A DNA stretch of 64,000 bases from an uncultured bacterium. Lineage in GTDB: Bacteria; Babelota; Babeliae; Babelales; Babelaceae. The notes under the pieces are model-generated. The model was not told where the DNA came from, did not search any database, and saw nothing but the letters and a program-made list of their open reading frames with translations. A program made the translations under genes and the position numbers. The stretch lies in assembly GCA_963722385.1 (NCBI GenBank), contig CAVRKK010000001.1:128001-192000 (forward strand), written 5' to 3'. Of this stretch, positions 1 through 64,000 are shown one piece after another (the stretch's first letter is position 1; each line of letters starts with the position of its first letter).

Positions 1-303
1 ACTTTTGCGGTCTTGCCGGCAAAAATTCGTCTGCTTGAAAGATTCTCTATAACCACCTTGACGTAAGAGCTGAGCAAGGCTTCTCGTCGGTGCTGCCGAA
101 TCAATGGGATTGCGGGACCGTCCTTGGTTCAGCCTGCTCAATAGGGGCGCATCCCCAAAAAAACGAGAGCTTGCGCACATCTGAAGGGAGTGTAGGCAAT
201 TGAAGTTCGCGCCTTGAAGGCACAGGAAGTGGCCTAGTATGGATATTAATACAGCACCTAATAGCGATAAGTCTGTTTTTTCTTGACATTTACGCTGGCA
301 CAC
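1..303 (-). CDS. possible 5' part of a hypothetical protein running off the window edge
   Basis: Open frame from GTG 303 to base 1 (VCQRKCQEKTDLSLLGAVLISILGHFLCLQG...) with an N-terminal hydrophobic stretch; no recognisable domain. Confidence 0.3.
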   Translation of the reverse strand, partial: MCQRKCQEKTDLSLLGAVLISILGHFLCLQGANFNCLHSLQMCASSRFFGDAPLLSRLNQGRSRNPIDSAAPTRSLAQLLRQGGYRESFKQTNFCRQDRKS

Positions 304-412
304 CGAATTCTAGAATCAAATTCAATAATTTAAGCGACATGCCTTGTATGCCTGTCTTTACAATAGCAGCTTAGACTTCTAGGTGGCAGGCTTTTTGATG
401 GAAAAATGTTTG

Positions 413-1627
413 CTATGCTTTACTACTTATTGGCTTAAACTCACCGCGTATTAGCTTTTTCTCGATCAGTAACATAAGGATACTCAATGCAAGAAAATAA
501 AGAGGCATTGGTAACAATGTGCCATTATGCAGAGATCCCATGCCAAGGGTAATAAAAGATATAAAGCAGTAATAGAAAAAGCCGAATAGACTTGACGCTG
601 TTCCTATGCACCACTTATATTCTACAAGAGCAAGAGCCAAGGCATTGCTTGTACACATACAAATACCAAACATAATTATCATTTGAGAAATAAGGGTTAT
701 GCCAATCAACCAATTGTTTGGCATATGAAGGTAAGTATTAAGTAATATAAGGCTGCTAAATAGGCACGTTGCTAGGAGTATAACCATGAGCCCATAACGC
801 ATAATTTCTTGTGAGGTATGAGTATCATGTAACTTCTTGGAGACCGTGCCGCCGAGCATGGTACTTGCAGCGATGGCTATAAAGCTTAATCCGAATTGAG
901 TTGAAGATAAGCCCAAAAGCTTTATCAGGAAAAATGATCCTTCAGCAAAATAACTGAAGCTAATACCATTACAAATAGCTACGATGAGCCCGAAACCAAG
1001 TACCTTTTTATTGCGCAATAAGCTCAAGGCCACTTCTATGCTGGAAATAGCTTTTCTAGCGGATGCTAAATGCGTTTCAGGCAAACGTATTAATACCAGG
1101 ATGGTAAGAACAATAGCAAAAGCAATGAGGAATAAAAAAATATTATACCAGCCAAAACTTTGTGCTATAAATCCCCCAATAACGGGACCAATAGCGGGAA
1201 AAACAGCCAAGCTGCTGCCAGTTGAGGAATAGACTTTGCCCAAAGCAGGACCGTGGAAAGCATCTCGACAGATTGCTTGCCCCAGAACACTGCCGACACT
1301 GCCACCAAAGGCTTGAATGAAGCGGCTTACCATTAAGAGGGTAATTGATGTAGATAGATAACACCCGAGACATCCCAACAAGAAAATGAGTAACCCTGCT
1401 AAAACGCATGGCTTGCGACCTGCCTTATCCGATATTTTTCCCCATATAAGAGTTCCAACAGCAAAGCCAAAAAGGTAAATCGTAAGGGTAAACTCTACGA
1501 GAGATTCAGATACCCTTAAGGTACGGGCAATATCTGGCAAAGAAGGCGTGTAAACGGTTTCTGAAAGTAATGGTAGTCCTACGATCAATACGATAAGCCA
1601 AATCGCAGGCAGTAAAACAGCGGTCAT
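413..1627 (-). CDS. Bcr/CflA-family MFS drug resistance transporter
   Basis: About 12 hydrophobic segments; YTPSLPDIA, motif A GKISDKAGRKP, RFIQAFG, PAIGPVIGG; GGAG RBS before ATG 1627. Confidence 0.92.
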   Translation of the reverse strand: MTAVLLPAIWLIVLIVGLPLLSETVYTPSLPDIARTLRVSESLVEFTLTIYLFGFAVGTLIWGKISDKAGRKPCVLAGLLIFLLGCLGCYLSTSITLLMVSRFIQAFGGSVGSVLGQAICRDAFHGPALGKVYSSTGSSLAVFPAIGPVIGGFIAQSFGWYNIFLFLIAFAIVLTILVLIRLPETHLASARKAISSIEVALSLLRNKKVLGFGLIVAICNGISFSYFAEGSFFLIKLLGLSSTQFGLSFIAIAASTMLGGTVSKKLHDTHTSQEIMRYGLMVILLATCLFSSLILLNTYLHMPNNWLIGITLISQMIIMFGICMCTSNALALALVEYKWCIGTASSLFGFFYYCFISFITLGMGSLHNGTLLPMPLYFLALSILMLLIEKKLIRGEFKPISSKA

Positions 1628-1739
1628 GCTTTCTCCAAATGTCAATGAAAAATCATTATAACATAACTTTTTAGCGAATAATAGCATTTTGCTAAAATAT
1701 TGAGCAAATTCTATTAAAAAATATTCTTACAAATCTGAT

Positions 1740-1976
1740 ATATCAAGCTTCATTAAAGCTAATATAAATAAGCGCTTTATTGCGAGTGCTCCTAAAGTTC
1801 ACCATGCTGATTTAGAACGTGTTCTTTATATGCTTGGTTTTTTGGCCGAACATACGGATGACCTACTGTCCTTAATAAAAGAGTGGGAGACCAGCGGAGT
1901 ATGTAAGTTGCCAGAAAAAAGGGATTTTATGAGCAGCGATTTTAGTATACATAGAATGAAATTAAGCAATATATAG
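1740..1976 (+). pseudogene. C-terminal remnant of the HExxH secreted family
   Basis: Translates as HHADLERVLYMLGFLAEHTDDLLSLIKEWETSGVC, matching HPSDVERALYMIGFLTHHGFNVPKLLDEWEKQGVC of 60346..62049; no start or N-terminus. Confidence 0.75.
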
Positions 1977-2162
1977 TGCTTGGGAAAAGTGTATACTTTA
2001 AGCGTAAACAATACAAAAGGTTTGATTTGTATGTAGGGTCAAGCCTTTTGTATCAGATAAAAGACCAATCTGCCAAAACTTCAATAAAAAATTCTTAATG
2101 ATGCTGGCTTCTCAATTTCGGAGTAAAATAATACTTATCAACATTTTTACTATGAGGAATTT

Positions 2163-2786
2163 ATGTTTTTGAAGTTTTTATATAGAGCGACTATCCTTAC
2201 GGCGCTATCATTCGCTTGCTTTTATCAAACAAAAGCAGCTAATAATTCAGATTTAGGCAAAACTGACATCGCGGTCTTATGTCTGCAAGAGCCTTTTAGC
2301 GGATGGCTTAATAATAGGTTTAATTACTTTATCGATCTTAACAATCACGATAGTATGCATTGTTTGCTGCAGGATTTTACTAACATGTTGCTAGAAAACG
2401 ATGCACTTAATCCAGGTATTGAAGAAACACTTAAATTAATTGGGGGCATGAAAAGTGCTCAAGAAATTTTTGCATCCTATAGCATACGCGTGAATGTTAT
2501 CCCTAACTCTATTAGAAAGCATCTACCAGCCCTCTTTAAGGATGATCTTTTTGCCAAGATAATAAATGAACGGATAAAGGCTAATGATGCTATTGACTGC
2601 AGCTCTATTGTCGTTCCTGAACCGGAGATCCATTGGTGGCAATGCCGTGACAAAAAACACGCATCGAAATGTTTGCTTCCTGCCGTTGAATATGCGATGT
2701 TTGGCGTAGGATTAATAACACTTTTTTTAATCTCTCTAAAGTCTTGCGAAAATCGAGGCCGAAATTTAAAGCACGTTGAAGTTTGA
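2163..2786 (+). CDS. hypothetical protein, signal peptide plus C-terminal TM helix
   Basis: GAGG RBS, N-terminal signal peptide, hydrophobic AMFGVGLITLFLISL near the C-terminus. Confidence 0.75.
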   Translation: MFLKFLYRATILTALSFACFYQTKAANNSDLGKTDIAVLCLQEPFSGWLNNRFNYFIDLNNHDSMHCLLQDFTNMLLENDALNPGIEETLKLIGGMKSAQEIFASYSIRVNVIPNSIRKHLPALFKDDLFAKIINERIKANDAIDCSSIVVPEPEIHWWQCRDKKHASKCLLPAVEYAMFGVGLITLFLISLKSCENRGRNLKHVEV

Positions 2787-3784
2787 GCACAGCTTCCATT
2801 ATCTTAAGCGAGAAATAGGACGAATAGACTTCTAAGCAGGCATCAAGGGCTTGATTAGTAGCTTTAAGACTTGAAATGAAGCCTCTGGTAAGCGAAAAGC
2901 TCCCGCTGAGATTATTGATTGTCTAGCGAATATAGCTTGCGGATCGCTATTATGATATTCTTACCGTAGCTCAGCAGAGTATATCGAACGCTGTCAGAGC
3001 TTACTATAGTGAAGCACAGATATTAAGATCTGTTGATTTAATCCATAGATTTTCGTAAGCTTGCTTTATTAAAATTATTTATGTTTGCTATTATTGGTAT
3101 AGTATTGCTGAATATTGGCAATTTGAGCCTAATGGCTGAAAATTATTTTGAAAGAATAGCCAAGCTAGAAACCTATAAGGGATTAGATAAGCATTAGCTC
3201 GAAATACTTTTGAAAAGAGCACGTACTGATATCAAAAAAATCAGGGGAATGTCCCTTTATTCCTGATGACTTATCCGAAATCAGGCACAAAGTTTGTAGG
3301 TGGCAAATGTGGCTCAACCGTAGTCAATTATTGACAAAGTAATGTTTGTGCTCTATTCTGTGAGCTGAACTTGTATAGGCGCGACATCGTCGACACCCAC
3401 CTCTTTAAATGAAAATAATATAAAATTTAATATATAAAATATGTTCATTTTATAATAAACCTTGCCGAAGGATAAAAAGCAATCAAAATGCCTTTTAGAG
3501 AGCATTGGCAATCGGGCAATACAAATCTATTAACCGCCTCAAAAAATGTCGTCCTAAAGCAACCTTGTTGCCTTAATATTGCTTCTTATAGAAATCAATC
3601 AGTGTTTTTTAATTTGTATAAACACTAAACTGCAATTTGACCATTTATTGCGCTCGTCTATTCATGAAATTAGACCCAAGCAATTTCTTTTGTTGCCTAA
3701 GAAAGGGTTCTTAAAAAAGAAGTATTGGCGCCACTTTTTTATATCAATGTTAACAAATCAGAATTTGTTGACATTGATATAAGG

Positions 3785-4148
3785 CGTTATGGCCTCATGG
3801 TTATACTAGGAGCAACGTGCTTATTTAGCGGTCTTATTATTACTTAATACTCACTGCCGAGTTATTGGCATAACTCTTATTGCTCAAATGATAATTATGT
3901 TTGGTATCTGTATGTGCACAAGTAATGCATTGGCTCTTGCTCTTGTAGAATATACATGGTGTCTAAGAATCGCATCAAGCCTATTTGGTTTTTTCTATTA
4001 CTGCTTTATATCTCTTATTATACTTGGCATGGGCTCCCTGCATAATGGAACATTATTACCAATGCCTCTTTGCTTTCTTGCATTGAGCATTGTTATGGTA
4101 TTTATCGAGAAAATGCTCATACAAGATGGGGTAAAGTACAGTAATTAG
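3785..4148 (+). pseudogene. inverted, diverged copy of the 3' part of the Bcr/CflA MFS gene
   Basis: MIIMFGICMCTSNALALALVEY...GMGSLHNGTLLPMPL is near-identical to the C-terminus of 413..1627; 5' part absent. Confidence 0.9.
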
Positions 4149-4179
4149 AATTATTCTAATCATATAAAAATGAGAGCAA

Positions 4180-4212
4180 GTTAAAGCCCTGTTAAATTAA
4201 CAGGGCTTTAAC
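4180..4212. terminator. perfect 16-bp inverted repeat between convergent ORFs, probable terminator
   Basis: gttaaagccctgttaa-a-ttaacagggctttaac. Confidence 0.65.
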
Positions 4213-4245
4213 CATCATCATTCTCTGCATGTAGCTTAAGTTGAA

Positions 4246-4656
4246 TTAAGCCTTTGCTTCCCCAATAGACCAATCTGTTTCACACCTTTTAGTGTCGGTA
4301 ATTTCAAGCGTAAGTGGTCCTTCTGTCCTAGCGTGGACCTCAACATCTTTGTGATATTTATCTACAGGGGGAGTATTTGTATCGCCCCACCAAATTTCAG
4401 CCGATATTATACGACATTTCTCTGGCACTTCTTCACTTCTTTTTTCTCCTGGCTTAAGATTATAAAATTTAATAGTATCCCATTGGCATCGGGTCCCTGG
4501 ATCTCCAATATAGTTTCTAGGCGTAATCCGAGCCGATAAAAGCTTGTCAGATTTATTAATAAGTGTTAACGGTACCTCACCGTACCTCTCAAGGGCTCTC
4601 AATGTAGCAATAACTAGCATTACCGTTATAAAAAAACTAAATTTTAAGACCTTCAT
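4246..4656 (-). CDS. small secreted hypothetical protein (N...PG...C family)
   Basis: Signal peptide; LTLINKS...LKPGEKRS...C pattern shared with 24608, 41075 and the N-domain of 15957. Confidence 0.75.
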   Translation of the reverse strand: MKVLKFSFFITVMLVIATLRALERYGEVPLTLINKSDKLLSARITPRNYIGDPGTRCQWDTIKFYNLKPGEKRSEEVPEKCRIISAEIWWGDTNTPPVDKYHKDVEVHARTEGPLTLEITDTKRCETDWSIGEAKA

Positions 4657-4864
4657 TGCACTCCTTTTGTTTTGTGTTAGTATACAATGTTATTTAATTG
4701 CATCAAAACTCTTTTGGCGCAATTAATTCTAATATATTTTAATATACTTTAAATATTTTCTATTTGTCAACAAGTCGGTTTCTTCGGTAAATATCCTATC
4801 TGGATTTTGGAGAAACTATTCGTGAAATATAAAGGTTTTTAATTGTCGATCGCCTTTCATCCCC

Positions 4865-6262
4865 GATAGAGTCCATATAATTGTGTAAAAAGGTAAAAGC
4901 TTAAGCGGGCCATCAACCTTCGTGTTAAGATAAAAATGGAACGAAACACAAAGAAGGATAGCCCACTATGGATGGTATCAATATAGCTAAGAGATGGCAA
5001 GAAGCATTGATCAATCAAGAAGATTATATGCGCGAGATGATTAATAAGGTATGCCAAGAGGTTCTTGAAGGTGAATTCGAGAAGTTTATAGGAGCGCAAG
5101 CATACGAACGAACTGATACGAGAAAAGGGTACCGGAACGGTCGCTATACAAGGCAATTGAAGACACGGGTAGGTTCATTACTATTGGAGGTATGTAGAGA
5201 CCGTGAAGGTGAATTCCAACCAGAGCTCTTTGACAGATATCAAAGGAGTGAGAAAGCGCTTATGCTGTCAATAGCAGAGATGTATATCGCAGGTGTAGGA
5301 ACCCGCAAAGTGAACCAAGTAATGGAAGAGCTCTGCGGTATAAGTATATCCAAGAGCCAAGTGAGTAATCTGGTACGACAACTTGATAGTGAAGTACAAG
5401 AATGGAGAGAAAGAGCTCTTATCATACCATATCGTTACTTGGTCATTGACGCACGTTACGAGAAAGTGCGTGAAAACGGATGTGTTGTTAGTAAGGCGTT
5501 TATTGTTGTGCTTGGTATCACCTATGATGGAGTACGTGAAGTAATTGGTTGTTGGGTAGTTAATAGTGAGTCATATGAGGCCTGGGATGATTGCTTTAGA
5601 AGGCTTAAAGAAAGAGGCCTTAAAGGTATTGAGTACGTTGTATAACAAAGGTCTTCGTAAGGCACTTGGAAAGTACTTCCAAGAGGTAAAGTTACAACGT
5701 TGCCAAGTACACTTCCTGCGCAACTTTATAGATAAGCTTGCTAAGAGTGATCAGTCAATTGCAATAAGACTTCTACAAGATGTGTTTGCAACAGGAACAA
5801 GGGATGATGCGATGGCACGTGTACAGAAAGTCCATGAGTTCTTACTAAGCAGAAAGAAAGAACCGGTTGCTGAATGGCTTGATGAGAATATAGAGGAAAC
5901 ACTAACAGTTCTTCAATTGCCTATTGAGCATCGAAAGAAAATGAAATCAACGAATATGCTTGAGCGACTTAATCAAGAATTGAAGAGACGTTCCCGGGTT
6001 GTGCGGATCTTCCCCAATGCGAACAGTTGCTTGAGATTGTTGAGCGCGTTATGTCAAGAAACGTCGGAAAACTGGGGCAATAGAAAGTATCTCGATATGC
6101 ATGTATGAGGTGAAACGACATAATTGAAACTGGAACTGGTACACCCCTCGGGGTGTGTTGTTGTTGCTTGCTTAAAAAGCTGCGCAACAACTCATTGATA
6201 TATTGAAATTATTGAATGTCGGAACCACGAAGGGGAAAGTACACAAAAATCTGGACTTGACT
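4865..6262 (+). mobile_element. IS256-family insertion sequence
   Basis: Ends gatagagtccatataattgtgtaaaa and gtacacaaaaatctggacttgact resemble IS256 IRs; flanked by direct repeat ttcatcccc (4856-4864, 6263-6271). Confidence 0.93.
4968..6108 (+). pseudogene. IS256/Mutator DDE transposase, frameshifted near 5643
   Basis: GYRNGRYTRQLKTRVG, LVIDARYEKVR, QRCQVHFLRN, STNMLERLNQELKRR; the two frames join at EYVV/NKGLRKAL where the usual SD motif is missing. Confidence 0.92.
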
Positions 6263-6411
6263 TTCATCCCCTAGGGTGAGCAGATTACAACTTTACCGCT
6301 ATTAATAAAAATAAATAACTGCTGATTATTGGCTTTATCTTAATATTGTTGACAATTAGAAACTCAAAATGATAATATTGCTAATAATATCTAATATAAG
6401 AGGCGAGTTTA

Positions 6412-7212
6412 ATGAAAAAATTTATTCTCATCATACTCATAGCAGCAGGCATTTTTCCTTTATACTCCTTGGGGCAAAGCGAGTTTTCGCCTGGAGCGAT
6501 AAGCACTGGACTAAAGGGCCTTCACTCAGGAGCCGAAGCACTAGCAAAAACACTTTTAGTGCCACTTGCAAACGGATTGACCGGCTTTGCTGAAGAAACA
6601 AATGATTTTTTAGGCAAGATAATGAAGAAAGTGGCAAGCGAATCTTCAAATTGGGACCTCACCGAGAAAGTAACGTTTGCCTTAGGAATGGTAGTAGGAT
6701 ATGTGTCACCAATGCTTGTTTCCTTTGGACTTTTTAAGCTGCTTCCAGAATCGCATATACCTTACATTGCAGCCTCCTATGTCATGGGTACTTCAATCCT
6801 TACAGTGGCAAATGCTTATAAGCAACTGTTTGCCCCTGAGATTTCTGGCAGCTCTGTTTTGTCGGGCCTTAAAGAAGGGACTCTTGCTGGATTAAGATCT
6901 CCTTTAACGTTACTCTTAAAAGGGTTTGAAAGCATCAACAAAGACGCACATAATTTTGTAGAACAATTAAAAAAGGCAAGTACTCATTGGTCGTCAAGCC
7001 AGAAAACGCTCTTTAGCGTAGGCTTTCTTGTAGGAACTACACTGCCAATTATCACAACATATCTTGCTATGAAGAGTTTTCCAAAATCGTATGTTCCACC
7101 TGCCATGCTTGGGACAGTAGGAGGGACAACTTTTATTCGAATCGCTAACATACTTGCTGCTGCTACGGGTGGCACTTTATTAGATAAAAAAGAGCAAACT
7201 ATAAGCGGCTGA
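6412..7212 (+). CDS. secreted/membrane hypothetical protein with two-fold internal repeat
   Basis: Signal peptide; repeats SSNWDLTEKVTFALGMVVG..LPESHIP and STHWSSSQKTLFSVGFLVG..FPKSYVP. Confidence 0.8.
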   Translation: MKKFILIILIAAGIFPLYSLGQSEFSPGAISTGLKGLHSGAEALAKTLLVPLANGLTGFAEETNDFLGKIMKKVASESSNWDLTEKVTFALGMVVGYVSPMLVSFGLFKLLPESHIPYIAASYVMGTSILTVANAYKQLFAPEISGSSVLSGLKEGTLAGLRSPLTLLLKGFESINKDAHNFVEQLKKASTHWSSSQKTLFSVGFLVGTTLPIITTYLAMKSFPKSYVPPAMLGTVGGTTFIRIANILAAATGGTLLDKKEQTISG

Positions 7213-7214
7213 CT

Positions 7215-8288
7215 TTAAAGCAACCCATAAAATGGGTCGGACAAGGCATGGGGCACACGTGGCTCAAGAGCTTGCGGAGTCTCAACTCCTTGTAAAGAGA
7301 GCAACAATCGTACACTATAGTGCTCCCCTGTAGATTGGGCTGCATTTAAAGCATACTTTAACAATCGATTCCTTTGCGTCTGCTCAAAATCTTGTAATAC
7401 ATCATAGAGTAGTTTTAGCACGTTATCACTACCACTCTGCGCTGCTGCAATTAAAACTGGAGCAATAAGCTGATCAAGATCTAGAGAAGGGGCCTCTAAA
7501 AGCATTTTAATCCGATCAGCTTGGTCACGTGCAGCTGCGTAAGTAAGAGCAAGTTGCAGATCATAGGCTGCATAAGAGCCCAGCCTTACGATTTGTCTAT
7601 CAAAAAGTATAGCTTGTAACAAAGGAAAGTCTGCTAAAAGATGCTCAGCTAAATGGTTTCTATACTGAATCAGCCAACTTTTAAGTATTTCGGGCAAGCA
7701 AGCTCCACGGGAAATGAGATAAAAAACAATATTTTTGGCTCCCTCGCGAATGGAGGAGGTTGTTGGACTTATAAAAGCTGCAAGAGCATGGTATAAGGAT
7801 GGGTATTGGCAACTATCGGCTTCGCAAACAGAAACACCATAACTTTCCACAAGAAGTTTTACTATATTAATGGCACCCCAACCTGCAGCAAGATGCAGTA
7901 TAGTCTTGCCTAAACTATTGCGGGTTTTAATATTGATCCTGCCCGCATCGATGCCCTCTTTTATTTTCTCTACCTGATCCGCTATAATTGCCTGGCGTAG
8001 ATGAGGGCGATTAGAAGGATTAAGCTCCAAACTCCAATCAAATGGCTCTGTTTGAACAGGCATAGTGCTAGGTGCGGTGATAATTCGAAGAGCTCGCTGC
8101 CGGGAAGATTTGGTAGTAGAGTTTTGTGGAGCTATAAGTTGGCCAGACGTAGAATGTGGTTGAACTCGGGAAGCTCTTGACGGTACATATGCCCACTGAT
8201 AGGGAGGCTGTTCAGGATGCTCCATGGAAAACAGTATCGCCGAACCAAAAAAATACCAAGCAAATATACACCAATTCCACAGTTGCAC
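7215..8288 (-). CDS. secreted ankyrin-repeat protein
   Basis: GKTILHLAAGWGAINIVKLLVE ankyrin; probable GTG start 8288 after AAGGA; signal peptide ends LFS-MEHP. Confidence 0.85.
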   Translation of the reverse strand: MQLWNWCIFAWYFFGSAILFSMEHPEQPPYQWAYVPSRASRVQPHSTSGQLIAPQNSTTKSSRQRALRIITAPSTMPVQTEPFDWSLELNPSNRPHLRQAIIADQVEKIKEGIDAGRINIKTRNSLGKTILHLAAGWGAINIVKLLVESYGVSVCEADSCQYPSLYHALAAFISPTTSSIREGAKNIVFYLISRGACLPEILKSWLIQYRNHLAEHLLADFPLLQAILFDRQIVRLGSYAAYDLQLALTYAAARDQADRIKMLLEAPSLDLDQLIAPVLIAAAQSGSDNVLKLLYDVLQDFEQTQRNRLLKYALNAAQSTGEHYSVRLLLSLQGVETPQALEPRVPHALSDPFYGLL

Positions 8289-8459
8289 TTGATTCCTTTC
8301 TATATTTTCAATATGATTAATTAACAATAAAATAGCACAAATAAAGCATTTAGAAAAATTATTTTTGCCTGTGCAAAATACGGAAAATATTCCTTTCAAC
8401 ATGGAGCGTAGTTTATAATTAAAATAAGAGCCAGCGAGAAGAAACAATACGGTCATTTA

Positions 8460-9133
8460 CTACTTTCTAAGAAAAGCTCTCATTTTCTTTTTACCAAACT
8501 TAGTCAACGTAACAAAATTTGCTTCTTCTATAGCATCCATAAGCTCTTGCAAGCCCTTATTTGCATATTCTAATGAAAGGCCTAGAGCATACTAAAATTG
8601 TTGATTTAAAAGAAATTGGGCAATCGAAAAAGAACCTTCGCATTCCTCATGCGTCGAATTTTGTGCAACGGCATAGAAGAGTGCTTGATCAAGATAAGGT
8701 ACCCAGAGATCTAAATTACTTTTAATGCTTTCTTCGAGCTGATTATAAAGCAGCCGGAAAACATCAATGTGACCATTAAGTGCCGCAAGAACAAGCGATT
8801 CGCCATAAGCCCGCAAGCCCGCCAAATCATGAGCTTGCATCTTGTTAAAAAGCGGCATGAGCCATTCTACAATAACAGAAACTCCTTATATTTTATAAGG
8901 GGATATTTTCTCTCGATTCCGCCAGTAAGTGTAATAGTAACTATATAATTAACATCCGCGCCTTTTTTTATAGTTTCCTCGGCTGCCTCATAATCTCCTT
9001 TATTGATTGCTTGCGCTAGAGCAATCGATAAAGCTTTTTTCGTATCATGTCTTTCTGGCGCCTCCATTGAAATAAGGTAGTGCGAAATTATTGATAAACA
9101 AAGAAATAGTAAAAGCGGCTTTTTAAGATCCAT
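8460..9133 (-). pseudogene. ankyrin-family pseudogene (internal deletion, frameshift, premature stop)
   Basis: AYGESLVLAALNGH...YLDQALFYAVAQ closely matches 31708..32829; split at ~8865 and stop at 8592. Confidence 0.85.
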
Positions 9134-9650
9134 TATATTGCCTTGTTTGCGATTATTAATATATCAATTATATTAATCAATATATTAATAAATAGCCAAT
9201 AATGGAATCAGGGGTCACATCTGTTTTTTAAATATTCATCGATCTCTTCATTAGAGTAAATAAAAAGGGTCCGAATCCTTACTATTACCATAGGGTGCTT
9301 GAGGCAAGGGTAATTCAGTCGAAAAATAACGAGCTTGCAGAAAAAGATAAGCGCGTTGAAGATCTAGAAAAAGTAATAAAAATAATTTCAGGGAACGACC
9401 TTTGCCGCAAGGATCAAGCTGATGAATTAACACGATTAATAAAGGATTTGCGCGCTACCGTTACGCCAAAGGCACAAGAAAGCATTGAGACCAATGATAA
9501 AATAATTGACATCCTCAGGAAATGTAGTGCCGTGGATCCTGTATTAACGGTATTTGGTTTAGATAAAATTAAAAATGCTTAATCTTCTACCAATGACGTA
9601 GCAAAAAGGGCTTAAGATAGCTTTATCCAAGGGCATTATGATGCTAAGCA

Positions 9651-10925
9651 TTATACCACAACTTGAACAAAGTTATGCTCTTCCTGAACTTTAAAAACCG
9701 CATCACTGTGAGGAAGCTTTTGTATCAAAAATTCCCTTAATATCTTAATAAAGTCCCAAGCAGACATAGATTTTTCAGCTAGTTTTTGCGCTTTTGGAAA
9801 ATCAGAAGGCGCAACCCATATAGCTATAGTTCTTTTGCCCTTAATAGAAACATCTTGAGAGGCATTCTTTTTTATTTGCTCATTTATAATTTCAGCAAGC
9901 TGTGAAACTATCGCCTTTTCTAAAGGACTTAGAGTTCCGAGGCCTTGAGCAAGATTTAATATAGGCTCGTCTCCTTGCTGTATATGGCGCGAAATACGCC
10001 AATTACGGTAAGCAGCATGTGATTTTACTTGATTTTCCATAGAGATACGCTGATTATTGAGCCACTTTGTATCCGCAATCTTCTCAATTGGTTGCTTTCG
10101 GCATTCAGCAGCGGCCTTTAAGATGGTATCATAGAGGAGCGGAGAAGCCATAGCTAATAATTGTTGAATACCCGAGCCCCACGTATCTACATCAATGAGC
10201 CAAATACCTCGGCCGTCACTTGCCAAGGGAAAATTATTAAATTTGACATCATCGACATTTGTTTTGCATAAGAAGATAGTAAGCTGCCTAAAAAGCTCTT
10301 TAAAATAATCGAGCAGCCAAGGATAATGCTCGAAAAGCTCATAAATATATAAGTAGAGATCTTCCTGATGAGAAAAATCGGAGCTTCCTTTCAGCCTTTT
10401 TTCAATGAGAATTTGACACTTTTTCTTGTCGCCCACTGGGCCCAAAAGTACATCTATCACACGATAAGCGGGCACGTGAAGAAGATCTAGGCAATTTTCT
10501 TTTATAACCTTTTCTGCTTCTTTCGTTCGTTCAATACGAGCTTCGCTTATTGCGCTAAAGCAACTAAGCTTTAACTTCAGTACCCAATCAGGAAGGTCTT
10601 TAAAGCTAAGCACTAAAAGATTACCTCCTCTAAGAAATTCTATATTGGGGTAGCTTTCGTCAGGGTTAGGTATTTCTTTAAGCTTCTCCATTCTTTTCTT
10701 TATCTCTGCAACGACGTTATCAGGTACCTGTGTGCTTTGACCTCTTACTTCGCTACATGAATGCCGCGTATTCTTTTTTATAGCAGCAATAACCTCGTCT
10801 TTCCAATCAAGCTTACAATGCTCAGGATTTCCCCATGCATAAGCTATATTTTCACAGCTGGAAACACTTAGCGCAGATATCTCCAGAGAAAAAAGCGCAA
10901 GAATCAGTAAAATAAAAGTCCACAT
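9651..10925 (-). CDS. secreted protein with atypical protein-kinase-like motifs
   Basis: Signal peptide; WVLK, DDVKFNN and WLIDVD in kinase order; function inferred. Confidence 0.7.
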   Translation of the reverse strand: MWTFILLILALFSLEISALSVSSCENIAYAWGNPEHCKLDWKDEVIAAIKKNTRHSCSEVRGQSTQVPDNVVAEIKKRMEKLKEIPNPDESYPNIEFLRGGNLLVLSFKDLPDWVLKLKLSCFSAISEARIERTKEAEKVIKENCLDLLHVPAYRVIDVLLGPVGDKKKCQILIEKRLKGSSDFSHQEDLYLYIYELFEHYPWLLDYFKELFRQLTIFLCKTNVDDVKFNNFPLASDGRGIWLIDVDTWGSGIQQLLAMASPLLYDTILKAAAECRKQPIEKIADTKWLNNQRISMENQVKSHAAYRNWRISRHIQQGDEPILNLAQGLGTLSPLEKAIVSQLAEIINEQIKKNASQDVSIKGKRTIAIWVAPSDFPKAQKLAEKSMSAWDFIKILREFLIQKLPHSDAVFKVQEEHNFVQVVV

Positions 10926-11362
10926 TATAGTTGCCCCAATTGATTAAAAGTATTATCTTTTTAATAATTAACACAATTGAATGTCAAAAATCAATATATT
11001 TTGGAGAAGAGCAAGAAAAAGTCGAGCCATCGAAATACGAGGAAAAAATAACTATTTCTTGAAAGAACCATATACCAGAGGCAACCTCAAAATATTTATT
11101 ATTAAAGGTTACTTCGTAGAGCGAACTTGTTGTTAGCAAACACAGAGCTCTTAATATTGCTTATAAGCGAATAACAATCAATATATTCTCTCGCTTTAAT
11201 TTTGTCCAGTTCAGATAAAAGCAGATGAGAACTGGCAGCCGAATAAGCAAAAATGGTTATTCAATAATAGGAATGCTCGAACATTATCTCCTAACAGCGC
11301 TTGCCGGCGCTCTTCCAGCGAAGACATTATTTGCTAAAAATTACAAAAGGGAGAGCGATACG

Positions 11363-11650
11363 ATGCGATATAAGACACGAAAAATTGCGGGGATCAACGT
11401 TTTTTATCGTGAGGCTGGTAAGCCCGGTGCTCCAAAGCTACTTTTGCTCGGCGGGTTTCCGAGTTCCTCGCATCAATGGCGCGAACTGATGCCAGCTTTA
11501 GCTGATCAGTTTCACCTCATTTCGCCCGATTATCCAGGATTTGGCAATACAGATCTGAAGGATCCGAAGGAATTTGCCTATACTTTTGATCATTTAGCAG
11601 AAATTGTTGAAGAGCTTGAAGCCCCCTTAACTAGCTCAATGGAGTCCTAA
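11363..11650 (+). pseudogene. alpha/beta hydrolase N-terminal fragment
   Basis: VFYREAG...LLLGGFPSSSHQWR...PDYPGFG; truncated before the nucleophile elbow and joined to an ankyrin-gene 3' end. Confidence 0.88.
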
Positions 11651-11822
11651 CCGCGATTTAGTTGCAGCGCTTGTTCACCATAGGGAAAACCTTAATGCCC
11701 CGAATGGTTATTTTAATAGATCGCCATGCGTTACCCAGAAACCACCTGCTTCACTGAGGGTTGACAATTACTTATTCCTAATTGTATATTGTACTTATAT
11801 TAACTATAAAAATGTGGAATTT

Positions 11823-13076
11823 ATGAAATTAACGTGGATATTTAATGCTTCTTTATTTATTTCCATCTTGCTGATGAACATTGAGCACGATACATATCCA
11901 GCGCAATTACACGATGAAAACTGGTTAAAAGATGAGAACTTTTCTTTGTGGAAAGAGCGCAGACTTATGAGGTGGAATGAAGAAGGAATAGATACGTTTG
12001 CCGAAGAGTTAGCAGACTTAGCGGAAGCAGCAACTAAAGCTCTTGACAGTACATATGTTCAATCTGCCCTCTATCCTTATAACTTTTTAAGAGAGCTTCT
12101 AGATTTGCCTATGGCCTCATCGGTAACAGAAATAGACAAACCTTGGTTAGACGAATTAAGGCTTGAGGTAGAGGCCCTTGTTCTTATTGAAAGGTATGGC
12201 TGGAAACTCCCAACTGAGGCACAAAAAGAACTTACACTCGAAGCTTCTCGTCTCCTCGGCCTCAAACAACAAATAGTACCATTAAGCTCGAGCAGTGAAC
12301 TTGGCTCGTGCGAAAGAGCATCTGAGATCGAAAAACAACGGCATTATATTGTACTTTGTGAAACTCCTGACTTAGACATTCGCTTGTTTTATTTGTATCA
12401 CGAACTTGGACATACAGCACATAATGATTCTAGATTAAGCGCTTTAGTGGATAACAAAGAGGCTGATCCTAGAATTCTTGTTAATGAATCAGATTTTAAA
12501 TCTGATATAGAGGAAATAAAAAAGTATGTCTGGCGCGGAATAGCCATCCTGCCTTCTTTGCGTAATACATTGACAGGCATAACTTTGACTAAGGCATTGA
12601 ATATCCCTTGGGCACAGGAAATACTTATAAAGTATGGATGGTTATGGGATCCTCCAAAAGATCCCGAAGAAAAAGATCAAATGATTTATGTACGTGGAAA
12701 CGAGCAAAGAGCTGATCTTTTTTCATTCAAGCAGCTTCTTAAAACTAAGAATATAAGCGCAATCTTAACTATGATATACCTTTTTGGTACCGCCGATTAC
12801 GCCGAGAATTACCTCATAATAAAAGGCGCCGGAAGTGACCACTCATCTCTTGCTGAAATTGCGCTTTATGCCATAGGTTTTCTAGCGTACCAAGGATTTG
12901 ACGTTGGGAGTCTTTTAGAACAATGGGAAAAGACGGGAATATGCAGGTCCGGAGAAAAAGAGGAAAATTATGCCAAACTCTTTACCCCTGCTTGGAGCTC
13001 TCCCCTTGTATTGCAAATAGAAAAAGCATATAAAGCCCGGAAAAAAAGAAAGGCTGAGCCAAAAATTGACCAATAA
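11823..13076 (+). CDS. secreted HExxH zinc metallopeptidase-like protein (M48-like)
   Basis: LYHELGH, EQRADLF, DHSSLAE; YPYNFLRELL repeat; TTGACA-N18-TATATT at 11761. Confidence 0.8.
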   Translation: MKLTWIFNASLFISILLMNIEHDTYPAQLHDENWLKDENFSLWKERRLMRWNEEGIDTFAEELADLAEAATKALDSTYVQSALYPYNFLRELLDLPMASSVTEIDKPWLDELRLEVEALVLIERYGWKLPTEAQKELTLEASRLLGLKQQIVPLSSSSELGSCERASEIEKQRHYIVLCETPDLDIRLFYLYHELGHTAHNDSRLSALVDNKEADPRILVNESDFKSDIEEIKKYVWRGIAILPSLRNTLTGITLTKALNIPWAQEILIKYGWLWDPPKDPEEKDQMIYVRGNEQRADLFSFKQLLKTKNISAILTMIYLFGTADYAENYLIIKGAGSDHSSLAEIALYAIGFLAYQGFDVGSLLEQWEKTGICRSGEKEENYAKLFTPAWSSPLVLQIEKAYKARKKRKAEPKIDQ

Positions 13077-13482
13077 TGGCTAAGAGCTCATCTATATCTT
13101 TCTTGTTGATTGCTCACAATTTTTGAAATAAAAAGCGCTGATTTTTAAGCCGGCTTCTTTGATGATGGACAGAATAATGAACACTTGATGTTTGGCTGTA
13201 GAAACATTGCTAATCAAATAAAAAAATAATGGAGATAGAGGCTCACAAGTTTTACCTTGCATCTTTAATTAACTGGTTGTTAGACCTATTAATTAAAGCA
13301 AGCTTCAAACTACTCCTCTATCTCTACTTAATAGATTATCATAAAAATTTCAGTTTGTCAAGTTTGGATGTATTGCCTCGAGTAGCGCCTTGTTGAGGGC
13401 GATTTAATGCAAAAAGCCGAATAACCATAAGAGGGACGGCGGTTGCATGCGAACTATTTTGCCTGAGCTTTAAAGCAAAGTC

Positions 13483-14940
13483 TTAACCGCCCTTGACAAC
13501 TGCGAGAGGAACAAGGCGAGCGACGGGACGCGCCAATTGTGCTTCTTGTGTAACACGAACGACTTCGTCAACGTCTTTGTATGCAAAGGGTGCTTCTTCT
13601 GCCAGGCCGGGATCTGAATCTGAGCACATGACGATACCTTTGCTTTCAAGCTCTTGACGAAGAATCGAGCCACGAACACTCTTTTTGGCTTTAGCACGCG
13701 ACATGCGTCGCCCAGCACCATGACATGAGGAACCGAATGCTTCGGTCATACCTTCTTGAGTACCGACGAGAACATAAGAAGCAGTTCCCATGGTTCCCGG
13801 TATAAGAACAGGATGGCCGACAGATCGATAAGGCAAGATAATAGCTGGATTGCCAGCCGCAAAAGCACGTGTAGCTCCTTTACGGTGTACAATTAGCTCG
13901 CGCTCTTTGTTGTTGATAGTGTGTGTTTCTTTCTTGCCTATATTATGGGATATGTCATAGATGGTTTTAACGCGAGCCTGGGGGCCCAGTATATCTGCGC
14001 AAGCGGTACGTACTTTATGGCCGATAAGATGGCGATTTGCCCAGGCAAAATTAGCAGCAGCACACATCGCTTTAAAGTACTGCTGCCCTTCAAGCGAATT
14101 AAAGGGAGCGCAGGCAAGTTCAGGGTCAGGTAACACGATCTTCCAAGATTCAAGTTTAGGTAAAAAAGTACGTACGTAATCGGTGCATATCTGATGTCCA
14201 AGCCCTCGTGATCCACAGTGGATCATAATAGTTACTTTGTTAAGCTCTAAGCCGTAAAAACGAGCGATCTGCTCATCATAAATCTGCTCGACCTTTTGAA
14301 TTTCAAGGAAATGATTACCTGAGCCAAGTGTTCCTAACTGGTCACGTCCGCGATTACGTGCTTTACCAGAAACAAGGTCAGGGTCGGCTTGTGCAAGGAC
14401 CCCGTTTTCCTCGCAATAATCAATATCTTCTTGCTCGCCATAGCCGAGCTTGAGCAGGCAAGGAGCTCCCTGGCTCAGGATCTGGTTAAGCTCTGGGTCT
14501 TTAAGTCTGAGTAAGCCTCCGCGACCTACGCCTGAAGGTACATCGTCAAAAAGTCTATATGCTAGTTCTTTGAGGAAGGGCGAGAGGTCCAGTGCTGTAA
14601 GATTAAGACTTAAAAGTCTTACGCCGCAATTGATATCGTAGCCTATGCCTCCTGGAGAAATAACGCCACCCTGGTCAAGAGCCATTGCAGCCACACCACC
14701 AATGGGAAAGCCGTACCCTTCGTGAATGTCAGGCATGGCTAAAGCTGCCTTTTGTATGCCAGGTAGCGTAGCTACATTGGTAAGTTGCCAAAGAGATCTG
14801 TCGGCCAGAATTTCTTGAATCATATTTTCGCTGGCAAAAACACGAGCAGGTACTCGCATGGCTGGGTTATAGCTTGGTGAAATTTCAAAAAGTGCCTTAT
14901 GTATTTTGATAAGATCATTGCGCGTAAGTGCTTGTTGCAT
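13483..14940 (-). CDS. rtcB: RNA-splicing/repair ligase RtcB
   Basis: MPDIHEGYGFPIGG, GYDINCGVR, LGTLGSGNHFLE, HCGSRG, HRKGATR, PGTMG, SSCHGAGR, EEAPFAYKD, final VKG. Confidence 0.97.
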   Translation of the reverse strand: MQQALTRNDLIKIHKALFEISPSYNPAMRVPARVFASENMIQEILADRSLWQLTNVATLPGIQKAALAMPDIHEGYGFPIGGVAAMALDQGGVISPGGIGYDINCGVRLLSLNLTALDLSPFLKELAYRLFDDVPSGVGRGGLLRLKDPELNQILSQGAPCLLKLGYGEQEDIDYCEENGVLAQADPDLVSGKARNRGRDQLGTLGSGNHFLEIQKVEQIYDEQIARFYGLELNKVTIMIHCGSRGLGHQICTDYVRTFLPKLESWKIVLPDPELACAPFNSLEGQQYFKAMCAAANFAWANRHLIGHKVRTACADILGPQARVKTIYDISHNIGKKETHTINNKERELIVHRKGATRAFAAGNPAIILPYRSVGHPVLIPGTMGTASYVLVGTQEGMTEAFGSSCHGAGRRMSRAKAKKSVRGSILRQELESKGIVMCSDSDPGLAEEAPFAYKDVDEVVRVTQEAQLARPVARLVPLAVVKGG

Positions 14941-14956
14941 ATAGTACCTTTAATGC

Positions 14957-15379
14957 TTAAATATCAAATACAACGGTTGCTTGCCATAAACCATGAATGT
15001 ATTCAACGCTGATATCATGATAAGTAACTGCTTTGATTTCTGGACCTTCAAAGCCACTTATAGCGTAACCATGTACGATCGCTTTAACATCTGTATCGCT
15101 ACAAAGCTCTATCGTAGCTGTCTGATACGCTTCATTGTGCACGTCTGAAAGGTAGAGGCACTCCGCAAGAAATTCTATAAGAAGGTACGCTCTTTTTGAA
15201 GAGTGCACGATGACCTCCCGGTCTACTTGAGTGATGGGTATTTTTTTACGCGGGTGCACTATTGCAAACATTCCTTGAAGGGCATTAGTAAATAACTCAG
15301 GCACAGAAGCGCCATAAGCACGCATCTTAAGATCCGCAGTATGCGCAAGCATCTCATAGGGTTGATCAGAAGCGCTCAT
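14957..15379 (-). CDS. archease
   Basis: YEMLAHTADL ... EIKAVTYH ... VVFDI archease signature; directly upstream of rtcB. Confidence 0.95.
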   Translation of the reverse strand: MSASDQPYEMLAHTADLKMRAYGASVPELFTNALQGMFAIVHPRKKIPITQVDREVIVHSSKRAYLLIEFLAECLYLSDVHNEAYQTATIELCSDTDVKAIVHGYAISGFEGPEIKAVTYHDISVEYIHGLWQATVVFDI

Positions 15380-15956
15380 TAATCTCCTTCTGTAACTTTT
15401 GATTAACTTACTCTTTTTGCTTCTCTTTCACAAGAGAAAGCTGTAATTTAAAATTTTCCGGCTCATGATAATATGTTACAGGTTCCATCTATTATGGTTT
15501 ACAGCTCCATCGGACTAAATCAATTCTTGCTTAATATACATAATATATATTAACTATGTGATTAATTTAAGAAATAAGGTATACGATGAAGAAAATAAAT
15601 ATAACCTTAGACTGCGTATTTTTATTTTCATGCAAGAATATTATTAGCAAAATAATTTTCATGAAGTTGCAATTCGAGCAAACAATCAGCTTATGACAAA
15701 TATCTATCGTTACATCAGTTATTTATAGGAGATGCAACCTCGGCTGAACTACGAGATAGGTAATTCCTATCTTATGATCACTTAGTTTTAGGGATAGTAG
15801 GCAAATTTGCTGATCGTATCAAATCTGCTGTTGAGCCTGGTATAAGAAAAAGCATTAACTTTCTTTATGGAAAAAATATTATTGAAAAATGTATATGATA
15901 GGTACATAGGTACATGAGTAGGACGAACATAGGTCCTACTCACGATTTTGCTTGGC

Positions 15957-16841
15957 TCATTGACCAATATAGCAAGTGGAATCATCCGGACGGTTGCATT
16001 TTGCCAGACAAGCTTTATCATTGCAGCAAATGTCTACTGCAAAGCTGTTTCCATTATCTAAATTCATAGCATTCTTATTTTCTATCTTTGGAAATTGCTC
16101 AGGACAAGGCATTTCATAGTAAGAACTATATCCATACTTAAAACATTTTTTGGATTTTTTATCGTAATGACTGGAAGAACAACATACTCCATCATTCGGC
16201 ACAAAAATCTGGCCCTGAGGACAACATTGCTTAGTTTTTGTGTTGAACATATCTGCAGAACAGCATAAACTGATACTTGGATCCCAGGATGACCCTTGTG
16301 GACAGCAACTACCTGCTCCCGGCTTATTTGAGGGATTGCTATAAACCTGACCCTGTTCACAACATTTTTTTGTATCTGGATTAAATGTCCGACCTGAAGG
16401 ACAACACCCCTTTCCTTGAGCATTTGAGCAAAAATTGATAACGTTCCATTGCTGGTTAGTTTGGCCGATTACGACCGGGGCTAATGCAAGAACTGATGCG
16501 GGGGTATTGAGTGTAATTCTTCCAAGTTCACTTACCTGAGGCCTGCCTGGTCCGGGCGGATTCCAAAAATCAAAATATTGAATAACACAAGAATTATTGA
16601 ATTTAAGGCTCTTAATTTCAGCCGGGGCTATAGCTCCGGAATAGCGAGGACTATTCGGATTACAGTTGCAATCTGCTTTAGGTAAACACCGCAGCGTTAG
16701 ATTAACACTCTCGGGCCCTTGATTCTTAATCTGGACCTCAACATCAGCGCGAGCTTGGCTCGCAAGAAAAGCAAGATAAACAATACCTGTAAATCGTACC
16801 ATTTTGTTTGATTTATTTAACATCTTTATTACTATATTCAT
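15957..16841 (-). CDS. secreted cysteine-rich CCPxG-repeat protein with N-terminal beta-rich domain
   Basis: Signal peptide; repeated CCPSG/CCEQG/CCPQG and NPDTKKCC. Confidence 0.85.
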   Translation of the reverse strand: MNIVIKMLNKSNKMVRFTGIVYLAFLASQARADVEVQIKNQGPESVNLTLRCLPKADCNCNPNSPRYSGAIAPAEIKSLKFNNSCVIQYFDFWNPPGPGRPQVSELGRITLNTPASVLALAPVVIGQTNQQWNVINFCSNAQGKGCCPSGRTFNPDTKKCCEQGQVYSNPSNKPGAGSCCPQGSSWDPSISLCCSADMFNTKTKQCCPQGQIFVPNDGVCCSSSHYDKKSKKCFKYGYSSYYEMPCPEQFPKIENKNAMNLDNGNSFAVDICCNDKACLAKCNRPDDSTCYIGQ

Positions 16842-16867
16842 AGAAATTTCTCCTTACCTGAGCGGAC

Positions 16868-17683
16868 TTAGTGTTGACTAGATGGGAGCATGCACAAATC
16901 ACCGTTGTTATTATTACAACATGCATCAATAGAGCAACATGCAATACCCCCATCTGTACTATATTTCATCACACCACTAAGCGTGGTGTTAAAAGTCTTT
17001 TTTATAGGAAAGCCCTGAGGACAGCAGATGCCAAGCGCATGGTTAAAACCAGTACTACAACACGTCTTTGATTTCGGATCGTATTTGTCTTCCTTGCAAC
17101 ATTTTTTAGAAGAAGAAGCGTAGATCTCACCTTTTGGACAACAGCCGCCGCTAGCATATACCATACCTGCTTTGCAGCAACCACCTGATCCTGGCTTTCC
17201 GGTAAATAGTTCTCCTTCAGGACAACACTTTTTAGTATCAGGATCATAAGTACCCTGCGCACAACAAACCTTGCCTTCAGCACTATAGCTTGTACCAGAT
17301 TTGCAGCAACCACCTGATCCTGGCTTTCCAGTGAATAGTTCTCCTTCAGGACAACACTTTTTAGTATCAGGGTTATAAGTACCGGATGCGCAACAAACCT
17401 TACCTTCAGCAACGTAGCTTGTACCAATAGGACAGCACGTATTAGTGTCAGAATTAAACTTATCCTTTGAGCAACAGCCAGTTATACCAAATAAAAGACC
17501 TTGCTTACAGCAACCTCCTTTACTTGCTCCAGGTGGTGGCTTATGATACAACTGTCCAAAGGGGCAGCATGATCGATCATCCGGGTTGTAAGATAAATTT
17601 CTACTTTTGCAAACCGATTGATCTATGCCTTGAGCTTTATAAAGCAATAGCGAAAAAATTGCCATGAACAATACTCTTTTCAT
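16868..17683 (-). CDS. secreted cysteine-rich CCPxG-repeat protein
   Basis: Signal peptide; many CC doublets; 43-aa (129-bp) tandem repeat GTSYxAEGKVCCAxGTYxPDTKKCCPEGELFTGKPGSGGCCK. Confidence 0.88.
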   Translation of the reverse strand: MKRVLFMAIFSLLLYKAQGIDQSVCKSRNLSYNPDDRSCCPFGQLYHKPPPGASKGGCCKQGLLFGITGCCSKDKFNSDTNTCCPIGTSYVAEGKVCCASGTYNPDTKKCCPEGELFTGKPGSGGCCKSGTSYSAEGKVCCAQGTYDPDTKKCCPEGELFTGKPGSGGCCKAGMVYASGGCCPKGEIYASSSKKCCKEDKYDPKSKTCCSTGFNHALGICCPQGFPIKKTFNTTLSGVMKYSTDGGIACCSIDACCNNNNGDLCMLPSSQH

Positions 17684-17999
17684 AAGCTTTTCCTTTTGGT
17701 AATTTGTGAAAAAAGATTACAATTACCATTGTAATAAAATCTCTGCTTGAAAATCAACATTTGGCAAGGCCAGTTTTTCAAAATATTTCAGATTGTGGTT
17801 TTCTTCATTAAGCCAAGATACCTCTATACTTTCAGAATCCCAATGGCAGAAACAACGACTTAGCAAATTTATTACTTATAGCAAAAAGTCTTCATTCAAA
17901 GCCTAATAAGGCACCATTCAATCTACTACAATAGCGCTCAGGCTTAACTGGGCAAAAGCCAAGAACTTTTGAGAAGTGATCGTAACAAAAAAGGCCCAT

Positions 18000-18276
18000 A
18001 CCGTGCTGCGTAATGGGTTGGCTCATTACCATTATTATTACAAGCATTAATTTGCGCACCATGCTCAAGAAGCCACTCTAGTACATCTAAGCTGCGTAAT
18101 GCATTGGCTCCTTGCCATTATTATCACCGAGTATTAATTTGAGCTCCATGGTCCAGAAGCCAATTTAGTATATCTACGTGACCATTTTCAGCTGCAACAT
18201 GTATTAGCTTATGGCTGGTACTTTCTTTTACCTTGGTTCATACCTAATGCTTCTATAACCATAGATATTGATAAAA
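18000..18276 (-). pseudogene. 5' remnant of an ankyrin gene, cut by IS5
   Basis: LSISMVIEALGMNQGKRKY.. and HVAAENGHVDILNWLLDHGAQIN parallel 35673..36101; several frameshifts. Confidence 0.8.
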
Positions 18277-19256
18277 GAGCTTGTTTGAAAATCATAGTTT
18301 AAATTGATCCAATGAGCATTTTCATATTTTTGAAGTTAAGAAACCGTGATGTTATCAAAGTAAAAACAAAGAAATGATTTTGGTATAAGTTTGATAACTT
18401 CTTAGTAGAAATAGTTTTAAGTTGTTTAAAAGCATTGATCCAAGCAAATGCATGCTCTACAAGGGGCCTTTTGGAATCGCGAGAAACAATATATGGAGCT
18501 GTAAAGCCATGATTTCTAACAGGAATCTCAGCTCGACCGCCCATTCTTGAGATAAAAAGTCGATTTTTTAGAGAATCAAAACCCTTGTCAGCATGTCCAA
18601 AAAAGCCTTTAGGAAGAGCAAATCTACCATCTGTTTGAGCCAATAATTCAGGCAAAAAAGTCGTATCATTTGCAGTTCCTTTAGCTAAAATTAAAGCTAG
18701 CGGAATTCCTTTGCTATCCGAAGAAATCAAACGATTAATGCAATTTTTGTTCTTATGGCGAGGGTTTTGATTTTATATCGATGCTTGATACCGTCAGAAC
18801 GAGAGATCCATCGAATAGCAATCTCCTTAGATCGATTTTACCTCTATCAGCAGCAAATTTATTTATCACTTCCCATGCCTTTCTAAAGATTTCAAGCTTG
18901 TTTATGCGACTATACCACCCATAAACTGTTCTCCCAGTTGCCAAATTCCAGTGGTAGCAATCTCCATTGACAGCCTGATTTCATATAATACAATATCCCA
19001 AATATAACTTTGCCAAGATTGTGTCGTCTTTTTCCATGTTTTTGCACGCCAATTATTTTTCTGATAAACTTTTTAATGAATTCTATAAACAGCTTCAGCT
19101 TTTTAAAATTTCCGTACACCGAAATAAGCATTTGAAGCATTCTTTGCTTCATTTTTAATCCCCGACTAAGGTTTTTTGCGATTTCTTCTTCGGGGATTTC
19201 TTAGCTCTGTTTCAATCTTTTTTCAATTTTTTTCTACACAATAATCAAACAAGCTC
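18277..19256 (-). mobile_element. IS5-family element, transposase in three frames
   Basis: 12-bp terminal IR gagcttgtttga / tcaaacaagctc; GILYYMKSGCQWRLLP, FDGS, DSKGIPL, HADKGFDS, RPLVEHAFAWI. Confidence 0.9.
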
Positions 19257-19481
19257 ATGGAATTGATGGTGCAATTAGCGAATACTATGTTTTTGAAAAA
19301 GAGGCATTTAGTTCTGGTAGTTGATGATACGTTAATCAGAAAAATCTATTCTCGCTAAAAACGAACAAGAACGGGCTTCGGCTTATCTTTTTAGGTTGAC
19401 TATAAATCCACTTTGCCCAAAGTATTGTTATTTGCCCTGGGCCGTTTTTTGCTGGCCTTTTGCCATATGATTGCCGTTATG

Positions 19482-21062
19482 TTATGAGGCAGTAATATTC
19501 TTTGCTACCCAGTCGATTGTCAATTGCTTTTCTTCGTAATTAAAAGAGAGACCTACGAGAATAATCGCTTTTCCTTTGTTGAGATATTTTTCATAATATT
19601 TTCGATCTTGAATTTGTTGAAGAGCTTCTTGGCTCGTGGCATTAAATTTGAACTCGAATACAAAGATACGGTTCTTGGTAATGAGTGTTGAGTCTATTCT
19701 TCCTTTGCTGGTGGGTTCTTCTGACTGTATGCTAAAGCCAAGTAAATCAGCCAAAAGATGAAAAAGTGAATGGAAGTAAGCCTCATTATTTACGTAAAGG
19801 TTGTATGGGATGTTAGCCAATAGGCTTCTTAAATGGGAGCAAAATGTTTCGATATCATTTTTTTCTAGTGCTGTGCGCATAACAAAGACAGCAGCGTCAA
19901 CTTCCTGTTTGCCTTTGCTGGTCACAATGCTGACAAGATATGCGGTTATCGAAATCCTCACTTCTTCATTAGGGTATGTTAACGTATATGTTTTTAAGTC
20001 TTTGTCGAAATCTTTAATGGTGAGATACCCTGTTTGGAAAAGGAGCGTGTTAAGTGGTAGCCTTTGTTCTAGATCGAAAGCACCAAGGCTTTCTCTCTTT
20101 AAAACAACGTTATCAAAATCAGTAAAGGGCTCATGTAATTCTTTATACTGAGTTTTAAGCAGATCAATGAGAAAAGAAGGGGTGCCAGATTCAAACCAAT
20201 AGTTATTGATCTCTTTTTTTCGTAGGCAATGAAGTATGGAGAAAGGGTTATAAACTTTTTCAGCGTTCTCATTACCTGAGAATTTATACCCGTTATACCA
20301 TCGTTTTATTTCTTTCTCTAGAAGGTCGGTTGAAGTATGGGCATCATGGCAAAAAATCTCAATATAGGGTTTAAAGTATTTTCTAATTTCTTCTTCTGTA
20401 TAGCCTAGAAGCGTTGCTCCTGGCAGATCCAAAGAAATGTCATTCAGATTGTTCATTCCTGAAAATATAGATGTTTTAGAAAATTTTGTTACACCGGTTA
20501 TGAGTATAAAACGCATATAAGCATCAAGACTTTTGACTACGGTGAAGAAACTACTCAAGACTTCTCTTATAGCTTTTGCTTTTTCTATTAAGACAAGATT
20601 TTTCAAAAGAGGGTAATCATACTCATCTACCAAAAGTACTACGTTACTTTTGGCTGCAAGTTGAGTAATAAGAGAACGTGTTTTAGTTTCGAGGGAAGGT
20701 GCATCTGCAATACTAAGGCTTGCCCCGTGTGCTACTTGTTCAAGAATCCATATAAGATCAGCTTTGAACGAATCGGCATCTTTATGCGAAATAGATGAGA
20801 AATCTAGATGAATTACCGGGGAAGGCTCCCAAGCATAATCGCTCTTGGCAATCCAGAGTTCGGCAAAAAGCTGTTTGTTGCTTAAAAATATTTGCTTGAG
20901 GGTTGAGATTAAAAGCGATTTACCAAAGCGGCGAGGACGTGATAAAAAATAAAGCCTGCCTTGCTTAATTAAGTGATAAATGTGCTCTGTCTTATCAACA
21001 TAAAGGTAATCTTGAGTGATCATTGTTGCAAAATCACTCACGTCGATAGGAAGCTTTTTCAT
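19482..21062 (-). CDS. AAA-ATPase-like protein with C-terminal PD-(D/E)XK nuclease domain
   Basis: YVDKT, LSRPRRFGKSL, LVDEYD, ITGVTKFSK, WYNGY, YNPFS, WFESGTP, GRID..FEFK..ALQQI..KY. Confidence 0.93.
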   Translation of the reverse strand: MKKLPIDVSDFATMITQDYLYVDKTEHIYHLIKQGRLYFLSRPRRFGKSLLISTLKQIFLSNKQLFAELWIAKSDYAWEPSPVIHLDFSSISHKDADSFKADLIWILEQVAHGASLSIADAPSLETKTRSLITQLAAKSNVVLLVDEYDYPLLKNLVLIEKAKAIREVLSSFFTVVKSLDAYMRFILITGVTKFSKTSIFSGMNNLNDISLDLPGATLLGYTEEEIRKYFKPYIEIFCHDAHTSTDLLEKEIKRWYNGYKFSGNENAEKVYNPFSILHCLRKKEINNYWFESGTPSFLIDLLKTQYKELHEPFTDFDNVVLKRESLGAFDLEQRLPLNTLLFQTGYLTIKDFDKDLKTYTLTYPNEEVRISITAYLVSIVTSKGKQEVDAAVFVMRTALEKNDIETFCSHLRSLLANIPYNLYVNNEAYFHSLFHLLADLLGFSIQSEEPTSKGRIDSTLITKNRIFVFEFKFNATSQEALQQIQDRKYYEKYLNKGKAIILVGLSFNYEEKQLTIDWVAKNITAS

Positions 21063-21096
21063 AATGGAGTCTCCGTAGTTGTTTAACTTTATGCTT

Positions 21097-21420
21097 TTAT
21101 TTAACAGGCCTACCTACGGATAACCGTTCTTTCTTTCTAAAAGGATAAGCAGAACCACGTCCCTGTTCAAGCTCAGACACGGCTTTTGCAAGAGCTTGTT
21201 CTGCGAAAGCAGCTATCGTAAGATCCGGTTCCCAATAAACAGCATTTTTAATTTTATCTATAAGATCCACGGGAATGTAGATAGTCATTCTTTGTTTTCT
21301 GGTAATGCTAATCTTGGGCTCAAGCTTAGTAGTGGTTGGACTGTCAGAGGTTTGAATAGTTTGGTTAAGTGATAAGTAGTGCTCTAAGGGGTGAGTCCCA
21401 ATTGTTTTTTGCTTTGCCAT
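21097..21420 (-). CDS. small ParA partner, probable ribbon-helix-helix DNA-binding protein
   Basis: KQRMTIYIPVDLIDKIKNAVYW RHH-like pattern; GGAG RBS; directly downstream of parA. Confidence 0.7.
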   Translation of the reverse strand: MAKQKTIGTHPLEHYLSLNQTIQTSDSPTTTKLEPKISITRKQRMTIYIPVDLIDKIKNAVYWEPDLTIAAFAEQALAKAVSELEQGRGSAYPFRKKERLSVGRPVK

Positions 21421-21432
21421 AATTGTCTCCAA

Positions 21433-21540
21433 TAACAGTATTTTAACCAATTTAACCATTTTCATAAATGTAACCAATGTATATATTGTATACAATTGTG
21501 CTAATTATGAAAATACACATATTAACACCATTTTCATAAT
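21433..21540. repeat. array of 12 degenerate 9-bp units
   Basis: taacagtat tttaaccaa tttaaccat tttcataaa tgtaaccaa tgtatatat tgtatacaa ttgtgctaa ttatgaaaa tacacatat taacaccat tttcataat. Confidence 0.7.
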
Positions 21541-22320
21541 TGGTGTGATGATGGCTTGGAATGCTTTTTTCTTGCATAATAACTTCTTGAGCTAAAGCCT
21601 GATAGTCGCGGGTTCCGGTACTTTCTGGGGCATATACCGTAATTGATTGATTAAAAGAAGGAGCTTCAGCAAGGCGAATGTTTTCATGAATGACTGTTTG
21701 ATACACCAAAGGGCCAAAGTTTTTGCGTAAGGCATCAACCACATCTTTAGAGTGTTTGGTTCTTGAATCGACCCTGCAAGCAAAAATGCCAGTTATTTTT
21801 AACGTGCTATTAAGTCTCTCTTTAATAACATCAACAGTATTGAGAAGCTGTACAAGGCCAGCAAGAGCCATAATGCGTGATTCAACGGAATGATAAGCTC
21901 ATCAACGGCATTAAGCGCATTAACCGTTAATAATCCCAAAGTTGGGGGACAATCAATCAGGATGTAATCCCATGCTGTTTCATCCAGTTGTTTGAGTTTA
22001 GTCTTTAAGACTGTTTCAGCACCCACCTCATGGGCAAGCGTCTTTTCTAAACCTATGAGCCATGAAGATGATGAAATGGTGCTAATGTAATCAATACATG
22101 TATTGGTGATAATACTGTTAATGTGTACATTACTCGTCAATACATCTAATAGGCCTCGTGATTCAGATGAGCAACCGAGCCAAGCAGAGGCCGAAGCCTG
22201 AGGGTCGAAGTCAATAACAAGAACTCTTCTCTTTTGTTCTGCAAGGGTAGCTGCCAAGTTAACGTGGTTGTAGTTTTACCACCTCCCACCTTTTTGATTG
22301 ATGATAGCTATTTTTCTCAT
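21452..22320 (-). pseudogene. parA: ParA/Soj ATPase with several frameshifts
   Basis: MRKIAIINQKGG/GKTTT/VNLAATLA, VIDFDPQAS, DYILIDCPPTLG, IRLAEAPS; breaks near 22280, 22262 and ~21880. Confidence 0.9.
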
Positions 22321-22344
22321 AATTAACTCACTTTACTAACTAAA

Positions 22345-22398
22345 TGGTTACATTAACACCATTAACAGTATTTAATAAATACAACCAATTAAAAGAAT
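22345..22398. repeat. second 9-bp unit array upstream of parA
   Basis: tggttacat taacaccat taacagtat ttaataaat acaaccaat taaaagaat; two units identical to the 21433 array. Confidence 0.65.
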
Positions 22399-22905
22399 TC
22401 TGAAGAGCTGGAGAGGCTATGGAGACCGTTAAAGGAAGTTTGTTTACCAAACGCCTCCTAAGGCCTGTGGTTGAAATTATACCATAAAATGGTACAAATT
22501 TAACCAACTAAGGATACGAGTTATGTTTCTTAATCGAGTTTGGCTGGTTGTAATTTCAATTCTAACGTTTTTAGGGCAGCTTTAAGAACCTTTTTTTGAT
22601 GGATCTTGTTCGAAAACAGCTAAATCCACGATCCTGCAAATAAAAACCTTGTAGAACATATAGAAAAAGGATTAAAGCAAAAGGCGACCATATATAGAGG
22701 ATCATTTACCAAGCCTAAGAAACGGTAGCTGATGGTGCAAAGAAAAATCGTTTTTACAGAGCAAAATGGGTATAAGCCCAACGACATTACGCTCATTTCT
22801 GGTCGATGAAAAGAAAGCAATATATGCGGCAATATCAAAAATCTTGGGTTTTATTGAACAACATGAAAATAAATAGTGTCTCCATGGGAAAAAGTGCGGG
22901 ACTTG

Positions 22906-24228
22906 CTAAATTTTTTGCTTCTTATCAAGAGCCGCAGCTATAGCATATAAAGGATATGTATGAATTTTTTGAAATAACGAGTAGTTAAGTGTAGAAAATC
23001 GAATACCATAAGGAGAATGTGGATGGCTTTCCAAAAATAACTGCATACTCTTCAGTGTTGTCCCTTTGCCACTTTTTACTTCGATAGGAATAACATGCTC
23101 TTTGCTTTGGATGAGATAGTCAATCTCTGCCTCGCTACCCCGCGCAGTTCTATGCCAGTAGTAGAGATATGATTTGGCGAAAGGATTGGAGTACGCAAGC
23201 AATTCTTGTCCTATAAATGATTCTACAAGCTCGCCTTTGTTAATAAACTGCTCAAGTGGATTAATAATCCAGTTTCCTAGATTAAGACCAAGTATTACTT
23301 GACTTAAGGCAACATCCAGAAAGATTACTTTAAAGTTATGCGGATCTACTTGTGCTCCCAAAGGAATACCATTGCCCGCGCTCCAAAATACTTTGGTTGC
23401 TATACCTGCAGTTGAAAGCAAATCAAGACAAGGAGCTAGCTCTCTTTTCTGATAATTACCATCTATTGCACTATACTTAAACTTTTTACCTAAAGATAAA
23501 GGAATATGCTCAAGGAGCACATTTAAATACTTAATCTGTAACTTTTTTGCATACTTACTAAAATCATATCGATATGTATCAATAATGGCCTGTTGTATTT
23601 TGAAACATTCAAACAGATCCTTTGTTTTTTGCCAGCAGTCAACAACTTCTGGCATGCCTCCTACAGCCAAATATTCACCTACTATAGTTAAAAGTTTACG
23701 ATGAATAGGCTCACTTAAAGAGTTCTCTAACGTATGCTGTAAAATTTCTTCTGCTAATAAGTCATACCTCAAAGCATAGAGAAACTCAATAAATGACATG
23801 GGATACATATAGAGTAACATAACTCTACCAACGGGGATGCCGACTTCTTCTATAGCAAAGTCTAAAAGAGATCCTGCCGCTATTACATGTAGCTCTGGCA
23901 TTAACTCGTAAAAATAACGCAAAGCAATCAGGGCTCGTGGTATAACTTGTATTTCGTCAAGAAATAACAAGGTTTTATGTGGAATAATCGGACGATCAAC
24001 CAGGAGAGAAAGCTGGCGAATAATAATATCTGGCCGAAGGTCTCCTGAAAACAATAAAGCAGCTTCAGTGTTAGACTCAAAATTAATTTCGATGAAATCA
24101 TCAAAAGACTTGCCAAGTTTTCGTACAGCATGAGTTTTACCTACTTGACGGGCACCTCGAAGAAGTAATGGCTTACGAAAGCGATCTGTTTTCCAATCAA
24201 TAAGATAATGATCGATAAATCTTCTCAT
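22906..24228 (-). CDS. AAA_14 ATPase with DUF4143 domain
   Basis: GARQVGKT, LFLDEIQ, AAGSLL, GGMPE, YWHR..AEIDY..PIEVKSG. Confidence 0.93.
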   Translation of the reverse strand: MRRFIDHYLIDWKTDRFRKPLLLRGARQVGKTHAVRKLGKSFDDFIEINFESNTEAALLFSGDLRPDIIIRQLSLLVDRPIIPHKTLLFLDEIQVIPRALIALRYFYELMPELHVIAAGSLLDFAIEEVGIPVGRVMLLYMYPMSFIEFLYALRYDLLAEEILQHTLENSLSEPIHRKLLTIVGEYLAVGGMPEVVDCWQKTKDLFECFKIQQAIIDTYRYDFSKYAKKLQIKYLNVLLEHIPLSLGKKFKYSAIDGNYQKRELAPCLDLLSTAGIATKVFWSAGNGIPLGAQVDPHNFKVIFLDVALSQVILGLNLGNWIINPLEQFINKGELVESFIGQELLAYSNPFAKSYLYYWHRTARGSEAEIDYLIQSKEHVIPIEVKSGKGTTLKSMQLFLESHPHSPYGIRFSTLNYSLFQKIHTYPLYAIAAALDKKQKI

Positions 24229-24247
24229 AGTAGCTTCTCATCAAATA

Positions 24248-24362
24248 TGTTTAAAAATCAAACATAATTTAGTCTATTTTTGCTTGAAAATCAAACATTT
24301 TATGAAAAAATTGCTTAAAAATCAAATATGTTTTAAGAGATTTTTGCTTAAAAATCAAACAT
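24248..24362. repeat. four 18-bp direct repeats at 31-33 bp spacing upstream of the AAA gene
   Basis: tg(c/t)tt(a/g)aaaatcaaa(c/t)at at 24248, 24281, 24312, 24345. Confidence 0.8.
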
Positions 24363-24607
24363 ATATTTGAGCCAGGTTGTAGCAGTCAAAAAAGGGCAAG
24401 GAGTCCCCTTTGTTTACCTATGGGGAGGAATTGCCCGCCATAGTAAGCGCGGTTGCGCTTGACAGGCTTAAAAAGGCCCAAGAAGGGTGAGCGGGACGAT
24501 GAAAGGCTGCTCGCCTCGAGCAAGTTAAAAAATATTGCAAATGTGTAAATATATTTGTTATTATTAATTCACATAGAATTCAAGGCGATATTATGCTAGG
24601 AGAGAAA

Positions 24608-25021
24608 ATGAAGATGAAGATGAAAAACTTATTTTTATATCTAGTACCTCTATTTATTAGTCAAGTATGTCAGGCATACAACTTTACCATTAAAAATTGT
24701 ACTGGTTTGAGCTTGTCGGTGAATCTTCATGGGAAAACTGATTTTTGCAAAAGCCAATGGTTTTACAATATTCCGCCAGGTGGGACGCAAGAGCACTCAT
24801 TGGCTCCTGGATGCTGTGCTGGCAGTGTTCACTTGTACAAGGGCATAGGTCCTGGACAAGGACAAGATTTAGGCGCGTACAATATATTTAGTGGAATGAG
24901 TAGTGAGTACAAGCTCTGCTCGAGCACAACAATTTACATTGGCTATTGGGATAATAAATGGCAAGCTAATATTGAAGTGGATAAAGGGGACTATGATTTC
25001 CCAAGCAATATTTGCAATTGA
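24608..25021 (+). CDS. small secreted Cys-containing protein (N...PG...C family)
   Basis: AGGAG RBS, signal peptide, FTIKNCTG...IPPGG...GCC. Confidence 0.78.
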   Translation: MKMKMKNLFLYLVPLFISQVCQAYNFTIKNCTGLSLSVNLHGKTDFCKSQWFYNIPPGGTQEHSLAPGCCAGSVHLYKGIGPGQGQDLGAYNIFSGMSSEYKLCSSTTIYIGYWDNKWQANIEVDKGDYDFPSNICN

Positions 25022-25160
25022 TCTTAAAAACAAAGAAGAATTTATGTCTGTAATGTCTTATTTACAGACATGCTAAATCGTATTCTGCGTGGATGTTTTT
25101 ATGTTCCATCTGTGCTCATTTATAATCCTTTTCCTCGTTATCCAAGTGGCGTCTTATTAA

Positions 25161-25495
25161 TCAAGATTTTTGAATAAGACTGAAAATATTTGACGTATTA
25201 TTCCAGCTTACAACAGTGCCCAAGGATCTTTTTTGGTTTTCGCTGCCTGCATATACAAGAAAGGCATTAGCCGGATTAGCATGAGCAAGATTATTCCAGT
25301 AAGTAAGTCCGTTAAAAAAAGAGGTGCTGATTGTTGAACCCCGTTTAATTTCTACTGGGATAAAAAGCTGATTTTCCTCTAAAATAGAGTCAACTTCGTT
25401 TCCGATATGGTCACGCCAAAAGTGGACATAGGGGATTTTTCCGTGATTGCAATAGTACTTATAAGACTCAGAAATAATAAGGGATTCGAAAGGCC
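25161..25495 (-). pseudogene. C-terminal DUF4143 fragment of an AAA ATPase
   Basis: FESLIISE..FWRD..EVD..PVEIK..GLTYWN parallels the C-terminus of 39651..40835. Confidence 0.85.
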
Positions 25496-25713
25496 GCCTA
25501 ATAATGCATTGGCAACTGTTCAGGCGAACCTTCTTATAAATTCTAATCCAAAATTCGAATATTTGTAAAGACCTCATTGATTGCCCGATAAAATGGGCAA
25601 ATTCGTTTAGGACATCACTAATTCTCCCAAGGAGACGGAATATTCAACGCTGATTGGGCTAGGATGAGCTAATTTCTAGCAGAATTCTTAGTTGCCTTTC
25701 TTATCAGAATCAT

Positions 25714-26030
25714 GGTTTTGATACGTTGCTTGTTACGGAACTGAGTAGGCTGAGGCAGAAGCACAGCCGAAGTTATGAGCCTTGTTAATGATCTTATCAA
25801 GCGCAATATTCGACTTATTGTCATAAAGCAGGGATTAGACTCAAATCATCAGGATATGGGACCAAAAGTACTGATTACTATGTTTTGCTTGTTTGCTGAG
25901 CTTGAGCGGGATCTTATTAGCCAAAGAACGCGAGAGGCTCTCGCTGCCAAAAAGCGCCAGGGAATTAGGATCGGCAAACCAAAGGGAACTATTCAGAAAA
26001 GTAAGTTTGACGAGCATATAGCTAGATTTT
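25714..26030 (+). pseudogene. serine recombinase (resolvase) fragment
   Basis: DTLLVTELSRL/GRSTAEV..FAELERDLISQRTREALAAKKRQGIRIGKPKG; catalytic N-terminus absent, frameshift at ~25753. Confidence 0.88.
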
Positions 26031-26041
26031 TAGGTTATACC

Positions 26042-28197
26042 TGACGGTTCATATCTTGCTACTGCTAATTATTCAGGGTGATGTAGTGATTTTTTCAGTA
26101 GGGGCAGGAGGCACTTTAAGTCAAGGTACTTCTTATCCTTTGCCTAGTGGTTCTACCGCAAGCACAGTAGTGTTTTCTCCTTCGGGATCTTATCTTGCAA
26201 CCTGTAGTAATGGCGGTAGCAACGGAAATACTATAACTCTTTTTACGGTAGAAGCAGGAGGAATTTTGAGTAATGGGGGTTCATACGGCTTAGCCGGCTC
26301 TCTGTCTCCTGCTGGAATAGCCTTTTCTCCTAATAGTGCCTATTTAGCTACCGCCAATTCTTACACAAATGATGTTACCATCTTTAGCGTAAAGACTGGA
26401 GGAGTATTAAGTGGTGGTACCTCATATGCATTGCCTAGCAACTCAACTGGACCTCAGTTTGTAGCGTTTTCACCTGATGGTAACTACTTAGCTACCGCTA
26501 ATCAGGCATCAAATGATGTAACAATATTTCAAGTAGGACCTGAAGAAACTTTGAGTGGAGCACTATCATATGCATTGCCAAGCAACTCGAGCGCTCCTTT
26601 TTCAGTAGTATTTTCGCCAAATGGCTTATATCTTGCTACTGCTAATAAAACTTCAAATAACGTAACGATTTTTAACGTAGGAAGGGGAGGCATATTAAGC
26701 GGTGGCACATCTTATTCTCTACCTTCTGGTTCAACGGTACCATTTTCAGCAGTATTTTCACCAAATGGTTTGTACCTTGCAACGGTTAATGCTAGATCTC
26801 AAGATGTTACCTTATTTACCGTAGCAGAAGGAGGAGTACTCAGTAATGCCAATTCATACCCTTTACCTGCTGGATCCTTGGAACCTGAAATGGGAAAATT
26901 CTCATCATCTGGCCAGTATTTTGTGACCGCTAATTATGGCTCAAGCGATGTTACGGTCTTTACTGTTGTCTGCACCGATCAAGCTGAGAGTACAGGGATC
27001 TCATATCCTTTACCTCCTCATTCTATAAGACCTGAGGCGATAACTTTTTCACCCGACGGCCTTTTTCTTGCAACAGCTAACTATGACTCAAATGATGTAA
27101 CCATTTTTAGAACAAGTACGACAGGTTATTTTATCGACCTTGGATTGGCAACCTCATATAAACTACCTTTAAATTCAACCAATCCAGCTTCGATAGCATT
27201 TTCTTCTGATACCGCGTACGCGGCAACGGCCAATAGCGGTTCGAATGACGTAACTCTCTTTACTCTTTCAGAAGGACAGTTGCAAAATGCCCGATCCTAT
27301 ACATTACCTGCAGGATCAACTAACCCAACGTCAGTAGAGTTTTCGCCAAACACTAGGTATCTTGCTGTAGCTAGTGGAGTTTCAAGTGACGTGGTAATCT
27401 TTACTGTTAATGCAGGTTCTTTGGAAGAAGCTGCTTCATATGCATTACCCACTGGTTCCTTAAACCCTTTAAAAGTAGCGTTCACACCTAATGGTTCGTT
27501 CCTTGCTACCGCTAATGCAAATTCAAATGATATAACCCTCTTTGCGGTTTCTGGTAACGCATTAACGAGTGGCATATCTCAGCCCTTACCGGCTGGATCC
27601 CGAAGACCTCAATCACTTGTATTCTTGCTCAGCCCATCTGGCGAATTATTTTTAGCCACAAGTAATAGTGGCTCAAATGATGTAACTATTTTCGGCATCC
27701 AGTCTGGAGCTATAACAAGCTCACTCTCATATTCCTTGCCTGAAGGAACGAGTAATCCTCAGGGAATAACCGCATCACCAGATGGGACTTACCTCGTAAC
27801 TGCCAATAGCGGTTCCAATGGTATTACCGCCTTGACGCTTGTCGGAAGCGAAATCCAAAATGCTATTTCATATAGTCTGCCAAGCAACTCAAGCAATTGT
27901 GTTGCACTCTCCTTTTTCCCTATAAACCAACAACAAATGACAGTTGTTACAGCCAATAGCGCTTCAAACGATGTATCAGCCCTTCCCTTACTTGATGTCG
28001 CAGAAGGAGAAGGAGACGGAAGCAGTCTTCCTCTAGGAGTCATTATAGGAACAACTATAGGTATTCCGGCGGGCCTTGCTTTTTTAGCAGCTGGAATAAG
28101 CATGCTTAGTTGCTTAACCTATAAGTATATACAGCATAAGCGTCGGACAAACGCTAGAACTTGTGATGCAAAACAAGCCGTAGAAGAGTTTTTGTAA
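26042..28197 (+). CDS. beta-propeller repeat (lactonase-like) protein with C-terminal TM anchor, 5'-truncated
   Basis: About 13 repeats of SYxLPxxSxxPxxxxFSPxGxYLATANxxSNDVTIF; begins mid-repeat just after the resolvase fragment; C-terminal GVIIGTTIGIPAGLAFL..YKY. Confidence 0.85.
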
Positions 28198-28483
28198 AAT
28201 AGAAAGTGCATTTGGTTCTCGAGACACGGGCAAATCAACCATAGCCAAGCACCATCCAGATGCTCTCTTAGTTGGTTTGCGAATAACAGAAGAACCGTTT
28301 CACTTCTTGTTGAGCCAGCCTTTTTAGTTGCTAAAGCCAAAGTCTTGTATCAAGCGCATGTTTGATCCGGCAATTGACCCCGAAGTTAGAAACATTTATT
28401 CATAATAGCAAGGCAAATTATTGCTCTTTTATATAGCAATAATGTAAAATAAGTAATGCAGATACAACTAAAAGGTTTGCTTT

Positions 28484-30496
28484 ATGAAAATTAAATTATT
28501 GATTATTCTTATTTTAATGCACAGCGGAGAGGCCCAAAATAAGCTAGCTCCTTTAGCCGAGGAGATTGCGAGTAAAGACCTTGCAATTACCAATAAAGAC
28601 CAATTTGAGCAGAAGCTTAAAAGCCTCATGAATCAGACAAAGACCCTTTTGCCCCAATCCTTTAATCAATCAACAAGGGAAAGGGCAGATCATCTTTATA
28701 ACCGGCTTGATGCAGTTATAGAAGTGTATGCTGATCGCTATCCGGTTCCCGAGCTGATGGATGAAACAAAAGGTCTTTTAAAAGAGCTCTCTCAAAAATT
28801 CAAGCTCGAAAGCGCTATTCCGTATGTAGTCCCTATAGAAGAAAATCGTGAACCGGTAAATATTGGCACCGCAAGCATAACAGAGTTTTTTGATTTTGCT
28901 CAAAGAGATAAAGCTCGGCCAATGACTCAGACGGAGGCATACGTCAGTAGACCCGTACTGAGAGAAGTTATTACCGGCAAAATAGCTATGGAAAAAGGAG
29001 TTTTTCATACGGCTCTGCTTTCTTGGGAACATTCTGGGATATACAATGTTTTGCTTGCTCGTACACTTACTCAAGAGAGAAAACACCGAGACCATCATGT
29101 TGTCTATCATGCTCAAGAGAGAAACTTTATACTTTTCTACGACATCTTAAACGAACTTTTTAAAAGAACTTTAGAAAAAGGATACTCTGCTTTTGAGTAC
29201 TTACGCATACCTGGTAGCGCAACCTATGCAAAAACGCTAGCAGAAATACTTCAAAAAGGATTTGAATCAGACACTGAACCTGAAATAGTAAAATTGCTCT
29301 TATCAATAAATCTTTCTTTGTTTGGCAATGCTAGAACAATAGGCGAAGGCTCATTGAGCGCATTTATTTTAAATCAAAGCATCAATCCTCCACGCGCTTT
29401 ATTCGAGCTCATTTTTGATAAATTTGGCATTAATGATGCGTATATAAAAAAATTCGAAGATCTTTTCGCTTTATATAAACCTCAAGAAGGAGGCAACTTG
29501 CTGCAGATTTTTATACCAAGAAGTAAAATCAATGATTATCTTTATCTATCTCAGGCATATGGCAAACCGCTGAGTCAAAAGCCTCTCCTAGCGATTGCGC
29601 CACTTGAACCGGTAACGTTTGTGGACAAAGAAGGTAAACATCATACTTACGATCTAAAAACTATTGATGCACAGACCTATCTTGACATCTACCGCAATCA
29701 CCCGCAAGCTATTTCTTATGAAGATATGGATCGCATTCAAGGTCGCCTATTAATCTCTCATGATTTCCTCCTCAACCCTGAAAGTGGCGTAAAAATATAT
29801 CGCTATAATTTGATGTCTGATCAAAAAACTACCGAGTACAAGAGAAAGCTTACATCACTTATCGATGAAGCACTAGAAGACAAAGCAAAAGCGCAAGCCA
29901 GATTAAGCCCTGCTGATAAAGAGCTTTTTAAGACAATAGGATCTAATGACAGCGCTGCCGTACAAAAGATACTTGAACAAGAATATGTAGACTTCGGTGC
30001 GAAAAACGAGCGAGGAAGAACAGCTCTAGAGGTTGCAGAAAAGAGCGGCAATAAGCCTATACTAGAACTTGTTGAGTTTTATAGTGGCTTCGCTTCTAAA
30101 AACGAGCACCTCATGTCTAAGGCTCTCTTTGATGCTCTACGTTTCTCTCATGATGTTCAGGCAGAGGTGTTCATAAATAAAATCCCATCGGTAAATATAA
30201 GATTCATAAATGGGCAAACTCCTTTAAGTATAGTAATTTCAGAAAAGAATTTTCCTCTCGTCAAACTACTGCTTGAACGTCGTGCTGATGCCAATTTTAC
30301 TGATAAATCAGGAACTACGCCTTTAACTGAAGCTATCACGAGACGAGCGGGAGTCCCCATAGTAAAGCTACTTCTTGAGCATGGAGCTGATCCTAATATT
30401 CCTACCACTTATGGAAAGAAGCCCCTTCAACTAGCTCAATGGAGTCCTAACCGCGATTTAGCTGAATTGCTTGTTCGTTATGGAGCAAAACTTTAA
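28484..30496 (+). CDS. secreted multidomain protein with C-terminal ankyrin repeats and an uncharacterised central domain
   Basis: Signal peptide; GRTALEVA, GQTPLSIV, GTTPLTEA, GKKPLQLA ankyrins; central VYHAQ/LSINLSLFGN/LLQIFIP/IQGRLL. Confidence 0.88.
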   Translation: MKIKLLIILILMHSGEAQNKLAPLAEEIASKDLAITNKDQFEQKLKSLMNQTKTLLPQSFNQSTRERADHLYNRLDAVIEVYADRYPVPELMDETKGLLKELSQKFKLESAIPYVVPIEENREPVNIGTASITEFFDFAQRDKARPMTQTEAYVSRPVLREVITGKIAMEKGVFHTALLSWEHSGIYNVLLARTLTQERKHRDHHVVYHAQERNFILFYDILNELFKRTLEKGYSAFEYLRIPGSATYAKTLAEILQKGFESDTEPEIVKLLLSINLSLFGNARTIGEGSLSAFILNQSINPPRALFELIFDKFGINDAYIKKFEDLFALYKPQEGGNLLQIFIPRSKINDYLYLSQAYGKPLSQKPLLAIAPLEPVTFVDKEGKHHTYDLKTIDAQTYLDIYRNHPQAISYEDMDRIQGRLLISHDFLLNPESGVKIYRYNLMSDQKTTEYKRKLTSLIDEALEDKAKAQARLSPADKELFKTIGSNDSAAVQKILEQEYVDFGAKNERGRTALEVAEKSGNKPILELVEFYSGFASKNEHLMSKALFDALRFSHDVQAEVFINKIPSVNIRFINGQTPLSIVISEKNFPLVKLLLERRADANFTDKSGTTPLTEAITRRAGVPIVKLLLEHGADPNIPTTYGKKPLQLAQWSPNRDLAELLVRYGAKL

Positions 30497-30574
30497 GACC
30501 TGAGCCGGTTGCAGATCGCTTCGCGTTACGCAGAAAACAGCCTAAGCATCTCCTTACGGATAGCCAAGTAGATG

Positions 30575-31180
30575 TCACTTGACTTGGTTTTTTCTAGCTT
30601 GCCGTATAAGAGCATTGATCTTTGGATCGTCGGTGATTTCATCTGCTGTTTGACCATTAAAATTTTGTATAGTGGTATCTGCTTCTTCAGAGAGAAGATA
30701 CTCTATTACAAGAAGTGAGCGTGTAGCCGAGGCGTAATGTAAAGCAGTCCAACCATTTCTTCCTTGCGCATTTACTGAAGCCGGGCGCTCTCTATAAAAA
30801 ATCAATGTATGAACTAATGTGGCCCTCTTTTTTTCGCTATATGGGGCTATGATAGCAAGCGCGAGCGGCGGCAAATCTAGTGACGAAACAAGATTAGGAT
30901 TTGCATTTTTAATGAGAAGTAAATCCACTATATCTAAATTATTGGTCTGAATCGCTATGGCAAGCGGAGTATCGATCGTTAATGTGTCTCTACAGTCAGG
31001 ATCAGCTCCTCTACGTAGAGCATTATAGGAATTGCTAAAATTTCCCGCATAAACAGCATCGATAAGGTTTTTATTGAGCTCTTTTTGATCCTGTTGCATT
31101 CCTTGGACAGGCACGCAACATGCTCCTTGAGCTGCAAATAGTATGCAAAAAGTTATATTTCTTATTTTTTGTATAATCAT
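30575..31180 (-). CDS. secreted ankyrin-repeat protein
   Basis: DTPLAIAI, GWTALHYA; signal peptide ending VQG-MQQ. Confidence 0.9.
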   Translation of the reverse strand: MIIQKIRNITFCILFAAQGACCVPVQGMQQDQKELNKNLIDAVYAGNFSNSYNALRRGADPDCRDTLTIDTPLAIAIQTNNLDIVDLLLIKNANPNLVSSLDLPPLALAIIAPYSEKKRATLVHTLIFYRERPASVNAQGRNGWTALHYASATRSLLVIEYLLSEEADTTIQNFNGQTADEITDDPKINALIRQARKNQVK

Positions 31181-31707
31181 GAAATCTCCATCATGTAGCT
31201 ATAAAAATGCAAGCTTTATTTTAACATAAACCTTTTTGTCATGCTAGCTCGTCGAAATGCAGTATGAGTATTTCAAGTATAAGTGATGAGTTTTAGTCGC
31301 TAGGAACACAATTCGCTCTACATCTCATTCAAGCTTCTAGATAGAAATCTTTTGCCGCTTGTTGAAAATAACGCTCTTATATCAAATCAAGAAAATGTAT
31401 ACTTGCTATATACTCAATAATCTCAATCTGATCTTGATTTAACTCACGTTTTTTCCTTTTATTTTGTTCCATGGGCGATGCCATATAAGAAATAAAAAAA
31501 AGAAATAAACTGAAACTAAATAGCCCATAGACTCTCATAGAAGCCCTAGATTTTTATAATAAAACAATGCTTAAATATAGAGCTTAATTATATAAAATAT
31601 TTTCAACCTCGCTATGCTTGACGGGTAAATTTGGCAAGTTTTAATCTAGGCATTGCTGATTTTCCCTACTTTACGGTAAAAGCCATATTATATTTTAAAC
31701 CCCATCT

Positions 31708-32829
31708 TTATAATGAGCGAGAGCCACCGTATACATATCGCATCAGCTTTTGCTCGATCAGCTCTCGTGGAAGCGTACTGAGGAAGCTGGCAGGTCTTTG
31801 CGCTTGCTCTTTTGTAAGATATGCCAGCTCTTGAGCAGGTTGATGTCTTGCCAACAGAGTCTGAAACTTTTTTGCTCTTTCGAGCAGAATTCTTATTTTC
31901 TCTTTATCATCCTCAGCTAAACTTGTGCTCTTTGCTTCTTCAGTAGCCTGGATAAGCTCTTGCAGTCCCTTATCCGCATGCTCTAAAGAAAGACCTAGAG
32001 CATGCAAAAATTCTTGATTTAAGAGGGATTGGGCAATCGAGAAATAGCCCTCGTATTCCTTATGCGTCGAACCTTGTACGACGGCATAAAATAACGCTTG
32101 ATCTAGATAGGTTCTCCAGAGATCAGGATTCTCCCTAATACTTTCTTTGCGTCGATCAGAAAGCAAATGAAAAACATCATCATGCCCATTAAGCGCTGCA
32201 CGAACAAGCGATTCGCCATAAGCCTGCGCTCCTTCAAAATCATTGACCTGTATGCTATCAAAAAGGGGTATAAGTTCTTCAACAATGGGGAGAACTCCTT
32301 GAGCACTGGCAAGCTGGAGAGCTTTCAGAATAAGCTGTTGATCTTCCTTGCTCAAATCAGGCCTTTCGCTTAAATCCTTTAGAAGTGAGATTGCATTCTC
32401 TATCTCTTTAAGAGCTATCGCTTGTAGCAACGGTTCACTAAAAACTATTTTAATACCAGCTCTCGTTGCTGGCTTACGATTAACAGTAGCGCCATGCTCT
32501 ACAAACCACCGAATGAGAAGGGGCTGCTGACTCGAAAGTTCTACGAAGCTATTAAAAAATAATACATTAACCCAATAACCATGATCAATGCCTAATTGCA
32601 GTAAATGTATGGCCATATCACTATTAATTTGATTACTAAAAGCCGGGGTAAGGATACTCAACATAAAATCGTCAGTATCTAGTGGATTAAATATATGGGC
32701 ACGATGCCGCTTTAAACTGTCAAGCATAGCCAAATTTTTCTTATAAGCAATGTTTTCCTGCATAGGATGAAGACATACTGCAATCATAGATAAAAGTAGA
32801 GGCAGTAATCCATTTTTTAAGCCTATCAT
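31708..32829 (-). CDS. secreted degenerate-ankyrin protein with C-terminal F-box-like motif
   Basis: ALQLASAQG, AALNGH family core; C-terminal FLSTLPRELIEQKLMRYV; signal ends LHP-MQE. Confidence 0.82.
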   Translation of the reverse strand: MIGLKNGLLPLLLSMIAVCLHPMQENIAYKKNLAMLDSLKRHRAHIFNPLDTDDFMLSILTPAFSNQINSDMAIHLLQLGIDHGYWVNVLFFNSFVELSSQQPLLIRWFVEHGATVNRKPATRAGIKIVFSEPLLQAIALKEIENAISLLKDLSERPDLSKEDQQLILKALQLASAQGVLPIVEELIPLFDSIQVNDFEGAQAYGESLVRAALNGHDDVFHLLSDRRKESIRENPDLWRTYLDQALFYAVVQGSTHKEYEGYFSIAQSLLNQEFLHALGLSLEHADKGLQELIQATEEAKSTSLAEDDKEKIRILLERAKKFQTLLARHQPAQELAYLTKEQAQRPASFLSTLPRELIEQKLMRYVYGGSRSL

Positions 32830-32995
32830 ACATTTTTCCTCATATTACGTTAAAAAACCCTCTAGTATACATTTTAAGCTCCATCTTTATGGTGTAGGAA
32901 ATCTGTTGGCCCCTCCCTCGAGTTGTCCGTGCTCCTTTAAGTGAAGCTAAGGAGTACAAAGGCAAGTGATGCTATAGAGCAATGAGCTTTGTAAT

Positions 32996-33103
32996 TAATG
33001 CCTGGCTTGCTGGGTTACGATATTAAACACATCAGGACCAAATCGAGCACCATTAATTGTCGAATCTTTAAAATTTGCTCCTTTTATGTTGGCGCCTCTG
33101 AAA
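32996..33103 (-). pseudogene. pentapeptide-repeat gene remnant
   Basis: FRGANIKGANFKDSTINGARF..* with no start. Confidence 0.5.
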
Positions 33104-33331
33104 TACTGAATTAATTAATTTTTAAACTAACATTAATTTCATTGAGGCTGCAAGGGTTTTAATAAAATTAAATTAAAATGCAATGCATCAATATAAAGCC
33201 AAACAATCAAAGTGATAGTGGACCGATTAAGTGCATTTTGTAATCAATCGATCCACTAACGCCTTGGATGGCTGTATTCCAAAATACTGATTTTTGATTA
33301 ATGATTGCTTAAATTGTTTATTTGCCGCTTT

Positions 33332-34798
33332 CTATAGCAGAATATTTAATTCATTGCTCGTTAAATGAAGGTTGTGCAAAGCATTAACCGGAACATTATG
33401 AGGGTTTAGATGGTGCTGTACAGACCTTGCTATGCGCTCATTTTGCTCGTGTTCATATTTATGCATTGTATTGTACAATTCTCTTGCTGCCGAAAGCGAA
33501 TTCTCTTCAAGTAAATTATTACGGATGAGGAAGTCAAGCCGTTTAATAGTTTTTAGAAGAGGTATATTAAGTTTAGAAAAATAATTTTTCCTCAGAAGAA
33601 AATCAACAATGGCAAAATACTGATCTCTCAGATCCCCAACTCGTGCTCCTTGAATGGTAGCATAAAAGAGTGCTCGCTCAAGGTAGCTACATAGGCTAAG
33701 ACTGTTGGGGGAATATCGATAAAGAGTTCTTACAACATTTTCGTGGCCATTCAGTGCGGCGCACTCAAGTGCTACACCAATTATTTCGGGCTTCAGATTG
33801 ATTTCAGCACGCATAAGAATTTCGTCGACAATTTGAAGAACGCCCTGGGCACTTGCAAGCGTTAAAGCGCTCTCAACAAGCAGGTAATCTTTTTCTATTA
33901 ACGCCTTCTTGAGTCCCTTTTTGGCAGCCTCAATGTCTTTGTGAGCAATATCTTTAAGCAATTGCTCCGAGAAGATTGCAGGCAAATCTTGGGTTCGGGT
34001 AATAGTTAATCCCCTTTCTATTAACCAGCGTGTTATTTCTGGACTATGAGGGGTGTCGAGCAAGCCTTCCGTCCTGCCTTCCCATAGCGGGATTCTTCGA
34101 TTAAGATTGTAGCCATAACTGAGAGCTTCTTGAAGCAAAAGAAGTCCGCTTTCGTGTTTTCCCGTTTTAGAAAATAAAAGGCATTGGTTTATAATGGAAT
34201 CAAGCTTTTCTAAATTAGGATATTGTTTAATAAGCCATTTAATGAGCTTTTGGTTGCCTGAGTGGAGGATAAAAAGCACCAGATCTGCGCGTTGATTATC
34301 AAAAGTTGCACCACGCTTTATCAGAAATTTAACAAAATCAAAGTTGCCTCTATATGTTGCGTAACCAATTAAGTTAGTGACTAATGTTTTTTCACTATCA
34401 ACCCTTAGGCGAATCTGCCCGTTTGCGTTTGCTCCATGCTCAATAAGCCAGTTTGCTACCTCAGCATTGCCTGATTCAAAAGCCAAGATTATAGCCGCAG
34501 GCGCAGCGCTACTGGCAGCAGGACAAAATGTACTCTCTTCGAAGAGTAACTTAATAAGATTAAGGTCGCCTCTAAGTGCTAGATATTCTATTAAGGAAAG
34601 GTGAACTTCGTTGCCGTTAACCTTAACCTGCACTTTAACATTAATATGAGCACCTTGACCAAGTGCTAATTTAAAGGCATTGCAATCGCGGGATTCTGCG
34701 GCATCTAATAAATTTTGAGTAGCCTCGAATTCTTGCATGGGATAAAGTTCTTGCACAGAGGAAAAAAGGCATACGGCGATTAATATTTTATTAAGCAT
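33332..34798 (-). CDS. secreted ankyrin-repeat protein
   Basis: WLIEHGANAN, ALTLASAQG, AALNGH; signal ends LYP-MQE. Confidence 0.88.
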   Translation of the reverse strand: MLNKILIAVCLFSSVQELYPMQEFEATQNLLDAAESRDCNAFKLALGQGAHINVKVQVKVNGNEVHLSLIEYLALRGDLNLIKLLFEESTFCPAASSAAPAAIILAFESGNAEVANWLIEHGANANGQIRLRVDSEKTLVTNLIGYATYRGNFDFVKFLIKRGATFDNQRADLVLFILHSGNQKLIKWLIKQYPNLEKLDSIINQCLLFSKTGKHESGLLLLQEALSYGYNLNRRIPLWEGRTEGLLDTPHSPEITRWLIERGLTITRTQDLPAIFSEQLLKDIAHKDIEAAKKGLKKALIEKDYLLVESALTLASAQGVLQIVDEILMRAEINLKPEIIGVALECAALNGHENVVRTLYRYSPNSLSLCSYLERALFYATIQGARVGDLRDQYFAIVDFLLRKNYFSKLNIPLLKTIKRLDFLIRNNLLEENSLSAARELYNTMHKYEHEQNERIARSVQHHLNPHNVPVNALHNLHLTSNELNILL

Positions 34799-34831
34799 AA
34801 ATCTACCTTTCTTGAGATTTCTTCAAAAAAT

Positions 34832-34879
34832 ATAAGATACGATGTAATATTCTCAAAAAAATATTACATCGTATCTTAT
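34832..34879. repeat. perfect 20-bp inverted repeat upstream of an ankyrin gene
   Basis: ataagatacgatgtaatatt-ctcaaaaa-aatattacatcgtatcttat. Confidence 0.85.
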
Positions 34880-34993
34880 TATGACTCAAGCATATATGAC
34901 TAATGGATTTATGTTGTACCTTTACCAAAAAGTCCAAAAAGGGATCTGACGCTTAGCCAACTGCGGCGGCTCTAGTGATTCTGGGAACTTTAG

Positions 34994-36101
34994 TCAATTA
35001 GTTTTAGGGATAGTAGGCAGAGGTGACTTTATCCGTAAAAGATGCCCTAGTACCAAAGCTACAATCTCCCCAGGTAGTTGATGCATGTGTTGAGCGGCTT
35101 GTAATCGCGGAAGTTGATCTAAGCTTTGTCGTATATTATTGAGAAGAGCTTTATCATCTTCTGTTGTAGTTGCGTAAAGAAGTATGGTAATTAACTCACG
35201 AATTCTCTGTATATTAAGTTCGGAACACGTCCATATATAAAAGCTTGCTCAAGAATGAAGTCTACGATTTCTTCGCTTCTTCCTATCGCTGCCCAGTAGA
35301 GCGTATTCGCAAGCTGTTCTTGATTAATCCCAGGCAGATTTATTGCTCTTTTATAAAGTTCCTCAACCATAAAGAGATTATTGCAAGCAGCTGCAACTTC
35401 TAAGGCATCCTTTATAATCTCAGGTGTTATCAGGTAGCCTAAAACATTAAAAATAGCAATGACAGCGTCATTACGCCCCAAGGCTATCATGGTAAAAGTT
35501 GCTTGCCATATTTCTTGAGCATTTGAGCTCATCCACAATATAGTATGTACAATCTCGTTAGTATCCTCAGTTCTTAATAATCGAGCTAAGATGGGTTGTT
35601 TCACCTCTACGAGACTTAAGAAAAGGCTATTATGTTTTTCATTAACTTGAGCTCCATGCTGAATAAGCCATGCTAATCCGTTACCCGAACCATAACATGC
35701 TGCATAAAGCAATGATGTCTCTCTTCTTTATCATCACGAGCATTGATCTGTGACCCATGCACAATAAGCCACTTTAATGCATTTACTTGACCATAAGCTG
35801 CTGCAACATGTATCGGCTCAGCACCATCATCATCACGAGCATTAATTTGAGCTCCATGCGCAAGCAACCATTCTAATACCCCAATGTGGCTATTACGTGC
35901 TGCATAATGTATTGGCATATTGCCATATTTATCACGAGCCTTAGGACTCTCTTCCTCTTCCTCTTTGGTAAATAGCTTGCTTTTTTTTACGAAAGACCGC
36001 TCTTGCCCTTCTGTCCGGTACTTTCTTTTACTATGGTTTATACCTAATACTTCTATAACCATAGACGTTGATAAAAGCACCAATAATATCTTTCGCATCA
36101 T
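34994..36101 (-). pseudogene. ankyrin gene with two frameshifts and F-box-like C-terminus
   Basis: MPIHYAARNSH, EPIHVAAAYG; fragments 35673-36101 and 35191-35712; last frame ends HQLPGEIVALVLGHLL..LPTIPKTN*. Confidence 0.85.
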
Positions 36102-36468
36102 TCTCTATCGCCGCCTTTATTTAAGCTATATCATCCTTGAATTATATTATCAATTTAACTTCCTAATTGTCAATAAGGCATTGAGCGCGCGTCTTTTATT
36201 CTTGCCAAGGTAATCTTGCTTTTAAGCTGATCACTTTTCTCTCTATCGCGCCTTAAAGGACTTTAGCGCAAAAGAGCTCATTTTTTTCATCGAGGCATAC
36301 CAAAAAATTTCTTGCAAAATGATTAGGAAATTGCAAAAATAAGACAGTTGGTGAGTATGGACCTCTTTAAGGATCTAAGTTGCGTCAGCGGCTATCGTTA
36401 TAAGCTAAACATGTTCATTAATAAAAAAGTTTACTTCCGTGAATTGTTTAATTTAAAAAGGAGAGAGA

Positions 36469-37662
36469 ATGAACAATAAAATAGCAATTCTACTACTTAT
36501 GTGCTTCAGTCCAAAGATTTATGGTTCGTGTTCAGTCGTGTCTCAAGTATCCTACCCATTGCCTCCTAATTCTCTCTATACTCATTCCGTAGCCTTTTCA
36601 CCTGATGGGAATTATTTGGCTACGGTTAACCGTAGCTCAAATGACGTAACTATATTTAGCGTAACCGCTCAAGGAGCCTTAATTAATGGTACAACATATC
36701 CCCTTCCGGCTGGCTCAACAAGTCCTACTAGAGGGGCATTTTCAGCAAATGGCCTCTATCTTATTACTGCAAATACTGGCTCAAATGACGTAACCCTCTT
36801 TAAATTTGCTAAAGGCGTGCTAACTTCTGGTACCTCTTATAAATTGCCAGGAAGTTCTTCATTTCCCAGTGGTGCGGTATTCTCACCAGATGATTCATAT
36901 GTCGCTACTTCAAATCAAGGATCAGGAGATATAACAATATTTGCCGTAACAGCCGGCACGCTTAGCAATGGGATATCATACCCATCACCTGCTGGAGCTT
37001 CCGATCAGCAGCAGTTTATTAATTTTTCCCCAGATGGAGCATTTCTTGCTGTACCTAATAGAATTTCGAATAATATATCGGTCTTTAATTTTCACTCTAA
37101 TGGAACACTAAGCGCAGGAAAAGTATACCCCCTGCCTGCAGGAGCAACAACTACCTCTTCTTTGGCGTTTTCATCTGATGGTTCCCATTTGGCTGCTACC
37201 GCTTTCGGGTCAAATCAGGTTGTTCTATTTACCGTAACTAATGGTGTTCTTAGTGAAGGTATAGCATATTCCTTGCCTACTTCACCTTTTGCATCGCAGG
37301 GAACCCAAGATGTTGTTTTTTCTCCAAATGGTGCATGCCTTGCTACTAGTGATTTTCTAACAGATGACATAACATTATTTGATATGTCGAATGGCGCTCC
37401 GATAGATAATGGCACTTCCTATTTATTGCCAATTCAAGATACAGAACCCTACTGGATAACAATTTCGCCTAATGGGTTATATCTAGCCACTGCTAATGGA
37501 AACAACGGTGGTAATGGTACAGTGACTATTTTTACTTTGACGGGAAGCTCGGGATCAACTACATCCGCCTCAACAACAGCATCGACTTCATCCTCTACTA
37601 ATGACGTAGCAAAAGCAGAGTCGATTATGGGTTATTTATTTGCGCTGCTTAATATATTTTAA
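36469..37662 (+). CDS. secreted 7-bladed beta-propeller (lactonase-like) protein
   Basis: Signal peptide, 7 FSPDGxYLAT..NDVTIF repeats, Ser/Thr-rich stalk and short hydrophobic C-terminus. Confidence 0.9.
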   Translation: MNNKIAILLLMCFSPKIYGSCSVVSQVSYPLPPNSLYTHSVAFSPDGNYLATVNRSSNDVTIFSVTAQGALINGTTYPLPAGSTSPTRGAFSANGLYLITANTGSNDVTLFKFAKGVLTSGTSYKLPGSSSFPSGAVFSPDDSYVATSNQGSGDITIFAVTAGTLSNGISYPSPAGASDQQQFINFSPDGAFLAVPNRISNNISVFNFHSNGTLSAGKVYPLPAGATTTSSLAFSSDGSHLAATAFGSNQVVLFTVTNGVLSEGIAYSLPTSPFASQGTQDVVFSPNGACLATSDFLTDDITLFDMSNGAPIDNGTSYLLPIQDTEPYWITISPNGLYLATANGNNGGNGTVTIFTLTGSSGSTTSASTTASTSSSTNDVAKAESIMGYLFALLNIF

Positions 37663-37699
37663 GCAAAACTCAGATAGCTTTAGCAAAAAACACATCACG

Positions 37700-37738
37700 A
37701 TATGCATCGGCGACTAAATTCACCGATGCATATTTTTT
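37700..37738 (+). terminator. intrinsic terminator
   Basis: atatgcatcgg...ccgatgcatat followed by a T-run, 38 nt after the stop codon. Confidence 0.75.
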
Positions 37739-38050
37739 CACTTTGTTATTTTTTATAACGGAAATCGTGGATAGATTATAAGAAATAAGTTATATGATCA
37801 AGAAAATAAATATAACCTTTAGCGCACATTAATACATATCCGCTCTACGTCGTTGCGGGAGCTCTATCAAGTTTTACGCAACGGATTCAAAAATCACTAT
37901 TAGTTATGTGTTGTTTGTTGCTTGAGGGGGAAATTATATAAATAAAAATTTTTCCATCAAGTATCCTTTAATTGCTCAATAAGCACTATTTTCCTAAAAA
38001 TACTACCTAAATTTATTTAGCTTGTCAATAATAATCCGTTTTAAGGAAGC

Positions 38051-38275
38051 CAGATTTTTGGGTTTGCTATAGGTCTTACTATTCCTGCTCTTGCAGCCAT
38101 TGGGGCAACGACATCAGGTGGCTTATTTAATCCAGCAATAGTAATTGGCGCTGTCTTATTTAGCATTGTCAAAGGTCTACCTATTATATGAATACACACC
38201 TTGATGTATGTTGCTGGCGCTTTCCTAGGAGCATTTTTGGCAGTACTCGCATTTAGATACTTTAGAAATGATTAG
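38051..38275 (+). pseudogene. aquaporin (MIP) C-terminal half remnant
   Basis: FGFAIGLT..TSGGLFNPAIVIG..*IHTLMYVAGAFLGAFLA: second NPA box with an internal TGA; not in the ORF track. Confidence 0.85.
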
Positions 38276-38489
38276 CTATAATTGATCTCAAGCAACTCTC
38301 ATTAAGGCTTTTTATGCTCCCTAAATTGCTTTGCTGTTTTAGCACCATGCTTTTGCAAGATATCGATAAGACTATCGGCAACCTTAAAACACCAAAACTT
38401 AACAGAAAAACAGGCTTAAGAAAGCGTAGTGTGCTATTTTTAAAATTAGAAACGGAATCGCACACTAAACTCGAGGTCAATCTTGAGGC

Positions 38490-39428
38490 TCATGTAAAAC
38501 AAGATACATAATGAGCAATGAGTTCTGGTGGCAATTGCCATAAAAACCGAAATAAGGTACCTACGGCAGAATGAGGATTATTATGGGGATTTTCCGGTAG
38601 GCCCCATTGAAGGCAGCGGGCATTTATAAGCTGCTGCCGAATTAAAGAAAAAGCAAGTGCTTGCTCTTTACCATAATCATCAGGATTATCGAGCGCAGTT
38701 GCAGTTTGTATAAGGGGCAGTGGTACGTTGTCCAGTTCTTGCTAATAGTAGCTCCAGCGCATACCCATTAATAAAAGCTTGATCAAGAATTTCTTGCAAT
38801 ACTTCTTTACTCTGTTGCAAAGCAGCCCAATATAAGGCATTTTCAAGCATAGACAAAAAAAGTGCTTGTTTGATCTGGCCATTATGGTGCCTTTCCGTTG
38901 CTAAGGTAAAAAGTCGTACAAAAGCTCGACGATTATTAGTCGCTCCCGCTACCTCGAAAGCTGCTCGCAAGAAAGAAGTGTCTACTAAGACAATCTTATT
39001 TTCGTGATCAAGAATTGACGAGACGAGATCATTGTGCTTAAGAGCAATCAGCAAGAGCATCCCTCGTTTAAACTTTTCTTTTGCTTTTTTAGTTAAGCGC
39101 CATGTTTTACGAGTGTTATAACGAGAGCAAGATTGCCACTTATTACCGCCCAATGTATAGGCTGTGGTCCACTTTCATCATAAAGGTTAGCGGGCACTCC
39201 ATGAGCAAGCATGTGTTCGACAAGCTCTTGATTATTCGATATTACTGGATTTATCAAGGATTCGCATTTCTTTTTGTTGTCCTCGACAGATTGCTCAGGT
39301 TTTTTAGAGTTATTTTTAGTTAATAGACCTATCGTAATACAAAGAGCGCCTTCAAGCGTACTAAACGGTTGCTCCATAGGATAAAGTGGTATAGCTATAA
39401 TTAAAATAAAGAAAGCTATCATTCTCAT
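38490..39428 (-). pseudogene. ankyrin gene with frameshifts and F-box-like C-terminus
   Basis: QPIHWAVISGN; AFEVAGATNN and ALYWAA shared with 35191; last frame ends FLWQLPPELIAHYVSCFT*. Confidence 0.82.
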
Positions 39429-39650
39429 AAAAATATTCCATTCTTAATATAACTTAAATATCAGTGATAATAGCACTTTTGTGAAAATGTTTACAATTTA
39501 CAAGAAAAGTATAAATATACTCGATGAAGAGCGGAATTTCTATTAATGGATCTATTTCTTGGTAAACCTTGCAATAAGGTTTATATTTTACGAAGGGTGT
39601 GCTATTTTTAAAATTAGAGATGAAATCGCACACTATATTCGAGGGGAAAG

Positions 39651-40835
39651 ATGTTTATAAGGGATATAAAAAAGGAGCTCAAGGAATATGCCCAATTTCC
39701 CGTGGTCGCGCTTTTGGGCCCACGCCAATCGGGGAAAACGACGTTGGTTAGGGATACCTTTAAGAAGCATATATATCTGAATTTTGAACATGAGCCTACT
39801 CGAGCATATGCGGAACAAGATCCTGAAGGGTTTTTGCAGCTCTATAATAACAACCATGGTATTATTATAGATGAATTTCAATATGTCCCTCAGATAACCT
39901 CTTATATTCAATTAGCCGTCGATCAGTTTAAAAGACCTGGCTACTTTGTACTTACCGGCTCTCAGAACTTTTTGGCCAATAAAGCAATAATACAATCCCT
40001 TGCAGGACGCATCGGAATTCTCGTTTTGATGCCTTTATCACTCCATGAACTTCAAAAAAACAAGTTGCTCGCGGCCAATTTTGATATGGCTATCTTTGAG
40101 GGTGGATACCCACGAGTCTATGATCAGGGTTTTGAGCCAAGCAAATTCTATCCCTCATATATACAAACATATATTGAGCGTGATGTGAGGCATTTAGATA
40201 AAGTTGGCGACTTAAAGGTATTTCAACGGTTTATCCAGCTTTGTGCCGGACGAACCGGCCAACTTCTTAATATTGATGGCATTGCCAACGAATGTGGAAT
40301 CTCATTCCATACAGCACGATCTTGGTTATCCATTCTTGAGGCAAGCTATATTATATTTCTCTTGGAGCCTTATTATAGAAATTTTAATAAGCGGTTAACC
40401 AAATCACCAAAGCTTTACTTTTTGGATACTGGGCTTGCATGTTCGCTATTACGGATAACAACGGTTGATATTCTAACCTCACACCCTTTGAGAGGGCAGT
40501 TATTCGAATCTCTTATCATAAGCGATCTTTATAAGCAATATTGCAACATCGGAACGCGCCCATCTCTGTATTTCTGGCGCGATCAAAATGGACGACACGA
40601 GCTTGATTGTATTATCGAAGAAGGAACCAGTACGTATCCTATAGAAATCAAGTCAAGTATGACGGTAGTGCCTGATTTTTATAAAGGCCTAACCTACTGG
40701 AATGAGCTAACAACTACAGAACCTTCGCATGGGTATATCATCTATGGCGGCAGCGTTAATCAACGGCGTAGGCAAGGGGCTATTATTGGTTGGCAATCTG
40801 CGAATAATCTTATTAAAACATTGATAAAAGGATAA
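39651..40835 (+). CDS. AAA_14 ATPase with DUF4143 domain
   Basis: GPRQSGKTT, IDEFQ, LTGSQN, SLAGR, GGYP, YIERDV, KSPKLYFLDTGL, FWRD..PIEIKS. Confidence 0.95.
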   Translation: MFIRDIKKELKEYAQFPVVALLGPRQSGKTTLVRDTFKKHIYLNFEHEPTRAYAEQDPEGFLQLYNNNHGIIIDEFQYVPQITSYIQLAVDQFKRPGYFVLTGSQNFLANKAIIQSLAGRIGILVLMPLSLHELQKNKLLAANFDMAIFEGGYPRVYDQGFEPSKFYPSYIQTYIERDVRHLDKVGDLKVFQRFIQLCAGRTGQLLNIDGIANECGISFHTARSWLSILEASYIIFLLEPYYRNFNKRLTKSPKLYFLDTGLACSLLRITTVDILTSHPLRGQLFESLIISDLYKQYCNIGTRPSLYFWRDQNGRHELDCIIEEGTSTYPIEIKSSMTVVPDFYKGLTYWNELTTTEPSHGYIIYGGSVNQRRRQGAIIGWQSANNLIKTLIKG

Positions 40836-41074
40836 AAAATCACCCTTTCTCCTATTATAAAAGCATAGCGGGGAGATAGGTTTCCGCATTTTGCTTTTTT
40901 GGATAAAAGTCATGCAAAGCAAAAAACAGATGAGTAAAATCAACCTAGATTGACGCTCTCCATGGATAAAATAGTGCCGAGCACCATGCAGGGGACTCTT
41001 TTTTCATCGAACAGCCAGCGCCGCCTCTCCACAAGACTTAAGGACGGACAGTCCGGCCGCCCTTCAACCTGTTA

Positions 41075-41458
41075 TTACTTTAGACTGAGAAATAATTTTC
41101 CATTTTTTTCTGATGCGACCAGACTTATTCCTTCAATGCAAGCAACAGAACCTAGATCAGCTTGTTCGGCTTTTTTCCCATCTTTTGTTGAGATCGCGAC
41201 GGAACTTAGACAGCAATCACTGCTTGGTATCTCGCTTGTTTGTCCAGGTCCAACTTCGCCTTCTTCAACGCTTCGACCTATAGGACATATCCATGGCGCG
41301 CGGGCCCCCGTCGTCGTTAAACCCCATGAATACTTTATGGTGTAATTAAGACTGGTGTTCAATTTGTTTTGTATTTTTACTGAGCCTTCGTCTGCCGATA
41401 CGGACTGTGTAATAAGGGTCAATAAGCTCAAGCAAAGTGATAACGTTATTTTCTTCAT
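41075..41458 (-). CDS. small secreted Cys-containing protein (N...PG...C family)
   Basis: Signal peptide; VKIQNKL...VGPGQTS...DCC. Confidence 0.78.
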   Translation of the reverse strand: MKKITLSLCLSLLTLITQSVSADEGSVKIQNKLNTSLNYTIKYSWGLTTTGARAPWICPIGRSVEEGEVGPGQTSEIPSSDCCLSSVAISTKDGKKAEQADLGSVACIEGISLVASEKNGKLFLSLK

Positions 41459-41982
41459 ATGCTCTTCCTTTTTTGCTAAGTAGATTTATCATTGCTTTTT
41501 TATTATATAATATATTTAATCATATTTGCAATACTTGATAAAAAATTATTTGCTCATGATCTGCATGATAACATACAGCCTTCTTTCATGCTTTTAATCA
41601 CGTTCCCAGAATCATCGGAGAAAACAATTATATTCCCCAAAGGGCTTCGTTCAGGTTCGCTCATATTAGAGTCTACAAGTTGATGGATAATTCCTTGCCG
41701 GCGTGACCGAGGCAGTATTGTGGCTTATTTTCAATAAAGAAGCGGAGGTTCCCCTTTACGATTAAAAACGTTCTAAAACGTAGGACCCTGCTAGCGTATA
41801 GCTTGGGCAATCAGGTGAAACAGAGATCCCGAATACGAGGCACCATATAAACTCAGTTATATCACAAATTTTTGTTGGCTAGATAGGCTCTCCCTCTCTG
41901 CATAAGCATTATTTATTTACATTTCGTATTTTATTGACAAAATTAATTTTATATTGCTATTCTGTTTTTAATAATTTTCAGA

Positions 41983-42263
41983 GCCCCTATATTTTAGTGC
42001 ATGGCAACAAAGATACCCTTCCATCTGATGTAGAGCGTGCGCTTTATGCCATTGGTTTTTTGGCAAAAAATACAAGTAATTTGGTGGATTTGATTAAAAA
42101 TTGGGAAACTAAAGGGATATGTAAAGCAGCTGATGAGCCTAACTATGGAACTCTCTTTAAGACAGCTGTACTTCCAATCACGCTTCAAATACAAAAAGCG
42201 TACGAGGTCTGGGAAACTAAACAATCAGCTGAAAAAGAACAAGCAACACAAGAACGCTCTTAG
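41983..42263 (+). pseudogene. C-terminal remnant of the HExxH secreted family
   Basis: LPSDVERALYAIGFLA..WETKGIC..NYGTLF..QIQKAYEVW matches the family C-domain. Confidence 0.8.
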
Positions 42264-42288
42264 AAAAAAAATTTTTTCTAAGAGCGTT
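42253..42288. terminator. 17-bp inverted repeat over the stop codon
   Basis: aacgctcttagaaaaaa-aa-ttttttctaagagcgtt. Confidence 0.55.
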
Positions 42289-42455
42289 AGCAATCTAACT
42301 CTTAGATCTCATTATCAAGCAAACTTAAGTTCAGATGTTTTATCTTTTAGAGTCTATTATACGTAATTTCGGTTAAAGGCAAGGTCCATCTGTGTTGACA
42401 TTAACCTAAAAAATATTATCATTTAGAATAATAATGTTTCGATGAGGCAATATAG

Positions 42456-44009
42456 ATGAAGTTTTTTATTTTTTTTACATTGGCAGCTTTAACATTTATA
42501 GGCAATGTTAGGGCCATGGAACATCCTGCAGAGCCCCAAGAAAAAAGTGTAGATAAGCAACAAAAACTCGACCAAGCGCTCGTTGATGCGATTTTAGCTG
42601 ATAATGTAGGAGCGACCATGCAAGCTCTTGAGCAAGGTGCAAAAAACGTCGACGCTTCCCAACATTTTAATTACCAGGGACGATTAAGAGACCTGAATTT
42701 GATAGGATATGCTGCTTTGGTTGGCAGCCTTGCTTCTGTCAAGCTTCTCGCCATACATGGCGCTTCCCTTGCTGCCTATAAAGGAACACCCTTGCTAAGC
42801 CTAGCAGTTGAATCTGGCAATCAAGATTTAGTGGCCTGGCTTATCGAAAGACGAGCTAATGTCAATCAAGCCGATAATGGAGGATATCGCCCTATCGATA
42901 AAGCTGTTGAGGTTGGCAATAAAGTTATATTGGATTTTTTAAGAAAACGAGGCGCTTACGTATTTACGCAGAAATCCAGCTTATTTATGCATGAAGCCCT
43001 TGTTGTTCATGAAGGCCAAAGTGGTCTAAGCAGAATACCCTTTATCCAAGAAGCACTTGATTCCGGCTATAACATTAACGCGAGCGTTAGGCAAGGAACT
43101 AACTACCGAATGCCGCTTAGAGTAGCGGCTGATCAGGGTCAGCTAGAAATAGCACGGTGGTTGATAGAAAGAGGAGCTATTATTACGCCGGACGTAATGC
43201 GCTTGCTCAATTTCGAGCAAGTATTTCCTGAGCAATTACTCAGGGCGGTTGCTCTCTATAACAAAGGAGAAGTTCTCGCGTTACTTCATGGTTTGCGCGA
43301 TAAAACTCTCTTAAGCAACCAAGATCTTCAACTTATTAAAGATGCCCTACAGCTTACGAGCGCCCAAGGAAATCTTTTCATTGTTGATGCAACGTTGCAG
43401 CTATTTAAAGAATTAATTATCTCGGATCCCCACACGCTTGGCAGAGCACTTGATCGGGCCGCACTTAACGGACATGTCGAGGCATTCTATGCTATCTTTG
43501 GGTTCTATAATAAGGACTCAGAGAACATTGCCTACCATCAGACCCTAGGGCAATCTCTTGCAGATGCGCTCTTGCATGCTGCTACGCAAGGCTCAACGAA
43601 GATTAGCGAAGACGCGCGTGAACGTTATTTTGATATTGTACGCTTCCTGTTGCGCCAAGATGGTTTATATGCCCTCAATATTCCAATAAGCCCTGTTCTT
43701 GAGCGATTGAGGGAATTTATCGATTATGAACAAAATCTCCGGATGAAACCAATCGCGCACATGCCTTTGGATGTGCCCTTCGCACCATTTAGACCGGTGC
43801 TCGATGCTTGGATTCTAATTGATCAAGAGAAACATCGCAATGAAGTCATGGTAATGGTTGCTGCTTTGCGACATCGCCAGGCTGCGCAAGAATCTTCACG
43901 CACCATAATAAGGCTTGCGCAAGACCCGACAAGCCATCTTCAAAGGCTCCCAATGCCGCTGTTGCAAAGGTCATTGCGGCACGTATTGTTGGGCTCACGT
44001 TCAACGTAA
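42456..44009 (+). CDS. secreted ankyrin-repeat protein with C-terminal F-box-like motif
   Basis: GYRPIDKAV, MPLRVAADQG, AALNGH; signal ends VRA-MEH; C-terminal HLQRLPMPLLQRSLRHVL. Confidence 0.9.
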   Translation: MKFFIFFTLAALTFIGNVRAMEHPAEPQEKSVDKQQKLDQALVDAILADNVGATMQALEQGAKNVDASQHFNYQGRLRDLNLIGYAALVGSLASVKLLAIHGASLAAYKGTPLLSLAVESGNQDLVAWLIERRANVNQADNGGYRPIDKAVEVGNKVILDFLRKRGAYVFTQKSSLFMHEALVVHEGQSGLSRIPFIQEALDSGYNINASVRQGTNYRMPLRVAADQGQLEIARWLIERGAIITPDVMRLLNFEQVFPEQLLRAVALYNKGEVLALLHGLRDKTLLSNQDLQLIKDALQLTSAQGNLFIVDATLQLFKELIISDPHTLGRALDRAALNGHVEAFYAIFGFYNKDSENIAYHQTLGQSLADALLHAATQGSTKISEDARERYFDIVRFLLRQDGLYALNIPISPVLERLREFIDYEQNLRMKPIAHMPLDVPFAPFRPVLDAWILIDQEKHRNEVMVMVAALRHRQAAQESSRTIIRLAQDPTSHLQRLPMPLLQRSLRHVLLGSRST

Positions 44010-44057
44010 GAAAGCCTTAGAAATCGCGCTTGTAAACCGAGTAAGCGATTATTGAAA

Positions 44058-44735
44058 CTATTGATGTAAAAGCCATCGAGCGTGTTCTTGATAACCTTCA
44101 GCCTGGGCCCACAAAGCGGGCGTCCAGCCATCATTATCCGGCGTAGAAACACAAGCTCCATGCTTAATGAGCAGTTGAGCCATCTTTAAATTGCCTTTAA
44201 ACGCAGCTCGGTGGATTGGCTCTATGCCGTGACGATCTCGTATGGTAGCAATAGCGCTACAATCAAGCAATAATTCAACAACTTCTAGATCATTGTTATC
44301 AACAGCCAAGTGCAAAGGCGTATATCCTTCTTTATTTTTTGCATTAATATCTGCTCCGCTTTCGATAAGCAATTTTAGAATAGGCACTAAATGTTTTTCA
44401 GCTGCCCAGTGTAGAGCCTGCCAACCTCGCTCATCAGAGGCATTAATGTCTGCCTTCTCTTTAATAAGCCAAAGAACCATTGAGATATCATTATTTTTTG
44501 TAGCTAAAATAAGCGGCCTTTTTGATGCACCGAACCCATTAAGATTAGCATTCTGGCTCAAAGCTGCTTGCGCTTTTTGCATGTCGCCCATTTGAACTGC
44601 TTGAACAAGCACATAATCAGCAATTTTAAAACTATTATCTTTTTTTAAACTCAAAGGAAATTTGCCCGAAATTGACGGTGCTGCATCTGCTGCAAATATA
44701 AGTCCTATGAAGATAGCCAATCTTTGGATTATCAT
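44058..44735 (-). CDS. secreted ankyrin-repeat protein
   Basis: GWQALHWAA, GYTPLHLAV, EPIHRAA, GWTPALWA. Confidence 0.93.
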   Translation of the reverse strand: MIIQRLAIFIGLIFAADAAPSISGKFPLSLKKDNSFKIADYVLVQAVQMGDMQKAQAALSQNANLNGFGASKRPLILATKNNDISMVLWLIKEKADINASDERGWQALHWAAEKHLVPILKLLIESGADINAKNKEGYTPLHLAVDNNDLEVVELLLDCSAIATIRDRHGIEPIHRAAFKGNLKMAQLLIKHGACVSTPDNDGWTPALWAQAEGYQEHARWLLHQ

Positions 44736-45026
44736 TTTTACCCCTTAGAAAAAGAATCAGTTAACGCTTGAATAAGTTTAGACGAGAAAAGGGCGAGAAG
44801 GAAGAGTAAGGTAAAAATCTGCGTTATGCTGTGATCAGTAATTTATGTTAAAGCAGTGCCAATCGGAACAAGAAGAAATCTCGCCAAGAATTTATAAAAA
44901 AACTCGAGGAAACAGTTGCGCTTAATGAGAGGCAAGATCTCAAATCTTGACAACTTAAGATTTTTAGGTGTAAATTAATTTTTAGATGTAAATTAAAATT
45001 AAGTTTGCCGTTACTTTGGAGAAAAT

Positions 45027-46244
45027 ATGCGCTTATTGCTTTTCATCAGTGCTTACCTTTTCTTAGCTTTTGGCATTACTCAGGGATCTCCAATAACAGT
45101 AATGGCCCTTGAAAAAAAACTTTTAGGGGGTCATAGTCAAATGGTATACCTTATAGGCGATCTACATCTTAACGAAAATAGCCTACCAAAAGGCTTTTCG
45201 TATGATAACGCTCTGCAGCTCATTAAAAGCCAAGCGGCAACTATCCAACGTTTTTTTGCATCACTCAAACATAAAAATCCTGATGCTTATTTAATAATAG
45301 AAAGTGTAACACGTGAAGATTACGACACGTTTAATAAAATTCGACTCGCTCCTTTTTATACCAAATGTACCTTCGAAGGCAACCCAACCTATTGTCAAAA
45401 AAATACTGTCGAGAATCAATTAGCGTGAAATGAAAAAATAAACAGCCTTATGTTTCTTGGGCAGCAAGTGGAAAGTAAGGCTAACGTACTTCTTGGTGAA
45501 CCGCGTGCTTTTTTGGATGCAGGGGTTGAAGCATTGTATTACGCCGATAGGCTAAAGGAATATGAAAACGAGGTCTATCGGCCACAATACGAAGAACTCC
45601 GCCATTCTCGCTTTTCCCAGCCTACGCCTAGCAACGTTATTAAGATGGCGATAGGGTCAATTGAAAACATGATTGATCTGGCCAATCGAGTACGGACAAA
45701 ATTTGTTAATCAACAAAATAAAAGGAAAGCACAAGTATTACTTGATTTTCTCACTGAGCAACAAAGACGCTGGCTAAATCTCAAAAAAATTACCGCTAAG
45801 TATCCTTATCGTTCACTTGCACATCTTGTACTCCGCAATTTTTTTGAACAAAAGACAGGGGCTGCTTCAATTATCGATGAGATTGTTCAAAAGCTGTACC
45901 ATGGCGGGCACCTATCACCACCGATAAATTACGTTATTCTTGATGTCGTATTAGGTGATCATGCGCCTTCAGTTGTTATTGCCAATACCGGCACCTATCT
46001 TGCTTCATATCTTATACGAGAAGGCTATAACCTTGCCTATGATGCTCAATTGCGATGCGATGACGGTCGTGGCATAAGGCCAGCAACCATCGAAAATTAT
46101 ACCGATTGCTCTCATAAAGACACCATACATATGCTAAGCGTTGATGAGCTTAATTCTATCCTTAAACAATGCGCTCTTCTTCTTGATACAACCAAGTTGG
46201 ATAGAACATCTCAACCGGCATCAAAAATCATCCAGGTTGGATGA
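45027..46244 (+). pseudogene. secreted hypothetical protein interrupted by one in-frame TGA (45426)
   Basis: ORFs 45027-45428 and 45450-46244 are in the same frame; VYLIGDLH..LIIES motif. Confidence 0.7.
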
Positions 46245-46345
46245 TATAGCTAAGACAAATGCTCTCTATCTCTCGATATCGAATAGAAGCTTGAGGTGAA
46301 CCTACCTAGCTCTGATTAATAATAGAGCCATGCAACGAGTGACTT

Positions 46346-46640
46346 TGTTGACATTATTCTAAAAAAAATTATTATTTAGAATAATAATTTTTGAATGAGG
46401 CAAGACAAATGACGCTTTCTATTTTTTCGCATTGGCTACGGCTTTAACATTTATAGGCAATGTCAGGGCCATGGAACGCCCAACAGAACCTCAAGAAAAA
46501 GAGGTAGCTAACCAACAAGAACTAAACCAAGCACTGATTAACGCGATTTTAGCCGCTGATACAGAAGTTGCCAGAGATGCTCTTGGGCAAGGGGCCCGTG
46601 CCCAAGCTCGCGATGCGTTGGCAGGAATTCCTGCGGTCAC
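46346..46640 (+). pseudogene. duplicated promoter and 5' end of the 42456 ankyrin gene
   Basis: tgttgacatta..tttagaataataat..gaggcaa..gctttaacatttataggcaatgt.agggccatggaa also at 42393-42520. Confidence 0.85.
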
Positions 46641-47452
46641 TTTAGCTGCCATGGGAAAGAAGAGTTGGCGGCACTTACAAGCTTTATCATTTTTTTGCGT
46701 AAGTAATGCACAACATGTTCATGGCCTGCCTGTAAAGCTACATGCTCTGGTATTCTTCCAAGATCATCTTCGGTAGCGATATCTGCTCCGAGCTCAACCA
46801 ACCTTTGGATAGCAGTGAGGTCTCCGCTTTGGGCAGCCGCGTGAAGATTTGTACCGCAAGTTTTGCGTTCATGCTGATAAAGAGCTTGTAGCGCAGCCAC
46901 GTTACCAGTTTCTAAAGCAATATCCCCTGGCTCTCGACCAGCATCATTGGTTATGTCGACCTGAGCTCCACAGATAAGCAAAAAACTAATGAGAGCAAGA
47001 TTGCCGGCTTGAACAGCAACGTGAAGGGCAGTATTGCCTAGGCCATCACGAAGATTGGGATTGGCACCCATGTCTAACAAAATTGTTGCAAGTTGTTCGG
47101 CTGCTTTTTCTGTTGAATTTTTTTCTGGTGAGTCTGGCATTGAGCCTAATAACTCGATCAAGCTATGAAGAAGAAGAGTCAACTTAGGGGATCTTATCGC
47201 CTCAGCACCAATTAGAGCGTTAAGAGTGTCCTTTATGCTTTTAATAACTTTCGTGTCAGCGGAAATTTTTAATGTATCAAGATATACCTTAGCAGATAGT
47301 TTATAGAACTCATATCTTCCAGGTATTTTGAAAATTCGCAATTCCAATAAGTTATTTGCCGAAGTTGAGGGTGCCTCCATGCAAGCAATATTGCCAAAGG
47401 AAGCTAGGTTGCCGCACAAAAAAAGAAGGCAGGCAAAGATTTTTATATTCAT
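46637..47452 (-). CDS. secreted ankyrin-repeat protein
   Basis: GNTALHVAVQAG, LHAAAQSG; signal ends IAC-MEA. Confidence 0.9.
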   Translation of the reverse strand: MNIKIFACLLFLCGNLASFGNIACMEAPSTSANNLLELRIFKIPGRYEFYKLSAKVYLDTLKISADTKVIKSIKDTLNALIGAEAIRSPKLTLLLHSLIELLGSMPDSPEKNSTEKAAEQLATILLDMGANPNLRDGLGNTALHVAVQAGNLALISFLLICGAQVDITNDAGREPGDIALETGNVAALQALYQHERKTCGTNLHAAAQSGDLTAIQRLVELGADIATEDDLGRIPEHVALQAGHEHVVHYLRKKMIKLVSAANSSFPWQLK

Positions 47453-47754
47453 ATAATAATTCTTTAATTTTATCTAAAAATTATGTGCTATTAAGCACAT
47501 CATATAAGCAACAGATTATAATGTCAAGAGCGAATATGACGCCATAACCGCTTTTTTGACCCAATCGATGGCCAATGAGTTACCAAGATTTTCTGAGGAA
47601 GCTCTGTTGAGATGAAAATATAAGTAACCACATTATACACGAGAGCATGAGCCAAGCTTTGGCCAAATAAGCAATAAATTTAGAAAGCTCAAAAGCAAGA
47701 CCCGGCTTAAAACCGGGCCCGCCAATAGTAAGCTATTAAGCGCAAAAGTTTCTT

Positions 47755-48249
47755 TTATTTATTCTTTTCTTTTTCTTGGATCGTTGATAGAAGAGACGTT
47801 AATACGCCTAAGCTACTTGCTCCTGTATAAATAGCTGGCACTGCAGCAGCAGGTATGCTAATAAGTTTACCAGCTCCAATTGCGCGCATAACATTAGCGA
47901 CCAAAATAGTTAATAATGCTCCTCCAGCAATCTGCCCAAGTAAATATCCTGCTTGGGCTTCTGGCGACAAGCTTTGTGCCAATTTGTATGACCCGGCGAG
48001 CATTTTCTCTGAATTTTCAGCAACTTGAGCCAAAGAAGCTGATACAGCATCCCAGGATTTGGCCAAACTGGCTATAGTTCCCGTTCCAGCACCGAGGGCA
48101 GCTCCACCTAGAATTTTCAACGCTTTGCTTAATTCCGGCTGATCGCCATCGCGAAGTGAACCAACTGTTAGCTTGGGCTCTTGAGTAAAAGTAGATGCTC
48201 CAAGGCATAAAAATAATCCTGCAAGAAAAGTCAATTTTTGAGCTTTCAT
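47755..48249 (-). CDS. secreted/membrane hypothetical protein, Gly/Ala-rich
   Basis: GGAGG RBS, signal peptide, hydrophobic hairpin. Confidence 0.75.
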   Translation of the reverse strand: MKAQKLTFLAGLFLCLGASTFTQEPKLTVGSLRDGDQPELSKALKILGGAALGAGTGTIASLAKSWDAVSASLAQVAENSEKMLAGSYKLAQSLSPEAQAGYLLGQIAGGALLTILVANVMRAIGAGKLISIPAAAVPAIYTGASSLGVLTSLLSTIQEKEKNK

Positions 48250-48336
48250 AATATCCTCCTAAAGCTTAGTTGTAATAAATAATTCCATTATAAATTTATC
48301 AAAAATAAAAACCTCCTGTCAACAAAATTAAATTCC

Positions 48337-48368
48337 GCAATATGAAGACTCGCAGCTCTTCATATTGC
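48337..48368 (-). terminator. hairpin downstream of the 48385 gene
   Basis: gcaatatgaaga-ctcgcagc-tcttcatattgc. Confidence 0.6.
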
Positions 48369-48384
48369 TTCTGGCCTAAAAAAA

Positions 48385-49779
48385 CTAAACCTTACTCGTG
48401 GTGAAAAGAGTGGGCGATGTGGCCAGCGATGGGAGAGTAAAGTTTATTATCTCTTCCATGTGGACTCTTCGATCGAGCTGACCGCTAATCATTGCTTTAA
48501 TTTCTTCAAGCTTAGAACGCACACTCAGAGGCATATGTTGATCTTGTAGTAGCTTATCAAGATGCTTAATAAGGCCAATAAGATCATCTGCGCGAATAAG
48601 ACCAGCGCTCGAAGCTAGTTTATGATCGAGTTCCAAAAGAAATGCGGCCACATCCTCATGACGTTGTACAGCAGCAATTACAAGAGCATAGGTAATCCTC
48701 TGCTGTGCTGCCTTTTCTTCGATGGCACCTTCTTCATAAAGCATTTTCAGGATAGGAAGAGAACCGGTCAACGTTGCCCTCCAGAAAGCTTCCCGTAGCG
48801 TCTTTGGTTTTAAAAGAGATCCAAGCTTCCTACCAATAAATAAAATAATATCTTTATTGCCATAGGCAGCTGCCATCTTAAAAGCCTTGTTTACCAAAGT
48901 AACCGTAGTCGGCGACGATACCAGGAAGGTTTGGCCTATTTTTTCCAAGGATTCTTGCTTGCTAACTATTTTTTCAAGCCTATCTAAAGCTCTTTTCGTT
49001 TCGTGATATATTATACATCGTAGTAAAGATTTTTTAAAAAACTGATTAATAATCTGCGTGACTTCATCATGATCGATTGGGGCTTTCCGTATAAGTAACC
49101 AGTAAAGCATATTACTTTGCGGTAGAGATCGGTCGCCATTTTGATCTTGCCCATTAATTCGCTGGTTATGCGAGCGACTAATAGACGATGCCATATAGCT
49201 TAACCAATCATTGAAACGAAGGCCATAGATTACTAAAATAGTAAGCGTCTTTTTTGATTTTAGAGCACTAACAAGCTGTGCCTGCTTTTTCCATATACTT
49301 GCACCATGATCAAGTAAAAAGGTTACAATTTTAGTGTTGTTAGCTTTCTCTAGGCAGACCCTAAGAGGAAATACGCGAGCTCTAAACACCGCGTTAATAT
49401 CAGCGCCAAAATCAAGAAGTAGCTCGATTATTTTTAAAGTACTTGGCTGTACCTCTTCATTTTGGCTTGTGTCTATACCATCGAGTACGCAAAAAAGCGG
49501 TGGACCAAAAAACTCATTATCAGTGTAATCGCTCCAAGAAGAAGGGCTTGCCCCTTGCTCAAGAGCATTTTTGGCCGCTTCAGCATTATTGGCTAAAATT
49601 GCCTCAAGAAGCTCTTGTTGAGCCTGAAAGTTCCATGTCCATGTTTGTAAAGATATTTCAAAATTTTCAGCAGACGAAGGATCTTTTGGAAGCTGTGGCT
49701 CCCTCGGATCTTCCATGCCTACCATAGGTACCATGCCTAGCACAAGTACGACAAGCGTTCCCATAAACGTTAATCTCAT
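48385..49779 (-). CDS. secreted ankyrin-repeat protein
   Basis: LLLDFGADIN, FLLDHGAS, MAAAYGN; signal ends MVG-MED. Confidence 0.85.
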   Translation of the reverse strand: MRLTFMGTLVVLVLGMVPMVGMEDPREPQLPKDPSSAENFEISLQTWTWNFQAQQELLEAILANNAEAAKNALEQGASPSSWSDYTDNEFFGPPLFCVLDGIDTSQNEEVQPSTLKIIELLLDFGADINAVFRARVFPLRVCLEKANNTKIVTFLLDHGASIWKKQAQLVSALKSKKTLTILVIYGLRFNDWLSYMASSISRSHNQRINGQDQNGDRSLPQSNMLYWLLIRKAPIDHDEVTQIINQFFKKSLLRCIIYHETKRALDRLEKIVSKQESLEKIGQTFLVSSPTTVTLVNKAFKMAAAYGNKDIILFIGRKLGSLLKPKTLREAFWRATLTGSLPILKMLYEEGAIEEKAAQQRITYALVIAAVQRHEDVAAFLLELDHKLASSAGLIRADDLIGLIKHLDKLLQDQHMPLSVRSKLEEIKAMISGQLDRRVHMEEIINFTLPSLATSPTLFTTSKV

Positions 49780-49915
49780 GAGAAACCTCTTTTTGAATAA
49801 TTAAAATAATAAAATTATATCTTATCATTTTAATTATTTCATGGCGAATAAATCATTTTTTTAAACTTACCCGATCAGGAGCTCAATTAAAAGAGACAGA
49901 TGAAGCAAAAAAAGA

Positions 49916-50311
49916 CTACTTACTCTTAAGGCATGATTTAATGCAATAGTACGCGCTTAACGAGAGAGAAGCGCCAACCACAATACTTGGCAACACAATT
50001 TCAAAAAAAGAGAGGAGCGATGTGCTAAGGCCGCCCAAGTCTCCTATTGGCAAAACAATTGGTTCTTGAGCATTAAGGTCCATGCTCAGGAGATCAAATG
50101 AGCGACGCTCATTTTCGGTAAAAAAGTAATTAGTAGAAAAATAATTGCGGGGAACAAAAAGAATAGCTTCGTGAAAATTTCTGGTCTCATCGAATGTGCG
50201 CGCGTAGATAACACTTCCTGGTGCTGTTTTAAATCGAATGCCCGTGCAGCTTAACAAATAATTGGGAAAAATTAAGAAAAAAATGCTTATGAAGAAGTAA
50301 TAATATTTCAT
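49916..50311 (-). pseudogene. internally deleted choloylglycine hydrolase/penicillin V acylase-like Ntn hydrolase
   Basis: Signal peptide then CTGIRFKT..IYARTFD (N-terminal nucleophile Cys); far too short; C-terminal TM. Confidence 0.7.
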
Positions 50312-50732
50312 AAAAACCCTTTTTGCTGCTGCCCATGATAATAATTCTAGTCAAAATATTCATTTTGTCAATTTTTAACAGCTGTTAAAAATTTAAAGGG
50401 TGAAATGGTGCTGAAAACGAGCTGAATAATATTGTCATCGAAAATTTTGTTTTAAAAGAATTTCGCGGAAGCCTCCCCCTCTGTAGGTGGCAAGATGATA
50501 GTGGCTACCGTTGCGCTAAATTTTTTCATCCATTTTTTAGCCTCCAATTTTTATTATCTCATTTTGGAGGCTAAATTATATCTTAACTACTGTTCCGAAT
50601 TTCGGGGTTTATTATAATTCATTACAATGCTCTTGCATTGAGTTAAGAGTATGTTAAAGCTGTAAGTAATCTGGCTAGGCTAGACTGTCTTAGCTTTTTG
50701 TCCACAAAACAGGCATAAAGCACTTAAGGCAG

Positions 50733-50993
50733 TTAGCCGCAACTATCGCTACAATACAATGCTCCTTCGCAGTTAGCTATCTCTCCCTTTCCTTTACATG
50801 CGTCTATAGATATTGATGTACGGAATTGCGTACCTGCTATCGGACATGTGCACGTTAAAGTTTTATTGCTTATCTCGCACTTTGTGCATGAGGATTGGTA
50901 TGCTCCTGGAGGTAATGCTGGCGCAGATACTAGAGGTAATGTATTTATCATAAGGACTGCGCTAAGAATGGTGAGTCGGGAAGCTAGTTTCAT
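50733..50993 (-). CDS. small secreted CVNH (cyanovirin-like) lectin domain protein
   Basis: AGGAG RBS, signal peptide, PPGAYQSSC..LTCTC..IANCEGALYC. Confidence 0.75.
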   Translation of the reverse strand: MKLASRLTILSAVLMINTLPLVSAPALPPGAYQSSCTKCEISNKTLTCTCPIAGTQFRTSISIDACKGKGEIANCEGALYCSDSCG

Positions 50994-51329
50994 GCTATAT
51001 CTCCTTTTTAATGCTTGTAGATAGTTTAAAAAATCTTGTTGCATAATTTCTGTGTACATTAATATTATAATATTTAATTAGCAAAGCACAATGGTTGCCT
51101 ATTTTTCATTCTGGATTAATAAGATTCATACAGCCTTAGTTGCCCCAACTTTCTCCGCTTAATCATCGAAACCTGTTTGCCTCGAGCAAATCTCGGAGAT
51201 GTATTCTATATATAGTAGTTACATCTCCCTTTACCGTTGCTGTTCTTGTGTCTATAATAAGTCTGTTTTACTAAGAGAGAAGATGATGGACAGATGAGTG
51301 GCTAATGCAGCCGAGGTATCGCGCAAGAG

Positions 51330-51636
51330 ATTCAATTATGCTGCAACGGCTAACCTTTACTCCGATGACGTATCTATTTCAGCAATTGTTGGCTCAAGCA
51401 ACCCCGGTCAATACTCAGGTGATGGCAGCTCTGCCAATGTGGGAATTATTGTGGGGCCGATCGTTGGTGGCGTCGCTGGCATTACGGGACTTGTTGTGCT
51501 CGGTATAGCTGCTTATTTTGCCTACAAGTACATTGTTCACTATCGCGGTAGAGGTTCTGTTAACTTCGGGCCAACAATAGACGGCGAAGGGGCTCTAATC
51601 CCCTTACGGCCTCTGCATATTAGCGTTGTATTTTAG
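51330..51636 (+). pseudogene. 3' remnant of a beta-propeller/TM-anchor gene
   Basis: YAATANLYSDDVSI then GDGSS..VGIIVGPIVGGVAG..AYKYI parallels the C-terminus of 26042..28197. Confidence 0.75.
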
Positions 51637-51716
51637 GCTGTTTCCATGAACTGAGCAAATTAGTAAACAGTCTACCAATACGACCCGTCAAACTTCTCGA
51701 CGAAGCATTTAAATTT

Positions 51717-52616
51717 TTACATCGAGAAATAACGATTAGCTAATATAGCTGCATAAATTGCTATTATCACCCAGTTAATATTAATTACCGTTTTTGCTAT
51801 ATCGATGGATTTGATTCGCTCAAAAAGAGGCGGCGGTTGCTGAGCAGAGCTAACAGCACGCTCCCATGCATCTTTTACAAATTCGGCAGCGATCGTTTGA
51901 TGTCCAGATATTTGATAGAGGGCGCCGGTCACTTGTCCCAGCTGCTCTTGCTCCCAATATACAAGAGAAACAAGGAGCGCAAGCGGCGTCAACTGCACCT
52001 CATTAGTGACTCCATCGGGGTTAGCCCCATATCTAATGAGCCATTCAATGGCTGTCCAATCGGCAGTCATGGCAGCGATTTGCAGCGGCGTAACGCAAAC
52101 AAAAAATTGGTTTCTCGCGTCACTTTCCCAAAGCTCTCTGTCTCCTCTATAGGTTCTTTGTAGATTATTTACTTGAATAAGAGGGCTTGCAGTTGTTGGA
52201 TCACGTAAGAAAGCTACCTGAGGATTATATAAGAACCAAATTCCATCATTAACGTTATGGCTGCGAAAGTATTCTTCTAGCCTTTCATAGAGAGTTTCCC
52301 GCCTTTCTTTTTCCTCGGCTGCATTTTCTAAGGATGGCCCAATCAATTCGAGTGCCCTTATCACCGAATTCATTTCGGGACCAATATCGTCGGCAAAAAC
52401 GGGCACGCGGTGCTCTTCAAACCTCAATCTGCGCTGATCATCTAAATAACGCCTGCCTACACAAAATAAATCCTGGCGATTATCGCTTGTAATCCTTTCT
52501 ACATGGCCCACATTGTTTTGAGAAGGGTAAGGCTGCATGTTGAGTTCATCATTTCCTTCCATGCCGTTGAGGGCATGTGAGAAAACAAGTATGAATATAA
52601 TAAGAAGCTTATACAT
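51717..52616 (-). CDS. secreted protein with ankyrin repeat and C-terminal TM
   Basis: GGAGG RBS; signal ends LNG-MEG; TPLQIAA..WLIRYGANPD; hydrophobic C-terminus. Confidence 0.8.
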   Translation of the reverse strand: MYKLLIIFILVFSHALNGMEGNDELNMQPYPSQNNVGHVERITSDNRQDLFCVGRRYLDDQRRLRFEEHRVPVFADDIGPEMNSVIRALELIGPSLENAAEEKERRETLYERLEEYFRSHNVNDGIWFLYNPQVAFLRDPTTASPLIQVNNLQRTYRGDRELWESDARNQFFVCVTPLQIAAMTADWTAIEWLIRYGANPDGVTNEVQLTPLALLVSLVYWEQEQLGQVTGALYQISGHQTIAAEFVKDAWERAVSSAQQPPPLFERIKSIDIAKTVININWVIIAIYAAILANRYFSM

Positions 52617-52727
52617 GCGTTCCTCCTAAGAATAATATTTTATTTTTAGTATATACTTATTTTAATTTCTGGAAATCTTAAATAGGGCGCTTCACAGCAG
52701 CCAAAGAAGCATGCTCGCAAGAACAGC

Positions 52728-53095
52728 TGAGTCAAATCGCCTGCGCGGCTGGCGGCTAAGGGACATCCCTTAGCAATCCCCAAAGCGTTATGCTTAATGC
52801 TTATAAGCTTGGTGTGTGTAGTTATCGTACGCCAAAGCGTACGATAACTTACGCCATTTATCATGTACGCTGCGCTCCATGATAAAAATTTAATATCGCT
52901 TTCTATTTTCTGTCAGGAAAATTGCGGTAGCTCTAAGCATACGCCACGCATGGTTAGAGCATTCACAGAAAAATAAAGACTAACATAGAGAGCAAGAAAT
53001 AAAATCAATGGGTGCAGGGCCGCCGCCCTGCTGCCCGCCGCATAGGCGCGCCCGCTGCGTAAGCGTTCCCGTCGTAGCCTTAGCAAAGTCAGCCG
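52728..53095 (+). repeat. structured non-coding multi-hairpin element, copy 1
   Basis: Aligns with the reverse complement of 55810..56209; at least 7 hairpins, e.g. agttatcgtacgc-caaa-gcgtacgataact (52820-52849). Confidence 0.88.
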
Positions 53096-53170
53096 CATAG
53101 GCGCACTTGGCTCACGCTTGCTTACTTCCTGCCTGCAATTCGCCCTGGAAAAAAGACGAAGCCTTTTTAA

Positions 53171-53590
53171 CTATCGCTTACGCACATGAAGCATATTCTT
53201 TAAGTATAAGATAGCACCGAGTAATATGCCGCTTACGACCACACCCGATGCGATAAGAGGCAAAGCGCTTCTTTTCTTTGGTTCTGTTTCTTGTGATAAA
53301 ACCTGTAAAGCTTCTTGAGACTCTTTATCGCCTTGTCGAGCAGCAAGCGCATAATAATGACGGGCATCCTCAAGCTTGCCGGCTCGTTCATGCGACGCAG
53401 CTAGTTTGCGTAAAGCTTCAACGTCTCCTGTCTGAGCTAAATTCGCTATGCGCTTTTGCTCGAACTCTTGAATTACCGCAGCGTAATTCTTATTTATTTG
53501 CCTATCTATCTGGCAGAAACCCCACGCACAACAAAAAATAATAGCTATAAAGCCACCTTGGAAAAATTTATATAAAGCTTTGTTATGCAT
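53171..53590 (-). CDS. Sel1-like repeat protein with N- and C-terminal hydrophobic segments
   Basis: AQTGDVEALRKLA...ARHYYALAARQGDKESQEAL. Confidence 0.78.
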   Translation of the reverse strand: MHNKALYKFFQGGFIAIIFCCAWGFCQIDRQINKNYAAVIQEFEQKRIANLAQTGDVEALRKLAASHERAGKLEDARHYYALAARQGDKESQEALQVLSQETEPKKRSALPLIASGVVVSGILLGAILYLKNMLHVRKR

Positions 53591-53712
53591 TTCAGCCCCT
53601 GTAGCTTTCAGATATAAAATAAAATCTTTGCCAATATAGCAAATTTTTTGAAAGAATAAAATCGTGCTTAAGCAGTACCGCTGAAGCTATAAGAGTTTTT
53701 TTGTCGTAATCT

Positions 53713-53919
53713 CTACTTCTTTTTTCTTAACAATGGTAAACCTGTTAAAGAGCTTTCCATGACCTCATAACCAGCGGGTAGCTGATCAATAACCGTAGGT
53801 CCGGTGGCTTTGCCTGAAAAGTAAAAAATGCGCTGGCGGCGGCCATTTCTAAGAACGACATCTTTGGTATGCAAATAATACGTTTTGCCGCTTTTTTTAG
53901 ACTTCACGCTATATGCCAT
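53713..53919 (-). CDS. small basic conserved hypothetical protein
   Basis: GKTYYLH..V.LRNGR.Q.IFYF..LPAGYEV.E..TGLPLLRKK, a recognisable small uncharacterised family; GAGGG RBS. Confidence 0.8.
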   Translation of the reverse strand: MAYSVKSKKSGKTYYLHTKDVVLRNGRRQRIFYFSGKATGPTVIDQLPAGYEVMESSLTGLPLLRKKK

Positions 53920-54094
53920 GCTTTCCCCTCTTGTGCATATGATTTCTAAACCAAGCCTACTATGTTTCGAGGCGATATGGCAAGATATGGCTTCTCGCTT
54001 GATAAAAACCGCGATTTATTATTGCTTTCTCGCTGCATGGTGACTATATATTAAGAAAAGTATTTAAACAATGGCTGTGAGGAAAGGGCCCATT

Positions 54095-54625
54095 ATGCAA
54101 GAAACGCCATCGGTAAAGTCGCGAGCACCCAAAGAACTGTTTCCACTCTTAGGTGCTATTGCGGCGTGCTTTATCTTTACCTTGTTATTACAGTGGTGGC
54201 ACGGCAGCATAGACCTCATGAAGGGCATGAGAGACTTTATGGGAAGTCTGCTTGTCCTTTTTGGCGTCATTAAGCTCCTGAATCTGCAAGGTTTTGTAGC
54301 GATATATAGGTCATATGATATTATAGCCAAGAAGAGCGCACTGTATGCCTACGCATATCCCTTTATTGAGATAGCGCTTGGTGTACTGTATCTTATTAAT
54401 CTTTTTCCTGTACCTGTCAACATACTTACCGCTTTGTTGGCCCTCATCAATAGCGCAAGTGTTTTTCGTGCGCTGGGTGAAAAAAGAGATATCTCGTGTG
54501 CCTGCATGGGAACTACCTTTAGGACACCGCTCACTAAATTGACCCTTTTTGAAAATATATTTACCTGCCTCATGGCGCTTTCTATGCTGATTATGCACTT
54601 GCTTGCCATAAAGAGCCTGCCTTGA
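54095..54625 (+). CDS. MauE/DoxX-like membrane protein
   Basis: GF...Y.SYDIIAK..YAYAYPFIEIALG, CACMG, TLFEN. Confidence 0.82.
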   Translation: MQETPSVKSRAPKELFPLLGAIAACFIFTLLLQWWHGSIDLMKGMRDFMGSLLVLFGVIKLLNLQGFVAIYRSYDIIAKKSALYAYAYPFIEIALGVLYLINLFPVPVNILTALLALINSASVFRALGEKRDISCACMGTTFRTPLTKLTLFENIFTCLMALSMLIMHLLAIKSLP

Positions 54626-54745
54626 GCAATAAAACGCTCGCTTGCTTCAAGCGTAATCTGGTGAGAAAACTTTCCAATCCTAGATTTATTAAAATAGCAT
54701 GTGATAACTTGGCATTAAGTAGCTTCAGCCAAGGACACCCAGCTT

Positions 54746-55774
54746 ATGCAGAGCAGTCGCCATCTCTTTAAAAAGCCTTTGCTGCTTAATGCTTTGCTTT
54801 TATTTTTCCTGCCTTATGCTCCCTCACTAAAAGCACGAACTATTTTAGGCGAGTTAGAAATTTTGCGCGCTTTACATTTAGCGCAACCACATACTGATCA
54901 TCCGCATCGCTTTGCTATAGCCCCTGTCGCGCGTCATACACTTTTACACATAAATAAAAGTTCTTACGATGGCTTTTACCGGGGATCGCTGATTGATTAT
55001 AAGTATGTATTTCCTTATGGTCATATTGAGGTTGTGTCGGCGATAGCGGCCGATCGGGTAAAATACCACAACGCAGGAAAGCAGTTTCAAAGATCAGCTG
55101 TTGGCTTAGACGATATAGGTATTACGGTTAGTTACGATATAGGCCAAGAGAGAAATTACCTTCATGTCGGTGCGCTTGCCGTTATTCCAACCGCCAGCCC
55201 TAACCCGCTTGGTACCCTCATAGGGGGCGGGCTTTGGTTTGCAGGAGCAGATTTGACAACTGCTTTTGAGCTACCCGGAATATTTAAACGATGGGATCTT
55301 AGCTTTTTTGGACAAGGTGCACTTCTACAAAGTTTTCCAGCAACCGTTTTGCTTAATAAGCACATGCAACTAATATCTTCTAAAAGCCACCAAAAGCCAG
55401 CTTTTAAGGAAACTTTTGATGATGGGACGGGGTTTTTTAATCTTGTCGTTCTTCGCTCAGGCCCCGAGGAGAGAGGTTTTGAAATAGGCTATCACGGCAC
55501 TATTATTTTTAATGTCCATAGAAAGATTACCCGCCTTTCTAAGCATAACCACACCAAGAAAAGCAGCTTCGATAACCACACCGATATGGAGAAACTTACC
55601 ATAAACAAAAATGGGACTAAAGCTACTTATGTACATCACATCATTGCCCAATGTAATACAGTGTGCTTAACAGACTGGTACCCAATAGGAATAGTTTTTG
55701 GCGGCGCTTACGCGTTTGGCACCAACTCTCGGTCTGAATTTGAACTTTGGTCAGCGCTTTCCTTACATTTTTAA
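54746..55774 (+). CDS. His-rich exported protein, possible outer-membrane beta-barrel
   Basis: Signal peptide, amphipathic strands, GLDDI motif, C-terminal LSLHF. Confidence 0.6.
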   Translation: MQSSRHLFKKPLLLNALLLFFLPYAPSLKARTILGELEILRALHLAQPHTDHPHRFAIAPVARHTLLHINKSSYDGFYRGSLIDYKYVFPYGHIEVVSAIAADRVKYHNAGKQFQRSAVGLDDIGITVSYDIGQERNYLHVGALAVIPTASPNPLGTLIGGGLWFAGADLTTAFELPGIFKRWDLSFFGQGALLQSFPATVLLNKHMQLISSKSHQKPAFKETFDDGTGFFNLVVLRSGPEERGFEIGYHGTIIFNVHRKITRLSKHNHTKKSSFDNHTDMEKLTINKNGTKATYVHHIIAQCNTVCLTDWYPIGIVFGGAYAFGTNSRSEFELWSALSLHF

Positions 55775-55809
55775 TAAAGATTAAGCGACCTCTCTGGGGT
55801 TTAAGCCAT

Positions 55810-56209
55810 GGCCGATTTTCGCCAAGGCTGTGGCGGGAAACGCTTACGCAGCGGGCGCGACTACGCGTCGAGCGGCAGGGCGGCGGCCCTGCACCCACAC
55901 CAGAGGGATTTTTTGCTTTACAGCTTGCACCTTGCTTGCCTAATGCCATAACCATGCGGGGCGCATGATTACGGCAAACGCAATTTTCCTGACGGAAAAT
56001 AGAAAGCGATATTGGGTTTTATCATGGAGCATCGCGACATGATAATGGCGTAAGTTATCGTACGCTTTGGCGTACGATAACTACTCACCAAGCTTATAAG
56101 CATTAAGCATAACGCTTTAGGGATTGCTAAGGGACGATGTCCCTTAGCCGCCAGCCGCCACCAGCCCTGCGAAGCGTTTGCGCGAAGAAGGGGCAGGCGA
56201 TTTGATTCA
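55810..56209 (-). repeat. structured non-coding multi-hairpin element, copy 2 (inverted)
   Basis: Same hairpin order as copy 1, plus an inserted hairpin gccctgcgaagcgtttgcgcgaagaaggggc (~56164-56194). Confidence 0.88.
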
Positions 56210-56236
56210 ATTCGCTTTAGTACCCATACCAAATAA

Positions 56237-57094
56237 TTAACCAATATAGTCGGCAAACTCACCCAACCAGGGCTCGGCATTGAGCTGCTCCATGGTTTCT
56301 GCCATAGTGATCCTGCCGTAGATCTTTCGCGTATCAAGGTACTGGCCAATATTTTTTTTACGTGCATTATCGCTAAAAATAACGTATTCATAGCGCTGGC
56401 TGCCGTCATCATAAGACATGTTCTTGAGGACTTCCTTGCGGATCAAATATGTACAGTGAATTACGGGAACCTCTACCAGCCCTTTTATCTGCCGGTGCAA
56501 GAGCTGATGATATAAAGGGCACTCTTTATAATAACCGTTCTCATCAATATCGGCGTGATAGTTTGAATACCACGTGCTCGCCCTTAAAAGCGGTCCAACT
56601 ATGGGTAGATTTGTCTTAAAAAGTGCTTCTATGGTCTCAGGGAAAATAAAATTATCGCAATCAGCCACAAAGTAATGGGAATCGTGAAAGCGAGCCCAGG
56701 TCATAGAAGTTTGGCGAATCTTACCAAGCACCTTAAAGCGCTCGGCATTCCATTCATGCTGCCCAAATCGCTCAACGCGCTCAGGCAAGTCGGTTTTATC
56801 AAAATAAACCTCTTTGTAACGGGACCTATTACGCGCAAGCCAATTCTCTATTATCTCTATAGTGTTATCGTTGCAGTTATTAACACGAATATACAGGTTG
56901 GTTCGTGCGGCTGGCCATGTCTGGCACTCGATACACGCTAAATAAATCGGCAAGGTATGTGCCTTGTCTTTGGCCAGGATCGCGATGGTAATGATATCTT
57001 TTTTTTGGCGGTGCTTTTTAATGGGCTCGCCAAGAAGAGATAGGGAAACAAGGGATGCCAGAGCGCAAATCGTAAAGAATCGTTGAGCATTCAT
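56237..57094 (-). CDS. secreted GT-A glycosyltransferase resembling procollagen galactosyltransferase/PLOD domains
   Basis: YFVADCDNFI (DxD), PIVGPLL..YSNY..DENGYY..EVPVIHCTYLI; signal peptide; GAGGAG RBS. Confidence 0.82.
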   Translation of the reverse strand: MNAQRFFTICALASLVSLSLLGEPIKKHRQKKDIITIAILAKDKAHTLPIYLACIECQTWPAARTNLYIRVNNCNDNTIEIIENWLARNRSRYKEVYFDKTDLPERVERFGQHEWNAERFKVLGKIRQTSMTWARFHDSHYFVADCDNFIFPETIEALFKTNLPIVGPLLRASTWYSNYHADIDENGYYKECPLYHQLLHRQIKGLVEVPVIHCTYLIRKEVLKNMSYDDGSQRYEYVIFSDNARKKNIGQYLDTRKIYGRITMAETMEQLNAEPWLGEFADYIG

Positions 57095-57263
57095 ATATTT
57101 TCTCCTCAAGGACCATTTGGGTGAGTTGCGCCCATTATCTAAAATTTTTTGGAAAAATACTAGTCTCTACTAACAACCTAAAAAAATATATTGATTTCTT
57201 AATTGAAAATTGGTTATAGTTGATAATGATATTTAAAACACTATAAATAAATGGAGAGTTGCG

Positions 57264-57884
57264 ATGGTTATCAATGAGAATGGCGAAAAAATGCTTCAAA
57301 ATATCCATGGGATTCTTATGGCCGATGCTGAAATTGTTCGCAAAAACCAGGGTTGGTTTTTTGCTCTCGGTATTGCGTTAGTAATACTGGGCGTACTTGC
57401 AATTTCATCAACGTTATTTACGACATTTGTCTCAGTGCTCACGGTAACATTTTTGGGCTGGCTGCTGCTTGTTGGCGGGCTAATTCAGGCAATTCATGCT
57501 CTTTGGATGAGGAGCTGGAGTAGCTTTTTTCTGAGCCTTTTCTTGGGGATCCTCAATTTTGTTGGAGGTGGCATTATGATTTTCAAGCCAGGTCTTGGTG
57601 CGCTCGCGCTCGCTCTTGTTCTGGCTGCACTTTTTACCGTAAGTGGTTTGGTGCGCATTATTACTGCCGTTATTATGAGGCCGCACCAGTGGGGTTGGCT
57701 CTTGTTGAATGGTATAGCCACTTTGCTCTTGGGCATTCTGCTAGGATTAGAATGGCCCTCATCAAGCCTCTGGATTATTGGGGTATTTGTGGGCATCGAT
57801 TTAATTTTAAGCGGATGGTCATTTATCGCCCTAACCCTTGAAGTGAGGGGATTATTGCCGCACCTCACGCATCGAGGTCAATAA
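57264..57884 (+). CDS. HdeD/DUF308 family membrane protein
   Basis: GWFFALGIALVILG, LGWLLLVGGLIQ, WGWLLLNG, WPSSSLWIIGVFVGIDLILSGW. Confidence 0.9.
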   Translation: MVINENGEKMLQNIHGILMADAEIVRKNQGWFFALGIALVILGVLAISSTLFTTFVSVLTVTFLGWLLLVGGLIQAIHALWMRSWSSFFLSLFLGILNFVGGGIMIFKPGLGALALALVLAALFTVSGLVRIITAVIMRPHQWGWLLLNGIATLLLGILLGLEWPSSSLWIIGVFVGIDLILSGWSFIALTLEVRGLLPHLTHRGQ

Positions 57885-57914
57885 CTTTTAAATTTTTAAA
57901 AAGGAGAAATCCCC

Positions 57915-58277
57915 ATGAAAACTTTTTTTAAGCTCATCTTATTGTGCTTTATGTTCCAGGGAGCACTGAGAGCGGAAGATCAAAAGTGCCCTAGCGGTTA
58001 CCATCGCGTACTTGCCTTTGATAATCTGAATGATTACTTTTTTGACGAGCTTGCCAAGTATGTGCCTGCAGCAAAACGGCAATATTCTTCGGTATGCTTA
58101 AATCCCGCAAGCAATGTTGGCTATGTCGTGTTATGTGACCATAAGATGCCTGCGAAAGTGGTCCCTTATGCAATTAAAGCACTTGGCATTAGTTGGCTCG
58201 GAACCGCCAATGGCCTCAACGTATATGTAAAAAATGCTGATATACATGATGCATGTGGCTGGTCGCCGCCGGAATAA
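57915..58277 (+). CDS. small secreted Cys-containing hypothetical protein
   Basis: AAGGAG RBS, signal peptide, CPSGY, ends DACGWSPPE. Confidence 0.78.
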   Translation: MKTFFKLILLCFMFQGALRAEDQKCPSGYHRVLAFDNLNDYFFDELAKYVPAAKRQYSSVCLNPASNVGYVVLCDHKMPAKVVPYAIKALGISWLGTANGLNVYVKNADIHDACGWSPPE

Positions 58278-58294
58278 AATGGATAGTTGAAACT

Positions 58295-60163
58295 ATGATC
58301 ATATTAAAATTTAAATTACAGATAATACTGTGCGCGCTTCTTTTAATGCTTCCAGTAGCAATTTGCCAACAGGAACAACCACAAAGCGCTCCAAAAGGGG
58401 TCCATGAAGCCTTGCGGGAGATATTACAGCTGGAGCCTGCTATTTCTTCGTGGCAGCCGTATGCAGCGTGGAAGAAACAGATGAGCGAATTTTTCAAAAC
58501 GAAACCATCGCTTGTTTCTCAATGGGCAGACCTGTTCAATTTGGCGGCTGCGGCGCTCAATGAGGCAAATATTGCGTCGCATCCCCATGATGCCCTCTAT
58601 CCTTATAATTTTTTGCGCGAGCTTTTGGGGCTACCAACCGTTTCATCACTGGAGCACGTAGACAAATTATGGTTTAAACAAGTTGGTCGCGAAATTCAAA
58701 TTTTTACACTTATAGAATTCTACCCCGGATGGGAGCTGCCAACCGAGGCTCAAAAAGAACTTATTCTCGAGGGAGCGCGGCTTCTTAAGCTTAGACAAGA
58801 GATAGTGGCTCTTTCTCATCCTACTGGTGCTAGTACAACGAATCTAGAGCAAGCTATTGTGGGCATTTGCAAAACACCCGACCTTGGCGTTCGCTTAGTC
58901 ACCCTTTATCATGAATTAGGACATGTTCTTCATAATGATTCTCAGACGCTGGGCAACATATTGGCGCATAAGCAAGACCCCGTCACCGTTGTTAACGATA
59001 CAGATTTCAAAGCAGATCTCGAGGACCTCAAAAAGTATTCTATGCTTGCCTTAGAGGCTCTCCCCTCATTCAAGAATACCGCCGCTGGTAGTTTAATAAC
59101 AGAAGCCATGTCTCTACCGAGAGTTCAACAAATTATTAAGGAATATGGGATGCTTTGGATCCCTCCTGAAAATCAACAAAAAAAAGATATGATGATCCTC
59201 AGGCGCGGGCAAGAGCAACGAGCTGACCTTTTTGCACTGAGACAACTACTAAAATTGCAGAATATAAGCGCAATTTTAAGCAACCTCTATGTAGTTCAGA
59301 TGAATAGCTATATCAAGGGCAGCACCCCATGGGCCTATAAAAAAGAAACCGCGGAAGGTCAATATTGGTTTTTTACGGAAGGCACGGCCGATAAACATGG
59401 TTCTAATGTTGAAGTAACACTCTATACGATAGGTTTTTTGATACATCATGGGTTTAATGTACCGCAGCTTTTGGATGAATGGGAAAAGCAAGGCGTCTGC
59501 TTGTCCGGCGAGCAAGCCACCAGCTATGCCAAGCTCTTTACTCCTGCCTGGGGTTCTCAAACAGAGTCCGCAGTAAAAAAGGCATACCATAAATGGCAAG
59601 AAGTAAAAATAAGTAAAGAATATAGCGAATGGAAAAATAAAAATAGCTGGCTTCTTAAGGTACCATCGAGTGTGGCATATGCTTCTCTTAAAAGTGACAT
59701 CGATGAGCACTTACAGAAGCTCGAAGAAAATCCAAGCAGCCTCGTGGAGCTAAAAGAGGCCCTCTTTAGCTACAATTATTTACGCGAAATAATGCAGCTC
59801 CCAATAGTCGTTTCATGGCGTGATATTGATCAAAATTGGGTAAAAGGATTAGCATATCCCATCTGGAAAAAGGACGAGCAAGAATCATGGCAACAAAGGG
59901 CCCTTTCAAAAGACGCTCAAAAAACTGAGCTTATAAAAAATACTCTTCACGAACTAGCTTACCTCAAGAAACACCCAAATGAGGACCAAAAGCTTGCTCT
60001 TTTTAGCTATAACCTATTACGCGAAATGCTGGGTTTACCACGTGCCTCCTCGTGGCTTACCATTGACCAACCTTGGTTAGAAGACCAAGCAAGCAAAATT
60101 AAGGAAGAACCTGCAAGTTACAACTTGCCTCACCGTGAGGATAGTAATGATAAAGAAGCTTAA
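58295..60163 (+). CDS. secreted HExxH (M48-like) protein, tandem copy A
   Basis: LYHELGH, QEQRADLF, KHGSNVE; three YN(F/Y/L)LRE..LP repeats. Confidence 0.85.
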   Translation: MIILKFKLQIILCALLLMLPVAICQQEQPQSAPKGVHEALREILQLEPAISSWQPYAAWKKQMSEFFKTKPSLVSQWADLFNLAAAALNEANIASHPHDALYPYNFLRELLGLPTVSSLEHVDKLWFKQVGREIQIFTLIEFYPGWELPTEAQKELILEGARLLKLRQEIVALSHPTGASTTNLEQAIVGICKTPDLGVRLVTLYHELGHVLHNDSQTLGNILAHKQDPVTVVNDTDFKADLEDLKKYSMLALEALPSFKNTAAGSLITEAMSLPRVQQIIKEYGMLWIPPENQQKKDMMILRRGQEQRADLFALRQLLKLQNISAILSNLYVVQMNSYIKGSTPWAYKKETAEGQYWFFTEGTADKHGSNVEVTLYTIGFLIHHGFNVPQLLDEWEKQGVCLSGEQATSYAKLFTPAWGSQTESAVKKAYHKWQEVKISKEYSEWKNKNSWLLKVPSSVAYASLKSDIDEHLQKLEENPSSLVELKEALFSYNYLREIMQLPIVVSWRDIDQNWVKGLAYPIWKKDEQESWQQRALSKDAQKTELIKNTLHELAYLKKHPNEDQKLALFSYNLLREMLGLPRASSWLTIDQPWLEDQASKIKEEPASYNLPHREDSNDKEA

Positions 60164-60341
60164 ATTAACAATTTTGCTATTTATTATACTATCTTCCTCC
60201 CAAGAAACCTGTGCATTCAATGTTAACTTGAGAGCACCCGATAGCAGTTGGCTCGGAACCACCAATGGCTTCAATGTATACGTAAAAAATGCTGATATAC
60301 ATGATGCATGTGGTTGGTCGCCTCAACAAGAGGATAACTGA
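60147..60341 (+). CDS. chimeric small ORF at the duplication junction
   Basis: N-terminus matches the 62141 signal peptide (KLTILLFIIL..QETCAFNV); C-terminus matches 57915 (SWLGT.NG.NVYVKNADIHDACGWSP). Confidence 0.6.
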   Translation: MIKKLKLTILLFIILSSSQETCAFNVNLRAPDSSWLGTTNGFNVYVKNADIHDACGWSPQQEDN

Positions 60342-60345
60342 AACT

Positions 60346-62049
60346 ATGATCATATTAAAATTTAAATTACAGATAATACTGTGCGCGCTTCTTTTAGTGC
60401 TTCCAGTAGCAATTTGCCAACAGGAACAAGCGCAAAGCGTTCCAAAAGGGAGCCATGAAGCCTTGCGAGAAATATTACAGCTCGAGCCTCCTATTTCTTC
60501 GTGGCAGCCATATGCAGCATGGAAAAAGCAGATGCGCGAATCTTTCAAAACGAGACCTTCTCTTGTTTCTCAATGGGCAGATCTGTACAACTTGGCACAT
60601 GCTGCGCTCAATCAGGCAGATATCGCTTCCCATCCCAATGATGCCCTCTATCCCTATAATTTCTTGCGGGAACTTCTGGGGCTACCGCTTGTTCCATCAT
60701 TGGAGCACGTAGACAAATTATGGTTTGAACAACTTGGTCGCGAAATTGAAATTTTCTGGCTTATAGAATTCTACCCCGCATTGGAGCTGCCAACCGAGGC
60801 TCAAAAAGAACTTATTCTTGAGGGAGCGCGGCTTCTTAAGCTTAGACAAAAGGTAGTAGCCTTCTCGCATCCATATGGCGGTTCTTCTCATGTAAGCCCC
60901 AATCAAGCATATATCGCAATTTGCCATACACCTGATATAGATATGCGGTTACATTATTTATATCACGAGTTAGGCCATATAAAGCATAATGATGCCACCA
61001 TTAGATCTGATGTAGCATTAAATAAGCAAGATCCGATTGCTATTGTTAATGAACCAGATTTTAAATCTGACCTTACGGATATCAAAAATTACTTTGAGCT
61101 CGGCTTAGCATTGATACCCTCGCTAAAAACTACAAAAGTCGGCAATAAGCTTGCTCAAGCATTGGCTACGCCACAAGCCCAAGAAGTACTTAAGGCGTAT
61201 GGGGAGCTTTGGATTCCTCCTAAAGATGCGCATGAGAAAGCGAGAATGATTTATTTACGAGGTACCGAGCAAAGAGCTGACCTTTTTATGCTTAATCAAC
61301 TGCTAAAACTAAAAAATGCAAGCTCAATTTTAAGCGCAATAAGTAGCTATACTTCGCTCTACATCATTGTTAAAGGAGCCGATGATGTGCATCCTTCTGA
61401 TGTTGAACGAGCGCTCTACATGATAGGCTTTTTAACACATCATGGGTTTAATGTACCAAAACTTTTGGATGAATGGGAAAAGCAAGGCGTCTGCTTGTCC
61501 GGGGAGCAAGCCACCAGCTACGCCAAGCTCTTTACTCCTGCCTGGGATTCTGCAACAGAATCAGCCGTAAAAAAGGCTTACCATAAATGGCAAGAAGTAA
61601 AAATAAGCAAAGAATATCGCGAATGGAAAAGCAAGAATGAGTGGCTTCAGACGGTACCAGCGAGTGTGGCATATTCTTCTCTTAAAAGTGACATCGATGA
61701 GCACCTACAGAAGCTCGAGGAAAACCCAGGCAGCCTCGTGGACCAAAAAGAGGCTCTCTTTAGCTACAATTATTTACGGGAAATAATGCAACTTCCAATA
61801 GTTGTTTCATGGCGTGATATTGATCAAAGCTGGGTAAAAGGGTTAGCATATCAAATCTGGAAAAAGGCCGAGCAAGAATCATGGCAACAAAGGGCCCTTT
61901 CAAAAGAGGCTCAAAAAACTGAGCTTATAAAAAATACTATTCACGAACTAGCTTACCTCAAAAAACACCCAAATGAGGACCAAAAGCTTGCTCTTTTTAG
62001 CTATAACCTATTACGAGAAATGATGGGCTTATCACGTGTTTCCTCGTAG
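60346..62049 (+). CDS. secreted HExxH (M48-like) protein, tandem copy B, with premature stop
   Basis: LYHELGH, TEQRADLF, HPSDVER; TGG of copy A is TAG at 62047 and homology continues to ~62151. Confidence 0.85.
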   Translation: MIILKFKLQIILCALLLVLPVAICQQEQAQSVPKGSHEALREILQLEPPISSWQPYAAWKKQMRESFKTRPSLVSQWADLYNLAHAALNQADIASHPNDALYPYNFLRELLGLPLVPSLEHVDKLWFEQLGREIEIFWLIEFYPALELPTEAQKELILEGARLLKLRQKVVAFSHPYGGSSHVSPNQAYIAICHTPDIDMRLHYLYHELGHIKHNDATIRSDVALNKQDPIAIVNEPDFKSDLTDIKNYFELGLALIPSLKTTKVGNKLAQALATPQAQEVLKAYGELWIPPKDAHEKARMIYLRGTEQRADLFMLNQLLKLKNASSILSAISSYTSLYIIVKGADDVHPSDVERALYMIGFLTHHGFNVPKLLDEWEKQGVCLSGEQATSYAKLFTPAWDSATESAVKKAYHKWQEVKISKEYREWKSKNEWLQTVPASVAYSSLKSDIDEHLQKLEENPGSLVDQKEALFSYNYLREIMQLPIVVSWRDIDQSWVKGLAYQIWKKAEQESWQQRALSKEAQKTELIKNTIHELAYLKKHPNEDQKLALFSYNLLREMMGLSRVSS

Positions 62050-62140
62050 CTTAGCATTGACCAACCTTGGCTAGAGGAACAAGCACGTAAAATTAAGGAA
62101 GCATCTGCAAGTTACAGCTTGCCTCCACTTGAGGATAGCA

Positions 62141-64000
62141 ATGATAAATAAGATTAAATTAACAATTTTGTTATTTATTATATTATTTTCCCTCCAAGAA
62201 ACCTGTGCATTCAATGTAACGCAGCATAAAGAGTATGAGGTATGGAAAGAGCAACAGCGTAAATCTTGGGGGGCAAAATCAACGCTTCCTGAGCAATTAG
62301 CAGCGCTTGCCAATTCGGCGAATAATGCACTTGGTCAGGCAAGGATTGAGCTCGAACCCCAAAATGCCATTTACCCCTATAATTTCTTACGGGAGCTTTT
62401 AGGGCTGCCTTTGGTTTCATCGTTAGCAGACATAGATAAGCTGTGGCTCGAGCAGATCCTGCCAGAGGTTGAACTTTTTACCGTTATTGAAGAACGGGAG
62501 TGGTTGCTACCTACTGAAGCTCAAAAAGAACTAGTATTTGAGGCTTCCCGCCTTCTTAATCTGCAGCAAGAGATTGTGGCTCTCAATTTCGGGGCTCTTG
62601 GCGGAGAAGCTATAACGAAAGGCGAAAGACGATACTTGGCGCTTTGTCAAACGCCCGACCTGGATATTCGATTAGCAATTTTATATCATGAATTAGGACA
62701 TATCGTTCATCACGATATAGAAACTGCGCGTGACGTCATGTCTCACAAGCAAGATCCAATAGCGGTTGTTAATGCCCCAGATTTTAAATCAGATCTTGAA
62801 GAAATTAAAAGCTGTTTTGAGCTTGGCTTGACCACCCTCACTTTGTTAAAAAATACTAAAATTGGCAACAGCCTAACCCAAGCTCTGACTACCCCAAAGG
62901 CTCAAGAAGTTCTTAAAGAATATGGCGTGCTTTGGATTCCCCCTGAAAATCAACAAGAGAAAGACGAACTGATATATTTAAGGGGTATTGAGCAAAGAGC
63001 TGACCTTTTCTCACTCAAGCAACTTCTAAAATTGAAGAATACGAGCTCAATTTTAGCTGGCATATATACCATGGGTCTTCGCGAAAAAATAATTTTGAAC
63101 GAAATTGTTACTGAAGGTACCAAGGAAAAGCATCCCTCTTTGGTTGAACGGTCAATTTATATGATAGGCTTCTTGGCAAAGCAAGGCTTTAACGTGGTAC
63201 ACCTCTTTGAAGCATGGGAAAAGGAGGGGATTTGTCTCGTGGAAAACCAAGCAACCGGCTATGCGAAACTTTTTTCTCCAGCTTGGGACTCTACAACAAA
63301 CTCAGTAATAAAAAAGGCTTATGAGGCCTGGAAAGAAAAAAAATTCCAAGAAGACTATAGTTTATGGAAGCAAAAAAAACAAGAATATTGGCAAAAAATG
63401 GCCCTAACTCCTCTAGCGCGGCAAATAGAGCTGCTCAGAGACTGGAACAAGCATTTGACCAATCTTGAAGAAAATCCGAGTAGCAAGAGTGAACAAAGCA
63501 AGCTGCTTTTTACTTACAATTACTTAAGAGAGATGACACATCTCCCTCTTGTTTCGTTTTGGAAAAACATGAACCTATCTTGGATTCAAGAAAAAAAATA
63601 TCAGATCTCGAAAGATAAATTGCAAGCAAATTGGGAAGGTCAAAAATTAACGCCTTTAGGTCAAAAAGCTGATCTTATATTTCTCCTTACGTATCGCCTC
63701 GACACTCTCAAAGAACATCCTGATAACGAGCAGCTTCAAAAGGAAGCGCTTTTTAATTACAATTTCTTGAGAGAAATGACGCGGCAGCCACGCGTTTCTG
63801 ATTGGAAAAGCATCAATTCCTCGTGGGTTGAACAAGAAGATTATAAGGTTTGGAAAGAGCAAAAACAAGAAATACTGAAGGAGCAGAATCTGACATTGAA
63901 AGAACAAAAAGTTGATATTGTGCGTAATATCAATCGTTTAGTGGAGCAAGAGGTGACGGATCCCTATAACCGAAGAGAACTTATTTTTAGTTATAATTAT
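62141..64000 (+). CDS. secreted HExxH (M48-like) protein, copy C, partial at the window end
   Basis: Open from ATG 62141 (MINKIKLTILLF..) to the edge; YHELGH, IEQRADLF, KHPSLVER; at least 4 YN(F/Y)LRE-type repeats, the last cut by the edge; absent from the ORF track because it has no stop. Confidence 0.85.
   Translation, partial: MINKIKLTILLFIILFSLQETCAFNVTQHKEYEVWKEQQRKSWGAKSTLPEQLAALANSANNALGQARIELEPQNAIYPYNFLRELLGLPLVSSLADIDKLWLEQILPEVELFTVIEEREWLLPTEAQKELVFEASRLLNLQQEIVALNFGALGGEAITKGERRYLALCQTPDLDIRLAILYHELGHIVHHDIETARDVMSHKQDPIAVVNAPDFKSDLEEIKSCFELGLTTLTLLKNTKIGNSLTQALTTPKAQEVLKEYGVLWIPPENQQEKDELIYLRGIEQRADLFSLKQLLKLKNTSSILAGIYTMGLREKIILNEIVTEGTKEKHPSLVERSIYMIGFLAKQGFNVVHLFEAWEKEGICLVENQATGYAKLFSPAWDSTTNSVIKKAYEAWKEKKFQEDYSLWKQKKQEYWQKMALTPLARQIELLRDWNKHLTNLEENPSSKSEQSKLLFTYNYLREMTHLPLVSFWKNMNLSWIQEKKYQISKDKLQANWEGQKLTPLGQKADLIFLLTYRLDTLKEHPDNEQLQKEALFNYNFLREMTRQPRVSDWKSINSSWVEQEDYKVWKEQKQEILKEQNLTLKEQKVDIVRNINRLVEQEVTDPYNRRELIFSYNY

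Follow-up and report, generated by a model that had tools for sequence, protein, structure and literature searches.

Introduction

BOX elements follow the build boxA-boxB-boxC, and the MITEs of DDE transposases include Correia and RUP. REPIN and REP/BIME sequences are extragenic and multicopy, consist of two palindromic ends set in inverse orientation about a spacer, form tandem arrays in some genomes, and probably fold as single strands (PMC3116915, PMC3733652, PMC6006769); CGTC repeats are described there as being without a dedicated transposase (PMC3733652). The BOX elements of Streptococcus pneumoniae are portrayed as modular, hairpin-rich and intergenic sequences with lineage-restricted bursts that are regarded as parasitic and whose mobiliser is unproven (PMC3049150). 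From replicons, single-strand initiation (ssi) signals have been reported, among them ssiA/pas of ColE1, ssiA and ssiB of RSF1010, and the G4 origin, as hairpins of about 40 nt that lie on one strand near the origin (PMC3167613, PMC4434180). Stem-loops (SaL 4, SaL 5) are reported to lie 3' of repJ in Pseudomonas replicons, and SaL 5-like sequences also 3' of unrelated rep genes (PMC5304414).

The element analyzed here resides in two copies in a window of 64,000 nucleotides from the genome of an uncultured member of the Babelaceae (G000). It shares the traits listed above with REPIN and REP/BIME sequences but it differs from REPINs in having neither a GTAG tag nor a repeat-flanked RAYT gene, in its much longer, structured and swappable cores, and in ends that are common to replicon regions. 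The likeness to BOX elements is one of build, and here the ends cross phyla whereas the cores are lineage-specific. DDE-type MITEs have inverted ends, lack of genes and empty orthologous sites in common with our element, which, unlike them, is without fixed terminal bases or target duplication and keeps its ends as folds. Like the ssi signals cited, the end unit is a hairpin structure of about 40 nt on one strand, near the origin in its prophage and plasmid relatives. In the record of phage G4, CTG stands immediately 3' of the origin hairpin. Among 36 units of G000 and 21 units of the sister-genus genome G001, 26 and 12, respectively, have their first end hairpin closed by CTG, which is not invariant. 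ColE1 has a hairpin at 1497-1521 that is loosely related to the end hairpin. The resemblance to the repJ stem-loop region (PMC5304414) consists in the position of the end hairpin behind rep genes of plasmids and prophages, but the unit is single-copy there and a dispersed repeat here, and it is absent from pPsv48C, the experimentally tested RepJ replicon. A search of the literature outside subscription journals returned no relevant description of the motif or the family.

Results

Two copies of the element in the window

An earlier note on this DNA had listed a chain of hairpins in two blocks, and both a sequence check and an alignment located the chain where it had been claimed. Copy 1 and the reverse complement of copy 2 are identical at 204 of 222 positions in the left part and core, at 57 of 62 for the right end, and at 22 of 44 in the linker; the latter, said to have diverged completely, is A-rich and poorly conserved, and at 50% identity not wholly unrelated. 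Folding z-scores of the two blocks are -6.6 and -7.0 relative to dinucleotide shuffles. The extent given for copy 1 needs correction, as this copy starts with an additional pentaloop hairpin on the minus strand (52739-52749) and reaches 53103, where a third pentaloop hairpin is found. Its first stem had been thought to be extended in copy 2; instead, 3 nt have been lost from copy 1 relative to most copies. The extra hairpin module of copy 2 is real, and among 17 aligned copies one more contains it. The parts of the two copies are as follows.

52735..53103, plus strand: copy 1, whole type-A element; the exact terminal base could not be fixed
52735..52781, minus strand: left end unit of copy 1, read outward, with a leader rich in G, a hairpin at 52755-52774, a GCRNA-pentaloop hairpin at 52739-52749, and ATT
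52820..52849, plus strand: core hairpin P3, 13 bp, mismatches tolerated at one position
52858..52885, plus strand: core hairpin P4, eight invariant pairs, loop variable
52905..52922, plus strand: core hairpin P5 with c-GNNA-g tetraloop; the right module common to types A, B and C starts here
52930..52960, plus strand: core hairpin P6, 14 bp, double-sided changes in five pairs
52962..53008, plus strand: variable A-rich linker, the site of optional hairpin modules in other copies
53010..53065, plus strand: right end unit of copy 1, with GGGTGC leader, P7 (53014-53031) and GCRNA-pentaloop hairpins 53036-53048 and 53053-53065
53066..53103, plus strand: optional outer module with the third pentaloop hairpin
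55810..56215, minus strand: copy 2, whole type-A element, inverted relative to copy 1 and 2.7 kb away
55841..55896, minus strand: right end unit of copy 2
56120..56202, plus strand: left end unit of copy 2, read outward
56159..56192, minus strand: 34-nt hairpin module in the left terminal hairpin loop of copy 2
56200..56215, minus strand: small array of 5-letter words, of GAATT/GAATC type, beyond the left end of copy 2

The leaders of the end units read GGGTGC/GGGATTGC, and the RNA model R1 matches the left end unit of copy 1 at G000:C1:180735-180779. A single unit, common to several phyla and to replicon regions, forms both ends in inverted copies, a feature missed in the earlier reading; the cross-phylum part corresponds to the right end unit (53010..53065 in copy 1). 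The array of GAATT/GAATC-type words comprises one to about five words in other copies. A module similar to 53066..53103 is also present in other Dependentiae without the element.

A mosaic repeat family and its sites

Rather than being present twice, the element occupies 52 loci in the genome, in both orientations, all of them intergenic and gene-less, with a median pairwise identity of 0.78 among the 17 aligned copies. Type A is spanned by 25 of these loci, while 22 share the right module alone, 12 of them in combination with a different left module. The build is that of a mosaic, in which exchangeable cores and optional hairpin modules lie between two inverted end units of about 40 nt; its subunits are interchangeable and variably repeated as in BOX and BIME sequences, and it forms an extragenic, multicopy inverted palindrome doublet as do REP and REPIN sequences, so that the modular, REPIN-like layout proposed previously is upheld. 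Some copies are truncated and one is interrupted by IS3-like DNA. Neither fixed terminal bases nor a target duplication were found in the flanks of 31 copies. With respect to the neighboring genes, 16 of the 52 loci have the same orientation, 11 the opposite one, nine lie in divergent and 16 in convergent gaps; based on crude ORF calls, convergent gaps are enriched (16/52 elements versus 102/594 gaps; p 0.011). A lagging-strand bias, judged against GC skew, was not significant (33/52; p 0.07).

Empty sites in relatives, the search for which had been proposed, do exist: seven of ten testable orthologous junctions are short and empty in G001, in sequence too diverged for the exact junction to be placed. 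This genome possesses the identical end type around a different core, at other sites, and is devoid of the type-A core. No enrichment of the element at breaks of synteny was seen, since 19 of 35 element junctions are still syntenic versus 77 of 216 other long gaps. Low-depth contigs from four runs of the same strain revealed no excision, empty allele or joint across the element.

Covariation and fold

The pairing-preserving changes that had been noticed are borne out: 21 of 70 pairs are altered on both sides, compared with 9.4 in shuffles and one to three in slid controls. These double changes are mostly Watson-Crick, with few wobble intermediates, and P4 and the loops are invariant whereas the linkers drift. 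Only local hairpins are supported, and no long-range helix. The end hairpins fold on opposite strands at the two ends of the element, and both strands of the element fold almost equally well. A G-U strand polarity had been read from the two copies; what stands of it is an excess in the long stem (18 G.T versus 3 A.C), but 12 of these 18 stem from one column, and the remaining four stems tallied contain no G.T pair, making the signal a weak one.

The pentaloops of the ends are of the GNRNA type, with a purine at the third place in 73 of 85 plus-strand G..A pentaloops. The GNRNA pentaloop is a loop known from RNA. In the core tetraloop c-GNNA-g, the third place is taken by a pyrimidine in 35 of 39 cases, and this motif is named among stable DNA tetraloops in the title of a reference listed in PMC3201870. 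The plasmid relatives of the end hairpin terminate in c-GNA-g triloops.

Search for a mobilising enzyme

GTAG had been noted at the foot of two stems in copy 1; both sites are internal, the first of them pairing within P3 as a stem component and the second differing among copies. Genes for RAYT/IS200 TnpA, TnpB and IscB are present in G000, but with other ends, and were ruled out as a match; the Y1 genes of this genome are IS200-type, and the end unit is absent from their loci. Six of ten carriers searched (G001, G261, G263, G312, G399, G412) gave no Y1 match, G264 was also negative, and the carrier genomes examined contain no repeat-flanked RAYT gene. As GTAG is no tag and the carriers G001 and G261 are without Y1 genes, the HUH/RAYT mobilisation previously envisaged is not supported.

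A search for the IS91 Y2 transposase (0/5 genomes) is uninformative because the control gave no signal either. A reverse transcriptase occurs in two of five carriers, G001, G052 and G388 having none, and genome-wide end-unit scans produced no match at the multicopy IS-like genes of G000. No outward-facing pair of ends enclosing a mobility gene was found in G000, G001 and the fetched loci with a pattern that caught only 28 end units in G000. Only one GIY-YIG locus adjoins an end array; it holds a GIY-YIG/Nudix-like fusion that is flanked on a single side and belongs to a genome with 92 units.

The end unit in other phyla, prophages and plasmids

A genome scan found the end unit complete at 73 of 124 loci; the other 51, which have no leader, were excluded as chance matches, for the most part, in GC-rich genes. 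The Clostridia genome G261 contains 92 exact copies. In its family, 3 of 121 genomes carry the end unit, and in the Binatus-group family 10 of 151, with a reversed-pattern control yielding zero in both. Tandem or one-ended arrangements account for many of the copies in Clostridia and Binatia, and bursts with the same ends and different cores were observed in four lineages.

An initial viral scan with a 4-nt-loop pattern gave no loci. Of the 33 viral loci eventually analyzed, 32 possess a single-copy end unit about 340 nt behind a RepJ-like gene, on the strand opposite to the gene, and 31 have a second hairpin with a GCGYA loop; the 32 prophage loci represent one family and are hence kin, not independent cases. 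Behind the rep genes of pA506, pAU10, pLM8P2 and Drgb7, as in the 32 prophage loci, the end hairpin lies at a distance of 315-340 nt. The Pseudomonas plasmids carry a looser form of the unit behind their rep genes, which matches the first hairpin only and is below significance (pA506: 8.6 bits, E 0.88 with our model). Prophage and plasmid relatives are the only ones to show the ssi trait of a single copy near the origin on a fixed strand. When the end from the window and a Clostridial array were compared with plasmids by BLASTN, the matches were at chance level, and likeness to the R100 origin region and G-site yielded no significant sequence match.

Discussion

The repeat probably spread as a mobile but non-autonomous element, with ends recognised as folded single strands of DNA by a replication or nicking protein that acts in trans and is encoded elsewhere. 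A mobile element read in this form is likely because about 50 gene-less copies exist and because their ends recur around unrelated middles and behind replication genes. The analysis shows how many copies exist, that their build is a mosaic, that the stems covary, that orthologous sites may be filled or empty, that different cores have ends in common, and which position the single-copy relatives take in replicons. The modular, gene-less repeat is bounded by two inverted two-hairpin end units of about 40 nt, which are also met around unrelated cores in other phyla and behind the rep genes of prophages and plasmids; these ends would provide the cis signal for spread, their fold would act as DNA, and they may derive from a plasmid or prophage origin region. 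As likely side effects, the hairpins at gene ends could shape transcripts, and the copies could serve as substrates for recombination between one another. What weighs against this explanation is that no gene-bearing parent was found in G000, G001 and the fetched loci and no empty allele in the low-depth contigs, that the end pentaloops are of a type known from RNA, that the plasmid forms stay below significance and pPsv48C has no such unit, and that double changes in palindromes can arise by template switching. We classify the element as a REPIN/BOX-like mobile repeat undescribed in the literature searched, and what it adds to knowledge is an end unit that crosses phyla and is linked to replicons.

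MITE families show inverted ends, cores that are unrelated and bursts specific to a lineage. An orphaned MITE or REPIN, a conventional non-autonomous element whose transposase might be a DDE or HUH enzyme or a small cassette-borne nuclease, now lost from the genomes examined or outside the families searched, would have a precedent in the CGTC repeats as PMC3733652 presents them; the genomes examined are, moreover, 74-93% complete. We nevertheless hold this to be unlikely in view of the terminal bases that are not fixed, the target duplication that was not found, the frequent one-ended or tandem copies in Clostridia and Binatia, the lack of Y1 genes in most carriers searched, and the compensatory variation of the terminal hairpins, which would be needless for an enzyme reading double-stranded DNA. 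There is also little to commend the idea that the hairpins act in transcripts, as two-way terminators, stabilisers or protein-binding GNRNA loops, and were spread by recombination or gene conversion. It would account for the enrichment between convergent genes, the pentaloop type, the excess of G.T over A.C in one stem, and a weak likeness of the end hairpin to the Rfam family Clostridiales-2 (15-17 bits versus a cut-off of 58.6), but no orientation rule and no U-tract after the hairpins were found, the tetraloop is not GNRA, element sites differ between congeners, and the rep gene and the prophage copy are on opposite strands. The earlier suggestion of a large structured ncRNA, taken as a single gene that was amplified in the lineage, has z-scores of about -7 and covariation along the entire length in its favor. 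It is highly improbable, given that the Rfam search proposed at the time returned nothing significant at gathering score or by E-value, that orientation to the neighboring genes is not fixed, that the ends point in opposite directions, and that the tetraloop is of a DNA type; besides, only local hairpins are supported, left halves are interchangeable, and the core is missing from G001.

Template switching can yield double Watson-Crick changes in near-perfect palindromes without selection. The double changes, Watson-Crick for the most part and seldom with a wobble intermediate, the truncated copies and the one split by IS3-like DNA would suit a neutral decay of plasmid or prophage origin debris, spread by illegitimate recombination and perfected as palindromes in this way; yet independent bursts in four lineages with the same ends and different cores, and the invariance of P4 and the loops while linkers drift, make such an origin very hard to believe. 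Bolder, and in our judgment doubtful, is the proposal that plasmid and prophage origins supplied the end unit as a priming (single-strand initiation) signal, that a back-to-back pair of such units over-replicates the core via the host primase, the product being re-inserted without a transposase, and that this arose repeatedly in several phyla. End units on opposite strands would direct primers inward, as does a PCR primer pair, but a primer begun in the first hairpin would leave the outer hairpins uncopied. If true, this would establish a class of self-priming selfish DNA that needs no transposase.

Many bacterial mosaic repeats are not known to have a mobiliser. What is conserved here is a short piece of about 40 nt that occurs across phyla and whose single-copy relatives take a fixed place in replicons of culturable Pseudomonas (pA506, pAU10, RepJ prophages); its function is therefore testable in a laboratory strain despite the uncultured host. 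Should this piece signal priming or nicking, a repeat superfamily would trace its origin to plasmid replication and not to a transposase. Otherwise, the element would be another uncatalogued REPIN/BOX-like family that shapes the intergenic DNA of Dependentiae-type genomes.

Distribution and Mosaic Build of the Repeat

The gene-less hairpin element is a mosaic, covarying and dispersed repeat that has been gained or lost between congeners. Two copies lie in the window, flanked by genes for ankyrin-rich, signal-peptide proteins:

52735-53103, + strand: copy 1, inverted relative to copy 2
55810-56215, - strand: copy 2, inverted relative to copy 1

Every hairpin listed in the earlier note is present in both copies, which are identical at 204/222 positions across left end and core and at 57/62 in the right end. 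Divergence of the linker, described before as complete, is real but partial (22/44 identical). The folding z-scores are -6.6 and -7.0, and the Rfam check yielded no known RNA family at the gathering score and, by E-value, only 15-20-bit matches. A further inverted pair in the window (434-706 and 3864-4136; 273 nt, 85%, plus a 62-nt arm) falls outside the mosaic-repeat family in profile searches. The window also contains tandem 144-nt beta-propeller-like coding repeats (26300-27750 and 36580-37500) and a tandem family of secreted-looking proteins of 586-636 aa (58253-63400).

The element is far from being present only twice, as had been thought: BLASTN and profile searches across the 1.6-Mb host genome (G000), probably that of a Dependentiae (Babeliae) bacterium, returned 46 and then 52 loci, all of them intergenic by crude ORF calling. 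The flanking genes are convergent at 16 loci, co-oriented on the same strand at 16, on the opposite strand at 11 and divergent at 9; by the same crude call, convergent gaps are enriched (16/52 versus 102/594 background gaps, p 0.011). The type-A profile gave 50 matches, with 25 spanning its full length, 22 restricted to the right module (hairpins P5 and P6, linker and right end) and three to a left piece. In twelve of the 22, the right module is joined to a left module of type B or C, and others are truncated on the left at varying points; a single type-A copy is interrupted by a 3.7-kb stretch containing IS3-like fragments. Pairwise identity among 17 aligned copies has a median of 0.78 (0.67-0.90). 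As a side observation, positions 332016-332837 of contig C1 overlap C2:1-819 over ~820 nt at 98%, so that these two contigs of G000 probably join there.

Structure and Covariation

When 17 of 25 type-A copies are aligned, 96.2% of the cells form pairs. The earlier note's view that two-sided changes preserve the stems was borne out at 21/70 pairs, as compared with 9.4 in shuffles (0/500 as high) and 1-3 in slid controls; relatedness inflates the shuffle comparison, and the structure tested comes from the same 17 sequences. RNAalifold recovered the local hairpins from the type-A alignment and no well-supported long-range helix. Most pair changes lead from one Watson-Crick pair to another, and both strands fold alike; the G-U-type strand polarity proposed before is weak and seen in P6 only (G.T 18 versus A.C 3, 12 from one column).

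The P5 loop reads c-GNNA-g with a pyrimidine in third place in 35/39 cases and differs from GNRA, an RNA tetraloop type. The end hairpins carry GCRNA pentaloops, an RNA loop type, with a purine in third place in 73/85 (plus strand), and this counts against a DNA-type reading. The right end has these hairpins on the plus strand and the left end on the minus strand, so that no single transcript can show both. A c-GNNA-g-type loop is counted among stable DNA tetraloops by the title of a reference in PMC3201870, and PMC5737381 states that such motifs are not assignable to RNA or DNA from sequence alone.

Gain and Loss Among Relatives

The whole congener genome G001 (1.52 Mb) holds 17 profile matches and 25 end motifs, which enclose a wholly different core at sites other than those in G000. 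Both flanking proteins lie ≤3 kb apart in G001 for 10 of the 52 G000 junctions, and the empty sites that the earlier note had suggested seeking were found at seven of these ten (filled versus empty lengths of 541/35, 479/8, 488/44 and 419/55 nt, among others), the two genomes being too diverged for placement of the junctions; the other three hold different DNA. No empty allele was seen in four low-depth contig sets of the same strain. Within the phylum, occurrence is patchy: BLAST found the element in 6/261 genomes (G000 included, at least one match being at chance level) and a covariance-model scan in 3/150 (G000 included).

A Conserved End Unit in Distant Phyla

Read outward, both ends open with a G-rich leader and a hairpin of 5-10 bp; a short linker then leads to between one and three pentaloop hairpins. 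Among 31 flanks inspected, neither a constant terminal base nor a target duplication was found, arrays of 5-letter words were frequent in the left flank, and GTAG, previously remarked upon at the feet of stems, is not a tag. A hairpin module resembling window 53066-53095 occurs in other repeats (L033 in genome G169; L035 and L038 in G038), at L033 directly behind an apparent small GIY-YIG nuclease gene, as read by eye.

The end is conserved across phyla and has single-copy relatives in replicon regions; only the core is restricted to a single lineage. A 24-nt end pattern occurs at at least 124 loci, with the complete unit in 73 among the matches listed; carriers among these matches include Clostridiaceae bacterium strain 9, other Clostridia, Candidatus Binatus, delta-proteobacterial MAGs and another member of the family of G000. 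Exact 37-38-nt patterns were detected in 10/151 genomes of the Binatus family and in 3/121 of the Clostridial family, whose member G261 has 92 copies; reversed-pattern controls gave 0 matches in both families. Here too the cores are different, measuring 60-130 nt, and many of the copies have a single end or stand in tandem. One Binatus-family copy (L319, genome G391) is centred in a longer outer palindrome with ~40-nt arms, and at L210 a lone end unit lies 90 nt behind a 292-aa ORF resembling a tyrosine recombinase. On two Mu-like prophage contigs (L185 and L300), Binatus-type elements stand in tandem, with lysis-region genes on one side and a terminase-like gene on the other; such prophages are a possible vehicle between hosts.

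Relatives of the End Unit Near Replication Genes

The first end hairpin was found at 33 loci in viral contigs, which are not independent since the prophages form one family. At 31/33 it is accompanied by another hairpin, whose loop is GCGTA or GCGCA, and at 32/33 a 308-aa ORF lies ~340 nt away on the opposite strand. Neither Pfam nor PHROG gives a match for this ORF; it shares 52% identity with the gene that pPsv48C carries in its minimal replicon, and an atlas cluster resembling it carries IncFII RepA on 10% of its members. The pPsv48C gene encodes the initiator RepJ according to PMC5304414, which also reports stem-loops 3' of repJ, with SaL 5-like sequences likewise on the 3' side of unrelated rep genes. 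L165:2735-3661 and 31 other viral loci place a RepJ-like plasmid initiator in P2-like prophages of 29-35 kb, behind a CII-like gene and at the expected place of the replication gene.

In pA506, pAU10, pLM8P2 and Drgb7, a looser first hairpin is placed 315-340 nt behind the rep gene or its rep-like counterpart and is followed by hairpins with c-GNA-g loops; pKF707 has a variant form, and in a Paracoccus plasmid the looser hairpin immediately precedes mobC. Against a link to replicons, pPsv48C itself is without the end unit, three other fetched RepJ-like loci gave no end-unit match, the covariance model scores the plasmid forms below significance, and nothing in R100 resembles the unit. A loosely related hairpin in ColE1 (1497-1521) and the CTG directly 3' of the primer hairpin of phage G4, which in G000 closes the first end hairpin in 26/36 units, are leads only.

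Nature and Mode of Spread

The mosaic repeat works like REPIN and BOX elements, and no description of this family was found in the literature searched. The features checked speak against membership among REP, IS200 or DDE-type MITE elements: GTAG is no tag, resident TnpA, TnpB and IscB elements have other ends, and neither constant terminal bases nor a target duplication was seen. With regard to the HUH enzyme suggested in the earlier note, G000 encodes IS200 TnpA, TnpB, IscB, a reverse-transcriptase fragment and several multicopy IS-like genes. An intact 427-aa IscB (RRXRR + HNH) was seen at L023/L030:7727-9010 (G000:C2:1160227), and a second copy, 94% identical, at C1:291694-292792. Y1 genes are present in carriers G000, G052, G262 and G388 and were not found in G001, G261, G263, G264, G312, G399 and G412, several of these genomes being incomplete. 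Of 28 mobility-gene loci from carriers, only a GIY-YIG fusion has the end unit, and on a single side. No outward-facing end pair surrounding a mobility gene was found in G000, G001 or the fetched loci, with a pattern that captured 28 end units in G000.

That the end units are inward-facing priming signals, amplifying their own core without any transposase, seems to us unlikely. We rather favor, with some reserve, the reading that the end is a single-stranded DNA signal of plasmid or prophage origin, which would be the cis-acting sequence that a trans-supplied protein uses to spread the element.
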